Positions 1 through 64,000 of a stretch of DNA of 64,000 bases are shown here, piece after piece (position 1 is the first letter of the stretch; every line of letters starts with the position of its first letter). The notes beneath the pieces were generated by a model. That model was given only the letters and a program-made list of their open reading frames with translations, was not told the origin of the DNA and made no database searches. Source of the DNA: Eledone cirrhosa (taxonomy: Eukaryota); contig OZ024754.1 of assembly GCA_964016885.1 (NCBI GenBank), positions 5,270,001 through 5,334,000 on the forward strand, read 5' to 3'. The position numbers were made by a program, and so were the translations under genes.

Positions 1-527
1 TGCTTGTGCTCCTGCAAAAAACAAAGAAATCGTCAAATATTGTCGACGAATATCTATTCAATTTTGATAAAATGGTTTATGAACAAGAATGTTCCAGTCT
101 CGACAGGCCCAGCCTTTTGTGTTCCTGGGAGGATATTGTCCGAGGTTTGTCCATTTAGAATTTGTAATTGTTTTAGATGAGCAAACCTGTGTTTGCTGTA
201 TAGTTTCCCTTGCTGCAAAATCTCATTTTGCATTCAATAGGTTTATATAATTTACTGCCCGCATGAGAAATATCTTTAGATAATTGTTGGTATAGTCGTG
301 TGGTTAAGAAGTTGGTTCACAACCATTTGGATTCGGGTTCAATCTGAAACAGTTACACTTAGGACAAATGATAACTTCTGGAGCGTCGGGTTGAACAAGG
401 CCTCAAACATGAAATCTGTAAGAGAGAACATATTTAGACACCTGTATATAAGTATTAATTGCGTCCGTAGGCGGTATTTCGGAGGAACACTCGATGCTGT
501 TCATGAGCATATATATATATATATATA

Positions 528-786
<259 letters not shown>

Positions 787-917
787 AGAGAGAGAGAGAA
801 AGGAAATATCAGTTGAGGGGAGGAAAAGGAAGATGTGCTTATGATGTCGACTATGATGAACATGATAGGGATTATGGCGATGATGATGACGATGACTATG
901 ATATATATATCTGTATA

Positions 918-972
<55 letters not shown>

Positions 973-1100
973 TAAATGGAAAAATGTTTTGTGTAAAATA
1001 AATAAACCAAATGCAAATACAACAAACACATAAGTTTGGTAAGTTCTGTAAACAACAGCAGAACGACCAGTAAAATATATATAAACATACAAGTTTATAT

Positions 1101-1192
<92 letters not shown>

Positions 1193-3056
1193 ATAGATAT
1201 GCAACCAATAGAAATGATCGTATTTTGGAAGAGATGGGTAGTAAAATCTGAAGCTGAATTCTTGGTTATGGCTTACTAGTACCACTACCTCTCCACCCGA
1301 ACAATAAAATCCCCCAACCAAAAAAATGCCGAAAGATAACAAAATAGAATAGAACTATATAACTGCAGAATCATTGGACAGAATTTGCAGCATAAAATAA
1401 ACAAAAAAAACAAAAAAGGAAGAAAGAAAGAAGAAGCGGGTAATGTACAACCTCCTATTTGGCTGTCATTTTTACCTTCGATGGAATATATTCACGGTCA
1501 TGTCTGAGTAACTGGAACTGGTTATATTCACCAACCGATATATCGAGGTTTTTGAAATAAGAAAGGAATATACGATAATATATAATATATATAAACAGCA
1601 TTTCCATATGAAAAACATGTTACATCTACTAAAACTCTAAGACATGTCTGTATCGCGTGATTATGAATACAATGTGTGTTCCGTATTGTTCTTTTTATAT
1701 ATATTATTTTTTCCTAAGATTGTAGGGAACACAGTTTATCGTATGACTGTAGGGAAATGAGTTTTACTAGCGAAACTACTGCAAGGAATGAAACTGAATA
1801 TCTACCTAAATATGAGAACCTTCAGGTGGAAGTAAAATATAGCAAGAAGTGGGCAGAGAAAAAATAATTCATTGATTGACTGTATGTAAAAATATGCAAA
1901 TAAAAGTAACAAGACTTATACGACATTGCAGTATTGCACAAACACCGACAGAAAACACCTGCATGTAATAACAGATGCACAATATTATATTGCAAGGAAT
2001 GAATGCAATAAAGTAATACACAATATTATTTTACAATAACAGATTCTCGTTGAAAGTGTCCCGCAAAACAAATAACTGAAGCCCAGAAAAGATAATGAAG
2101 CGTTTATAACATTTTGTATTAGCAACAACTTAGTGTGAAACATGGAGTAACACTATCTTGTATGTATCATGAAAGCTTCATGGTTGTAGAAAGAACAATG
2201 GGGGAAAACTACAGATAACTGTTTAACATCTTAGAAATAACTGCGATAAAATATGTTGTTAAACACAGAGTTAACTACAGAATAGAAAGTACTTAATGCT
2301 TAACATATTTGTAGAGATAAATTGTATGTAACTGATATTTACATTTTGGTCTACCTGTGTTGATCTTTCTTATCGGAGTGTCCTGTTAGAATAAAACACA
2401 TATGTTTATATATACCCATCGAAATCAACAGAAGGCCGGACTGAGAACTTTATAGTTTTACTTCCGCAAAAACTCTATATGTATATTTCAATAGTCCAGC
2501 TTCATCATTCAAATATAATGCAAGGCACAGGCGATTTCATCGGGTGTTGTTTGCAGAATTAGTTATATAAGAGAGCAGGATTTGGGTGAACAGAAACAGA
2601 GAATAGAAAATACAAAATATATCATCAATTGTGATACGAGGATGCCCTGCCGATTCCGTGTTATTATAACGGCAGGCCATCCCCCGAGTGAGCACAAGGA
2701 AAATTAAATAACAGATAACATGGATGGTAGATTATTGTATCGACCCCGGGAGAATGAATTGTAAATTTGTCCTCAAGGATATTTGAACTCAGAACGAAAT
2801 GCCACAATCTAAACAGTAATAAAACAACAATATAGATGACGAGTTAAATATGTAATCGATATAAAAACATAAAATCAATAATGATATTTAATACTCGTGT
2901 TTCCATCCTCATTTTAGCGTTAATCGTTATATTTACTGACGTAAAAATTAATGCAAAGAATTAATGCGATAATACATAACTAATGACCGGTTAGATATCC
3001 TTTCGAATAAACACACGCACAAACATACACATGTACGTAATATATATATATATATA

Positions 3057-3228
<172 letters not shown>

Positions 3229-3385
3229 TATATATATATATATATGTCTACATATATAATTATACATGCATATATATATATATATATGTCTACATATATA
3301 ATTATACATGCATATATTTATATATATATCCGAATATAGATATATATATATATATCCGAATATAGATATATATATCCGAATATAT

Positions 3386-3736
<351 letters not shown>

Positions 3737-3745
3737 TATATTCAG

Positions 3746-3850
<105 letters not shown>

Positions 3851-4244
3851 CAAAATTAAGATAAATTAAATTAAATTAAATTAAATTAAATTAAATTAAA
3901 TTAAATTAAATTAAGGGTGTCATGCCGGATAGACATGCGCCATATCACCCGTAAAATATGCTCCAAGATTCTAATGAATAGATCTGAGCATTTTATATAT
4001 ATACACATATTAGACTGAGGTGTTAATCCGTGCGTATTTCTGTGTTCTTTTGTGGAGATGTATATACTGTATATACAAACAATGACCTAGGAAGGCATGT
4101 TTATAATCATTGATCAGCTTCATAAAATATTTGATATAACAACAAATCAATCACTCTATGCTATTAACAAAACATTCAGGTGACTAAATAAATATTGCTA
4201 CGTGCCGATACAAATCTTGTGTCATTTTTTATACTTCTTTTCTT

Positions 4245-5015
4245 CCCCTCTCTCTCTCACCCTCTCTATGTCTCTCTCTCTCCTTCTCCTCCTCTCTGTG
4301 TCCCTCTCTCTCTCGTTCTTCTCTCTCTCCCTCTCTCTGTCTCTCTGTGTCTCTCTCTCCTTCTCCCTCTCTCTATCTCTCTCTCTCCTTCTCCCCCTCT
4401 CAGTCTCTATGTCTCTCTCTTCTCTCTCCCGCTCTGTCTTTCTGTCTCTTTCTCTCTCTCTCTCTGTCTCTCTCTCTCTCGTTCTCCTCCTCTCTGTCTC
4501 TCTCCCTCCCTCTCTCTCATTCTATGTGTCTCTCTCGTTCTCCTCCTCTCTCTGTATATCTGTGTCTCTCTCTCGTTCTTGTCTCTCCCTCTCTCTCAGT
4601 CTCTATGTCTCTCTCTCGTTATCTACCTCTCTCAGTCTCTCTCTCGTTCTCCTCCTCTCTATTTATATATATATATCTCTCATTCCCCCCTCTCCCCATC
4701 ACTGCCTACCCCTATCTCTCTCGCCCCCCCCCCCTCTACTTATCTCTCTCTCTCGCGTTCTCCCCCTCTGTAATTCTCTCTCTCCGGCGTTCCCCTCTCT
4801 ACTTCTCTCTCTCTCGTTCTCCCCCTCTCTACTTCTGTCTCTCTCTCGTTCTCCCCCTCTCTACTTCTCTCTCTCTCGTTCTCCCCCTCTCTGTCTCTCT
4901 CTCGTTCTCCCCATCTTTGTCTCTCTCTCGTTCTCCCCCTCTCTACTTCTCTGCCTCTCTCGCTCTCCCCCTCTCTACTTCTATCTCCCTCCCCCTCCTC
5001 CTCCTCCTCCTCCTT
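4245..5015. repeat. Degenerate (CT)n / CT-rich minisatellite
   Basis: Continuous pyrimidine tract with recurring ctctctcgttctccccctct units. Confidence 0.9.
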
Positions 5016-5886
5016 TACTCAATATATATCCATCTCCACCATACCTCTTCCTTCATCTCTCACCCAAAACGATCTTAAGATGTTTTTTCTTAATGTTATC
5101 ATAGTGTAGATTACAATTTTCTTCTGAGACATAAGTACACACATTCATGCATACATACATACACACATACATATATACGTATGTACATTTATACATACAT
5201 ACATTTCATGCATACATATATATCTACATAAGTACATCCGTACATACATAAGTACGTACATACATACGTACATACATACATATATACATACTTACATACG
5301 TACATAAATGTATTCATTCATACATATATTCATACATACATACGTACGTGCATACATACATGCGTACATATATACATACATACATTCATTCATAGATATA
5401 TCCACACATACATATGTATATACATATATACATACGTACTTAGGTACATACATACGTACGTACATTTATACATACATACATTCATCCATACTATATACAT
5501 ATATACATTCATAAATATAATTAAACAAGATTTATATACATTCTTATATTCACACGTATGTACACACACACACATACACACACACTCACACACACATACA
5601 CACACACACATACACACACACACACACACAAATCATGTTTTATCTTATGAAGACGTACTGAAAAAAAAAAACAGTACCTTTGAAATATATATAATAAAGC
5701 ATATATTTGGAGTATGTGAATATCTTTCATTTGTTAATATTTTGAATAATATTAAAAACTCCAGGAAAACTCCACTGTTGAGTGCTTTTAATCTATTGTA
5801 AAATTATATTCATTGAGTAATTAACGAACCATATTAATCTTTGGTCATATATATATATGTCGTCATTGAACTATATATCACAGCAT

Positions 5887-6070
5887 TTGGCAGTATCGGT
5901 AGAGGGTCGGACGCCATGCTTTCCAGCATAGTTACGTCCCTTTATGGTCTGAGTTCAAATCCCGCCGAGGTTGACTTTGCCTTTCATCCTTACGGGGTCG
6001 ATAAAATAAAGTACCAGTAATGTACTGGGTAATTGCTGGCCTTGTGCCTAAAGTAGAAACAATTATTATT
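5887..6070 (+). mobile_element. tRNA-derived SINE family A (octopus-type)
   Basis: A-box-like TGGCAGTATCGG, B-box GAGTTCAAATCC, conserved GCCTTTCATCCTTACGGGGTCGATAAAATAAAGTACCAG body, ATT tail; more than 10 copies in the window. Confidence 0.9.
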
Positions 6071-6188
6071 AAAGGACTTGAACATCTGAAACTACTTCGC
6101 TTTTACTTATTCGATATTTACTCCGTCACTCCTATGTGGAAAAAGTACGTTGAGTGCTTGAATTGAATTGCATCAATATTTACCCTAA

Positions 6189-6229
<41 letters not shown>

Positions 6230-6631
6230 CGTGTGTGTATGTGTGTATGGTTTACACAATGTATTCTTTCTCTCTTTTGCTTGGTTATTCAATATTATAG
6301 TTTACTTTAAGTCCTTCTAATATGAATGAAGCTGTTGTCGTTAATCTGTGATTAATTATGTCAATAATATTAAATACTTGAATATCTAATTAATTGAGGC
6401 CATTTGTAACTTAGATCATAATTTTCCTCTATATTAATTACATAATTAGAGTATCTGATTATAATGTTTATATATAAACACCTTCAAATACTGCAGCAGT
6501 CAATTTTGTCTTTTATCCTTTCCACGGTCGATAAAAGTACCTGTTATATACTAAGGTTGTTTGAATCAACTTTATTCTTTCACAATATTGTATTGCCATT
6601 GTAACTCAGTTAGAAATTAGTAATTATATCT

Positions 6632-6810
6632 ACATGTGGATGGAGTTCGGAGAGGGCGATCCAAAATGAACTGGCGCCAGACAGTTGAGAGGGACCTGCG
6701 AGCGACAAACAGACAATGGCGGGACGCTGTGCAGCTGGCTGCTGACCGAACGCGGTGGAACACTACGATTGCCTCATGCGTCGCAAGACGCGGGAGCTTC
6801 TGAGTCTGAG
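6632..6810 (+). mobile_element. RTE-like LINE 3' end
   Basis: Encodes a GVRRGRSKMNWRQTVERDL...AADRTRW-type C-terminus, ending in a CTGAGT-CTGAGT short repeat tail. Confidence 0.65.
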
Positions 6811-7040
6811 TGGATGGAGTTCCACTGAAGCAGGTAGAGAAGTTCAAGTATCTTGGGGTCGTATTCCCGAGTAATGGAAGGCAGGAGGCTGATTTAAGTG
6901 CAAGAATTGTAAAATCTGGTGCAGTAATGCCCCAGCTGCAGCATTCAGTAATCAGAAGAAGGTAGGTAGATGTAAAAGCCAAAATCGCTATCTCCCATTC
7001 GGTTTTCGTGCCAACCCTTACCTATGGTCATAAATCTTAA
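6811..7040 (+). mobile_element. RTE-like LINE internal fragment (post-RT region), decayed
   Basis: Translates as DGVPLKQVEKFKYLGVVF...VFVPTLTYG with an in-frame stop. Confidence 0.7.
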
Positions 7041-7043
7041 CTA

Positions 7044-7221
7044 TAATTGTTTCTATTTTTGGCACAAGGCCAGCAACTACCCAGTGCATTACTGGTACTT
7101 TATTTTATCGACCCCGTAAGGATGAAAGGCAAAGTCAACCTCGGCGGGATTTGAACTCAGATCGTAAAGGGACGTAACTATGCTGGAAAGCATGGCGTCC
7201 GACCCTCTACCGATACTGCCA
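7044..7221 (-). mobile_element. SINE family A
   Basis: Reverse complement of the 5887-6070 sequence. Confidence 0.9.
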
Positions 7222-7295
7222 GTCCAATAAATAATGAATGAATATTACATAATTTATGTGCTAAATTTCGTGGCTGCTATTATTGTTGTCACCGA

Positions 7296-7490
7296 AGGCG
7301 GTGGATTGGCAGTATCAGTCGAGGGTCGGACGCCATGCTTTGAAGCATAGAGTTACGGCCCTTGTCATTCTGAGTTCAAATCCCGTCGAGGTTAACTTTG
7401 CCTTTCATCCTTACGGGGGTCGATAAAATAAAGTACCAGTAATGTACTGGGATAATTGCTGGCCTTGTGCCAAAAGTAGAAACAATTATT
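7296..7490 (+). mobile_element. Full-length SINE family A with 17-bp TSD
   Basis: TSD ATTATTGTTGTCACCGA at 7279-7295 and 7485-7501. Confidence 0.9.
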
Positions 7491-7594
7491 GTTGTCACCG
7501 ATGCTGTTGTTGTTGGTGTCGTTGTTGTTGTCGTTGCTGCTGTTGTTATTGTAATAGTTAATGTAGGAGCTAATGTTATTGTTGTCACAGTTGC

Positions 7595-8105
7595 TGTTGT
7601 CGTTGTTATAGTAAGCTCTCATATTTGATATCCTTGCTGTTGTTGTTGTTGTCGCCGTTGCTATAGTAGGCTCTCATATTCGATATCCTTGCTGTTGTTG
7701 TTGTTGTCACCGTTGCTGTTGTTGTTGTTGTCGTTGCTACAGTAGGCTCTCATATTTGATATCCTTGCTGTTGTTGTTGTTGTCACCGTTGCTGTTGTCG
7801 TTGTTGTCACCGTTGCTGTTGTTGTTGTTGTCGTTGCTATAGTAGGCTCTCATATTCGATATCCTTGCTGCTGTTGTTGTCACCGTTGCTGTTGTTGTTG
7901 TTGTCGTTGCTACAGTAGGCTCTCATATTCGATATCCTTGCTGTTGTTGTTGTTGTCACCGTTGCTGTTGTCGTTGTTGTTACCGTTGCTGTTGTTGTTG
8001 TTGTCACCGTTGCTGTTGTTGTTGTTGTCGTTGCTATAGTAGGCTCTCATATTCGATATCCTTGCTGCTGTTGTTGTCACCGTTGCTGTTGTTGCTGTCG
8101 TTGCT
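7595..8105. repeat. Composite minisatellite: constant core TAGGCTCTCATATTCGATATCCTTGCTG separated by variable (GTT)n/GTCACC blocks
   Basis: About 6 copies of the core with variable-length GTT spacers. Confidence 0.85.
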
Positions 8106-8381
8106 GTTATTGACGTCATTCGCCTCGTTGTTTGTTGTTGTTTACCTTCTAACATTGTTTATGTGAAGTGGTCCTATTTACTCCATCTCTGTTTGGTCCT
8201 CCTCTTGGCTAAACTGATTCGTTTGTTGTTTGGTGTTGTCACGAACAACAAATGTCTTTTCCACCATCTTGACTCCCGTATTTACACATCTGACATTTTC
8301 ATTGAAACTACAAATATTATTACAATTTTATTTAATGCCGTACGCTTCTGTATGGCTGTATATATATATATAATATATATA

Positions 8382-8419
<38 letters not shown>

Positions 8420-8473
8420 TATATATTATATATATATATATATATAATATATATATATATATTATATATATAT

Positions 8474-8603
<130 letters not shown>

Positions 8604-8635
8604 TATATATTATATATATATATATATAATATATA

Positions 8636-8666
<31 letters not shown>

Positions 8667-9221
8667 AACATATATATATATATATATATATACATATTTA
8701 CACATATACATATCTGTACAAATATACATATCTATATGGAATATATATTTATATATATTTATATACATATATGTGTGTGTGTGTGTATGTGTGTGTGTAC
8801 ATATATATGTATGTGTGTGTGTGTGTGCGTCAGTACAAGTATGTGTGTGATGTATACAATATACAAATATTTAAATACAACATTTTTGCGATATACATTT
8901 ATCTTATTTTATTTTTAGATATATTCCTGGCATCTTGTATTTACCTTGTTCCGCCTCTTTCGTTCTGTTGTTTTTTTTTTTGTGTTTTAATTTTTTCATC
9001 ACTGTTATTACTGTGGGTTATATCGTTACAGACAGTTTGGTTGTCGTTGTTTTTGTTATTATAATTGTTATTGTTGTTGTTTTGATTTTTAGTGTCTGTA
9101 TCCTTTCCATACTGTTGCTAAATTTCAGTATGAAAGCGAATAAGAAATAGCCCCCACAATGCGGGTCTGTTGATGATAGGCCATAACTCAATGAAAGCCT
9201 CCCGTGATGTATATGACATCT

Positions 9222-9264
<43 letters not shown>

Positions 9265-9773
9265 CGACGACAACGACAGCAAAGTGATTATTTATTTATT
9301 TATTCCTTAAATTTGCCAGCAGCTGCAGAAGTTTCAGAAGACATATTGATGCTTGCAGTAGTAATACTGCTCTCGCTTACACTTCATCTTTGATTATATA
9401 CATTTTATTTTCATTATTATTATTATTATAGGAATATAAAGCTGTGATATTTGTATGTTTGCGTCTCTTTACACTCTAACTTCATTTCGAATTTAATTTA
9501 AAATTTTTTAAGAATACTATCAATGAGTGTATGTGTAGCTGTATATTGTCATTTCCATTTTTGTGTGTGAGTATGATGAAGTTTATGCAATAACCTTACA
9601 TTTGAAAGTGTATTAGGGTATTGGGGTATGTTACAACTGGATTTGACGTCATCACAGTACCATATTTGCATACGCTGAGACAGAATTTCTTTTATATCGA
9701 AAATTCACGCATAGCTCGTCATTCTATACATGGAAATCCCGTTTTATTTCCTAGAATATTATATCCGATAGAA

Positions 9774-9908
<135 letters not shown>

Positions 9909-9912
9909 GAGA

Positions 9913-10031
9913 GAAGTGTGGTAAGGAACCAGGTGGACAATAACGCACCAGAGTACTCGATACTTAGTAGAGCAGTAGAGTGGGTAATAGGAAAAGAGTC
10001 AGGACCCCCGGGGTCCTGACTCTTTTCCTAT
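9913..10031. mobile_element. PLE-type terminal fragment ending in a perfect 22-bp palindrome
   Basis: Homologous to 530-666. Arms 9987-10008 and 10010-10031 surround a single C. Flanked by (GA)n and (TA)n. Confidence 0.65.
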
Positions 10032-10304
10032 ATATATATATATAGGAACGATCGACTTTCGTCAAATCGGACCGAGGAAACAATGTTTCCATTGGTCTTT
10101 CCAATTGCTAATACAAACTATCGTGGTCTAAGTAGGCTACAGAGCTGTTTAATTAGAAAGTGAACATATCTTTTAGCTATAACATCTCTGTCTGACGACC
10201 GATCCAGGCGTATATATCATTATCGTCTGTGATCAAGAAACCTTTGGTAATGGAAAAGTTATATTTTGTGTTGTTCACTTGTTCACTTTCTAATTAAAAA
10301 AAAG

Positions 10305-10375
<71 letters not shown>

Positions 10376-10892
10376 AAAGTATTTAATCCTGTTAAAGGAA
10401 GTTGGGTGGTTTCTGAAAAAAATATTCTGTCTGCAAATATCTTTAGGTCGTTCAACTACACGAAGACTTCCTTGAAACCATATTAACATGGCATTGTTGA
10501 AAATTAAACTAACAGGTATATGACTACATCACATTCAAATATCTAAAGTTTTTTTTTCTTTCTTTAGTTTACTGTAGATTCTGAAGAGGATTTATCCAGG
10601 ATAAACATTAAAATTAACAAACTCCTTACATGATGTGAAGAGTCAAATAATTTCAGTTTCCACTTTATGTAAGATTTTGTATGAATACAAACATGTGTTT
10701 ACATATTAATCTTCGATAAACCAACAGCGAATTTGATGTAAATGTAAAATATAATTAAATACATTAATAAATTATTATTTATAATTTTCATCTGTAATCA
10801 ATTCTACTTAATCTAGTAATGCAAGTATTAGTTATAAGAAACAAAAAACTCTAATTATTAACACCTCCGTATATATAACGATATATATATAT

Positions 10893-11179
10893 CGCGCGGT
10901 TAAACCACTGGGAGTGAAGGCCCCCTAGACTTTGTCAAGGCATTCTTCTAGGAGAAGGCAACTCAGTAAACTAGGATAACTCCGACATAAAACCTGCAGT
11001 TCAGTAGTTACCAATGATGTTGATTTTTTCTTCTTTTCGCTAAGAGATTGGGATTGGCTCAGTGCACAGTCTTTCCTCACTTTAAAAAATATCTTCACGC
11101 ACGGGCATTGCACGATAGAATTAATTAATAATTATTAATGGTATATCCTGCAATGGCCATACTCGATAACGAGGGGGCA

Positions 11180-11187
<8 letters not shown>
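10893..11187 (+). mobile_element. Possible non-autonomous RTE-related short element
   Basis: Unique sequence between TA tracts. The CTAGGAGAAGGCAACTC motif and the 3' GGCCATACTCGATAACGAGGGGGCAGCCATCAT resemble RTE 5'/3' UTR motifs (recognition from memory). Confidence 0.35.
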
Positions 11188-11229
<42 letters not shown>

Positions 11230-11463
11230 GTTGAAAAACACATATATATGACAAAATATAAACAAATATATTGACGCATTTAAGATGTATGTGTGTAGAT
11301 GTGTATGTGTGTGTGCGCGTGAGAGAGAGAGAGAGAGATGGAGAGAAAGAGAGTATGTGTGTATGTGTGTGTGTGTGTACAAGAAAGTATGTCTACTCTT
11401 GATCTAAAACAATTTCGGGAGCTATAATTGGGTTTATGATTCATATCGTCCATGCCGCGTTAC

Positions 11464-11600
<137 letters not shown>

Positions 11601-11661
11601 TGATTCATTTATTTATATTTATATGTATATAAATACATAAGTGTGTGCATGTCTCTCTATT

Positions 11662-11723
<62 letters not shown>

Positions 11724-11888
11724 TCTCTCTCCCTCACTCTAGCTCTCTATCCCTCTATCTCTTTCTCTCCCTGCATGTTGGTAAACAATATGACACGCAA
11801 ACACACAGCTATATATTAAAATGGGATGATATAAATATAGCAATTTGCTCTGGGTGCTGGCCCGGCTGTTTGTGTACGTGCGTTTGTA

Positions 11889-11940
<52 letters not shown>

Positions 11941-12622
11941 GCAATTTACACCAAATACATTAGAAGTTATATATTCTGAAATATCCATATATCTTACATG
12001 AAATAACTCATTTCGTACATAAATCCCTCCCAATTCCACCTTGTTACCCATCGCTAAAGAACCACAGTATCTGATTGTTTTCCTACATTCAACATCAATC
12101 TTTCAGCCTCTTTCTTAGTGCCATAACACTGATTATGTCCTCTAATTTAACCGTAGTCTCGCCATCCCTTTTCTGAATCTTTCCCTTACCCTAACTTTGG
12201 TATATAACTCCTTAATTCAAACCAGTCCCCTATTATTCTGGCCATACCAAATTTATTTTTATTTTTTTTATTTTTCTGTGCTTGCTTTAGCCTTTTTCGT
12301 TGTTATTATTTTTGTTCTCGCGTTCATGTATGTATGCTTGTTTGGTTGTGTGTTTGTTTTGCGTTGTTTGTGTATGTATGCATGTTGGCATTGCTTTCCT
12401 AATTGCAGCCCCCCGTCGCGTCGCTCTGGCCTTTATTCAGAAATACCCCGCCCTTTTCTGTTGACATAACAAGACGACAAAGCAATGTTCAGCAAAGTGG
12501 AAAGTTGATTTTTCTTAAATGCACACGATTATATGTGACCTTGATAAACGGCTGCAAATCTTAAAAAAAAGGACGCTTTCACTTCTGTGTGTATAGAAAA
12601 AATATCAAGCCTCACACCTTCC

Positions 12623-12771
<149 letters not shown>

Positions 12772-12825
12772 TATATATACACATATATATATATATATAT
12801 ATATAATATATTATATGTATATAAA

Positions 12826-12865
<40 letters not shown>

Positions 12866-12955
12866 CATACATAATATATATCTATATATCTATATCTATC
12901 TATCTATATATATATATGTATATATGTATATACATACATAATATATATCTATATA

Positions 12956-12997
<42 letters not shown>

Positions 12998-13466
12998 CAT
13001 AATATATATCTATATGTGTACACGAATATATGTGTGTTTGTGAATTACACAGACGAAAACACAGACTAGGAAGCCCGACCTTAAATATAAAATGTATCAG
13101 GTCAAGGCGAATAAAAAAAAAATTAAAAAATATACGAAAGAAGAAAACGCAAGGAAAAGAAGAAGAAAAAGTATTAAAAATATTAAAAGTATATCGAAAA
13201 AAAATGGCAGTAAAATCTAATTCTTCATAGGGCTAAATGTTATTTTCTGTTTTTTCTTTGTTTATAGTGTCTGCCAGTGTTGTAATAAAACAAACATACC
13301 CTCATCTGCCTACCCTGAAACATAACACAGTCTTCTACTTTAATTGGATGAATTATTCAGAGGTAGATTAGGGTGGCACAAGGCTTTAACATATTAATTC
13401 TGAGGTAGATCACAGTTTCTCGGTTCTGGACGACACATTCTATTCATCATCGCCTCCTAAATGGAC

Positions 13467-13534
<68 letters not shown>

Positions 13535-13643
13535 TGTATATATATATACATATATGTGTATATATATATATACATAAATGTATATATGTATATATATACA
13601 TATATATTCACACGTATGTGTATGTATACACACACATATACGC

Positions 13644-13682
<39 letters not shown>

Positions 13683-14259
13683 CATATATAACTTTGTTTT
13701 TTTTTATGCAATATATCCGTCACTATATTTTAAAATATATATTTCCTGCGAGAATGTTACAGAATGTCTAGAAATTAACTTCATTCATCTTAAAATACTA
13801 CATTTTGTTTTCTTTCTATATTTTTTATACTAAATTTATTCACATCATTTTTATTAATTTTTTTTTTCTTGGGATGGTGCTTGTCTCTTATTATTTATGT
13901 TGTTGTTTTTTCTCGGAGGGTCTACGATCATTTGCCCGTGTTTTTAGATCGCCTGGCCGGACTCGCTGTTGTCATATTTCGTTTTACGTTGCTAGAGTTC
14001 ACTCACCTTAAACGAAATATGAGTACCAGCATTGACAGCCGTCAGGAATTAAACATGAATTACACTAGCGTCTCTTCCAGGGGAGGTACCTTACGCCTTC
14101 TACAATCTTTAATACATACCCGGTCTGAGGAACTTCTTGGCTTGAGACAAACTTTAACCTTTCTCTAGTCGTTTTGCAGAAAGATGTAGCCATATTTTTG
14201 TTGATGTAGTTATTTTATTTTATCATGCCTATGTGCATGAAAACACGTAACTTAATTGT

Positions 14260-14365
14260 GTACTGTCCTTATCGAAAGATTGTGAGTTCAAATCCCGGCG
14301 ACGTGTTGTGGCTTTCAGGAATGCTATTCATTTCTCATTGCAACAATCCACTCAGCAGGGAAAAA
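14260..14365 (+). mobile_element. Decayed tRNA-derived SINE family B
   Basis: GTGAGTTCAAATCCCGG B box followed by a GTGTTGTG...CAATCCACTCAGC body similar to 48460-48600. Confidence 0.55.
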
Positions 14366-15790
14366 TTAAGTTTACCCATGTTTCGAGCTAGAACATAAAT
14401 TTTCACATTGAATCTCCCTGAGAATTGCGTTAAATATACAATGTAGATGAAATTACCCGCCATTACATTAATTTCACGCGCAGTTTATTCCAATTCCCGA
14501 ACAACAATTCTGCCAAGATGGCGAACGGCAGATTTTATCAGTAATGGTGAGACCAACGAAAACCAAGTGTCCTTATTCTTATCTAGAAATCGGCTCCCTT
14601 TCGTTTCCGCCTTTCCTCTCTTCGTCTTCTCTCTTAATCCCCCCATGTATTATAGCTGCTATTGTTTTTGTGTCGAAACTTGTGTCACGTCGTTTTAAAA
14701 TTTTTTGTCGTACATTTTTTTTCTTCTGTATAATTTGTGAGGAAACTGTATTTTAATGGTAGTACATTGATTGTTATATCCAAGTTGCTTCTGTTGTTGG
14801 GTCGAAGCAATTCTGTGGTTGCATTGAATATATTTGTGTTGTGTTGTATCTCATCATTATCAACGCGTTGTCGTTGAAATCACCATCATCATCGTCATCA
14901 TCCATCATAGCTGTATTTTATTTTGTTACTGTTGCATAAAATGTCCCTCGTCCTTGTATTCACATGAACAAGCAAATGTACTGAGCTTTGAGTATAATAT
15001 ATTTTAACCAAATTTGTATTAAAACTTTTTTTTACTATGCCATCAAGTACATTATCCTTGCAACTACATGTTTATGCATGTATAGTTGTGTATACGGTTG
15101 TGCATGTAGTATATGTATGTATATATATATATATATATATATATACACGGTAAACAATGAAGGCCACGTGTTATTATTTTTTACACTTTTCCTATGTTCT
15201 TTTACGCCCTCCTTTTACGCCACCTACGTCTCTTTCTACGCCTCCTCTAACATCTCTCTCTCATTACCACCTAATTCTGTTACTTGGAGATTTACCCATC
15301 TGCATTGTTGATACTTCGAAAACGACCATTTTTATTAGTTTTAGTATATATATAAAACCAATTGTTTATTCACATGACCTCTACCGACCAATCAAAATTG
15401 TTTTGACCACAAGAATTGTTGCTGGAGCCACTTTTTTAACATAAAAACAGTCTTCGCGCAAAATCAATTTTTTACACTCACATGACCTCTACCGACCAAT
15501 CAAAATTGTTTTGACCACAAGAAATTTTGCAACACCAAAGTAACGCTGGAGCCACTTTTTTAACATAAAAACAGGTAGAATTCCCAAAACTAATCAGATC
15601 AGAGCAAACAGCACGGACACTCTATCTCAAAATTATTTTTGAAAAGCATTTAGAAATGCGCAACCGGTAAAAACTTAAAAACTTAAAACCACAACTGAAT
15701 ACTAATCCATACAATCACTAATACTCTTTTATTCCTAATTAAACCATTTTTCAACTGTGAACAATTTGTCAGCATTTTCTATTCCGTTTA

Positions 15791-15857
<67 letters not shown>

Positions 15858-15862
<5 letters not shown>

Positions 15863-16131
15863 TGTAATAAGCAACATAAGATAATTATTTCATTTCACTA
15901 AGACAGGCGTGCCTAACGCAGACGTCTAACTTCAGGCGTCAGAATGGAAATTTATTTATTTACTTTTTATTATTTATTTTTTAAATAAATTTTCATTCTG
16001 ACGACCGAAGTCAGACGTCTGCGTCAGGCTCGTCTGTCTTCGTGAAACCTTATGTTAATTATTACATAACTAAAAAGCTCTGTAGCCTACATAGAGCACT
16101 CTCTTTTCCTTTACCTTTCCTACGGAAACAC

Positions 16132-16134
<3 letters not shown>
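15858..16134. mobile_element. Older PLE-type tail-out inverted terminal pair with degenerate hammerheads
   Basis: Imperfect inverted repeat 15858-15960 / 15983-16072. The right arm has CTGACGA-C-CGAAG-T-CAGACG...CGTCTG-T-CTTCG-T-GAAA. The tail 16073-16134 is homologous to the reverse complement of 22629-22690. Flanked by (TA)n. Confidence 0.6.
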
Positions 16135-16198
<64 letters not shown>

Positions 16199-16434
16199 CG
16201 GCGATGAATTAGTTTTGCGAGGTTTTTTATATGAAATCGTGTGTCGAAACAGATATTGTTATATTTGGGGAGGGTCATATTTGCGTAATATTGCCAGAAT
16301 TAATAATAGAACACACTCACTGTTTGGTTGGTTTTCGCTTCTCGCTGTCTTTTATATATATATATCTGCGATCTAACTTACTCGGTCCTCAATGTTGCCA
16401 TTGACTGACCGGCGGTCAAAAATAATACAGATAC

Positions 16435-16514
16435 AATATAGACAAACACATATATATATAGTTTACATAAATCTTTCGTTGCACATCTGCAACATCGTCA
16501 GTGGTGTTATATTC
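16435..16514 (-). ncRNA. Minimal type I hammerhead ribozyme in PLE 3' UTR (left copy)
   Basis: Mirror of 20211-20290. Confidence 0.6.
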
Positions 16515-16773
16515 ATTGTTCCTCCTGTTGTGTTGTATGTCTACGCCATTTTTTTTGTTCAGTCTGTCTATATATTTATTTATTTATTTGCTTGTTTGTT
16601 TATCTTATTTTATTTTGTCTTCTTTGCGCATGCGTTTGCGTGTGTGTATAGTGTTATGTGTGATGTGTGACTAGTGTGTATAGTGTTGTGTCTGCTGGGT
16701 GACTAGTGTGTGTTTATGTGCTTGTGTATGTATTTATTTATCTTATTTTATTTAATTTAATTTACTTATTTAT

Positions 16774-18567
16774 TTATACTTCTCTTAGGTCAGTGTTGTT
16801 TGTTTGGGTGTTGTTGTTGTTCCACTCATTCTTTCTGTTTAGCTGTGGTCTTCTAATTTCTATTTCACTGGCCTCTCTGATTTGCCTATCTGCTGGGTCA
16901 TTCCTATGTTTAGATATTATTCTAATTTCTATGTTGTCTATGTTACCGTCATGATGTTGTCTAGCATGTTCGTATAGTACTGACCCGTTTTTTCGTCCTT
17001 TTAGTTCCCCCCAGTGTTGGTCTATCCTTTCACCTATGCTACGAGCTGTCTCACCTATGTATGTTGTTGTCGTGTTTCTGCAAGTACCCTCTGTACATCT
17101 TATGCTATAGACTACGTTTCTAGTTTTACAGTTTATCCGGGGGTTCACCTTACATATGATACATTTCCTATTGGTACAGTGGGTTTTCTTAAAAGGGTAG
17201 GTTTTGCTGATCAGGGATTTTATGGTGGTTCCTGGCTTTTCTACCACCTTTATTTTTAAGTGGGTCTTTCTCAGGGCCTTTCTACACTGGTTAGCTAATT
17301 TCCCTCCAGGGGTGGCGTCCACAAACATGACACTCTGATATCTCTGGTTGTCGTACCATGATGTGGCCTTCCCTATCTTATGTCTAGCCCTATCTAAGCT
17401 ATTCCATGATTTGCTCCTGTATAGTGGGCAAATTCCTTTCATGTCCAGTTCTATGAGGGTCTTATACTTTTCCATGGCTCCTTCGTATACTCTGACTCTG
17501 TCTCTTTGGTTGTAGCCAGAGAACTGCATGCGGTTGATGAAGTGTTGGATGTGTCCTTCCATTTCTGTTGGGTCGCACATGCTGGACACATTCTTCATCA
17601 CTCGTACCAAATCTGCGATCAGAATATTAAACTTAGCACTACTGGACATTGCTGAGTTTTTGAGTATCAGGTATTTGGAGGCCATGGGTTTAGCATAGTG
17701 TGAGTGGAGAATTTGGGCTCTCTCGTCTATAGTGTTAATCCAGAGTTCTGTGTCTAATACAGGTAGTCTATTGTTAGGGTGTTTGGAAGGGAAGTCTATA
17801 GTTACAGTTATACTCTGGTGTATGGAATTAGCTATCTGCTGGATGCTTTCCATCGTGCTACGTTCTAAATCAAACTTGTTAGTGCTCTCTAGTGGGGGTG
17901 TTCTTATAACTATATTGATATCGTCTACATAACGAGAGTACATGATGAGGTCTATGGAGCTTTCATTAAGGAGATCTTTAAGTCTCCTTTCCCACCATAC
18001 CATGAAAAGGTTGGCAACATCGCCAGCTATGCTGACGCCGATGGCTGCTCCCTCATTTTGGGTGTAGATTTTCTCATTGAACTTAAATATGTGGCCCTTT
18101 AGGGTAGTTTTGATACTAGCCCCTATTGCATGTGCGACCATTTTTCTTACCTGATCAGTGTTTTGGGGGGTCCGTATAGCTTTGGTCCACCCAATCCACC
18201 TTCCTATGGGAGTCTTTTTAGCCATTGAGGTTATGGTGGGGGGTCTACCTCTTATAGGTCTACTAGGGCAGAAACATCTAAGGTCATGGCTGTCTAGGTA
18301 GTCAGTGTCGTAGGTAAGTCTAAGTAGGAGGCCCAGTTCGTCTGTGTCGACGTCGCAGAACTCCACCTCACTCTCAATGATCATCTCCACACATCTTTTC
18401 ACAGCAAAATCAATGTTAATGGATGGGTACAGTGACACCACATCCATGCTGCCTATTATGCAGTTGGATAGGCTCCTGTTTTTGTTGCACTCACTGATTC
18501 TGCTGAGGAGGTCCTCTGTACTTTCACATACATCTGGGGACATCTTGATTATGGGGCGTATAACCAT
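16774..18567 (-). CDS. PLE polyprotein, N-terminally truncated: reverse transcriptase + Cys linker + GIY-YIG endonuclease
   Basis: RT motifs SMDVVSLYPSI, YTQNEGAAIGVSIAGDVANLFM, YSRYVDD, LPVLD. Linker CTNRKCIIC. GIY-YIG NVVYSIRC...YIGETARSIGERIDQH...REASEI...PQLN. No stops. Confidence 0.93.
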   Translation of the reverse strand: MVIRPIIKMSPDVCESTEDLLSRISECNKNRSLSNCIIGSMDVVSLYPSINIDFAVKRCVEMIIESEVEFCDVDTDELGLLLRLTYDTDYLDSHDLRCFCPSRPIRGRPPTITSMAKKTPIGRWIGWTKAIRTPQNTDQVRKMVAHAIGASIKTTLKGHIFKFNEKIYTQNEGAAIGVSIAGDVANLFMVWWERRLKDLLNESSIDLIMYSRYVDDINIVIRTPPLESTNKFDLERSTMESIQQIANSIHQSITVTIDFPSKHPNNRLPVLDTELWINTIDERAQILHSHYAKPMASKYLILKNSAMSSSAKFNILIADLVRVMKNVSSMCDPTEMEGHIQHFINRMQFSGYNQRDRVRVYEGAMEKYKTLIELDMKGICPLYRSKSWNSLDRARHKIGKATSWYDNQRYQSVMFVDATPGGKLANQCRKALRKTHLKIKVVEKPGTTIKSLISKTYPFKKTHCTNRKCIICKVNPRINCKTRNVVYSIRCTEGTCRNTTTTYIGETARSIGERIDQHWGELKGRKNGSVLYEHARQHHDGNIDNIEIRIISKHRNDPADRQIREASEIEIRRPQLNRKNEWNNNNTQTNNTDLREV

Positions 18568-19951
18568 TGATCAGGTAAGAAAAATGGTCGCACATGCAAT
18601 AGGGGCTAGTATCAAAACTACCCTAAAGGGCCACATATTTAAGTTCAATGAGAAAATCTACACCCAAAATGAGGGAGCAGCCATCGGCGTCAGCATAGCT
18701 GGCGATGTTGCCAACCTTTTCATGGTATGGTGGGAAAGGAGACTTAAAGATCTCCTTAATGAAAGCTCCATAGACCTCATCATGTACTCTCGTTATGTAG
18801 ACGATATCAATATAGTTATAAGAACACCCCCACTAGAGAGCACTAACAAGTTTGATTTAGAACGTAGCACGATGGAAAGCATCCAGCAGATAGCTAATTC
18901 CATACACCAGAGTATAACTGTAACTATAGACTTCCCTTCCAAACACCCTAACAATAGACTACCTGTATTAGACACAGAACTCTGGATTAACACTATAGAC
19001 GAGAGAGCCCAAATTCTCCACTCACACTATGCTAAACCCATGGCCTCCAAATACCTGATACTCAAAAACTCAGCAATGTCCAGTAGTGCTAAGTTTAATA
19101 TTCTGATCGCAGATTTGGTACGAGTGATGAAGAATGTGTCCAGCATGTGCGACCCAACAGAAATGGAAGGACACATCCAACACTTCATCAACCGCATGCA
19201 GTTCTCTGGCTACAACCAAAGAGACAGAGTCAGAGTATACGAAGGAGCCATGGAAAAGTATAAGACCCTCATAGAACTGGACATGAAAGGAATTTGCCCA
19301 CTATACAGGAGCAAATCATGGAATAGCTTAGATAGGGCTAGACATAAGATAGGGAAGGCCACATCATGGTACGACAACCAGAGATATCAGAGTGTCATGT
19401 TTGTGGACGCCACCCCTGGAGGGAAATTAGCTAACCAGTGTAGAAAGGCCCTGAGAAAGACCCACTTAAAAATAAAGGTGGTAGAAAAGCCAGGAACCAC
19501 CATAAAATCCCTGATCAGCAAAACCTACCCTTTTAAGAAAACCCACTGTACCAATAGGAAATGTATCATATGTAAGGTGAACCCCCGGATAAACTGTAAA
19601 ACTAGAAACGTAGTCTATAGCATAAGATGTACAGAGGGTACTTGCAGAAACACGACAACAACATACATAGGTGAGACAGCTCGTAGCATAGGTGAAAGGA
19701 TAGACCAACACTGGGGGGAACTAAAAGGACGAAAAAACGGGTCAGTACTATACGAACATGCTAGACAACATCATGACGGTAACATAGACAACATAGAAAT
19801 TAGAATAATATCTAAACATAGGAATGACCCAGCAGATAGGCAAATCAGAGAGGCCAGTGAAATAGAAATTAGAAGACCACAGCTAAACAGAAAGAATGAG
19901 TGGAACAACAACAACACCCAAACAAACAACACTGACCTAAGAGAAGTATAA
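18344..19951 (+). CDS. Second PLE ORF copy (genuine part 18568-19951; lacks RT motif A; first ~75 aa are antisense spacer read-through)
   Basis: Identical to the minus copy from DQVRKMVAH to the stop. Confidence 0.85.
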   Translation: MSTSQNSTSLSMIISTHLFTAKSMLMDGYSDTTSMLPIMQLDRLLFLLHSLILLRRSSVLSHTSGDILIMGRITIDQVRKMVAHAIGASIKTTLKGHIFKFNEKIYTQNEGAAIGVSIAGDVANLFMVWWERRLKDLLNESSIDLIMYSRYVDDINIVIRTPPLESTNKFDLERSTMESIQQIANSIHQSITVTIDFPSKHPNNRLPVLDTELWINTIDERAQILHSHYAKPMASKYLILKNSAMSSSAKFNILIADLVRVMKNVSSMCDPTEMEGHIQHFINRMQFSGYNQRDRVRVYEGAMEKYKTLIELDMKGICPLYRSKSWNSLDRARHKIGKATSWYDNQRYQSVMFVDATPGGKLANQCRKALRKTHLKIKVVEKPGTTIKSLISKTYPFKKTHCTNRKCIICKVNPRINCKTRNVVYSIRCTEGTCRNTTTTYIGETARSIGERIDQHWGELKGRKNGSVLYEHARQHHDGNIDNIEIRIISKHRNDPADRQIREASEIEIRRPQLNRKNEWNNNNTQTNNTDLREV

Positions 19952-20210
19952 ATAAATAAGTAAATTAAATTAAATAAAATAAGATAAATAAATACATACA
20001 CAAGCACATAAACACACACTAGTCACCCAGCAGACACAACACTATACACACTAGTCACACATCACACATAACACTATACACACACGCAAACGCATGCGCA
20101 AAGAAGACAAAATAAAATAAGATAAACAAACAAGCAAATAAATAAATAAATATATAGACAGACTGAACAAAAAAAATGGCGTAGACATACAACACAACAG
20201 GAGGAACAAT

Positions 20211-20290
20211 GAATATAACACCACTGACGATGTTGCAGATGTGCAACGAAAGATTTATGTAAACTATATATATATGTGTTTGTCTATATT
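20211..20290 (+). ncRNA. Minimal type I hammerhead ribozyme in PLE 3' UTR/pLTR (right copy)
   Basis: CTGACGA(20224-30)-T-GTTGCA-gatg-TGCAAC-GAAA-GATT-TA. Stem III is quasi-palindromic; stem I is interrupted (CA/TG, then AACAC/GTGTT). HHRs in PLE pLTRs are established. Confidence 0.6.
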
Positions 20291-20464
20291 GTATCTGTAT
20301 TATTTTTGACCGCCGGTCAGTCAATGGCAACATTGAGGACCGAGTAAGTTAGATCGCAGATATATATATATAAAAGACAGCGAGAAGCGAAAACCAACCA
20401 AACAGTGAGTGTGTTCTATTATTAATTCTGGCAATATTACGCAAATATGACCCTCCCCAAATAT

Positions 20465-20506
<42 letters not shown>

Positions 20507-20565
20507 AGGAGGTGAGTTTTATTGTAGTACAATAAAGCAATGCAGATATCGGATAAGAAGCACTC

Positions 20566-20645
20566 TACAGTTTGTAGGACTGGAGTATACATAATATGTT
20601 GATTTACAGTTTGTAGGACTGGAGTATACATGATATGTTGATTTA
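20566..20645. repeat. 39-bp tandem duplication
   Basis: TACAGTTTGTAGGACTGGAGTATACAT(A/G)ATATGTTGATT occurs twice. Confidence 0.85.
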
Positions 20646-21088
20646 AAACTGCACTATCCACAAGTGTTTTTTAGCCTTCATATCATGTCCTCCTGTTTTA
20701 TCTGATAAAAACACAAATATTATTGCATGATGATGTTTGTTTTTGAAATGCGCATAATAAAATACATGGAACTCCTTTAACCATCTTTTGATCTTATATA
20801 TTATATATATATATATATATATATTCATAAATACTTATATCATTTATAGTGATACATTTAATTTAAAAATAATATGAGACTACCAAACAAATGCAGCTTC
20901 TATACAAATTGAACCGAAAGTCGTAGCTTTCAAACCATTTTCAGAAAGAGGTGCCGTAGCGGAAGTTTGGGATGCGGAAGTTTGGATGTATGTAGTGCAT
21001 TCTGTGCTCAATAGTATTGGTTGTCTAGGATATTGGTGCCTGATAGATACAACATACGTATATGTGTTTTCTTCTTTACACACACTCC

Positions 21089-21215
<127 letters not shown>

Positions 21216-21383
21216 TATACATATATATATATATATACATATGAATATAGATATATATATACATATATATATACATATATATACATATGCATACATGTAT
21301 ATATGCTATATATACATATATATATATGCTATATATATTTATATATGTTACGTATATACATACACTCACACACAAACACACAA

Positions 21384-21456
<73 letters not shown>

Positions 21457-22508
21457 GTGTGAATGTATGGTAATACGTGCTTGTAACCTTGTCTTCGTGA
21501 ATGTAAGTATGTTTTTATTGAGTTATGTTTTACATATGTACCATTCTCTGTGTTTATGTGACTTCTGTATATTTTGTTGTTAGACGTTGTAGCTGCTTTT
21601 TGTTTTTTGACCATTTTATACATTAAGCATTGTGGAAACAATTTTCCTATGGAATTATGGGTTTTGGCGTCTATATTCCTTGAGAGGTTTCCCTCTAAAT
21701 CACACTTGAAATTATTTCCTATCTTTATTGTTACACCTTGGCATTATTCCTTCCTTTGTAGTATTTTCTCAAAAGACTGAGCTAATTCAATTGGCCTTTA
21801 GAAGAATTCAATTTTCTTCACTGAGGTCTACATTGCGACTGACATCTCCACAATTGTCACCAAATAAGTGATGTCATATAGATAAATGTCCTGTAACAAA
21901 AACCATGTAAAAAAAACACATAAAGTATACAAGGAAATATCGAAGTTATAATTTGTCAAACTAATTGGATGTTGCTTCAGAAAAAATGGCTCGCTAGAAA
22001 ACAGCAAAATATAACGTGTATGTGTATGAGTATGTGTGTCTATGTATGTATGTGTGCGTGTGTGTATCTGTGTGTGAGTATATCCGTATCTGGGTCCATG
22101 TGTGTATGTGTGTATGTGTGTCTCCTACACAAGTGTGTCACAACAGATATCTAGAAGAATAAGAGACACTTAGAGACACAGAGAGACAGAGTCAAAGAGA
22201 GTAATTTTGATGTAGGGAAAGTAACAATGTTTCTTGATGTGAGTGCGTGTGTGTGTCTGATAGTGTGTGTTTGTGTGTGTGTCTGTCTGTTTGTGTGGTA
22301 GTGCGTGTGTGCGCGTTTAATATTGAAATCGAGGTTATACGTCACAGTTTTCTCTCTCGCATTCACATTCTCATATATATATCTATATCTATATATATAT
22401 ATATCTATATATATCTATATATTCTCATATATATATCTCTATATATATATTCTCATATATATATCTATATTATATAGATATATATATTTTTTAGATATAA
22501 TATATACA

Positions 22509-22611
22509 CAGAGTGTCCCCAAAACATGTATACACGCTACTTCAACATCATTCAAATAGATATTGCTTGTGCAGGTAATCAAAATGTGTATACATGTTTT
22601 GGGACATTCTG
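22509..22611. mobile_element. Tc1/mariner-type MITE
   Basis: TIRs CAGAGTGTCCCCAAAACATGTATACAC / GTGTATACATGTTTTGGGACATTCTG in TA context; relatives at 49786 and 59768. Confidence 0.75.
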
Positions 22612-22628
22612 TATATATATATATATAT

Positions 22629-22800
22629 GAAGTAATTCCATCGGAAAAGTCCAGGAAAAAAGAGTGCTCTATGTATGCAACAGAGCTTAATTATTATTAT
22701 TATGTAATAAACAACATAAGGCAATTATTCCATTTACCAGTGGTTTCTTAAAAGCAAAAGGTTTTGCTTTCAATCCTCAGAACGGGAAAAAGCTGGTTTG
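22629..22800 (-). mobile_element. PLE-type 3' terminus (pLTR fragment) ending in (TA)n
   Basis: Homologous to 15860-15900 and 16050-16134; carries an HHR. Confidence 0.65.
22728..22788 (-). ncRNA. Type I hammerhead ribozyme
   Basis: Reverse complement: TTCCCGTT-CTGAGGA-TTGAAAGCAAA-acct-TTTGCTTTTAA-GAAA-CCA-C-TGG-TA-AATGGAA. Full core, three stems, GUA site. Confidence 0.8.
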
Positions 22801-22884
22801 CTTATTGAATTTGGATTACAAACCAAAAAATGCAATTTATATGAAAGTGAGGCTGGAGAAGGGAGAAGGAAAGGAAAAATAAAA

Positions 22885-22918
<34 letters not shown>

Positions 22919-23175
22919 TACATGTTCAGCCAAAGTTCTTTCAGATACGATAGTCCCCTTAGATAACCCTGAGAGTACACAGGAGAAACCCCAGATTTAT
23001 AGCCACAAGTTTGGCTTTAATGTGGAATATACTAATCATTTATATATATATGTGTGTGTGTGTGAGTGTGTGTGCGTGTATGTGTGTATATATATATATC
23101 TCTCTCTCCCCCTCTCTCTCTCTTTCTCTCTCTCTCTCTCCCTCTCTCTCTCTCTTTCTCTATCTCTCTCTCTCA

Positions 23176-23212
<37 letters not shown>

Positions 23213-23226
23213 ACTCTCTCCCTCTT

Positions 23227-23257
<31 letters not shown>

Positions 23258-23271
23258 CTATATATATATAT

Positions 23272-23558
23272 AGAAACTCAAATTTAAATTTTGAAGACCA
23301 ACACAATGCGTTATGGAGAATATTCAATTGCCAAGATAGCAAAAGAATCTTACCTTAGCAAATTTAACGATCCCAAATTTAAAAACTCACTATCAAGGGA
23401 GTAACCCTATAAGAGACTTAAAAATGGATCGGAAAAGTTTCCCTGTACAAGTTTTTGGCTCGTTAAATTTGCTCAGGTAAGATTCCTTTGCTATCTTGGC
23501 AATTTAACATTCTCTATAACACATTGTGTTGGTCTTCAAAATTTAAATTTGTGTTTCT
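23272..23558. mobile_element. Foldback/MITE-like element with ~100-bp imperfect TIRs
   Basis: 23272-23370 is the reverse complement of 23460-23558; TA flanks. Confidence 0.7.
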
Positions 23559-23592
23559 TATTATAAAATGCTTCAAGCAAGCTACAAAACTC

Positions 23593-23753
<161 letters not shown>

Positions 23754-24227
23754 GTTTCTTGCTTTTGTTTGTCTGCTGGTTGTCGTTTGTTGGTTTATTT
23801 GTAGTAGTTTTGTTTTTATTTGATTTTATATTTGAATTTTAATCAACGAAATGTCGATTCGTTGCCTCGGTTTCCAGTATCGAAAAAAAAAAAAACACAG
23901 TAAAATCGAATATAAGTCATGTGTGCATCCACCTGCAGCTATGTTCTAGTCAACCGCCAGAGAATATCACCTTTATATACCTGCCAACAAGTTCACGTTT
24001 TATATAAACCACGACAAGAGACAAGAAGCTTTACCGCCCCTCGTCGTAATAATGACGTCAATGTAATTTCCTATCTACCAGTACGTTCTACAGTCCCCTC
24101 AACTATATTTTCGTTTCCTTCCCTCATCCGCCATACTATTTATCATGTTTTAAATTTTACTCAACTCGTTATGCTTTTGTTTATGCATTTTTAATTTTAT
24201 AAGTACTCCGGTGTTATTTATCCATGT

Positions 24228-24540
24228 GATGTATGTATGTATGTGTGTATGTATGTATGTATGTATGTATGTATGTATGTATGTATGTATGTATGTATGT
24301 ATGTATTTATGTATGTATGTACGTATGTATGTACGTATGTATGTATGTATGTATGTATGTATGTATTATGTATGTATGTATGTATGTATGTATGTGTGTA
24401 TGTATGTACGTATGAATGGATGTACGTGTGTATGTATGTATGTATTTATGTATGTATGTATGTACGTATGTATGTATGTATGTACGTATGGATGTATGAA
24501 TGTGTGTATGTATGTATGTATGTATTTATGTATGTATGTC
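24228..24540. repeat. (ATGT)n tetranucleotide microsatellite
   Basis: Direct observation. Confidence 0.9.
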
Positions 24541-24626
24541 TTTATTTAATACTATATATATATGTGTGTGATTGCTCGTAGATCATGTGTATGCATGTAT
24601 ACATATATATATATAGGTAAATATCC

Positions 24627-24719
<93 letters not shown>

Positions 24720-24735
24720 TAAATATATATGTATG

Positions 24736-24767
<32 letters not shown>

Positions 24768-24775
24768 TCGTTTCT

Positions 24776-24955
24776 GAATTTGTTTAGCAAGATTCTTTAT
24801 CTGAAAACGTGCGTTAAAACCGGTATTGTTATGCTTTGGGAGGGTCATGTTGCCAATAAGAAACACACGCACCAGTTACTTTCACTCCAATTTATCATAA
24901 ATAAAATTTATAAATTTCCGGTTGGTTGGTTGCTTCCATAACCGGACGGTTGTTC
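24776..24955 (-). mobile_element. Diverged 3' terminus of a relative of the main PLE
   Basis: GAATTTGTTTAGCAAG...GGTATTGTTATGCTTTGGGAGGGTCAT...ACACACGCAC aligns with 16205-16330; between (TA)n tracts. Confidence 0.65.
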
Positions 24956-25019
24956 ATATATATATATATATAGATACATGTGTATATATATATATATATA
25001 TATATATTATACTATATTG

Positions 25020-25100
<81 letters not shown>

Positions 25101-25111
25101 ACATAGTTATT

Positions 25112-25630
25112 GATCTCTCCATGGCTCTTTGAGCCGTTACCAACCTCTGCTCTTCTCTCTTCGTTGTAGCCCAGCTTTCACTGCCATATAACATTGCAGG
25201 TAAAACTGTGCTAAGAAGAGGTTGGCACGGGTGGTCTTGTCCAACCTCCCCTTGAGCACATACCTTATGGCGTTGAACACCTTCCATGCTAGGAATCTCG
25301 TTGAGAAAGCACATCAGGAGCGATGTCGTCAGACAGAAGTCCGGCGTGAGGGACGTCATCACGGAATATATGCGCAGCAAGTTCAGATGGGCTGGACACG
25401 TCGCCCGGTTCACCGATAATCGGTGGACCCGCGCAGTTGCCGAGTGGTACCCGCGCGAGCGGAAACGACCACTCGGAAGGCCTCCACGAGGGTGGAGGTA
25501 CGATTTTAGGATTACGATTGGGACTAGATGGATGAGGAAAGCACTATCCAGAGAGGAATGGACGGCATGCTGTGATCAGCGGCGCCTAATCGGCACCCGA
25601 CAGACTTGTCCGTCAAGGTGATCAAGGTGA
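25112..25630 (+). mobile_element. RTE-like LINE 3' fragment with 5' inversion
   Basis: The minus part (25112-25285) encodes ...MLYGSESWATTKREEQRLVTAQRAMERS. The plus part continues MLGISLRKHIRS...RWAGHVAR...GRPPRGW. TCAAGGTGA x2 tail. Confidence 0.85.
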
Positions 25631-25729
25631 TATATAGTTATATATATAGTTAATACATGTGTATACGCCTGCGTGCATATATATATGAATGTATATATGT
25701 ATGTTATCTCTTTCTCTTAATTTCGAGTA

Positions 25730-26205
25730 TATATTTTTGACCGGCCACCTTCCTGGTAGCAAGGTTGTAAAAGAAAAGAAATTATCATCCCTTGAATTGC
25801 AAGAATGTTTTGCAAATTTTGAAGGTGCCAGCTATCGCAGCTATTTGTAGACTATGAATTAGGGAGCTGCGCTTTTTGTCCGCAAATCCAAGTTCAGTCA
25901 TACTTTGGCCCAAGCGGGTTGGTATATAACCCGTAGCTCCAATAATGATGGGTATGAAGATAAAGGCGTATCTTCGATACTGGATATGTAAACTCCTCTT
26001 CAATGGTCCGTAGATGTCTTCCTTCTCCTGTATTTTTCTGACAACGTTTACATCAAGTGGGCAGCTGATCTCCACAACAGAACACGTTTTCAATGTGTGG
26101 TCCCAAAAAACAATATCAGGCCAGTTGTGCTTTAATTTGGTTGCAGTTTTTATTTTCAGGTTCCACCAGTATTCCTTAGTGCCATCTGTCTCAATATATT
26201 CTCCT
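25730..26205 (-). mobile_element. R4/Dong-like non-LTR retrotransposon 3' fragment (restriction-like endonuclease)
   Basis: YWWNLKIKTATKLKHNWPDIVFWD...VVEISCP...EKEDIY...IPIIIGATG is a PD-(D/E)xK RLE C-terminus. Confidence 0.75.
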
Positions 26206-26351
26206 CGTTTGTTGTATGTATGTATGTATGTATGTATGTATGTGTACTCGGGTTATGTTTCCATTTCAGCACCATTCAGGTTTCAGGCGAAATTGCATTG
26301 GATTATTTTTACGGTAACTTACTCTGAAGGCAAGGTGAAGAAAAAAAAGAT

Positions 26352-26471
26352 GGAGGAGGAAGAAGAAGAAGAAGAAGAAGAAGAAGAAGAAGAAGAAGAA
26401 GAAGAAGAAGAAGAAGAAGAAGAAGAAGAAGAAGAAGAAGAAGAAGAAGAAGAAGAAGAAGAAGAAGAAGA
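26352..26471. repeat. (GAA)n microsatellite
   Basis: Direct observation. Confidence 0.95.
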
Positions 26472-26679
26472 CTATAAACAATGACATTTCAAAATCAAGT
26501 GGCAAGATCAAATATTACAGATAAAATTCTATAAATGATTATAATAAAGGTGATGATGATGATGATGATGACAAAGCCGATGGTGGGCAGTCGGTTCAGT
26601 TGAAATACCAGGAAATTCTATGGTGGACATTTGGCATATAGACAATTTCCAGACATACCTGGCCAAACCCTCATCAATG

Positions 26680-27181
26680 TTTTCATACTTTCATACTTAC
26701 GAGGTCGATGAACTAAAGTAGCAGTAATGCACTGGTCTCGATTTAATCGACCTTTCCCTCTCTCCAAATAGATGGTGTTGTGCCTAAATTAGAAAATATT
26801 ATTACAGTCTGACGCCATTCTTTGCAGCAAAGAGTTATGGCAATTTATGGTCTGAGTTCAAATCCCGCCGAGGTTAAATTTGTCTTTCATCCTTACGGGG
26901 TCGATAAAATAAAGTACCAGTAGTACACTGGGGTAATTGCGGGCCTTGTGCCAAAAGTAGAAACAATTAAAGGGTGGTGGTGGTGGTGGTGGAAGTATCG
27001 ATAGAGGGCAGACGCCATGCTTTTCAGCAAAGAGTTACGGCCCTTTATGGTCTGAGTTCAAATCCCGCCGAAGTTAACTTTGCCTTTCATCCGTACGGGG
27101 TTGATAAAATAAAGTACCAGTAGTACACTGAGATAATTGCTGGCCTTGTGCCAAATGTAGAAACAATTATTATTATTATTT
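26680..27181 (+). mobile_element. Tandem cluster of SINE family A copies (decayed 26680-26800; 26811-26969; 26990-27181)
   Basis: Repeated B box plus body motifs. Confidence 0.85.
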
Positions 27182-27492
27182 CTTAGCTGTCCACCAGAAT
27201 CTGCTGTCCACTTCTTTTATATACAGATGTCAGAACTGAAATAAATATTCCATTCATCTTTTGTTCATAGCTTCAGAAATTCCGTCATATATTTTTCTTC
27301 TAAATCTTCCTCTCACAGAACTGTTCCTATTTTTTTGTGAATTACTTCTCTCTATATTTTATGGAGATGCTTGCGTTGTTTCGTTGCCACACCGATACAT
27401 ACGTATGTACATACATACGTACATTCATGAAAACATATATATATACATATATATGTATGTATGTATATATATATATACATATATATATATGC

Positions 27493-27523
<31 letters not shown>

Positions 27524-30500
27524 GTGCGTGTATATATACATACAGACATTTATAATATATGTTATCTGTGTGTCCTTATGAACAGGTTGAGTGCGTATGT
27601 GTGTTTTTGTGTGCATGTGTGTCTGCATGTAGATGTGTGTGTGTCTGCATTTGTGACATACTGCTTGCGATGGCTTAAATTGGTTGAAAGAAATTATTGT
27701 AGTTCTTGTTGTTAGATTCTAAAGGAAACTGTTGATTGCATTCTCCTCACGTATTCTGAGAAGAATACATTTTCTTATTTCAATTCTTTCTCCGTTATTT
27801 TATTTCCCCAGTTATTTTAGTTCAGGTACTGGCCTACTGTTGGCCATTCTCTGACAATATTTTACTGCTATTTTGTCATATACGTTTGGGATTAATTAAA
27901 ATTCTGCGATGGCCTCATTAAGTAAAATATGCGAAGGAACAGCTATAATGAGATGATATATTTTGTAAAGAAGTACCTCTCTCTTGTTGTTGTATTTAGA
28001 TATCGACTACATAAACTAACAAACTGCCATTCCGTCTATTGCCACTTAATTCAGTATTCCACCATCTATTCGTTTTATTTATTTTTCTCTGGGGACGATT
28101 GCCATTTCTTTCCCTTTTTTTAGCATGGCTCAAATGATGGGCATCTACACGGAGCACAGAAGCATCGAAAGCTTTTGCATGGCAATACTGAAACATTTTA
28201 GGACCTATATAGTCCTGTTTACCACCGTAAAGAAAAGCAAATGAAATGATGCATTTACGTGACTAGATCAGTTAAATTAACCAAGAATATCCTCCAATGA
28301 GTAGTTAAGGGTAACGTCATCAAATACAAACAAAATATAGCTGGATAGCAACACATATTTGAGAAGTAAAGACATCGCTGCCACACAATCCTGGCTCGTG
28401 ACAGAGATGGATGAAGGGAGGTGGTATATGGGGTTTTCCTGGCCCTACAGCGCCCCAGGATAGGTAAATGTAATAAATTGGTATTATATTACGGCAGGAA
28501 ATAAGAAAGCAACCAAACATTGACTATTTAAACTCCAGTTATAATACAGGGTAGACGGAATCCATTTGTACCACTGATGAAGGAGGGACTGGCTATTGAA
28601 GCTTCTGTGGTGACAATGCCGGAAAACGGTCACCCCAGTGATGTGCTTCTACCACATACAGTCAAAATATGAACACAGCGTTAGCAACCTTTTCGCTTCC
28701 CTAATAAAACCAACTATATAAGATTTTTAAACCATTTTGTAAATTATTAAAATTGGAAAGGATTAATAATATAACCAAGTTTCTCATTATATGTTCGTAT
28801 ACAGGATTATGATATAATGTTTTTAGATGAATATAAACATTTCTAAATAAAATAAATAATGTATCTTCAGATCAAGTGCTGGCTATGGGCGGTTTGCTAT
28901 CAAACAGAACAAAAAAATTGTACCTCTATCTTTCAACAAAATGTGTAAGTAAGAAATCTTTATTTAAATTGCTTATATGAACCTCACTTATATTACATTT
29001 TTATATATGATTGCTGCCACGAATGTATTAATGTCTTATGAACTACATTGTAAATTTCAAATATATCAAATATCTAAAAAAAAATACAAAAAAAGACTGT
29101 GTTAGTTTGCAGGGTTTAATTTGTTATTGCGAATTATTTAGAGCAAATAGATGGAAAATTGAAAACTCCATGGCCTCAAGATAGGGAAGATCGAATGAAG
29201 TAATGTCCATGTCAACATCCTCTTTAACATTTAGTAGGTTTGAAGTTGCATGGGAAACACACCTAAAAGGCATGACTATATACAATTGGAAAAATACGCA
29301 AATGAATTTGACAGATGAGTGCGTAATATTTTAGGGTTTGTTGATGGCGTTTTACAAATGTAATTAGCAATATCCTGCTGCATAACACATAGAAAAGTTC
29401 CTAGTTTTTGGAATGCCTTAATATCTATATTATTTTCTTAGTTTTCCTTGTATTTGAGCAAATCACATTTGGTTTAAATACAAGTTTACAGCAAAACTTC
29501 ATACATGCTGTATGTACATGTTGATGCTAATACCGATAATTATTTAATTTCACTGCTGATTACGAAGAAATGACCTCTAATATACTAGACTTTAATCTTA
29601 AAATATTGGAGGCCAATGGATATTGTGGTATTTATCACATATTCAGCTGTAATACATACGATAACATTATTGTTACATTACTCCTTTCTATTTATTCCTT
29701 TGTCTCTGGTTTTAAACTTTCTCAAATATTTAACTTCCATTTCCGCCTTTTAATATGTTTACACTATCTTTTTATGGTTCACTTAAAGATAGAAGTTGAG
29801 CGCCTAAGGCCCTGTTGGAGGAAAGGTAGTCAGCTGACTACTCTTCGTATATTACAATGATTTTATATGTAAGGCCGGCATACAACACAGAACTTTGGAA
29901 GTAAATGTACTTCGCAAATACTTGAGTAAAGAGGGTATTATTGGGGGGGGGGGGGGAGTTTGATCCTATATTTATGGATGTGTACGTTGATCGTAGACAG
30001 ATTAGTATGTTTGAGTTTTAGAAGATAAGAAAGGTAGAGAAATATGGTTACATGGTGGTCATAGCTCTGTATAGGTGTTCAGCGTTGGGATCTCTGTTAA
30101 ATCAATCATAAACGAGGATCAGGATGGAACCGGAGTTTTACGTCACATACACAATACTTATTACAAAATGGTGCTTAGAACGATTTACATGATATATTAA
30201 ATATATCACGTAACATTGTCGTATTATATAGATATCTTGGATATCGTTAAGGGATTAATATTTATCAGCGTATTGATATCAAACATAAGCTGCTTGTTGT
30301 CAACAGTTACATGGCTTGATTCTACACGGGAAATGGTGAAACAAAATGAATAAGATAACGAGATTTATAAAATAAAACATACATAATGTGTCTGCAATTA
30401 CCTAATTAACTCTGAGGAATTGTATGTCCATATGTCTGGATAAATGCACATATACTCATACATACTATTGAACATATGTTACAGAAATAACGGTTACATT

Positions 30501-30888
30501 TCGCTTTCAAGAAATGCCATCTCTTGACGTTTTTGTACATAGATGGGTGGCAGGAACATGAATTGTTAGCACTCCCAAGGACTTAGATTCCTTCTTGCAT
30601 ATGCTGCATTGGCAGAAAATGGAAAAGACTCTATGTACAAGCAACACACATGAAAGGCGCTTAGATCAAGTGATGCATATGTTTGTAGCTTTTTTTAAGT
30701 GAAGACTGGTCTTGCACTTGACCAATCCATTGGAATGTATATCTATTACAACTTCCATTATTGTTATTCCTATTGTTTCCTCTTCAGTCATGTCCCCATT
30801 CCTTCAGTCGATGTAAACCCCACGCTGTGTTGTTGTTTTTCCTTGCTTTGTTCCTTATATCATGGGGCCTTTTGGCCAACAACATAAA

Positions 30889-31205
30889 TTTGGCAGTATC
30901 GGTAGAGGATCGGACGCTATGCTTTACAGCACAGTTACATCCCTTTACGTTCTGAGGTCAAATCCCGCCAAGGTTAACTTTGCCTTTCATCCTTACGGGG
31001 TTCGATAAAACAAAGCAGCAGTAACGTACTGGGGTTGATTTAATCGACTTTCCTTTCGCCTCAAATTACTGACCTTATGCCTCTACTAGAAATCATTATT
31101 AGAAATATGACCAGTGATTTGGCAGTATCTTAGAGCGTTCGACAACATGCTTCGTGACGTTACGGCACTTTACGGTCTGAGTTCTAATTCCGCTGAGGTT
31201 AGCTG
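30889..31205 (+). mobile_element. SINE family A variant followed by a partial second SINE head
   Basis: 30889-31100 has head and body; 31118-31205 is head only. Confidence 0.8.
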
Positions 31206-31272
31206 TTTCGTCTTCTTTGTATTGTTTTACTCATTGCTGTATGGGTCCTATATTGGTTCAGCGGAATTATCA

Positions 31273-31431
31273 AATCACTGGCCATAATTATAATAATGAT
31301 TTCTAGTAGAGGCATAAGGTCAGTAATTTGAGGCAAAAGGAAAGTCGATTAAATCAACCCCAGTACGTTACTGGTACTTTGTTTTATCGAACCCCGTAAG
31401 GATGAAAGGCAAAGTTAACCTTGGCGGGATT
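31273..31431 (-). repeat. Inverted local duplicate of 30961-31120 (SINE 3' part plus flank)
   Basis: Shares private variants (GGGGTTCGATAAAAC, CCTCTACTAGAAATCATTATT) and flanking sequence. Confidence 0.85.
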
Positions 31432-32222
31432 AGTTCTATATTGTTTCTATATTGGTTCTATATTAGTTCTATATTGGTTCTATATTAGTTCTATATTGGT
31501 TCTATATTAGTTCTATATTGGCTCTATTTTAGTTCTATATTGGCTCTATATTAGTTCTATATTGGCTCTATATTAGTTCTATATTGGCTCTATTTTAGTT
31601 CTATATTGGCTCTATATTAGTTCTATATTGGCTCTATATTAGTTCTATATTGGCTCTATATTAGTTCTATATTGGTTCTATATTAGTTCTATATTGGCTC
31701 TATTTTAGTTCTATATTGGCTCTATATTAGTTCTATATTGGCTCTATTTTAGTTCTATATTGGCTCTATATTAGTTCTATATTGGTTCTATATTAGTTCT
31801 ATATTAGTTCTATATTGGCTCTATATTAGTTCTATATTGGTTCTATATTAGGTCTATATTGGCTCTATATTAATTCTATATTGGTTCTATATTAGTTCTA
31901 TATTAGTTCTGTATTGGTTCTGTATAGGTTCTATATTGGTTCCATATTGGTTCTGTATTGGTTCTATATTGGTTCTATATTGGTTCTGTATTGGTTCTAT
32001 ATTTGTTCTATATTGGTTCTACATTGGTCTGTATTGGTTCTATATTGGTTCTATATTAGTTCTATATTAGTTCTATATTAGTTCTATATTAGTTCTATAT
32101 TGGTTCTATATAGTTTCTATGTTAGTTCTATATTGGTTCTGTGTTGGTTCTATATTGGTTCTGTATTGGTTCTATATTAGTTCTATATTGGTTCTATATT
32201 AGTTCGGTATTGGTTCTATATT
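31431..32222. repeat. 11-bp minisatellite (TTAGTTCTATA/TTGGTTCTATA/TTGGCTCTATA), ~70 units
   Basis: Direct observation. Confidence 0.95.
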
Positions 32223-32444
32223 TTATAGTAATAAACAAATGGTTAGAAACAGCAATATTTGGGACATTGAGTGTTTTTACTGTGTTTTCACTGCTGGAAA
32301 AGAAACAATACAAAACAATAAAGAGAAGAGAACAATCAACAAAATAAAGAGAAATGAAAAAAGTATAAATAAATTCAATATGTATACGTGTGTTTGTATG
32401 TGTTTATATATATATAATGCGTATAATATGTGTGTGTTTGAGTA

Positions 32445-32496
<52 letters not shown>

Positions 32497-32551
32497 ATAT
32501 AAATATATATATACACACATATATATACATATATATATTCATATATAAATG

Positions 32552-32586
<35 letters not shown>

Positions 32587-32623
32587 GTTTATTTATATAT
32601 ATAAATATATATATGTTAATATG

Positions 32624-32676
<53 letters not shown>

Positions 32677-33005
32677 CATATATATATATTATATATATAT
32701 ATTTATTTATATATATTTATTTATATATATTTATTTATATATATATAGAGAGAGAGCGAGGGTAGGGAGAAGAGAGTCAGAAAGAAAGAGAGAGATAAAC
32801 AAATTCGTATTTGATATTTTACACTTATATACGTATGTGTTTCTATGTGTTAGGTCGTTGCTCTTCTTTTTCTTTCATTTCTTTTGTTTTCCTTATTTCC
32901 CTTCATTTTAACATCATTCTAATTTTGCAAATCTAATAAGTGTTGTACCCTGTGTACCTTATAAAGTATATGTATGTATGTTTGGTTTGTTTCATTATCA
33001 TATAT

Positions 33006-33064
<59 letters not shown>

Positions 33065-33211
33065 TGTGTTGGTATATATATATATATGTATGTCTTCGTG
33101 TGTGGGGGGGGTGTAAATATGTATATATATACACACATATTTAGATAGATATATATATATAATATATATACATCTATATATAATATTCCATTATTATTAT
33201 TTTCATTACTC

Positions 33212-33267
<56 letters not shown>

Positions 33268-34893
33268 GTTGTTGTTGTTGTTGTTGTTGTTTTTGTTGTT
33301 GTTATTGTTATTGTTATTATTATTACCGATTTATATTTCAGTAAGTTACGTATAATTATATATCTTTTTATGTATGAACCTCGTATATTTGTATTTAGAA
33401 ATATAACGTTTTTTGTCTCTTTTATTTTTGGCTTAAAATATCTGTTCTGGTTATTTACGGCATTCATGAGAGTACTCGGTTCTAACTATGACGAAATAAA
33501 GATCGGCTAAATGTTATTGCAATATATGTATAATTAATTCCCATAACCAATATATATATATATTCATCTCATGAAAATATTTAAATACAAAAAAAAAGCA
33601 TGAAATTGCAAAAGCATTTCAAGCCTTTTGCCCTCAAACATATGAATGTCTTTTTATGTTCAGATAAATTATTTTGTTGTTTGAAACTATTTGTATTAGT
33701 TGATAAAAGAAAATGAGATCATGATAAAAATACATTGAAACAAATACATGCATAGATGATATCATTAAATAGCCTGAAAGAAATTTCCACCAAAATGTGT
33801 TTAAATAAATAGACCAATTTATGGTGGTTCACGTAATAGAGGGTATGAGGAAGAGGTAAAACGAATTTTGGCAGATAAAATATAAAATAAAATACGGAAA
33901 ATAATAATCCTCTGTGAACATTTCAGCTAGCACGCATCGTGACTCTTTGCTGACAATCCAATTTTAAGGGATTATTATTAGGATTAATGGGGTTGTGGAT
34001 GGCACGGATTCAGCACTGACGTATGGAAAAACCTACCAATATTTATTTGCCTCCAAATTACATTCTGAATTTGAATCTATCCGAACTCGTCTCTGTTATT
34101 TGTTTATAGTTTTCAGAATCAATAATATAACGTATTGATAAATAGTGTGATAGCTGTAAATGAGTAACACATACCTTAAAAAATATGAGGTTTTGTATAT
34201 ATGTAAGAAATAGTATATCTTTAAACGATATGGGACATATAATATTTTGAACATGTTATACGTAAGTTTGCCAATACATATAGTTCCTACATTGGTAAAA
34301 GAGTATAGTTTGTGGTGTAAACCCCACTCTAGTTGATCGTGTTGGCCATAGCAGTTGATTAACATTTTATCTTATAGAAGGTAATGAGATAAAGAAGATT
34401 GTCTACCCCCAACTGGGATAGAAATCTCAACACACAAGGAGATATGGTAATACTGCCATGATTAACATTACCTGGTTTTCTACAGAATCCTTGATGTACT
34501 TAAAATATGTAATGAACTCCATTCGAATTATAAAGTTATTATATTCTATCTTAATGTTTACCAGTTTGTTTCCATATTTCTTCATCTTCCTAATGGCAAT
34601 TCGTACATTTTCAGTTCAAAAACATCAGAATACATTAAAACATTAAAATAAAATAAAGAATATTCTAAAGATAACAAACAGTGGTATTGGAAAAGTAGTT
34701 TCTGAAGTCTGGCATTGATCCAAAGAGTTTACACAGGCAGTGAATATGTGCCACACTCACACATACACATACATACACAGACACACACACACCACACACA
34801 CACGTGTGCCTTTGTGTGTATATATATGTCGTGGTATGAAAATATTGGCAGACATATATATGTTCATATGTAATCACATATACAAAGTTGCTG

Positions 34894-34946
<53 letters not shown>

Positions 34947-34969
34947 GTGTGCTTGAGTGTGTGTATGAG

Positions 34970-35006
<37 letters not shown>

Positions 35007-37083
35007 CTATGTGTGAGCCTATTTATTTATGTATGTCTCTACGTGCATGTGTCTGTGTGTATACGCAGTCACTGAAAAATCGATTTGTTTTCGCTTCTCT
35101 TTTTCAACCTCTAATTCATTTGTCGTCATATTGATTCGCTGAATTGAGTGAAATATTTCCCTGTAAGTAATACGTCCTCCATCGACACTAAAACCTCGCC
35201 ACGCTAACCAATAAATCTATTCATTCTATATTACTGTCATAGTGTTGGTCGTCGTGAATAGATATTTAGATTAGCTTTAACACTAAGTTATGTATTCATT
35301 TGAATGTCTCTAAATTTCGAGTAGAACACTTCAGCTTGACTCTTTACTCACGGAAGTTATTAACAACCATGCAAAATATTCTAACCGTGCTAAATAGACT
35401 TTTTTTAATGTTTACTACAAATGTTTTACAAGCAATTTATGCAGTATATTATTCTAAACTGAGCTGAATGGCGTCGGTTGTTTATGTTATGTGAAACATG
35501 TTATATTTTTACATCAAATGATTATATCTCTTTTCATCTATTGCTATTTTACATAAGCCAAAGACCTGTGAATTATAAGAGAGTATACAAATCTATGATG
35601 TTTAAGCTTTCCTCGTGGGGCATAAAATTAAGAGATATATGTTCAAACATCGCTCAGTATCAAACTTTCCTCTATGCCTACGACACCTGACACTCTCACT
35701 ATAAAATGCAGATCTTTCTTTTCTAAAGAATAATTATATTTAACGATTTGCTTTAATATAATTTTCTTCTTTCGATTTCTTCCAACTTCTCCGTAACGAG
35801 TTATCACAGTCATCTATTTAAGTCATCATACTTACATTCAAACCTGTATAACTACACGATGTTATATATTACAGTATATCTCTCAGTTTAATTCGTAATA
35901 GTCATCATTATTGTCTATCACACAATCCAAAGTATGTTTTTATCGTAATCCATATTAAATATATTCGATTATAAATCTATACATTTACTAAATTCACCAG
36001 AAAAATTCTAGCATTTTTTCATGATTTGATAGGTTTACAAATAAACAAATTGACGTTTGTTCCATGTAAATATTCTGTGATTAACTTGAATTTAATTAAA
36101 GTGTTCTAATGTCAAATCTTTAGAAGAAGTATATAGAGAAACATGAAGTACATAATTTGAAATTGTATTTTCTGTGAAGCGTTTTATATTCTATGTTCAT
36201 GGAAAGAATATTTTCGAAAATTATATTATTTTTCATAGTATTATCAACTCTTCGACTTTACATGATACTGTTATCTTTATTCTAAGAAGTCTTACATGTT
36301 ATATGCTCTAGAATGTCTTATATATCCTTGTCTATGAAACAATACGGTTTAAATTATTCACGATTTTCCAGTATGATAATATTATTAAAATTATGAATAC
36401 AGTGGGAATAATATTGTTGATAACAAACACATAAAATAACGAAATCTGAGTAATATACAATATTTTCTGTTAATCTACATCTATGTTGGTAAAGATTGAA
36501 CAAATCCTAATATTATATACGACTTTCTTATCGACAAATCAGAGAATAAATGGAGTTGATCTCACTGTCACAGTGAATAAATTACAGCAGATGGCTTACT
36601 GAGCTATGGGTTTAGATAATATATATGTAATATGTATATCAAGCTTAAAGTATAATATTTATTTCCCAGACAAATAACTTCAGAGTGATATAAATAATTT
36701 AGATTTTGGCAAGGAGTACTTTCCATAGATGGTGAGTCAATTCTTTTGTGAATAATATAGATGATTGGTGAATAATACTTTGTCTTTAATACCGTTTCGT
36801 AGATTATCAGTCAGTTTTCTACGAATATTAAAATGTTTTGAATATAATAGATTATGTCTTCGATATAAAATCATACTTATTAGCATCGTATACATAGAAG
36901 GGTGTATAATAATATTAGAGATAATAGAAATGTAACAGTCAGGTTTTGATAGTTGAAATTTACAAAAATATACTCATTTATTATGATATCACAGAAATGG
37001 AGAATTATTTACAGAAAATCAGACTAAACAGCCAAATATATAGATATAGTATAGAAGGAAGCCTTTTCACTCAAGATATTGTA

Positions 37084-37153
37084 AGAGTTGCAAAGAGATA
37101 GCCCCTTATCAATGTACCATATGTACCATTATACTTTACATCACTACACACGC

Positions 37154-37250
<97 letters not shown>

Positions 37251-37560
37251 AATATATATTTATATATATAAATATATATATATTATATACATTCACGCGC
37301 ACATATATAAATAATCACAAATATATTTGCTTACATGTATATATATATATATCACCATACAGTCACACAAACACACACAGGCCCACACACACATATATAT
37401 ATGTATATAGGTAAATATGTATATGTTTATAAATAGTTACACATGTGCGAGTGGGTGTATATACATGTATATATGTATAAATAGTTGCCTATGTGTGTGT
37501 ATCTATGTATACATGTATATATTTAAGAATAGGTGGGTATGTACGAGTGTGTATGTATAT
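37084..37560 (+). repeat. Dispersed direct duplication, copy 1 (copy 2 at 41264-41765)
   Basis: AGAGTTGCAAAGAGAT...ATCAATGTACCATATGTACCATTATACTTTACA...CACCATACAGTCACACAAACACACACAGGCCC...GTACGAGTGTGTATG is shared. Confidence 0.85.
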
Positions 37561-37782
37561 ATGGGAATGAGAATATGGTAAAAGATGTGACAAGAGAAAG
37601 GTCAAAACATTTTATCTGAGAATCGGTTTGATTATTTCTATGGCAGCCATTTTGACAGTGCAATAAAATGATATGGACAAGGTGAGCAAATATTCTGGTG
37701 AATGAGACAAGTTAGGAAAATATATTGAAAGAGAGGAATAAAACAATAAATAAATAAATAATATATGGTATTGAGGGAGGAA

Positions 37783-37842
<60 letters not shown>

Positions 37843-37967
37843 GTGTGTGTGTGTGTGTACATGTGCCTGTGTGTGTTTGTGTGTGTGTCTTATATGTACC
37901 TATATATATATATACGTATATATATATGCATATATATATATGCATATATATACATATATATGCATAC

Positions 37968-38005
<38 letters not shown>

Positions 38006-38055
38006 CTATATATATATATGCATATATAAATAAATATATGTATATATATATTTAC

Positions 38056-38086
<31 letters not shown>

Positions 38087-38126
38087 ATATAATATATATA
38101 CATATATGTATATATATATATACATA

Positions 38127-38161
<35 letters not shown>

Positions 38162-38196
38162 CATATACATATATACATATATATATATACATATAC

Positions 38197-38227
<31 letters not shown>

Positions 38228-38232
38228 GATAT

Positions 38233-38289
<57 letters not shown>

Positions 38290-38321
38290 TATATTTAACA
38301 TATATATACATATATATATTT

Positions 38322-38358
<37 letters not shown>

Positions 38359-38693
38359 CTCATATACATATATGCAGAGAAAGAAAATTTAGAAAAAGTA
38401 AGGAAAAAGAAGGAGCCATTTTTATATTCCTTCGCTACACACTACATCAATTCAAACTTTTTTCCTAATCAATTCTTTTTGTTATCATTATCATCATTAT
38501 TAATATTATCATTATTGCTATTGTTGTTGTTGTTGTTGTCGTTGTTGGATATATTATTGTTGTTATTGCTGTTGTTGATTTTACACATACTTTTTTTTAT
38601 ATTCTGTTATGTAGATTTTACATATGAAATCTAACCATTTCTAGCCACTTATTTAATACATGTGATACCGAAGCCAAAAAATAAAACAATATA

Positions 38694-38778
<85 letters not shown>

Positions 38779-38851
38779 ATAAGCATGTATCTATCTATCT
38801 TTCTCTCTCTTTCCATATATAAATATATTTACTTATATACACATACATGTG

Positions 38852-38885
<34 letters not shown>

Positions 38886-38929
38886 CCTGTATATATATAT
38901 ATAAGTATATATATATATATATATATATG

Positions 38930-39021
<92 letters not shown>

Positions 39022-39111
39022 TGCGTGTGTGAGAGAGAGAGAGAGAGAGACACACATATGCATATATATATACATATATATATATACATGCATACCTATA
39101 TATGTATATAC

Positions 39112-39144
<33 letters not shown>

Positions 39145-39459
39145 TATAAACTAAGATAAAAAAAATTGTAATAAAATGTAACTTTGAAATAGACAATGAA
39201 TTTATGTTCTGTTAATGGTTTGACGTTTAATGCCACAGGGAAATGCAAAATAGAAGGGTTTGCTTATATCTTTTGATTTAGCTTCTAAATTGTTTATATA
39301 TTTTTCTTCTTATCTTTTACATGATTCTTTGTGTGGGCATAATTTATATTTATTTCTATATTTTTTCCTTTTATTTAGATATTTTCACATTGTGAAAATT
39401 GCCTTCAAAACACACACAACAACGAAATAACATAAGTATTTACTACGTGTATGCATGTA

Positions 39460-39503
<44 letters not shown>

Positions 39504-39601
39504 CAGATACACATATATATACGTGGTTTGATGTAAACGAAACACACAACACGCGTGATATATTTGTCTCTCTCTCTCTATCTATCTCTTTATGTATACA
39601 A

Positions 39602-39670
<69 letters not shown>

Positions 39671-39672
39671 GT

Positions 39673-39726
<54 letters not shown>

Positions 39727-39889
39727 GGGAAAGAGAAAGAACGAAACAAACTTACAAGTATGTATGAAACAAACACACAATAACCTGTGATGTATTAAAA
39801 TCGTCACACATAATCCTATGGTAATATGTAAACGACACATATCAACCTGCAAGCGGTAAATAAATGACAGACACACAGACACGCACATA

Positions 39890-39975
<86 letters not shown>

Positions 39976-41263
39976 TGTGTTTTTATATATAGGAGAGTCA
40001 TGCATCTCCTATCATTTGAAAGGTGTGCAATTCTGAATATTATAAAAGACCTCGGCATTAATAATAAGGATTTCTTTTTTTTTTAATCATAAAGGGTTAG
40101 CATTTTAGGGACATACAATGGTGAAATAGACAATATCTTTGTAATTTGCATCTAGTAAAATTGCGAAATAAACGATAAACAGTAATAACCTCTGTATAGA
40201 AATGAAAAATATATATTGACATATAATTACATATAGAACATAATAAAACACGGTGAATGGTTCACCAACATGAAACATAAAGCATACGTTCGTACTGGTC
40301 TCCCCCACGAAGCCTGGTTTAACTTGACCCAGCAAAGACAAATAACCGCACACAGTTCATACCATTAAAGTACAGTTGCCATCGCCAATTATGTTCACTA
40401 TATTCCACATTTTATCAAAATTTTGGCAAAGGTTACTGGGAACGTGGCCTGAGAGGTAAACATCAACACTAAATATTTTGAAGAATTTCAATAATAAACC
40501 TGCTTCAACATGCCCATTAGACGAAAGATGTTTACCTGCTCTTCATTCCGAAAAGAAATTGATACTTTAATCTAGTCGATATTCTCAACTTATAGCCAGA
40601 TCCGACAACATGAAGGTACGAATCAACAATTCCTGCACACTAAACGTGTGCGTTCGAAATTGTTTGATCAAACTATACCCATCTCATAAATGTTCCTTTA
40701 CTTACAGCTCTAGCGCAGAAGCATTTATTCTGTGCATGTAGAATTTATTCTGATCACGCAATGATTCCTCCTGGAATATAAGATGGAGCCATAATGGGAA
40801 ATCTTTTATATAATTCCGGAATTTTTTTATAATTCCGGACGTTGAAATTTTCCAGCTAAGACTACATGGAATAGACGAGGACGACAACTCGAAATATTCC
40901 ACAGTTATCAACTCTCATACCCACGGGTATCATTTCTCATACCAGCTGAGCTGCTCGTAAACCTTCGATAAATCTGAGGGGTGATATTTTTCACGGTGAT
41001 TGCTTGACCTGTCTTGTAAACGTAGTTAATCGCTTGAGGGTTTTCTGATACCAACAAAAAGGTTCTGTTGGAAGTTTTCCAAATAAGGAATGTTTTTTTT
41101 TAGAATATGGATGTCCATGATTTCTCCCTGGAAGTCAGACATAAATTTGTTGATAACATTTGCGATACCAATAATACGAATATACGGACCCACAAATACA
41201 TGCGCATATATGTATATAAATATATATATATTTATTTTCTTCTTCTTTGCCCGCTTATTCCTG

Positions 41264-41765
<502 letters not shown>

Positions 41766-41773
41766 ATTTCATA

Positions 41774-41863
<90 letters not shown>

Positions 41864-41870
41864 TATATAC

Positions 41871-42195
<325 letters not shown>

Positions 42196-42236
42196 CGAAA
42201 CATAAGTCAATTGCATTAACTCATAATCCTTTATTT

Positions 42237-42292
42237 ACTGCTATATATATTTCGATGATAGCCATTGAACGGCTATGACCTCATCAGGCAGT
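42237..42292 (-). ncRNA. Type I hammerhead ribozyme within a PLE-type terminus (42192-42355)
   Basis: Reverse complement: ACTGC-CTGATGA-GGTCATAGCC-gttcaat-GGCTATCATC-GAAA-TATATA-TA-GCAGT. Perfect 5-bp stem I; palindromic stem III. Confidence 0.85.
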
Positions 42293-42558
42293 TAGTCAGT
42301 TCTTAGAAATGGCAGCTCTGTGTGTATAGTGTTGATGGTATCAGAGCCTTGGGACATATATATAAGTATGTATGTATGGCAGCAAAGATATTTTGCTTTT
42401 AAAAAGAATTTGGTTGCAGAAAGTTAAACGCATGAAGCTCAACATAGTCTCTTTAACTAGCCATGTTGTGAAGTATGTTTGGAGGATATAAGCCATCAGG
42501 CAAGCATACAAATAGACAGAGTGTTGGATAAAGATAGCGATATATATATATATATATA

Positions 42559-42622
<64 letters not shown>

Positions 42623-42636
42623 TATATACGTATATC

Positions 42637-42675
<39 letters not shown>

Positions 42676-42729
42676 TTTATATATATATTTATACTTACTT
42701 ATATATATATATATATATATTTATACTTA

Positions 42730-42783
<54 letters not shown>

Positions 42784-42787
42784 CTTA

Positions 42788-42857
<70 letters not shown>

Positions 42858-42858
42858 C

Positions 42859-42899
<41 letters not shown>

Positions 42900-42900
42900 C

Positions 42901-42968
<68 letters not shown>

Positions 42969-43350
42969 CTATGTGTGCATATGAAGAAAGAGGGTGAGAG
43001 TGGGAGAGAAAGGGATAGAGAGAGAGAGAGACAGCGAGAGAGTCAGAAAGAGAGACGAGAGAGAGAGAGGGATCAATTTACATGACAGTAGACCTAACAT
43101 TGAATCACTGTATATTCTTTTCGGTAAAAATCTCATCAAGAATCAATAAACCCAAATTATCTTTTAAGATCTGTAGTTTTATTTATGTTATTTTCTTACT
43201 GCCCGCTTTCCAATGGACAATGATTGATGATTAAGCGTATATCCACTGAGATTTTAAAAGAAAATTAGAAAAACTGAAACTAAAACATGTAAACAATCGA
43301 TGAGAAAAATACAAATAAAATTGGAAAGACGAAGCAGAAAAAAAAAAGAC

Positions 43351-43409
<59 letters not shown>

Positions 43410-43534
43410 TTAATATAAATTAGAATTTCAAGTCCGTTTTCATGTTTAATATGAGGATATTTCCAACGAGATTTGGACATAAGCAAGAAACAGTATACTG
43501 TTCAGATCTCCTTCAGATACGACATGTGATCAAT

Positions 43535-43569
<35 letters not shown>

Positions 43570-43582
43570 GTTTAGTCGTATA

Positions 43583-43655
<73 letters not shown>

Positions 43656-43993
43656 GTTTAGTCGTATATGTGTGTATATATATATATATATATGTGTGTC
43701 TATGTATGTATGTATTCCCTGCAGGCATTTATTATACCATTTTTTTTATTATCTTTACTCTTGTTGTTGCTGTATATTTTATTGTTATTTTACTATTATT
43801 GTTATTTTTATTTTCTATAATATTCTATATTTTTGTGGGTTTTATATTTTGCGACGTCTAATGTGTGTCCATTCTTACGTATTCTTTTAAAGATTCTGAA
43901 AACATACTTTATGTAAATTGTTAAAGCTACAGCAGTGGTCATACGTATACACAGCAATATTAACACATATGCCCGCACAGACAGCATACATAA

Positions 43994-44082
<89 letters not shown>

Positions 44083-44401
44083 ACATATACACATATATAA
44101 ATACATATATACATATATTCGCATGTATATATATGCATGCATACATATATATATATATATATATATGTATGCATACATATATATATATATATGTGCGTTG
44201 TGTAATATATATTCATATGCATATACATGTATATAGAAGAAGAATGGTCCTCATTTGGGCACAAGGCTTTCCCAGAAACCCATTTCTTCAGCACACTACC
44301 CGTGTACACACATACACGGTTTTGCATGAATCTTAATTTATTTATTTACTTCTAAACTTATTCAATGAGAGAGAGGAAATACGAAAGAGATATAGAGGAA
44401 G

Positions 44402-44566
44402 AATCAACCCCAGTACTAGACTGGTACTTTGTTTATCGACCTAGAAAGGATGAAAGGCCAGGTTGACCTCGGCGGGATTTGACCGCAGAGAGCAGAGAGC
44501 CGGACGAATACCGTAAAGCCTTCTAACCAACGTTCTAACGACTCTGCCAACTCGCCGCCTCTATAA
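44402..44566 (-). mobile_element. tRNA-derived SINE (family A-related subfamily)
   Basis: Reverse complement: GAGGCGGCGAGTTGGCAGAGTCGTTAG...GGTCAAATCCCGCCGAGGTCAACC...GCCTTTCATCC...GTCGATAAACAAAGTACCAG. Confidence 0.85.
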
Positions 44567-44934
44567 TTCTATCCAACGTTCTAACGACTCCGCCAACTCG
44601 CCGCCTCTATAATTCTAACCAACGTTCTAACGACTCCGCCAACTCGCCGCCTCTATAATTCTAACCAACGTTCTAACGACTCCGCCAACTCGCCGCCTCT
44701 ATAATTCTAACCAACGTTCTAACGACTCCGCCAACTCGCCGCCTCTATAATTCTAACCAACGTTCTAACGACTCCGCTAACTCGCCGCCTCTATAATTCT
44801 AACCAACGTTCTAACGACTCCGCCAACTCGCCGCCTCTATAATTCTAACCAACGTTCTAACGACTCTGCCAACTCGCCGCCTCTATAATTCTAACCAACG
44901 TTCTAATGACTCCGCCAACCCGCCGCCTCTATAA
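44521..44934 (-). repeat. 9 x 46-bp tandem array of the SINE 5' head
   Basis: Unit TTCTAACCAACGTTCTAACGACTCCGCCAACTCGCCGCCTCTATAA; 414 bp = 9 units. Confidence 0.95.
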
Positions 44935-45059
44935 GCGATAGCAAACAGTCAAAAGAGACACATAACCTATATGAAGTATTTATTTAATTCTTTATGATTT
45001 TAAAGAAATATTAGTGCTATACAATTAAACACCAGAAAGCCTTGATTAAAAATCGTATT

Positions 45060-45390
45060 TATTTTATGTTGTCTCTGTTCACTGTCAGAACTTTGTAAGG
45101 GTTAAGTAATCATATTGATAGCCTCCCCACAATCCCGGCGGACAGAATGGAGAAGGCGTTTTCCTGGAGGATGGTAAGGGAGATGCGCTGGAAGAGCCAT
45201 TCTAACTCGCGAGGCTCATACCTGCGGCCGGCTAGCACAGCGCCTATGATGGTGAGTAAGGAGGTAGCCCTAGGGCTGAGGACACTAGAAGTCTCCACTG
45301 CCAAGGGTACGACCGAAAACCAGTCGGAGAGCGACCGGTATTTGGAGAGTTTGGCCCCCCTCAGCCCGACGCTAGCAGAACCTGGATTAA
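45060..45390 (-). mobile_element. CRE-like non-LTR retrotransposon 3' fragment (RLE C-terminus)
   Basis: KYRSLSDWFSVVPLAVETSSVLSPRA...ELEWLFQRISLTILQENAFSIL is typical of CRE C-termini. Confidence 0.65.
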
Positions 45391-46299
45391 TATATAAAGA
45401 CCCCTAAAATCTACCACCTGTCATAGACTCTTGACATACAATACAAACCCAGCATCCGTATTACAGACACAAACACACACACATGATCTGCACCGCCTGT
45501 GTACGTTGATTTGTAGTGAACATGCATAGTTTCACCATGACAGTCATAAACACTCAACCAACACACGACATTTTGATCATTAGATTTTCGCCCAAATCTC
45601 ACTTGTTCTATTTCTTACTTACAATGTACAACTAAAAACTATATAGTAAACATTTTTATTCACTATTTTTTTTATTTGTATCGATTAGCTTTGTTTTGAT
45701 GTTTTTTTTTCCTGGTACGTTTTTCACTGGATTCCCTTTACACTGACACACACACACATATGCACACACACACACATGCATGTACACATACACACACACA
45801 CATGCGCACATACATACACATGTATGCCCACATACACATCTAGATTATCGGATTACACTAGATATATTAAAAGCAAGAGAGGGGGAGAAAGAAGTAGAGA
45901 GAGAGAAAAGATAGACAGACGTTGTGCAGTGTCATTCAGTTAAACAAAGAAAATCAATTGACATTTTTTTATAATTTGTATTTATTTTTTAAACTCTCCT
46001 TTTTCTCCTCCCAAGCTCTCGTTGATATTTTTTTGTTTTGAAGTTCCTGTTAGACTTATTTTAATAGCATCACTGAACGCTAATGAAGTTCACTTTGTAA
46101 AAATTAGGTTCTGCGTTCGATACCACAACGTGAGCTTTTAAGTAAGAGTCACGTACCACAACCATGGGTCGCCTCCAAGCTTTGTGAATGAAATTTCGTA
46201 GACAGAAACTGTTTAGATGCCCGTCCGAAGGGATGTGTGTAATTCAAACGTCTAGCCGTGTTATGCACCGTGTTTCGCAGAATATTCTCGAGAATTACC

Positions 46300-46470
46300 T
46301 TTAGCGTAGACGTTCTAGTTTGGGCAGCTTTCCACAAGAACAAGGAAGTACTAACACCAACACGAGTTTCCTATCATTTGAAGGCTAACATTTTCGATAC
46401 TTACATCCTACCAGTTGTGCTATATGGTCTTGGCTGTGTTAATTGGACGACAAGATCACTTCGGAAGCTC
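46300..46470 (+). mobile_element. RTE-like LINE fragment
   Basis: WAAFHKNKEVL...LKANIFDTYILPVVLYGL. Confidence 0.6.
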
Positions 46471-46473
46471 TCT

Positions 46474-46953
46474 ACATCATCACAACAACAAACACCACCA
46501 CTACCATTACATCAAGACCACCACCACTACCATCACCACCACCATCACCACCACCACTACCATCACCACCACCACCACCACCATCACAACAACCACCACC
46601 ACTACCATTACATCAACACTATCACAACCACTATCATCACCACCACCATCACCACCACCACTACCATCACCACCACCATCACCACCACCACCACCACCAC
46701 AACACCATCACAACAACCACCACCACTACCATTACATCAACACTATCACAACCACTACCATCACCACCACCACCACCACCACCACTACCATCACCACCAC
46801 CATCACCACCACCACCACCACAACACCATCACAACAACCACCACCACTACCATTACATCAACACTATCACCACCACTACCATCACCAGCACCACTACCAT
46901 CACCACCACTATCACCACTATCACCACTATCACCACCACACCACCACCACCAC
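46474..46953. repeat. (CAC/CAT)n with higher-order repeats
   Basis: Recurring ACAACCACCACCACTACCATTACATCAACACTATCAC blocks. Confidence 0.85.
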
Positions 46954-47215
46954 TATAGCTATCATGTTAATACCCTCTTGTTCAATTATCCATTGTTCTG
47001 TCTATATGATATAATCAATAACATTGACTATTCTTTGATGATGAGGCATCATTAGAAGAGCTAACGCTTGCTTAATTTCTTACTTTCTCCCTATCTCTCT
47101 CTCTCTCTCTCTATCTCTATCTATCTATCTATCTATCTCTATCTCCATGTATCTATTCCTCTATCTACCTATCTATTTAACTAGGTATATCTGCCTTTGT
47201 GTGTCTATATATATA

Positions 47216-47281
<66 letters not shown>

Positions 47282-48199
47282 CTCTTGTCTCTCTCTCTTG
47301 TCTCTCTTTCTCCCCCTCTCTCTCTTTCTTTTCTCATCTCTCTTTTTCCCTCTATCTTTCTCTCTCTCTCTTTCACACTCTCTCCCTCTCTCTTGCTCTC
47401 TCACCATTATCCCTCTATTATCTCCACCAACGCCGCATCGTTTCCAGTACGCCATCGCAATCATCAGTATTAGCAGCATGACATACAGACATACATCATC
47501 ATCGCCATCCACATAATTATCTTTATCACCATCACTCTCAACATCCTCCTCATCCTCATCCTCATCCTCATCATCATCATCACCATCACCCTCATCACCC
47601 TCATTATCATCACCATCAGCCTCATTATCACCATCACCCTCATTATCACCATCACCCTCATCATCACCATCACCCTCATTATCATCACCATCATCCTCAT
47701 CACCATCACCATCATCAACATTATCAACACCAACACCGTCATCTTCATGATTATCATCATCATTACCATGCAGTTAATTATCGTCTTCATCACCATCGTC
47801 ATCACCATCGTCATCAACATCGTCATCACCATCATCATCATCATCATCGTCGTCGTCTAGATTAGTTCAGCCATCTAAATCACCAACATTACCAACACAA
47901 TCAACGTGGTTCTAAGAACAAACGCCCTCTGTCACAAGCAACACCACGATCACAACCCCAGCAACACTACCCCCAGCAACCCTACCCCAGCAACACTACC
48001 CCCAGCAACCCTACCCCAGCAACCCTGCCCTAGCAAACCTACCCTAGCAAACCTACCCTAGCAATCCTACCCTAGCCAACCTACCCTACCGTAGTCATCC
48101 ACGGTCGATGGAATAGAATACCAGTCATGTACTAGTGTCAATATAATCGACGTTTCATTCCACCTGGACGATTGACCTTATGAATAAATTAAGTTTAAA

Positions 48200-48453
48200 A
48201 AAGTAAGTCCCAAGCCTGGAGGTGCACAGTCGGGTTTTTATCCCAGTTTTCATTGATGTTAAGTGACTGAAAGTACAAGACTTCCCCCAAACAGGACGCC
48301 AGTCCATCGCAGGGTTAACTCCCAGCTATTGCTGGTACCCATTTCCAGGTGTGTATACTGAAGCAATGTGAAATGATGAGTTTTGCTGAAAAACACAACG
48401 CGCAACTTTATGCTCGTACGTGATACACCCTAACAACTATTTCATGCGCCTTC
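48200..48453 (-). mobile_element. tRNA-derived SINE family B (decayed)
   Basis: Ends in CATGCGCCTTC (reverse complement of head GAAGGCGCATG); body GGTACCCATTT...AGCAATGTGAAAT...ACACAACGC. Confidence 0.6.
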
Positions 48454-48460
48454 ACACCTG

Positions 48461-48700
48461 AAGGCGCATGGCTTAGTGGTTAGAGCATTGGGCTTGCAGT
48501 CAAAAGGTTGTGAGTTCAATTCTCAGAGCGGGGGATGTGTTGTTTCCTTTAGCAAGACACTTTATTTCACGTTGCTCCAGTTTACTTAGCTGTAGAATTG
48601 AGATGATAGGACTGCGGTCCCTATCATTAAATCACCCAAGACACCCCCAGCGAGATATACCTTGGAGGAGGCCAGCTAAACCTGCATAGGTGTGAGCTGT
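48461..48700 (+). mobile_element. tRNA-derived SINE family B (CORE-like body)
   Basis: A box TGGCTTAGTGG, B box GAGTTCAATTC, AGCAAGACACTTTATTTCACGTTGCTCCAG body. Confidence 0.75.
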
Positions 48701-48930
48701 CACACACACACACACACACACCTGAAGAGAAGTTGAACTCAGCAGTATTCGATCCCAGAATGTAAAACAAAAATTGAAATACATGTGGGGAAATGTTGCT
48801 CAATGATGTAACGATCCGACCAGTCCAATATCTAAAGAGGGTGACAGTAAAGATATAAAAATACAAGAAAACAAAAGCTAAAATGTTGAAGAGTGAAGGG
48901 TAATGAAAGAAATGAATAAAGGACGAACTT

Positions 48931-49110
48931 AATAATTGTTTCTACTTTTGGCACAAGGCCAGCAATTACCCAGTGATTACTGGTACTTTATTTTATCGAG
49001 CCCGTAAAGATGAAAGGCAAAGTTAACCTCGGCGGGATTTGAACTCAGAATGGCAAGGGCCATAACTCTATGCGTCAAAGCATGGTGTCCTACCCTCTAC
49101 CGATACTGAC
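48931..49110 (-). mobile_element. SINE family A
   Basis: Reverse complement of the family sequence. Confidence 0.9.
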
Positions 49111-49418
49111 AAAATGAATCAGAAACAAGAACAGAACTGGAGTATAAATATGGCAACGAAAATAGGATTTAAACTGAAGGAGAAAATTATGAAAATGTAG
49201 AACAATTCTTGAAAATTAGTATTTAAAATTAAATAGTCTTGATTGTGATGAAGCTGGTTGTTCGGGGAATGTTGGTGGGGTCGAAGCCCGCTCTCATGGT
49301 AGCAATGGTCGTATAAAAATTACCCTGCCCATTCTACCAGTACACTATTTTTGTTGTGATTATTGGCAATGCAAATTCCGTGATATTTTGGGAAATATAA
49401 AATCATTATATAAGGGCA

Positions 49419-49738
49419 ATGGATTGGTAGTATCGGTAGAGGGTCGGACGCCAAGCATAGAGTTACGGCCCTTGCCATTCTGAGTTCAAATCCCGCCGTT
49501 ACGGGGTCGATTAAATAAAGTACCAGTAATACAATGGGATAATTGCTGGCCTTGTGCGAAATGTAAAAACAATTATATATATATATATATATATAATTGT
49601 TTCTACTTTAGGCACAAGGCCAGCATTAGTACCAGTGCATTACTGGTACTTTATTTTATCGACCCCGTAAGGATGAAAGGCAAAGTCAACCTCGGCGGGA
49701 TTTGAACTCAGATCATAAAAAGGACGTAACTATGCTGG
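49419..49738. mobile_element. Two SINE family A copies tail-to-tail (49419-49576 +, 49594-49738 -) around a short (TA)n
   Basis: Consensus motifs on opposite strands. Confidence 0.85.
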
Positions 49739-49785
49739 ATATATAATAATTATAAAATGGGGGACATCCTATACATATATATATA

Positions 49786-49870
49786 CAGGGTGTCCCCAAA
49801 AAACGTATACACATATCTATTAGAATGCTGTTGAAACGTGTGTATGAATGAATTTTTTGGGGACAGCCTG
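49786..49870. mobile_element. Tc1/mariner-type MITE
   Basis: TA-CAGGGTGTCCCCAAAAAA...TTTTTTGGGGACAGCCTG-TA. Confidence 0.75.
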
Positions 49871-50452
49871 TATAAATACATATATATATGGGTGTGTGTG
49901 TGTGTGTGTCTCTAGGCATGTATGAAGGGAGGGATGTATGGATGGATGGATGTATGTGTATGTATACACGTACGTAAGCTATGCATGTATGTATGTATGT
50001 ATATATGTATGTATGTGTGTGTGTATGTGTGTATCTAAGCGTGTATGTGTATCTGTACATATTGGTTGCAGTTGATTTCAGTCTCCAGCCGTGGTTAACT
50101 ATCAACTAATTAGGATGTCCCCTCGCGGCACTGAGACCCTTCTCTTCAAACAATTCGCCACTAAATACTAACCACCCTTGTTGCTGTTGTTGTTGCTGTA
50201 GCTGCTTCTCTTCTGATTGGCCAAGGTGCTGCTGTTGTTTTTGCAGTTATTTTTAGTGATTGGTCGCAGTTTTTGCTGCTGCTGCTGCTGCTGCTCTTTA
50301 TGCTGTTGCTGCTGTTGTTGTTATAGTTGTTACTGCTACTGCTGCTACTGCTGTTGCTACTGCTGTTGTTGCTGCTGCTGTGCTGGTGGTGATGTTGCTA
50401 TACACAGTTCATCGACCACCACCCATGTCGCTCTTGTCATCAAGGTTGTCAG

Positions 50453-50593
50453 CATAATCATCACCATTATCATCATCATCATCATAATCATCATAAACAT
50501 CATAATCATCATCATCACCATTATCATCATCATCATCATCATCATAATCCTCATCATCATCATCATCATAATCATCATAATCATAATCATCAT

Positions 50594-50635
<42 letters not shown>

Positions 50636-50872
50636 CATCATCATAATCATCATAATCATAATCATCATCACCATCATAATCATCACCATTATCATCATCA
50701 CCATTATCATCATCATCATAATCATCATAATCATAATCATCATAATCATCACCATTATCATCATCTTCATAATCATCATAATCATCATCATCATCACCAT
50801 TATCATCATGATCATAATCATCATCACCATCATCATCATCACCATCATAATCATCATCAATATCATCATCAA
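50453..50872. repeat. (ATC)n microsatellite
   Basis: Direct observation. Confidence 0.95.
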
Positions 50873-51026
50873 TTTTTTTTTCTTCTACTATTTTACGTAG
50901 TTTTCTTCATAGCTTTGTTTTCTCCTTCTTTAAGCAACTGTAAGTCGCTGATGTTTCAGAAATGGTAAAATGCTGGATTAGAATAACTCGCTTCGGGTGA
51001 AGTCAGCTTTGCTATTGAATGATATT

Positions 51027-51207
51027 TGTTTCTACTGGCACAAGGCCAGCAATTACCCAGTTCATTACTGGTACTTTATTTTATCGACCCCGTAAGGATG
51101 AAAGGCAAAGTCAACCTCGGCGGGATTTGAACTCAGATCGTAAAGGGACGTAACTATGCTGGAAAGCATGGCGTCCGACCCTCTACCGATACTGCCCATC
51201 CACCGCC
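51027..51207 (-). mobile_element. Full-length SINE family A with 15-bp TSD
   Basis: TSD CTATTGAATGATATT at 51012-51026 and 51207-51221. Confidence 0.92.
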
Positions 51208-51561
51208 TATTGAATGATATTGAGCAGCGAACTGAGTAGGAGGAAGCTACGAGTAAAATACGTAAGAGGTTTAACAGAACACGTGTACTGTGAGTAAATT
51301 ATAAACCAAACCAAACAAGAATGATCTGTAAAAAACTATGAGTCAATGATGGGGGTTTATGATCTACTGGGGATGATAGGAACCAGCGAGGTATCTTTAA
51401 ACTCATGGGTGAGTTGCAACACTACGATGAGTTATGTGCCAAGCTACTACAATGTTACTTGACAGTTTGGTGCCAGCTTGAGAAGTCTGAGTAAACGACT
51501 AATGTTTGGGTCATCAAATGTTTTATGATATATTGAGGAACCACGAAAGAACGAAGGGACA

Positions 51562-51790
51562 TTAGCCCTTTAACATTTACATTGCTCTATATGTATTATT
51601 GTATTTTCACGGTAAACACTTTGTTTCTCATAATTATCTCTCATAATATTGAATCTATGAGATTTTGATATTATTTATTTTGAGAACAATACCTTAACAT
51701 CAGTATGTTGGGCCATTTACAGCTGGTTTGAACAGAAAGAGGTAAGAGAATTCTGGCCGGATATGGCCGGTTTGAATGCTAAAGGATTAA
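51562..51790. mobile_element. piggyBac-like MITE (decayed)
   Basis: Ends TTAG-CCCTTTAACATT ... AATGCTAAAGGA-TTAA; internal GGCCGGATATGGCCGG. Confidence 0.55.
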
Positions 51791-52272
51791 GCTAACAAAG
51801 TGCTGATGAGAGATAGCTGACAAAACGAAGGAGCTACGCGCCATATAGGGTTCTACAAGCCAGTGTGGGAATTATCAGGAAATTACAAACTAACTATGTA
51901 GCTGACTTATTCTTGAGAGGGTCGTGAGGGCAGAGGCCTCAAACACTCCTCCAGTGGATCCGGCTAGATCCCCAAGCGAGACAAGCCTAGCTGATGGATG
52001 TTATCGAACCAACTTGTTCATGGTCGACACATAGGTCTCATGTCTGATGATTTTGCCAGTGATATCTTTCAAGCGATTCTTTCCTCATTCAAGATATACT
52101 AAATGCTTTGTTGCTCACACTGTAGAGCAATTAAACATACTAACATTTTCCAGTGACGCAGACAAATGCAAATAGTACAGTACAGAGAAGAGTGAACAAA
52201 AAGTGATAGGAGAAAACCTCTAGGATATAAGTATTGACGTACTTGGTTTGTAGATGGTAAAGTAGGCCATAC

Positions 52273-52311
<39 letters not shown>

Positions 52312-52312
52312 A

Positions 52313-52449
<137 letters not shown>

Positions 52450-52453
52450 CATG

Positions 52454-52486
<33 letters not shown>

Positions 52487-52511
52487 TTATATCTAAACAT
52501 TTATATATATA

Positions 52512-52569
<58 letters not shown>

Positions 52570-52928
52570 TATGCATGCATATATTGACTTAGAAATTTCC
52601 TACCGTATTTCAATACTGCTTTGATTAATATAGACGAAATATTGCTAGATTGCAGGGAAGAAAATGTAAGCAAAGACAGTGAAACTTAATCATGTCGGGG
52701 ATAGACGATAAAACAATATTCCAGAATGCTAGTTATTGGATACACTCCGTTTAAGTCAGTCAGTTCCTTGTATTGCAAATTTATAGCAGACATATATATT
52801 TTTTAAAACGAAGAGAAAAATGATATCATGACATATCGATGAAAACAACTTTTCCAATAAAGATTGGAATTTTCCAATCCGATTGCTTTTTTCCGTTTTC
52901 CTTTTCCTTTTCCTTTTCCTTTGTTTGA

Positions 52929-52959
<31 letters not shown>

Positions 52960-53190
52960 CTGGTTTGTGTTTGTGTAGTTCTTTGTTAATATTGTTGTTG
53001 TTGTTGTTGTTTAGCTCTGACACTCCTAATGCACCTAGTGAACCTGATGGTCTGATTGTACACATCTATAGTTACTATGGAGAATTAATATATTTCCATT
53101 TTTTTTTTTTTGGAGGGGGGTTCTACGTGGCTAATATAAATTTATATGCAAGGCACTAAGATGGACTAACACTACATATAGAGGGAATCG

Positions 53191-53292
<102 letters not shown>

Positions 53293-54024
53293 GACACGCA
53301 GTGACTAATAACAGAATGTTTTAAATCTGCATGTCTGACATATATGCGTAGCTTGTGAATAAAAAATTCAAGGGGTGTCGCTGGCTATGGTGATCCCTGC
53401 CAAACATGTTTTGTAATGTATCGTCTTATCGTCTTATTGGGTAATCAACCAACGAGAGTAATTGTTGCTCAAAAGCATCCGCCATTTTGTTTACACGTTT
53501 ATTTATCGTTTCGCTTTCGAATCTTCCTCCTGTATTTCGTCGTTTATCATCAAAATATTTTTCTCGTTTTGGTAAGTTATATTGTTAATTTATATATGAT
53601 TTTTTTAAATTTATATTAACTATTTTTTTTCAGTTCGTTATAACATACTTATAATATTGGTTGTATCATATTTACTTGTATATTTGTCCATATTATTGTT
53701 CGTTTTATGTTAGATTATTTTATTATTATTATGTTAGATTATTTTTTATTATTATGTGAGGCTATTTGTATGTAATATTTAATTTTTATTAATTCAACTA
53801 TAACAATTATTATGTAAAATATATTTATTTAATATTGATTGTTTTTGTAGTTGTTTATATTAAAAGTCTGAAAATATTTTTATACATCTTACAATAATAT
53901 TTATAAGATCATTTATAAAATAACCATTATATAATCTAATTACATTACAACGATAATTTATTATTAATATATATCAGGTTTAACTAGAGTTATTACAAGC
54001 GTTGCCTTAAAAAAATATTAAACT

Positions 54025-54465
54025 AGACCTAAAAAATACGCAAGCTCAAAAGAGCCACATAATGTTTTAATAAACCTTCAAAAGTGTGGGACTAGAGTTG
54101 TTGTTCAAAAATATTGTAATCATTATCTATCGTACACTCTGTGGCATCCTTTTATAAAAAAGAGACTCATAACGAACTGAAGACGACACGATAATTATTT
54201 AAGTGAATTTATAATATAGAATTCGGTTTAAGTGCATTTCGTATTAAACATTACTAAACATCTAATATGACATATTGAACATTAGCTTAAATAATTATGG
54301 TTCTCGTCTTGAGTTCTTTATGAGTCTCTTTTTTATAAAAGGATGCCACAGAGTGTACGATAGATAATGATTTTAATATTTTTGATCAACAACTCTAGTC
54401 CCACACAATTGAAGGTTTATTATAACATTCTGTGGCTCTTTTGAGCTTGCGCATTTTTCAGGTCT
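54025..54465. mobile_element. Foldback element with ~180-bp imperfect inverted arms
   Basis: 54025-54203 is the reverse complement of 54286-54465, with an 82-bp spacer. Confidence 0.75.
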
Positions 54466-55303
54466 GCGATTGTTGTAAGGATATATATATATATCTTACA
54501 CTAATTTAGCTGAAGTAAACTAATATATCCCAAATATATGAAGGTGCTGAAGTATTACTGTGGGACAGGTGTCTCAAGCGAGAGAGAAAATATTAGAAAC
54601 TGGAAGTGACGTCTTAAAATTTTGAAGATTTAAATTGATCGATGTGCCTGGATCTACTACTTTTGATTCTACCCTTATTTATAACTGGTCTATAGAAGAT
54701 ATATTTGTTCAGTACACTTCTCTACGACCGGACATACATTCATGGGACTTATTCGTTCAAATTATCTTCACTGGTGGAATAGATATTCCTATGAATACAT
54801 TATAAAATGATATTTCCATGGTATCGTTATCGTTATCGTTATAAATATGTTAATTATCAAAGGGCATTGTACATGGTTTAAAGATGATTGTATGGGTGGA
54901 ATTTCCGAGTAATTAGCTAGTTTCAACTAAATAAGACATTAAGTCCTAGTACAACACATACTAAATGCATGCATGCACATCGTTCCATATTTTGTCAATA
55001 CACCTAGAGTTTGTGTTTGTACATTCAACAGAGACAGTCATAGCGCGGGAGTTCCCTATCCATTGTACATGTTCATAAAGGACCACTCTAAACCCGGCGC
55101 TGGAAGATTAATTCGATTTTATAATCTATAGTCTTGATCGTATTTCTGAACATAAATGTTCAGAAATATACAAAATATGTATACATGTATGTGTATGGTA
55201 TACATATAAACACATATAAAAGAAAAGAAAAACAAAACAACTTCACAAAGGAAACATGAGAAAAGAAAGAATCCTATGCACACATAAAAATCCCTATATA
55301 CAA

Positions 55304-55343
<40 letters not shown>

Positions 55344-55389
55344 GTGTGTGTGTGTATAAATATATATATATAAAAATAATATATATTTA

Positions 55390-55477
<88 letters not shown>

Positions 55478-55671
55478 GCGTCTGTGTATGTGTGAGGCCA
55501 CGTCGGAGAAGTCTGATGTTTTTTCTTTTAAATATGGATATATACACATAGATACATCTTTAAAGACGGATGTCATTGGATATATACATAACAAGAGCGA
55601 GGAATATGTACATTTATACAAAATCCACATCATCTGCATACAGATTTCTGCATACATACAAAGACACATTC

Positions 55672-55806
<135 letters not shown>

Positions 55807-55939
55807 AAAATAAAGAGAAACATATATATTTATTCTAGCACTTCCTCTTCTATGGTGATTTATTACAGCAGAATGATTTGATCTCATAGAAGTGAGATTT
55901 AGAGATCATGGACACGCACAAACACAGACATATACACAT

Positions 55940-56017
<78 letters not shown>

Positions 56018-56060
56018 ATAATTATATATATATATATATATATGTATATTTATATATGTA

Positions 56061-56115
<55 letters not shown>

Positions 56116-56448
56116 CGGTGTGTGCATGAGCGTTTTTACCAGAATCCCATGAGAAACAAAACATATATATATATATGTATATAGTGTGAAAGATGGGATT
56201 TAGGTTTCTGAATTCATGTCTTTCATTCTCTCCGGACTTTCACTCCAATGTCTATGTTTCTAACACTTTCTTTCCTTCTGTTCCTTGCAGTGTAGAGTCT
56301 AAAACAGCTAAAACAAAACTTAAGAAACAAGACCGAAACGAACAGCACCATATTGATGACATCGCATGACATACCCCCACGCTCTCTTCTACATGCATTT
56401 ATTGTAGATATATTTATCTACATATATGCATTTATAAGTGTGTATGTA

Positions 56449-56545
<97 letters not shown>

Positions 56546-56554
56546 ACATATGTA

Positions 56555-56597
<43 letters not shown>

Positions 56598-56876
56598 GTA
56601 TACATATGTAGATGTATATATATACTATCGGACAATTTTGTATATGGATAAGCCCATTGTGTGTTTGTAAAAAACACAAGACCACATACCCCCATAAAAA
56701 CTCACATCCTCTCTTACAAACGCATGCATATACACTCACACACAGACACATACACACACATATATATGTATGTATATTCATATATATATAAATGTATGTA
56801 TAGTTATATAGATATGTATATAGATATGGATATATGTCTATGTATATGTATATAGATATATGTCTATGTATGTATA

Positions 56877-56919
<43 letters not shown>

Positions 56920-57223
56920 ATGTGTATATATATATATACAAGTATATATATTCATATATATAAGCATGTTTGTTTATGAGTGATGTTTTTTTACATACAG
57001 ATCTTATCGTATGTGTATCAAGTCAATTGAAAAACAAAATGGAGGAAAGACACGACAACAACGATAACGATATTTTCAAATATAAATATAAATATGAATA
57101 TATTTTACTCTGACGACACGGTCAGAATATGGTATGTGGGTACATGGATCGTGACACGTTCAGAAACAGACAGAGGCACGTATATTTGAGTACATTCAGA
57201 TAGCACACGTACATACACCTGTA

Positions 57224-57256
<33 letters not shown>

Positions 57257-57286
57257 ATATGCATGTATATATGTATATATTTACAG

Positions 57287-57360
<74 letters not shown>

Positions 57361-57404
57361 ATGTGTGTGTGTGTGTGTGTGTGTATACGTATGTATATAT
57401 ATAT

Positions 57405-57436
<32 letters not shown>

Positions 57437-57484
57437 ATAAGGGTTGTCGGACCCAGCATATTTATCAATGCCAGTACCGTATAT

Positions 57485-57515
<31 letters not shown>

Positions 57516-57757
57516 CATATATATATTTATCTGTGTGTATACAATTATATATATATATTCACACACATATATATATATATATATGTTATAATGTATATGT
57601 TACGTATACATATTCACAGACACACATGTGTTTATATATATGCATATGCATATGTTTATATATACATTTGTTTAAATACATATATAACCTACACACACAC
57701 ATATATATATATATATATATGTAAATACATAAATATATACATACATACATATACATA

Positions 57758-57799
<42 letters not shown>

Positions 57800-58185
57800 A
57801 ATATATAAACATATACATACATATATATAACCAGACAATCACACTGAACAACAAACAACACGGAACTCCTCCATACTTTGCTAAATCTAGAGCAGACAGC
57901 TAGTTCTCGAATTGTTTATACAAATGGACAACAAGAAAACTGGTCACATGTATTTTTTTTATTTTAATCTTTTATCCATTCCTCTGTGTTTCACTTTTTC
58001 ATATATATTTTACTTTATTTTCCATTTCTTTTTCATTAATCTCTGTCAATTATTTTCTTCCTTACATACGCCAAAAATGCAATACTAAAAATACCAATAA
58101 GATAAAAATATATATATATAGTATTGCTAGATGGAATAAATAGAAAAGTATAGAAACAAACATCAATATTATCAGTGTATAAAAT

Positions 58186-58220
<35 letters not shown>

Positions 58221-58235
58221 TTGGGTGTGTTTATT

Positions 58236-58301
<66 letters not shown>

Positions 58302-58465
58302 TGTTTATATATGATATTTATATATACTTATATATGGATGTGTGTGCATATATATATATATATATATGTGTGTGTGTTTGTGTGTGTGTGTTTGTATGTG
58401 GGAGAGTGTGTGTATACATATATGAATGTCTGTGTATATATTTTGACAGTATATATATACATATA

Positions 58466-58545
<80 letters not shown>

Positions 58546-58859
58546 TGTGCCTATGTGTTGTTTGTATGTGTGATATATGCAATAAAAAAACAACAGAATG
58601 AATTTACAGAATATCCCTGTAAGAAGGAAAAGAAAAATCTGATAAAGTAAAAAAAATGAGAAAGAACACCGAGGAACGTGTATAAAGTAGGCTAAAAAAT
58701 AACATAAATCTAAGGTTGTCTCACGCTTTGAAAAATGGCGTCTGTTATTGAACAATTGTGTTAGACAAGCGTAATATTTGGACTTCATATTTGCTCATGT
58801 ATACTTACACACACACCACACACACCACACACACACACACACATATTTCTATATCTATA

Positions 58860-58944
<85 letters not shown>

Positions 58945-59065
58945 ATGTATATATTTATATATATATATGTATATATATATACATATACATATAGATATAT
59001 ATATATATGTGTGTAAATATATATATGTATATATGTGTATATATATATATATGTATGTATGTACG

Positions 59066-59096
<31 letters not shown>

Positions 59097-59251
59097 ATGT
59101 ATACCTATGTGTATATATATTTATATATATATATGTAAATGTATGTGTATATATATCTACATGTACACACACATATATGCATATATATATATGCATGTAT
59201 GTATGTATATGTGTGTGTATATATATTTATATATGTATGTATATGTATGTG

Positions 59252-59303
<52 letters not shown>

Positions 59304-59319
59304 TATGTATGTGTATATA

Positions 59320-59416
<97 letters not shown>

Positions 59417-59704
59417 TTATACGTACAAGATTGCCTTTCGATTTCTCTAATGTTGCGTTTCACACAGGGAGCGTGCTTTTTGTAGTCAAACGCTAGATAC
59501 TGCATGAATATGAGGCAGCATTTGTCAGGTTATCTGACGTGGCCGAATCTTTTGCTGTCCGAATGTGACTGGACTCCCAACATATCGTGCACATTTCTAT
59601 TGTGAATAGCATTAAATCAATACCTCTGCATGTTTGTTGTGGACTACAGAGATTTTATATGTCAGCATACACGCAGAGTACACGCATCACATATACATGG
59701 ATAT

Positions 59705-59768
<64 letters not shown>

Positions 59769-59867
59769 CAGGTTTTGGTGTCCCCCGAGAAATGTATACA
59801 CACTTCTACAGCATTTCAATAAATATTGACTGTACAGGTAATCAAAGTATGTATACATTTTTGAGGA

Positions 59868-59870
<3 letters not shown>
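59769..59870. mobile_element. Tc1/mariner-type MITE (decayed)
   Basis: Homologous to 22509-22611. Confidence 0.65.
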
Positions 59871-59898
<28 letters not shown>

Positions 59899-59899
59899 C

Positions 59900-59979
<80 letters not shown>

Positions 59980-60076
59980 TAATAATGATAATTTATTAAC
60001 CTGGTCATTTATTTATTCATTCTGTATACGTATGCATAATACACACATATATATATGTATGAATATATGTATGAAT

Positions 60077-60923
60077 ATCTCTACCAGATATTTTGTTTTA
60101 GTCTCATTCATTCTGAGCCCCACACTCATCAACACAGACTCCTGCATCAAATCCTCTGGCTCCTTCACTGTATTTGTCACCATAACTATGTCGTCGGCAA
60201 ATTCAGCATCCGATATCTTTTTCGCTTTAACTCTCCTGCTCTGAGCCGGTGCTACAGTAAAGCCAGAGTCCTGGTGTTTCTCCAGTGCAAGGCGCATTAC
60301 ATAGTCCAGAGGGGATCACTAATGTAAGCGGGATGCCGCTAGAATGGGTTGAGAACTTCCTTTATTTGGGTGCAAAGATTGGGAATACGGAAGATGATGT
60401 GGTTGAGAGGAAGAGCAAATCTTGGGCGGCGTGCCACAGCTTGAGATCGGTGTGGTAGTCGGACCTTCGTAAAGACCTGAAAATCCTCCTCTTCATTGCT
60501 GTAGTGGAGTCTGTGCTGCTGTACGGGTCTGAGACTTGGACACTGACCAAGAAACTCATTCAGATGGTGGAATGGTGCTACACGAGAATGCTGAGGATGG
60601 CTCTGAACATTAATCAGTATACACGGAGGATGAAAAACTCAGAGGTGTATGGGATCCTCCCAAAAGTCAGCTCAAAAGTGACACAAAGCAGACTGAGGTT
60701 AGCTGGCCATGCTCACCGACATCCAGAGTTGACATTGCACTCAGTGCTCCTGTGGGAGCCCCTACATGGACACACTGGAAGAGGAAGACCAAGGTTAACG
60801 TATGTTGTTGCCCTAAGGACAGACACTGGTCTGTTGGAGACGCATGACATGGTAGCGATAATGAGGGACAGAGACCGCTGGAGAGAACTCGTCCATGGAT
60901 CTCGGGAATTTTCCCCGCCCTAG
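60077..60923 (+). mobile_element. RTE-like LINE 3' fragment with 5' inversion
   Basis: The minus segment 60077-60310 encodes the RT EFADDI...GLRMNETKTK. The plus segment continues VENFLYLG...[12 protein letters not shown]...RLAGHAHR (one stop). Confidence 0.88.
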
Positions 60924-61529
60924 AAATATTTGTATATATATATATATATATATGCATGTGTGTGAGTGTGTGGTTGTGTCTATATATGTATATATGTATA
61001 CGTGTATATTTGCGTCTGCCTAAGTGACTACACGTAGATATGATCGAGAATGTTCCCAACATTCTCAGTTGAAAATGATTTGGTACCACACGGCATTTAG
61101 TATCTGAGCGGCCTAACACAAAGTAGATCTCGTTAGGTTTTGAAGGCTGTGATCAAACACGCGACAATCTAGTGCCTATAATATCAGGTGGGTATTTGAA
61201 TATGTTCATGAGTATATAAACTTACCCATTTCATTGTTAATATAAGTTTCCAAAATGTCCAAACATAGCCAAAAGCTTTACATAGCTTTATCTTCGAAAC
61301 CACTCGATGTCTTGGTTTCTAACACCATGAGGCTGTTTTATCGCTGATGAAGTTGAACTCATATTTATTCATCTACTACGCACGTTCTCCACCACACTGC
61401 TATCACAGATTTGGTGTCCCTCATGCGTACTCCAGCAAGTAATTGAAATTGTGGGTAACATGATTTCCAACAGAAAGAACTCTAGAAATGTCTTTTGAAC
61501 TTCATCATCGCCACCATGTATTGCGTCTC

Positions 61530-61874
61530 CCAGAGACAAGTGTCTGTCCTTCAGGCAACTATATATGTCAACGTCTGCCTCCCTCTTCTAGTGTGTCCGT
61601 GTAGAGGCTCCCACAGGAACACCGAGTACAGTGTCAACTCTGAATTTCGGTAGGCAAGTCCAGTTAAACTCAGTATCCTCAGTATCCTGTTAATTTCGAG
61701 ATGGCCATCCTCAACACTCTCGAGTAGCACCCATCCACTATCTGAATAAGTTTCTAGGTCAATGCCCAAGTCTCAGACCCGTACAGTAGCACAGACTCCA
61801 CCTCGGCAACGAAGAGACGGATCTTCAGATCTTTACGAAGGTCCGACTTCCGCACAGATCTCAAACTGTGGCAC

Positions 61875-61878
<4 letters not shown>
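61530..61878 (-). mobile_element. Decayed copy of the 60310-60923 RTE-like family
   Basis: Reverse complement aligns with GGCGTGCCACAG...TCGGACCTTCGTAAAGA...GGGTCTGAGACTTGG...CATGGACACACT. Confidence 0.75.
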
Positions 61879-61914
<36 letters not shown>

Positions 61915-62419
61915 CATGCATACATATGTATATATGTATATATATATATTCATAATTATATATATATACATACGTATATCTATCTATCTACCTATCTATC
62001 TATATCTATATATCTATCTATCTATCTATATATATTCTTTTTTTCAAATACCACTTTGGAAGAAGAATCAGGATGGAGAGAGAGGTGCTGTACCCCAGCA
62101 AGTTTTATGAAAGGTGGGTGAAAGTGGCGAGAATGGCCCGAGTGAATGGGCCTTCTCTCTATATCAGCCTGTAGATTGAGGAAAAGGAGGAGGAGAGGAA
62201 AGGAGTACAAGCTCTTCGTACTCCTGGAGATGAGGGTTGCACATTTTTTTCGGGGGTATGTGTTACCCATATAAACTGTCTCCCTCTATTGGGGAAAATC
62301 GACTAACTTTTAAATTCCATCTGTGATAACATTTTACACGTTTTTATTGTATGTAAACTTCCCCCTTTGTATTTGTCCCCTTCTTTTGTGCCCCTGTGGC
62401 TAATAAAGAAATATATCTA

Positions 62420-62466
<47 letters not shown>

Positions 62467-62468
<2 letters not shown>

Positions 62469-62686
62469 GTTATTCCGGGTTGAATCGGAGGTAACCACAG
62501 TAAGTAAGGTACTCAATACATTGCAGTGTATAAAAGTTTTAATATAGATGAGATTCTACAGGACTAGAACTGTTTCATTCTTTAGAAATCATCCTTCTTT
62601 TTTTTATACATAAAACTCTTTTCGTTTGTTTAGAGATTCCTGATGATTTCTAAAGAATGAAACAGTTCTAGTCCTGTAGAATCTCA

Positions 62687-62690
<4 letters not shown>
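62467..62690. mobile_element. PLE-type tail-out inverted terminal pair with a 41-bp junction insert
   Basis: 62543-62593 is the reverse complement of 62642-62692; left-only tail 62467-62542; (TA)n on both sides. Confidence 0.75.
62633..62685 (+). ncRNA. Type I hammerhead ribozyme
   Basis: GAGATTC-CTGATGA-T-TTC-taaa-GAA-T-GAAA-CAG-ttctagtc-CTG-TA-GAATCTC. Perfect 7-bp stem I, stem III with a real loop, GUA site. Confidence 0.85.
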
Positions 62691-62747
<57 letters not shown>

Positions 62748-63150
62748 GCATATCCAATCATCTATCAACATGCACCACATGAATATGGTTTTTAATATAT
62801 ATGTTTTGGTAGCGATTCGAGTAGATATAGATACACAAATAAAAAATACGTTTGCGTGTATTTGTTTTTCTGATTAAATTTTCCTTCTTTTTTTTATACA
62901 TAAAACTCTTTTCGTTTGTTTAGTTTCTGCTTTCGTGCAGACACTTCTATATTTGTATGTATTACGTCTAGATTAACATGGACATGTATCTCCACAACTC
63001 TACCTAGAGATCTCTGTCATATATATATGTGGCCGGACACCTTCAATTGAACAGACACGCACATACTCATACATACAGGTACATACCTGTACATACCTGT
63101 ACATACTCATACATACAGGTACATACCTGTACATCGATATATATATATAT

Positions 63151-63187
<37 letters not shown>

Positions 63188-63240
63188 TATACATTTATCC
63201 ATACAAACAAACACACATATACATTCATACATATAAATAT

Positions 63241-63274
<34 letters not shown>

Positions 63275-63298
63275 TAAGTTATGCATGTACATACTACT

Positions 63299-63375
<77 letters not shown>

Positions 63376-63434
63376 TTATATATATACATAAAATATATAT
63401 TTATATATATATATATTTATATATACATATATAT

Positions 63435-63483
<49 letters not shown>

Positions 63484-63555
63484 CATATATGTATATACAT
63501 ACATATATGCACGTCCATATACGCATTTATACATATATCTATACATATATCTATA

Positions 63556-63649
<94 letters not shown>

Positions 63650-63670
63650 TATGTCTGTGTAGGTGTGTAT

Positions 63671-63736
<66 letters not shown>

Positions 63737-64000
63737 TATGCAGACACATAGATTCCTACAGAATTGTCTCGAGCAGAATTATATTTTCCCAACATGATTG
63801 ATTAAGAAATTATTTGATTTCATATATGCTTTGAAAAAAATAAAGAATATATATACATAGATGAAAAAAACCAATGCCATCTCTCGCTGCCAGAACGGTC
63901 AAACATTGAAGCAATCCTCACAGAGTTACATTGTTTGACATCGGTCAGTATGTGGGATAAGAAAATGCAATTAATGGCACCTCCCTCACCATTCCTAATG

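Follow-up and report, generated by a model that had tools for sequence, protein, structure and literature searches.

The palindrome at positions 9987-10031 of the window (the whole 64,000-nucleotide stretch of the Eledone cirrhosa contig OZ024754.1 that was analyzed) consists of two head-to-head 22-bp stubs of one repeat end, of which the left one is tailed. It is a real, minimal example of a structure known from Penelope-like elements (PLEs), with an unproven coincidence at a predicted hammerhead cleavage site. The stub pair is likely a minimal PLE insertion, a membership assigned by architecture because the family's own open reading frame (ORF) was not found. On balance, we think that the palindrome most likely arose from uncut RNA through two short cDNAs joined at a CG that overlaps the site, and this single copy is likely not proof that the ribozyme cuts in living cells.

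Comparison of the window with itself confirmed the perfect palindrome reported in the first-pass annotation: two exact reverse-complement arms of 22 bp (9987-10008 and 10010-10031) flank C10009 in a 45-mer. Among the window's non-microsatellite palindromes whose spacer is 0 to 3 nt, it is the longest, the runner-up having arms of 13 bp, and the computed chance expectation for a palindrome of this type is ~6e-7 per window. Both arms had been said to start exactly at the cleavage site, which is correct for the left arm and, for the right arm, depends on counting the central C as a spacer; C10009 is also the letter C17, and it is just as legitimate to let the right arm begin one base before the predicted site. 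The same annotation had proposed that an RNA end was copied from both sides of the target, and the locus does hold two separate copies in opposite orientations, an inverted one of 95 nt with its tail (9914-10008) and a direct one that is tail-less. The stretch from 9914 to 9993 is 85% identical to 535-610 over 80 columns. As a whole, the window is rich in AT and in microsatellites and resembles animal DNA, and a SINE-like stretch near 300-370 is, we presume, reminiscent of octopus SINEs. Feature coordinates are collected in Table 1.

Table 1. Features of the palindrome locus, its sister copies, and comparator insertions in the window
Feature	Positions	Strand	Remark
(TA)n(GA)n microsatellite, left flank, likely target	9780..9913	.	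Target-site duplication unreadable in repeat
Tail, optional 3' extension of element, inverted	9914..9986	-	~9 nt of outer end missing at palindrome locus
Inverted 5'-truncated copy, 22 bp, ends at predicted cleavage site	9987..10008	-	Other copies continue as reverse complement of half-core
Central C: templated C17, untemplated base, or +1 slip in C run	10009	+	Direct copies align from 10009 on
Direct 5'-truncated copy, 22 bp, to short tail-less 3' end TTCCTAT	10010..10031	+	Homologous to 648-667 and 3074-3054(-)
(AT)n right flank	10032..10043	.	Sequence
Sister copy 1: tail 527-603, 8-bp inverted arm 604-611, direct part from 611, predicted half-core 625-647; no CTGANGA	527..667	+	Sequence comparison
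Sister copy 3: direct part only, begins 45 nt before predicted site; predicted half-core, no CTGANGA	3054..3119	-	Sequence comparison
Different family: PLE with RT + GIY-YIG-like ORF, two inverted 5'-truncated copies, tail left only	16199..20472	.	ORFs, self-comparison
Small copy of the 16199-20472 PLE: tail + 4-nt inverted arm, joined to direct copy via 4-nt microhomology ATTG	41979..42150	-	
Third family: tail + 50-nt inverted arm, 32 nt past own predicted cleavage site; 2-nt junction microhomology TC	62468..62691	+	

The cleavage site is predicted from the sister copies. In copy 1, GAAA (625-628) leads into a 5-bp stem III whose loop contains GAGCTC, then into GTC (645-647), and GGGGTCCT starts at 648, so that the arm directly follows GAAA-stem III-GTC, just as had been stated for the copy at 625-666. 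GAAA, stem III, and the NUH triplet are present in copy 1 (stem III of 5 bp) and in copy 3 (4 bp, one of them G-T), and the same GAAA-stem III-GTC pattern appears in the read consensus, with no compensatory double change among the copies. All three window copies lack stem I, the CTGANGA (CUGANGA in RNA) half, and the stem II 5' strand, each copy starting 3' of the place expected for CTGANGA; the CUGANGA half is also missing from the best 24 of 384 loose ends in the public data described below (30 letters displayed each). At E values up to 10, no hammerhead emerged from Rfam searches of 520-670 and 9914-10300, where the matches were microsatellite or hairpin noise, and no hammerhead was among the matches listed for the whole window (150 of 353). 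Folding of copies 1 and 3, from which the 5' half of the motif is absent, yielded z-scores of -0.46 and 0.05 and no hammerhead fold; in a competing fold of copy 1, the stem III strand is paired to the strand presumed to form stem II. The 3' half and its context thus suggest a putative hammerhead, an incomplete membership from which self-cleavage after GUC is predicted. In both sister copies, a self-complementary CG is centered exactly on the predicted site, although it comprises only 2 nt and is one of 11 self-complementary centers between the start of copy 1's direct part and the site.

For the wider family, we compared 9914-10063 with public data from 4 of 23 listed runs under the same species label (X1, X2, X4, and X21, of which X1 and X2 are one sample). 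Matches were obtained with 7040 (X1), 6532 (X2), and 182 (X4) contigs and with 14572 X21 reads, so the repeat family is abundant. Loose-end and joint results refer to the 24 best-supported of 384 loose ends and to 15 of the 22 joints. Loose ends beyond 10008 agree on the half-core in reverse complement, in 192 X1, 201 X2, and 9 X4 contigs as well as in 1916 X21 reads, and a further 2889 X21 reads from a copy-1-like subfamily, which diverge behind 9993, likewise run through the site. Before 10009, the loose ends of 130 and 133 contigs carry the same half-core in the sense orientation. Where the family tail meets (TA)n, it stops abruptly, as 6142 X21 reads show by coming loose before 9917 (agreement of 0.9).

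The left arm is, then, an inverted copy of the element end with a tail of ~80 nt and not the native strand of stem I. The first-pass annotation had asked whether this arm equals the 5' strand of stem I, and it does not: other copies continue from it into the reverse-complement half-core. This also disposes of the alternative offered at that stage, a precise deletion of the catalytic core between the two native strands of stem I. Such a deletion had a superficial appeal in that the sequence left of the arm is common to copy 1 in the same orientation and resembles native upstream sequence; however, this shared part stops sharply at (TA)n, as a tail would, and the listed consensus beyond the left arm is, in each of the four runs, reverse-complement half-core rather than CTGANGA. 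We give a core deletion practically no credence, on the basis of the best 24 of 384 loose ends. Both arms carry the majority letters of the family in the run consensus, and for that reason their identity is no proof that they derive from a single RNA molecule. Patterns of the palindrome family had no matches in public viral contigs and none in metagenomes; 22 pattern loci in public collections, with 14-29 aligned bases and little similarity past the search pattern, lay in unrelated DNA of 42-71% GC and were dropped.

The locus and its five C are known from the assembly alone because none of the listed public contigs covers all of 9914-10063. Homopolymer length errors are common, and the best runs contain 0.60 of the sampled words, both of which would suit an assembly or sequencing error in the junction or in just the fifth C. 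Similar center-crossing pieces exist in the public contigs, however, and the architecture is that of other insertions, which makes such an error very improbable.

This architecture is what points to PLEs. Inserted PLEs are described as carrying an inverted 5'-truncated copy with a one-sided tail (Craig et al. 2021, PMC8557442, Fig. 2 legend), and palindromes are reported to be abundant at inverted PLE junctions (Arkhipova et al. 2013, PMC3846280). At the palindrome locus, an inverted 5'-truncated copy stands head-to-head with a direct copy, and both ends of the insertion lie in microsatellite; the tails at 9914-9986 and 527-603 are on the inverted side only, the family has two sharp 3' ends, and all three window copies adjoin (TA)n. 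No ORF with reverse transcriptase (RT) and GIY-YIG domains is adjacent to any of these three copies, and the ORF-bearing PLE of the window has different ends.

That ORF-bearing PLE, at 16199-20472, is young: its two copies form a perfectly complementary inverted repeat of 1903 bp with open frames of 598 and 545 amino acids and a left tail of ~55 nt. It has a complete hammerhead-like core at 20224 and at 16501, and its junction lies inside TGATCA. The ORF gave a sub-threshold Pfam match to RVT_1 (E of 1e-4), no Pfam match in the C-terminal 190 amino acids, and no PDB match; its GIY-YIG-like motifs were read by eye. The arrangement of a tail, an inverted truncated copy, a direct truncated copy, and (TA)n recurs in the window, with related forms at 41979-42150, 62468-62691, 10044-10298, and 15858-16137. 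The form at 10044-10298, directly right of the palindrome, belongs to a second PLE-like family and comprises a tail, a 19-bp inverted arm, and a degenerate full core (CTGACGA at 10192); its relatives are at 15858-16137, where both arms extend through the whole core, and at 22626-22780. An older, diverged tail with an inverted arm of ~27 bp at 24775-24851 is related to the PLE at 16 to 20 kb, and no direct arm was recognized there.

Several further repeats were noted. Tails in the window measure ~55-80 nt (9914-9986, 527-603, 16072-16137, 62468-62543, and 16199-16252), against 30-40 nt in published cases, and those at 527 and 62468 have the motif GTACTCAATAC in common. At 42235-42300 (-) is a complete type I hammerhead-like motif that ends near a TA repeat and has no relative in the window; its stem I is 5 bp long and its stem III is TA-rich. 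The 48 bp at 62876-62923 are 96% identical to 62586-62633, ~290 bp apart, and represent either a local duplication or another fragment of that family. A minisatellite with a period of 11/22 bp runs from 31297 for at least 600 bp, and three fragments (25012-25575 [-], 60459-60923 [+], and 61600-61900 [-]) look by eye like the C-terminal parts of RTE-type LINEs.

The first-pass annotation interpreted the junction as a genomic fossil of ribozyme cleavage in vivo. This is unsupported, as the dominant class of copies runs through the site in both orientations. Among the best 24 of 384 loose ends, the dominant class crosses GUC/GGGG, the boundary at which a pile-up of truncations had been predicted; a small enrichment, of a few percent, is compatible with these data because only the best-supported loose ends are listed. 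A narrower proposal is that a minority class of family insertions, the palindrome included, was copied from hammerhead-cleaved RNA, in which case both cDNAs (~100 nt tailed and 22 nt tail-less) would have run off its 5' end and been joined end to end with one untemplated base. We consider this minority route unlikely but deserving of serious attention. The predicted site coincides exactly with the end of the left arm and lies at most one base from that of the right arm, and the junction as written has no overlap, unlike those at 42 kb and 62.6 kb. The sole extra base, on the other hand, is C17, which the cleaved 3' product lacks; most arms cross the site; and the CUGANGA half and stem I are unseen, as detailed above for the three window copies and the listed loose ends. 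Evidence from the anole PLE cuts both ways: PLE hammerheads are able to cleave in the presence of the PLE protein, but the accessible parts of that study describe RNA sequencing without any read whose start or end falls on the site (PMC11167929).

A few other contigs are joined at or near the center, as the minority route would have it, but the size of this center-crossing class is not far above a rough chance model. In X21, 10009-10010 lies within 42 reads at a distance from the read ends, and 21-23 of these reads have matching letters there, versus 2780 reads at 10000 (~0.8% of arm reads; RAD reads sample few loci). The summed depth of X1, which is no copy number, is 467-470 at the center versus 201118 (~0.2%), and about a third of it comes from direct copies extended through mismatches. 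There is at least one other center-crossing locus (X1 record 8 and X2 record 16, with 8-9 other letters and 5 gaps, of which ~3 are expected from the tail); X4 record 24 and the joint from 10007 to 10012 likewise lie at the center. A joint with an X1 summed depth of 644 forms, as compared by eye, a near-perfect palindrome centered on CGGCCG, 16 nt upstream of the site, and symmetric junctions therefore arise without cleavage. In other joints, the direct arm begins in loop III or near loop II. Several arm ends of the family lie close to the presumed loop II, ~37-45 nt ahead of the predicted site (611, 3119, and three listed joints), a cluster that may reflect stalling at the stem II hairpin, in a joint table that is biased to at most 40 letters.

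Within the window, 2 of 15 arm ends in eight insertions fall at a predicted site, both of them at the palindrome locus. Sites of other families were placed by eye on their cores, and 24775-24851, 22626-22780, and the motif at 42287, which are without a core or without an examined paired arm, were left out of the count. Under assumed stop rates of 1-3% per nt, two independent arms would both end within one base of the named site in 0.04-0.4% of cases, rising to 2-6% if junctions are symmetric, in a rough model and for a locus chosen after the fact. Blunt joining of run-off products and annealing at CG are indistinguishable from the sequence because both yield CCCCGGGG.

The origin that we favor, from uncut RNA, can be laid out in steps modeled on the anole system and on neighboring junctions. 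A PLE protein would nick both strands of the TA repeat, and reverse transcription would proceed on each strand from one of two internal sites ~80 nt apart, leaving a one-sided tail. Both cDNAs would halt early and pair at the complementary CG, giving CCCCGGGG; as both have the same sequence, direct pairing is limited to complementary letters, here CG. Annealing at CG predicts four C, not five, and one more event is therefore needed: the fifth C would stem from a slip or, instead of annealing, from an overlap-free join that includes C17. The anatomy of arms, tail, and orientation, the read-through of the site by most copies, and the microhomology junctions of neighboring insertions are demonstrated; the joining chemistry proposed for 9987-10031 draws on those neighboring junctions and on the anole PLE. 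For the latter, in vitro work found that both strands are nicked and extended and that two internal start sites define the tail (Frangieh et al. 2024, PMC11167929); uncut RNA was the dominant in vitro substrate, and hammerhead mutants inserted normally (PMC11167929). Counting against this route are the low probability of the coincidence of both arms (the 0.04-0.4% given above), the existence of at least one other center-crossing locus, and the lack of a linked ORF.

The retained C17 would also be accounted for if a long, perfect inverted insertion had been extruded as a hairpin and had later lost its middle, by deletion or by resection and rejoining at C/G runs. Central deletion is known in palindromes, and a long perfect inverted repeat (that of 1903 bp) does exist in the window. 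Against a later loss, no orthologous longer allele was seen, and other copies, with short arms of 4 and 8 bp, indicate that early stops at insertion are common; we judge it decidedly improbable, and early halting of both cDNAs on uncut RNA stays our preferred account.

Were the minority route from cleaved RNA true, such palindromes would be a germline DNA record of PLE ribozyme cleavage, countable from genome assemblies. If junctions were truly in excess at the site, DNA could give the answer on cleavage, for which 9987-10031 alone is insufficient. In families with thousands of tiny inverted insertions, both cDNA ends can be mapped per event and the cleavage site compared with other self-complementary positions, and such a two-ended map would also be informative on how inverted PLE junctions form.

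Among known systems, non-LTR retrozymes (Cervera and de la Pena 2020, PMC7229834; Li et al. 2026 preprint) likewise place type I hammerheads in short noncoding animal repeats, but they are arranged in tandem, whereas the palindrome-family copies are dispersed, inverted, and tailed; tandem head-to-tail units were absent from the window, where all three copies are solitary. With PLE-type type I hammerheads (Cervera and de la Pena 2014, PMC4209133), the predicted motif shares C-GAAA, stem III with a palindromic loop 3 (GAGCTC), and GUC; its stem III, at 4-5 bp, is longer than that of minimal metazoan hammerheads, and it differs from the PLE-type motif in that no CUGANGA half, stem I, or stem II 5' strand was seen. 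The anole element PAc, a Poseidon PLE (PMC11167929), is comparable in its two internal start sites, extension on both strands, AT-rich targets, and insertion from uncut RNA; it comes from a different species and family, the mechanism of the palindrome is proposed from sequence, and the accessible parts of the PAc study are silent on how the two cDNAs join. From described PLE insertions, the palindrome differs in that its junction falls on a predicted cleavage site, a placement missing from the literature surveyed: sources mostly outside subscription journals, the accessible parts of PMC4209133, PMC7229834, PMC6431247, and bioRxiv 10.64898/2026.07.22.740005 included, do not describe an accumulation of PLE truncations at the hammerhead site. 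It further differs from endonuclease-bearing PLE insertions, as far as these are described in the available portions of PMC3846280 and PMC8557442, in its extremely short arms (22 bp), a tail of ~80 nt versus 30-40 nt, and the lack of any ORF or full pLTR seen for its family. What it has in common with them is the head-to-head copy, the junction palindrome, the one-sided tail, the 5' truncation, the TA-microsatellite target, and a hammerhead-like motif near the 3' end.
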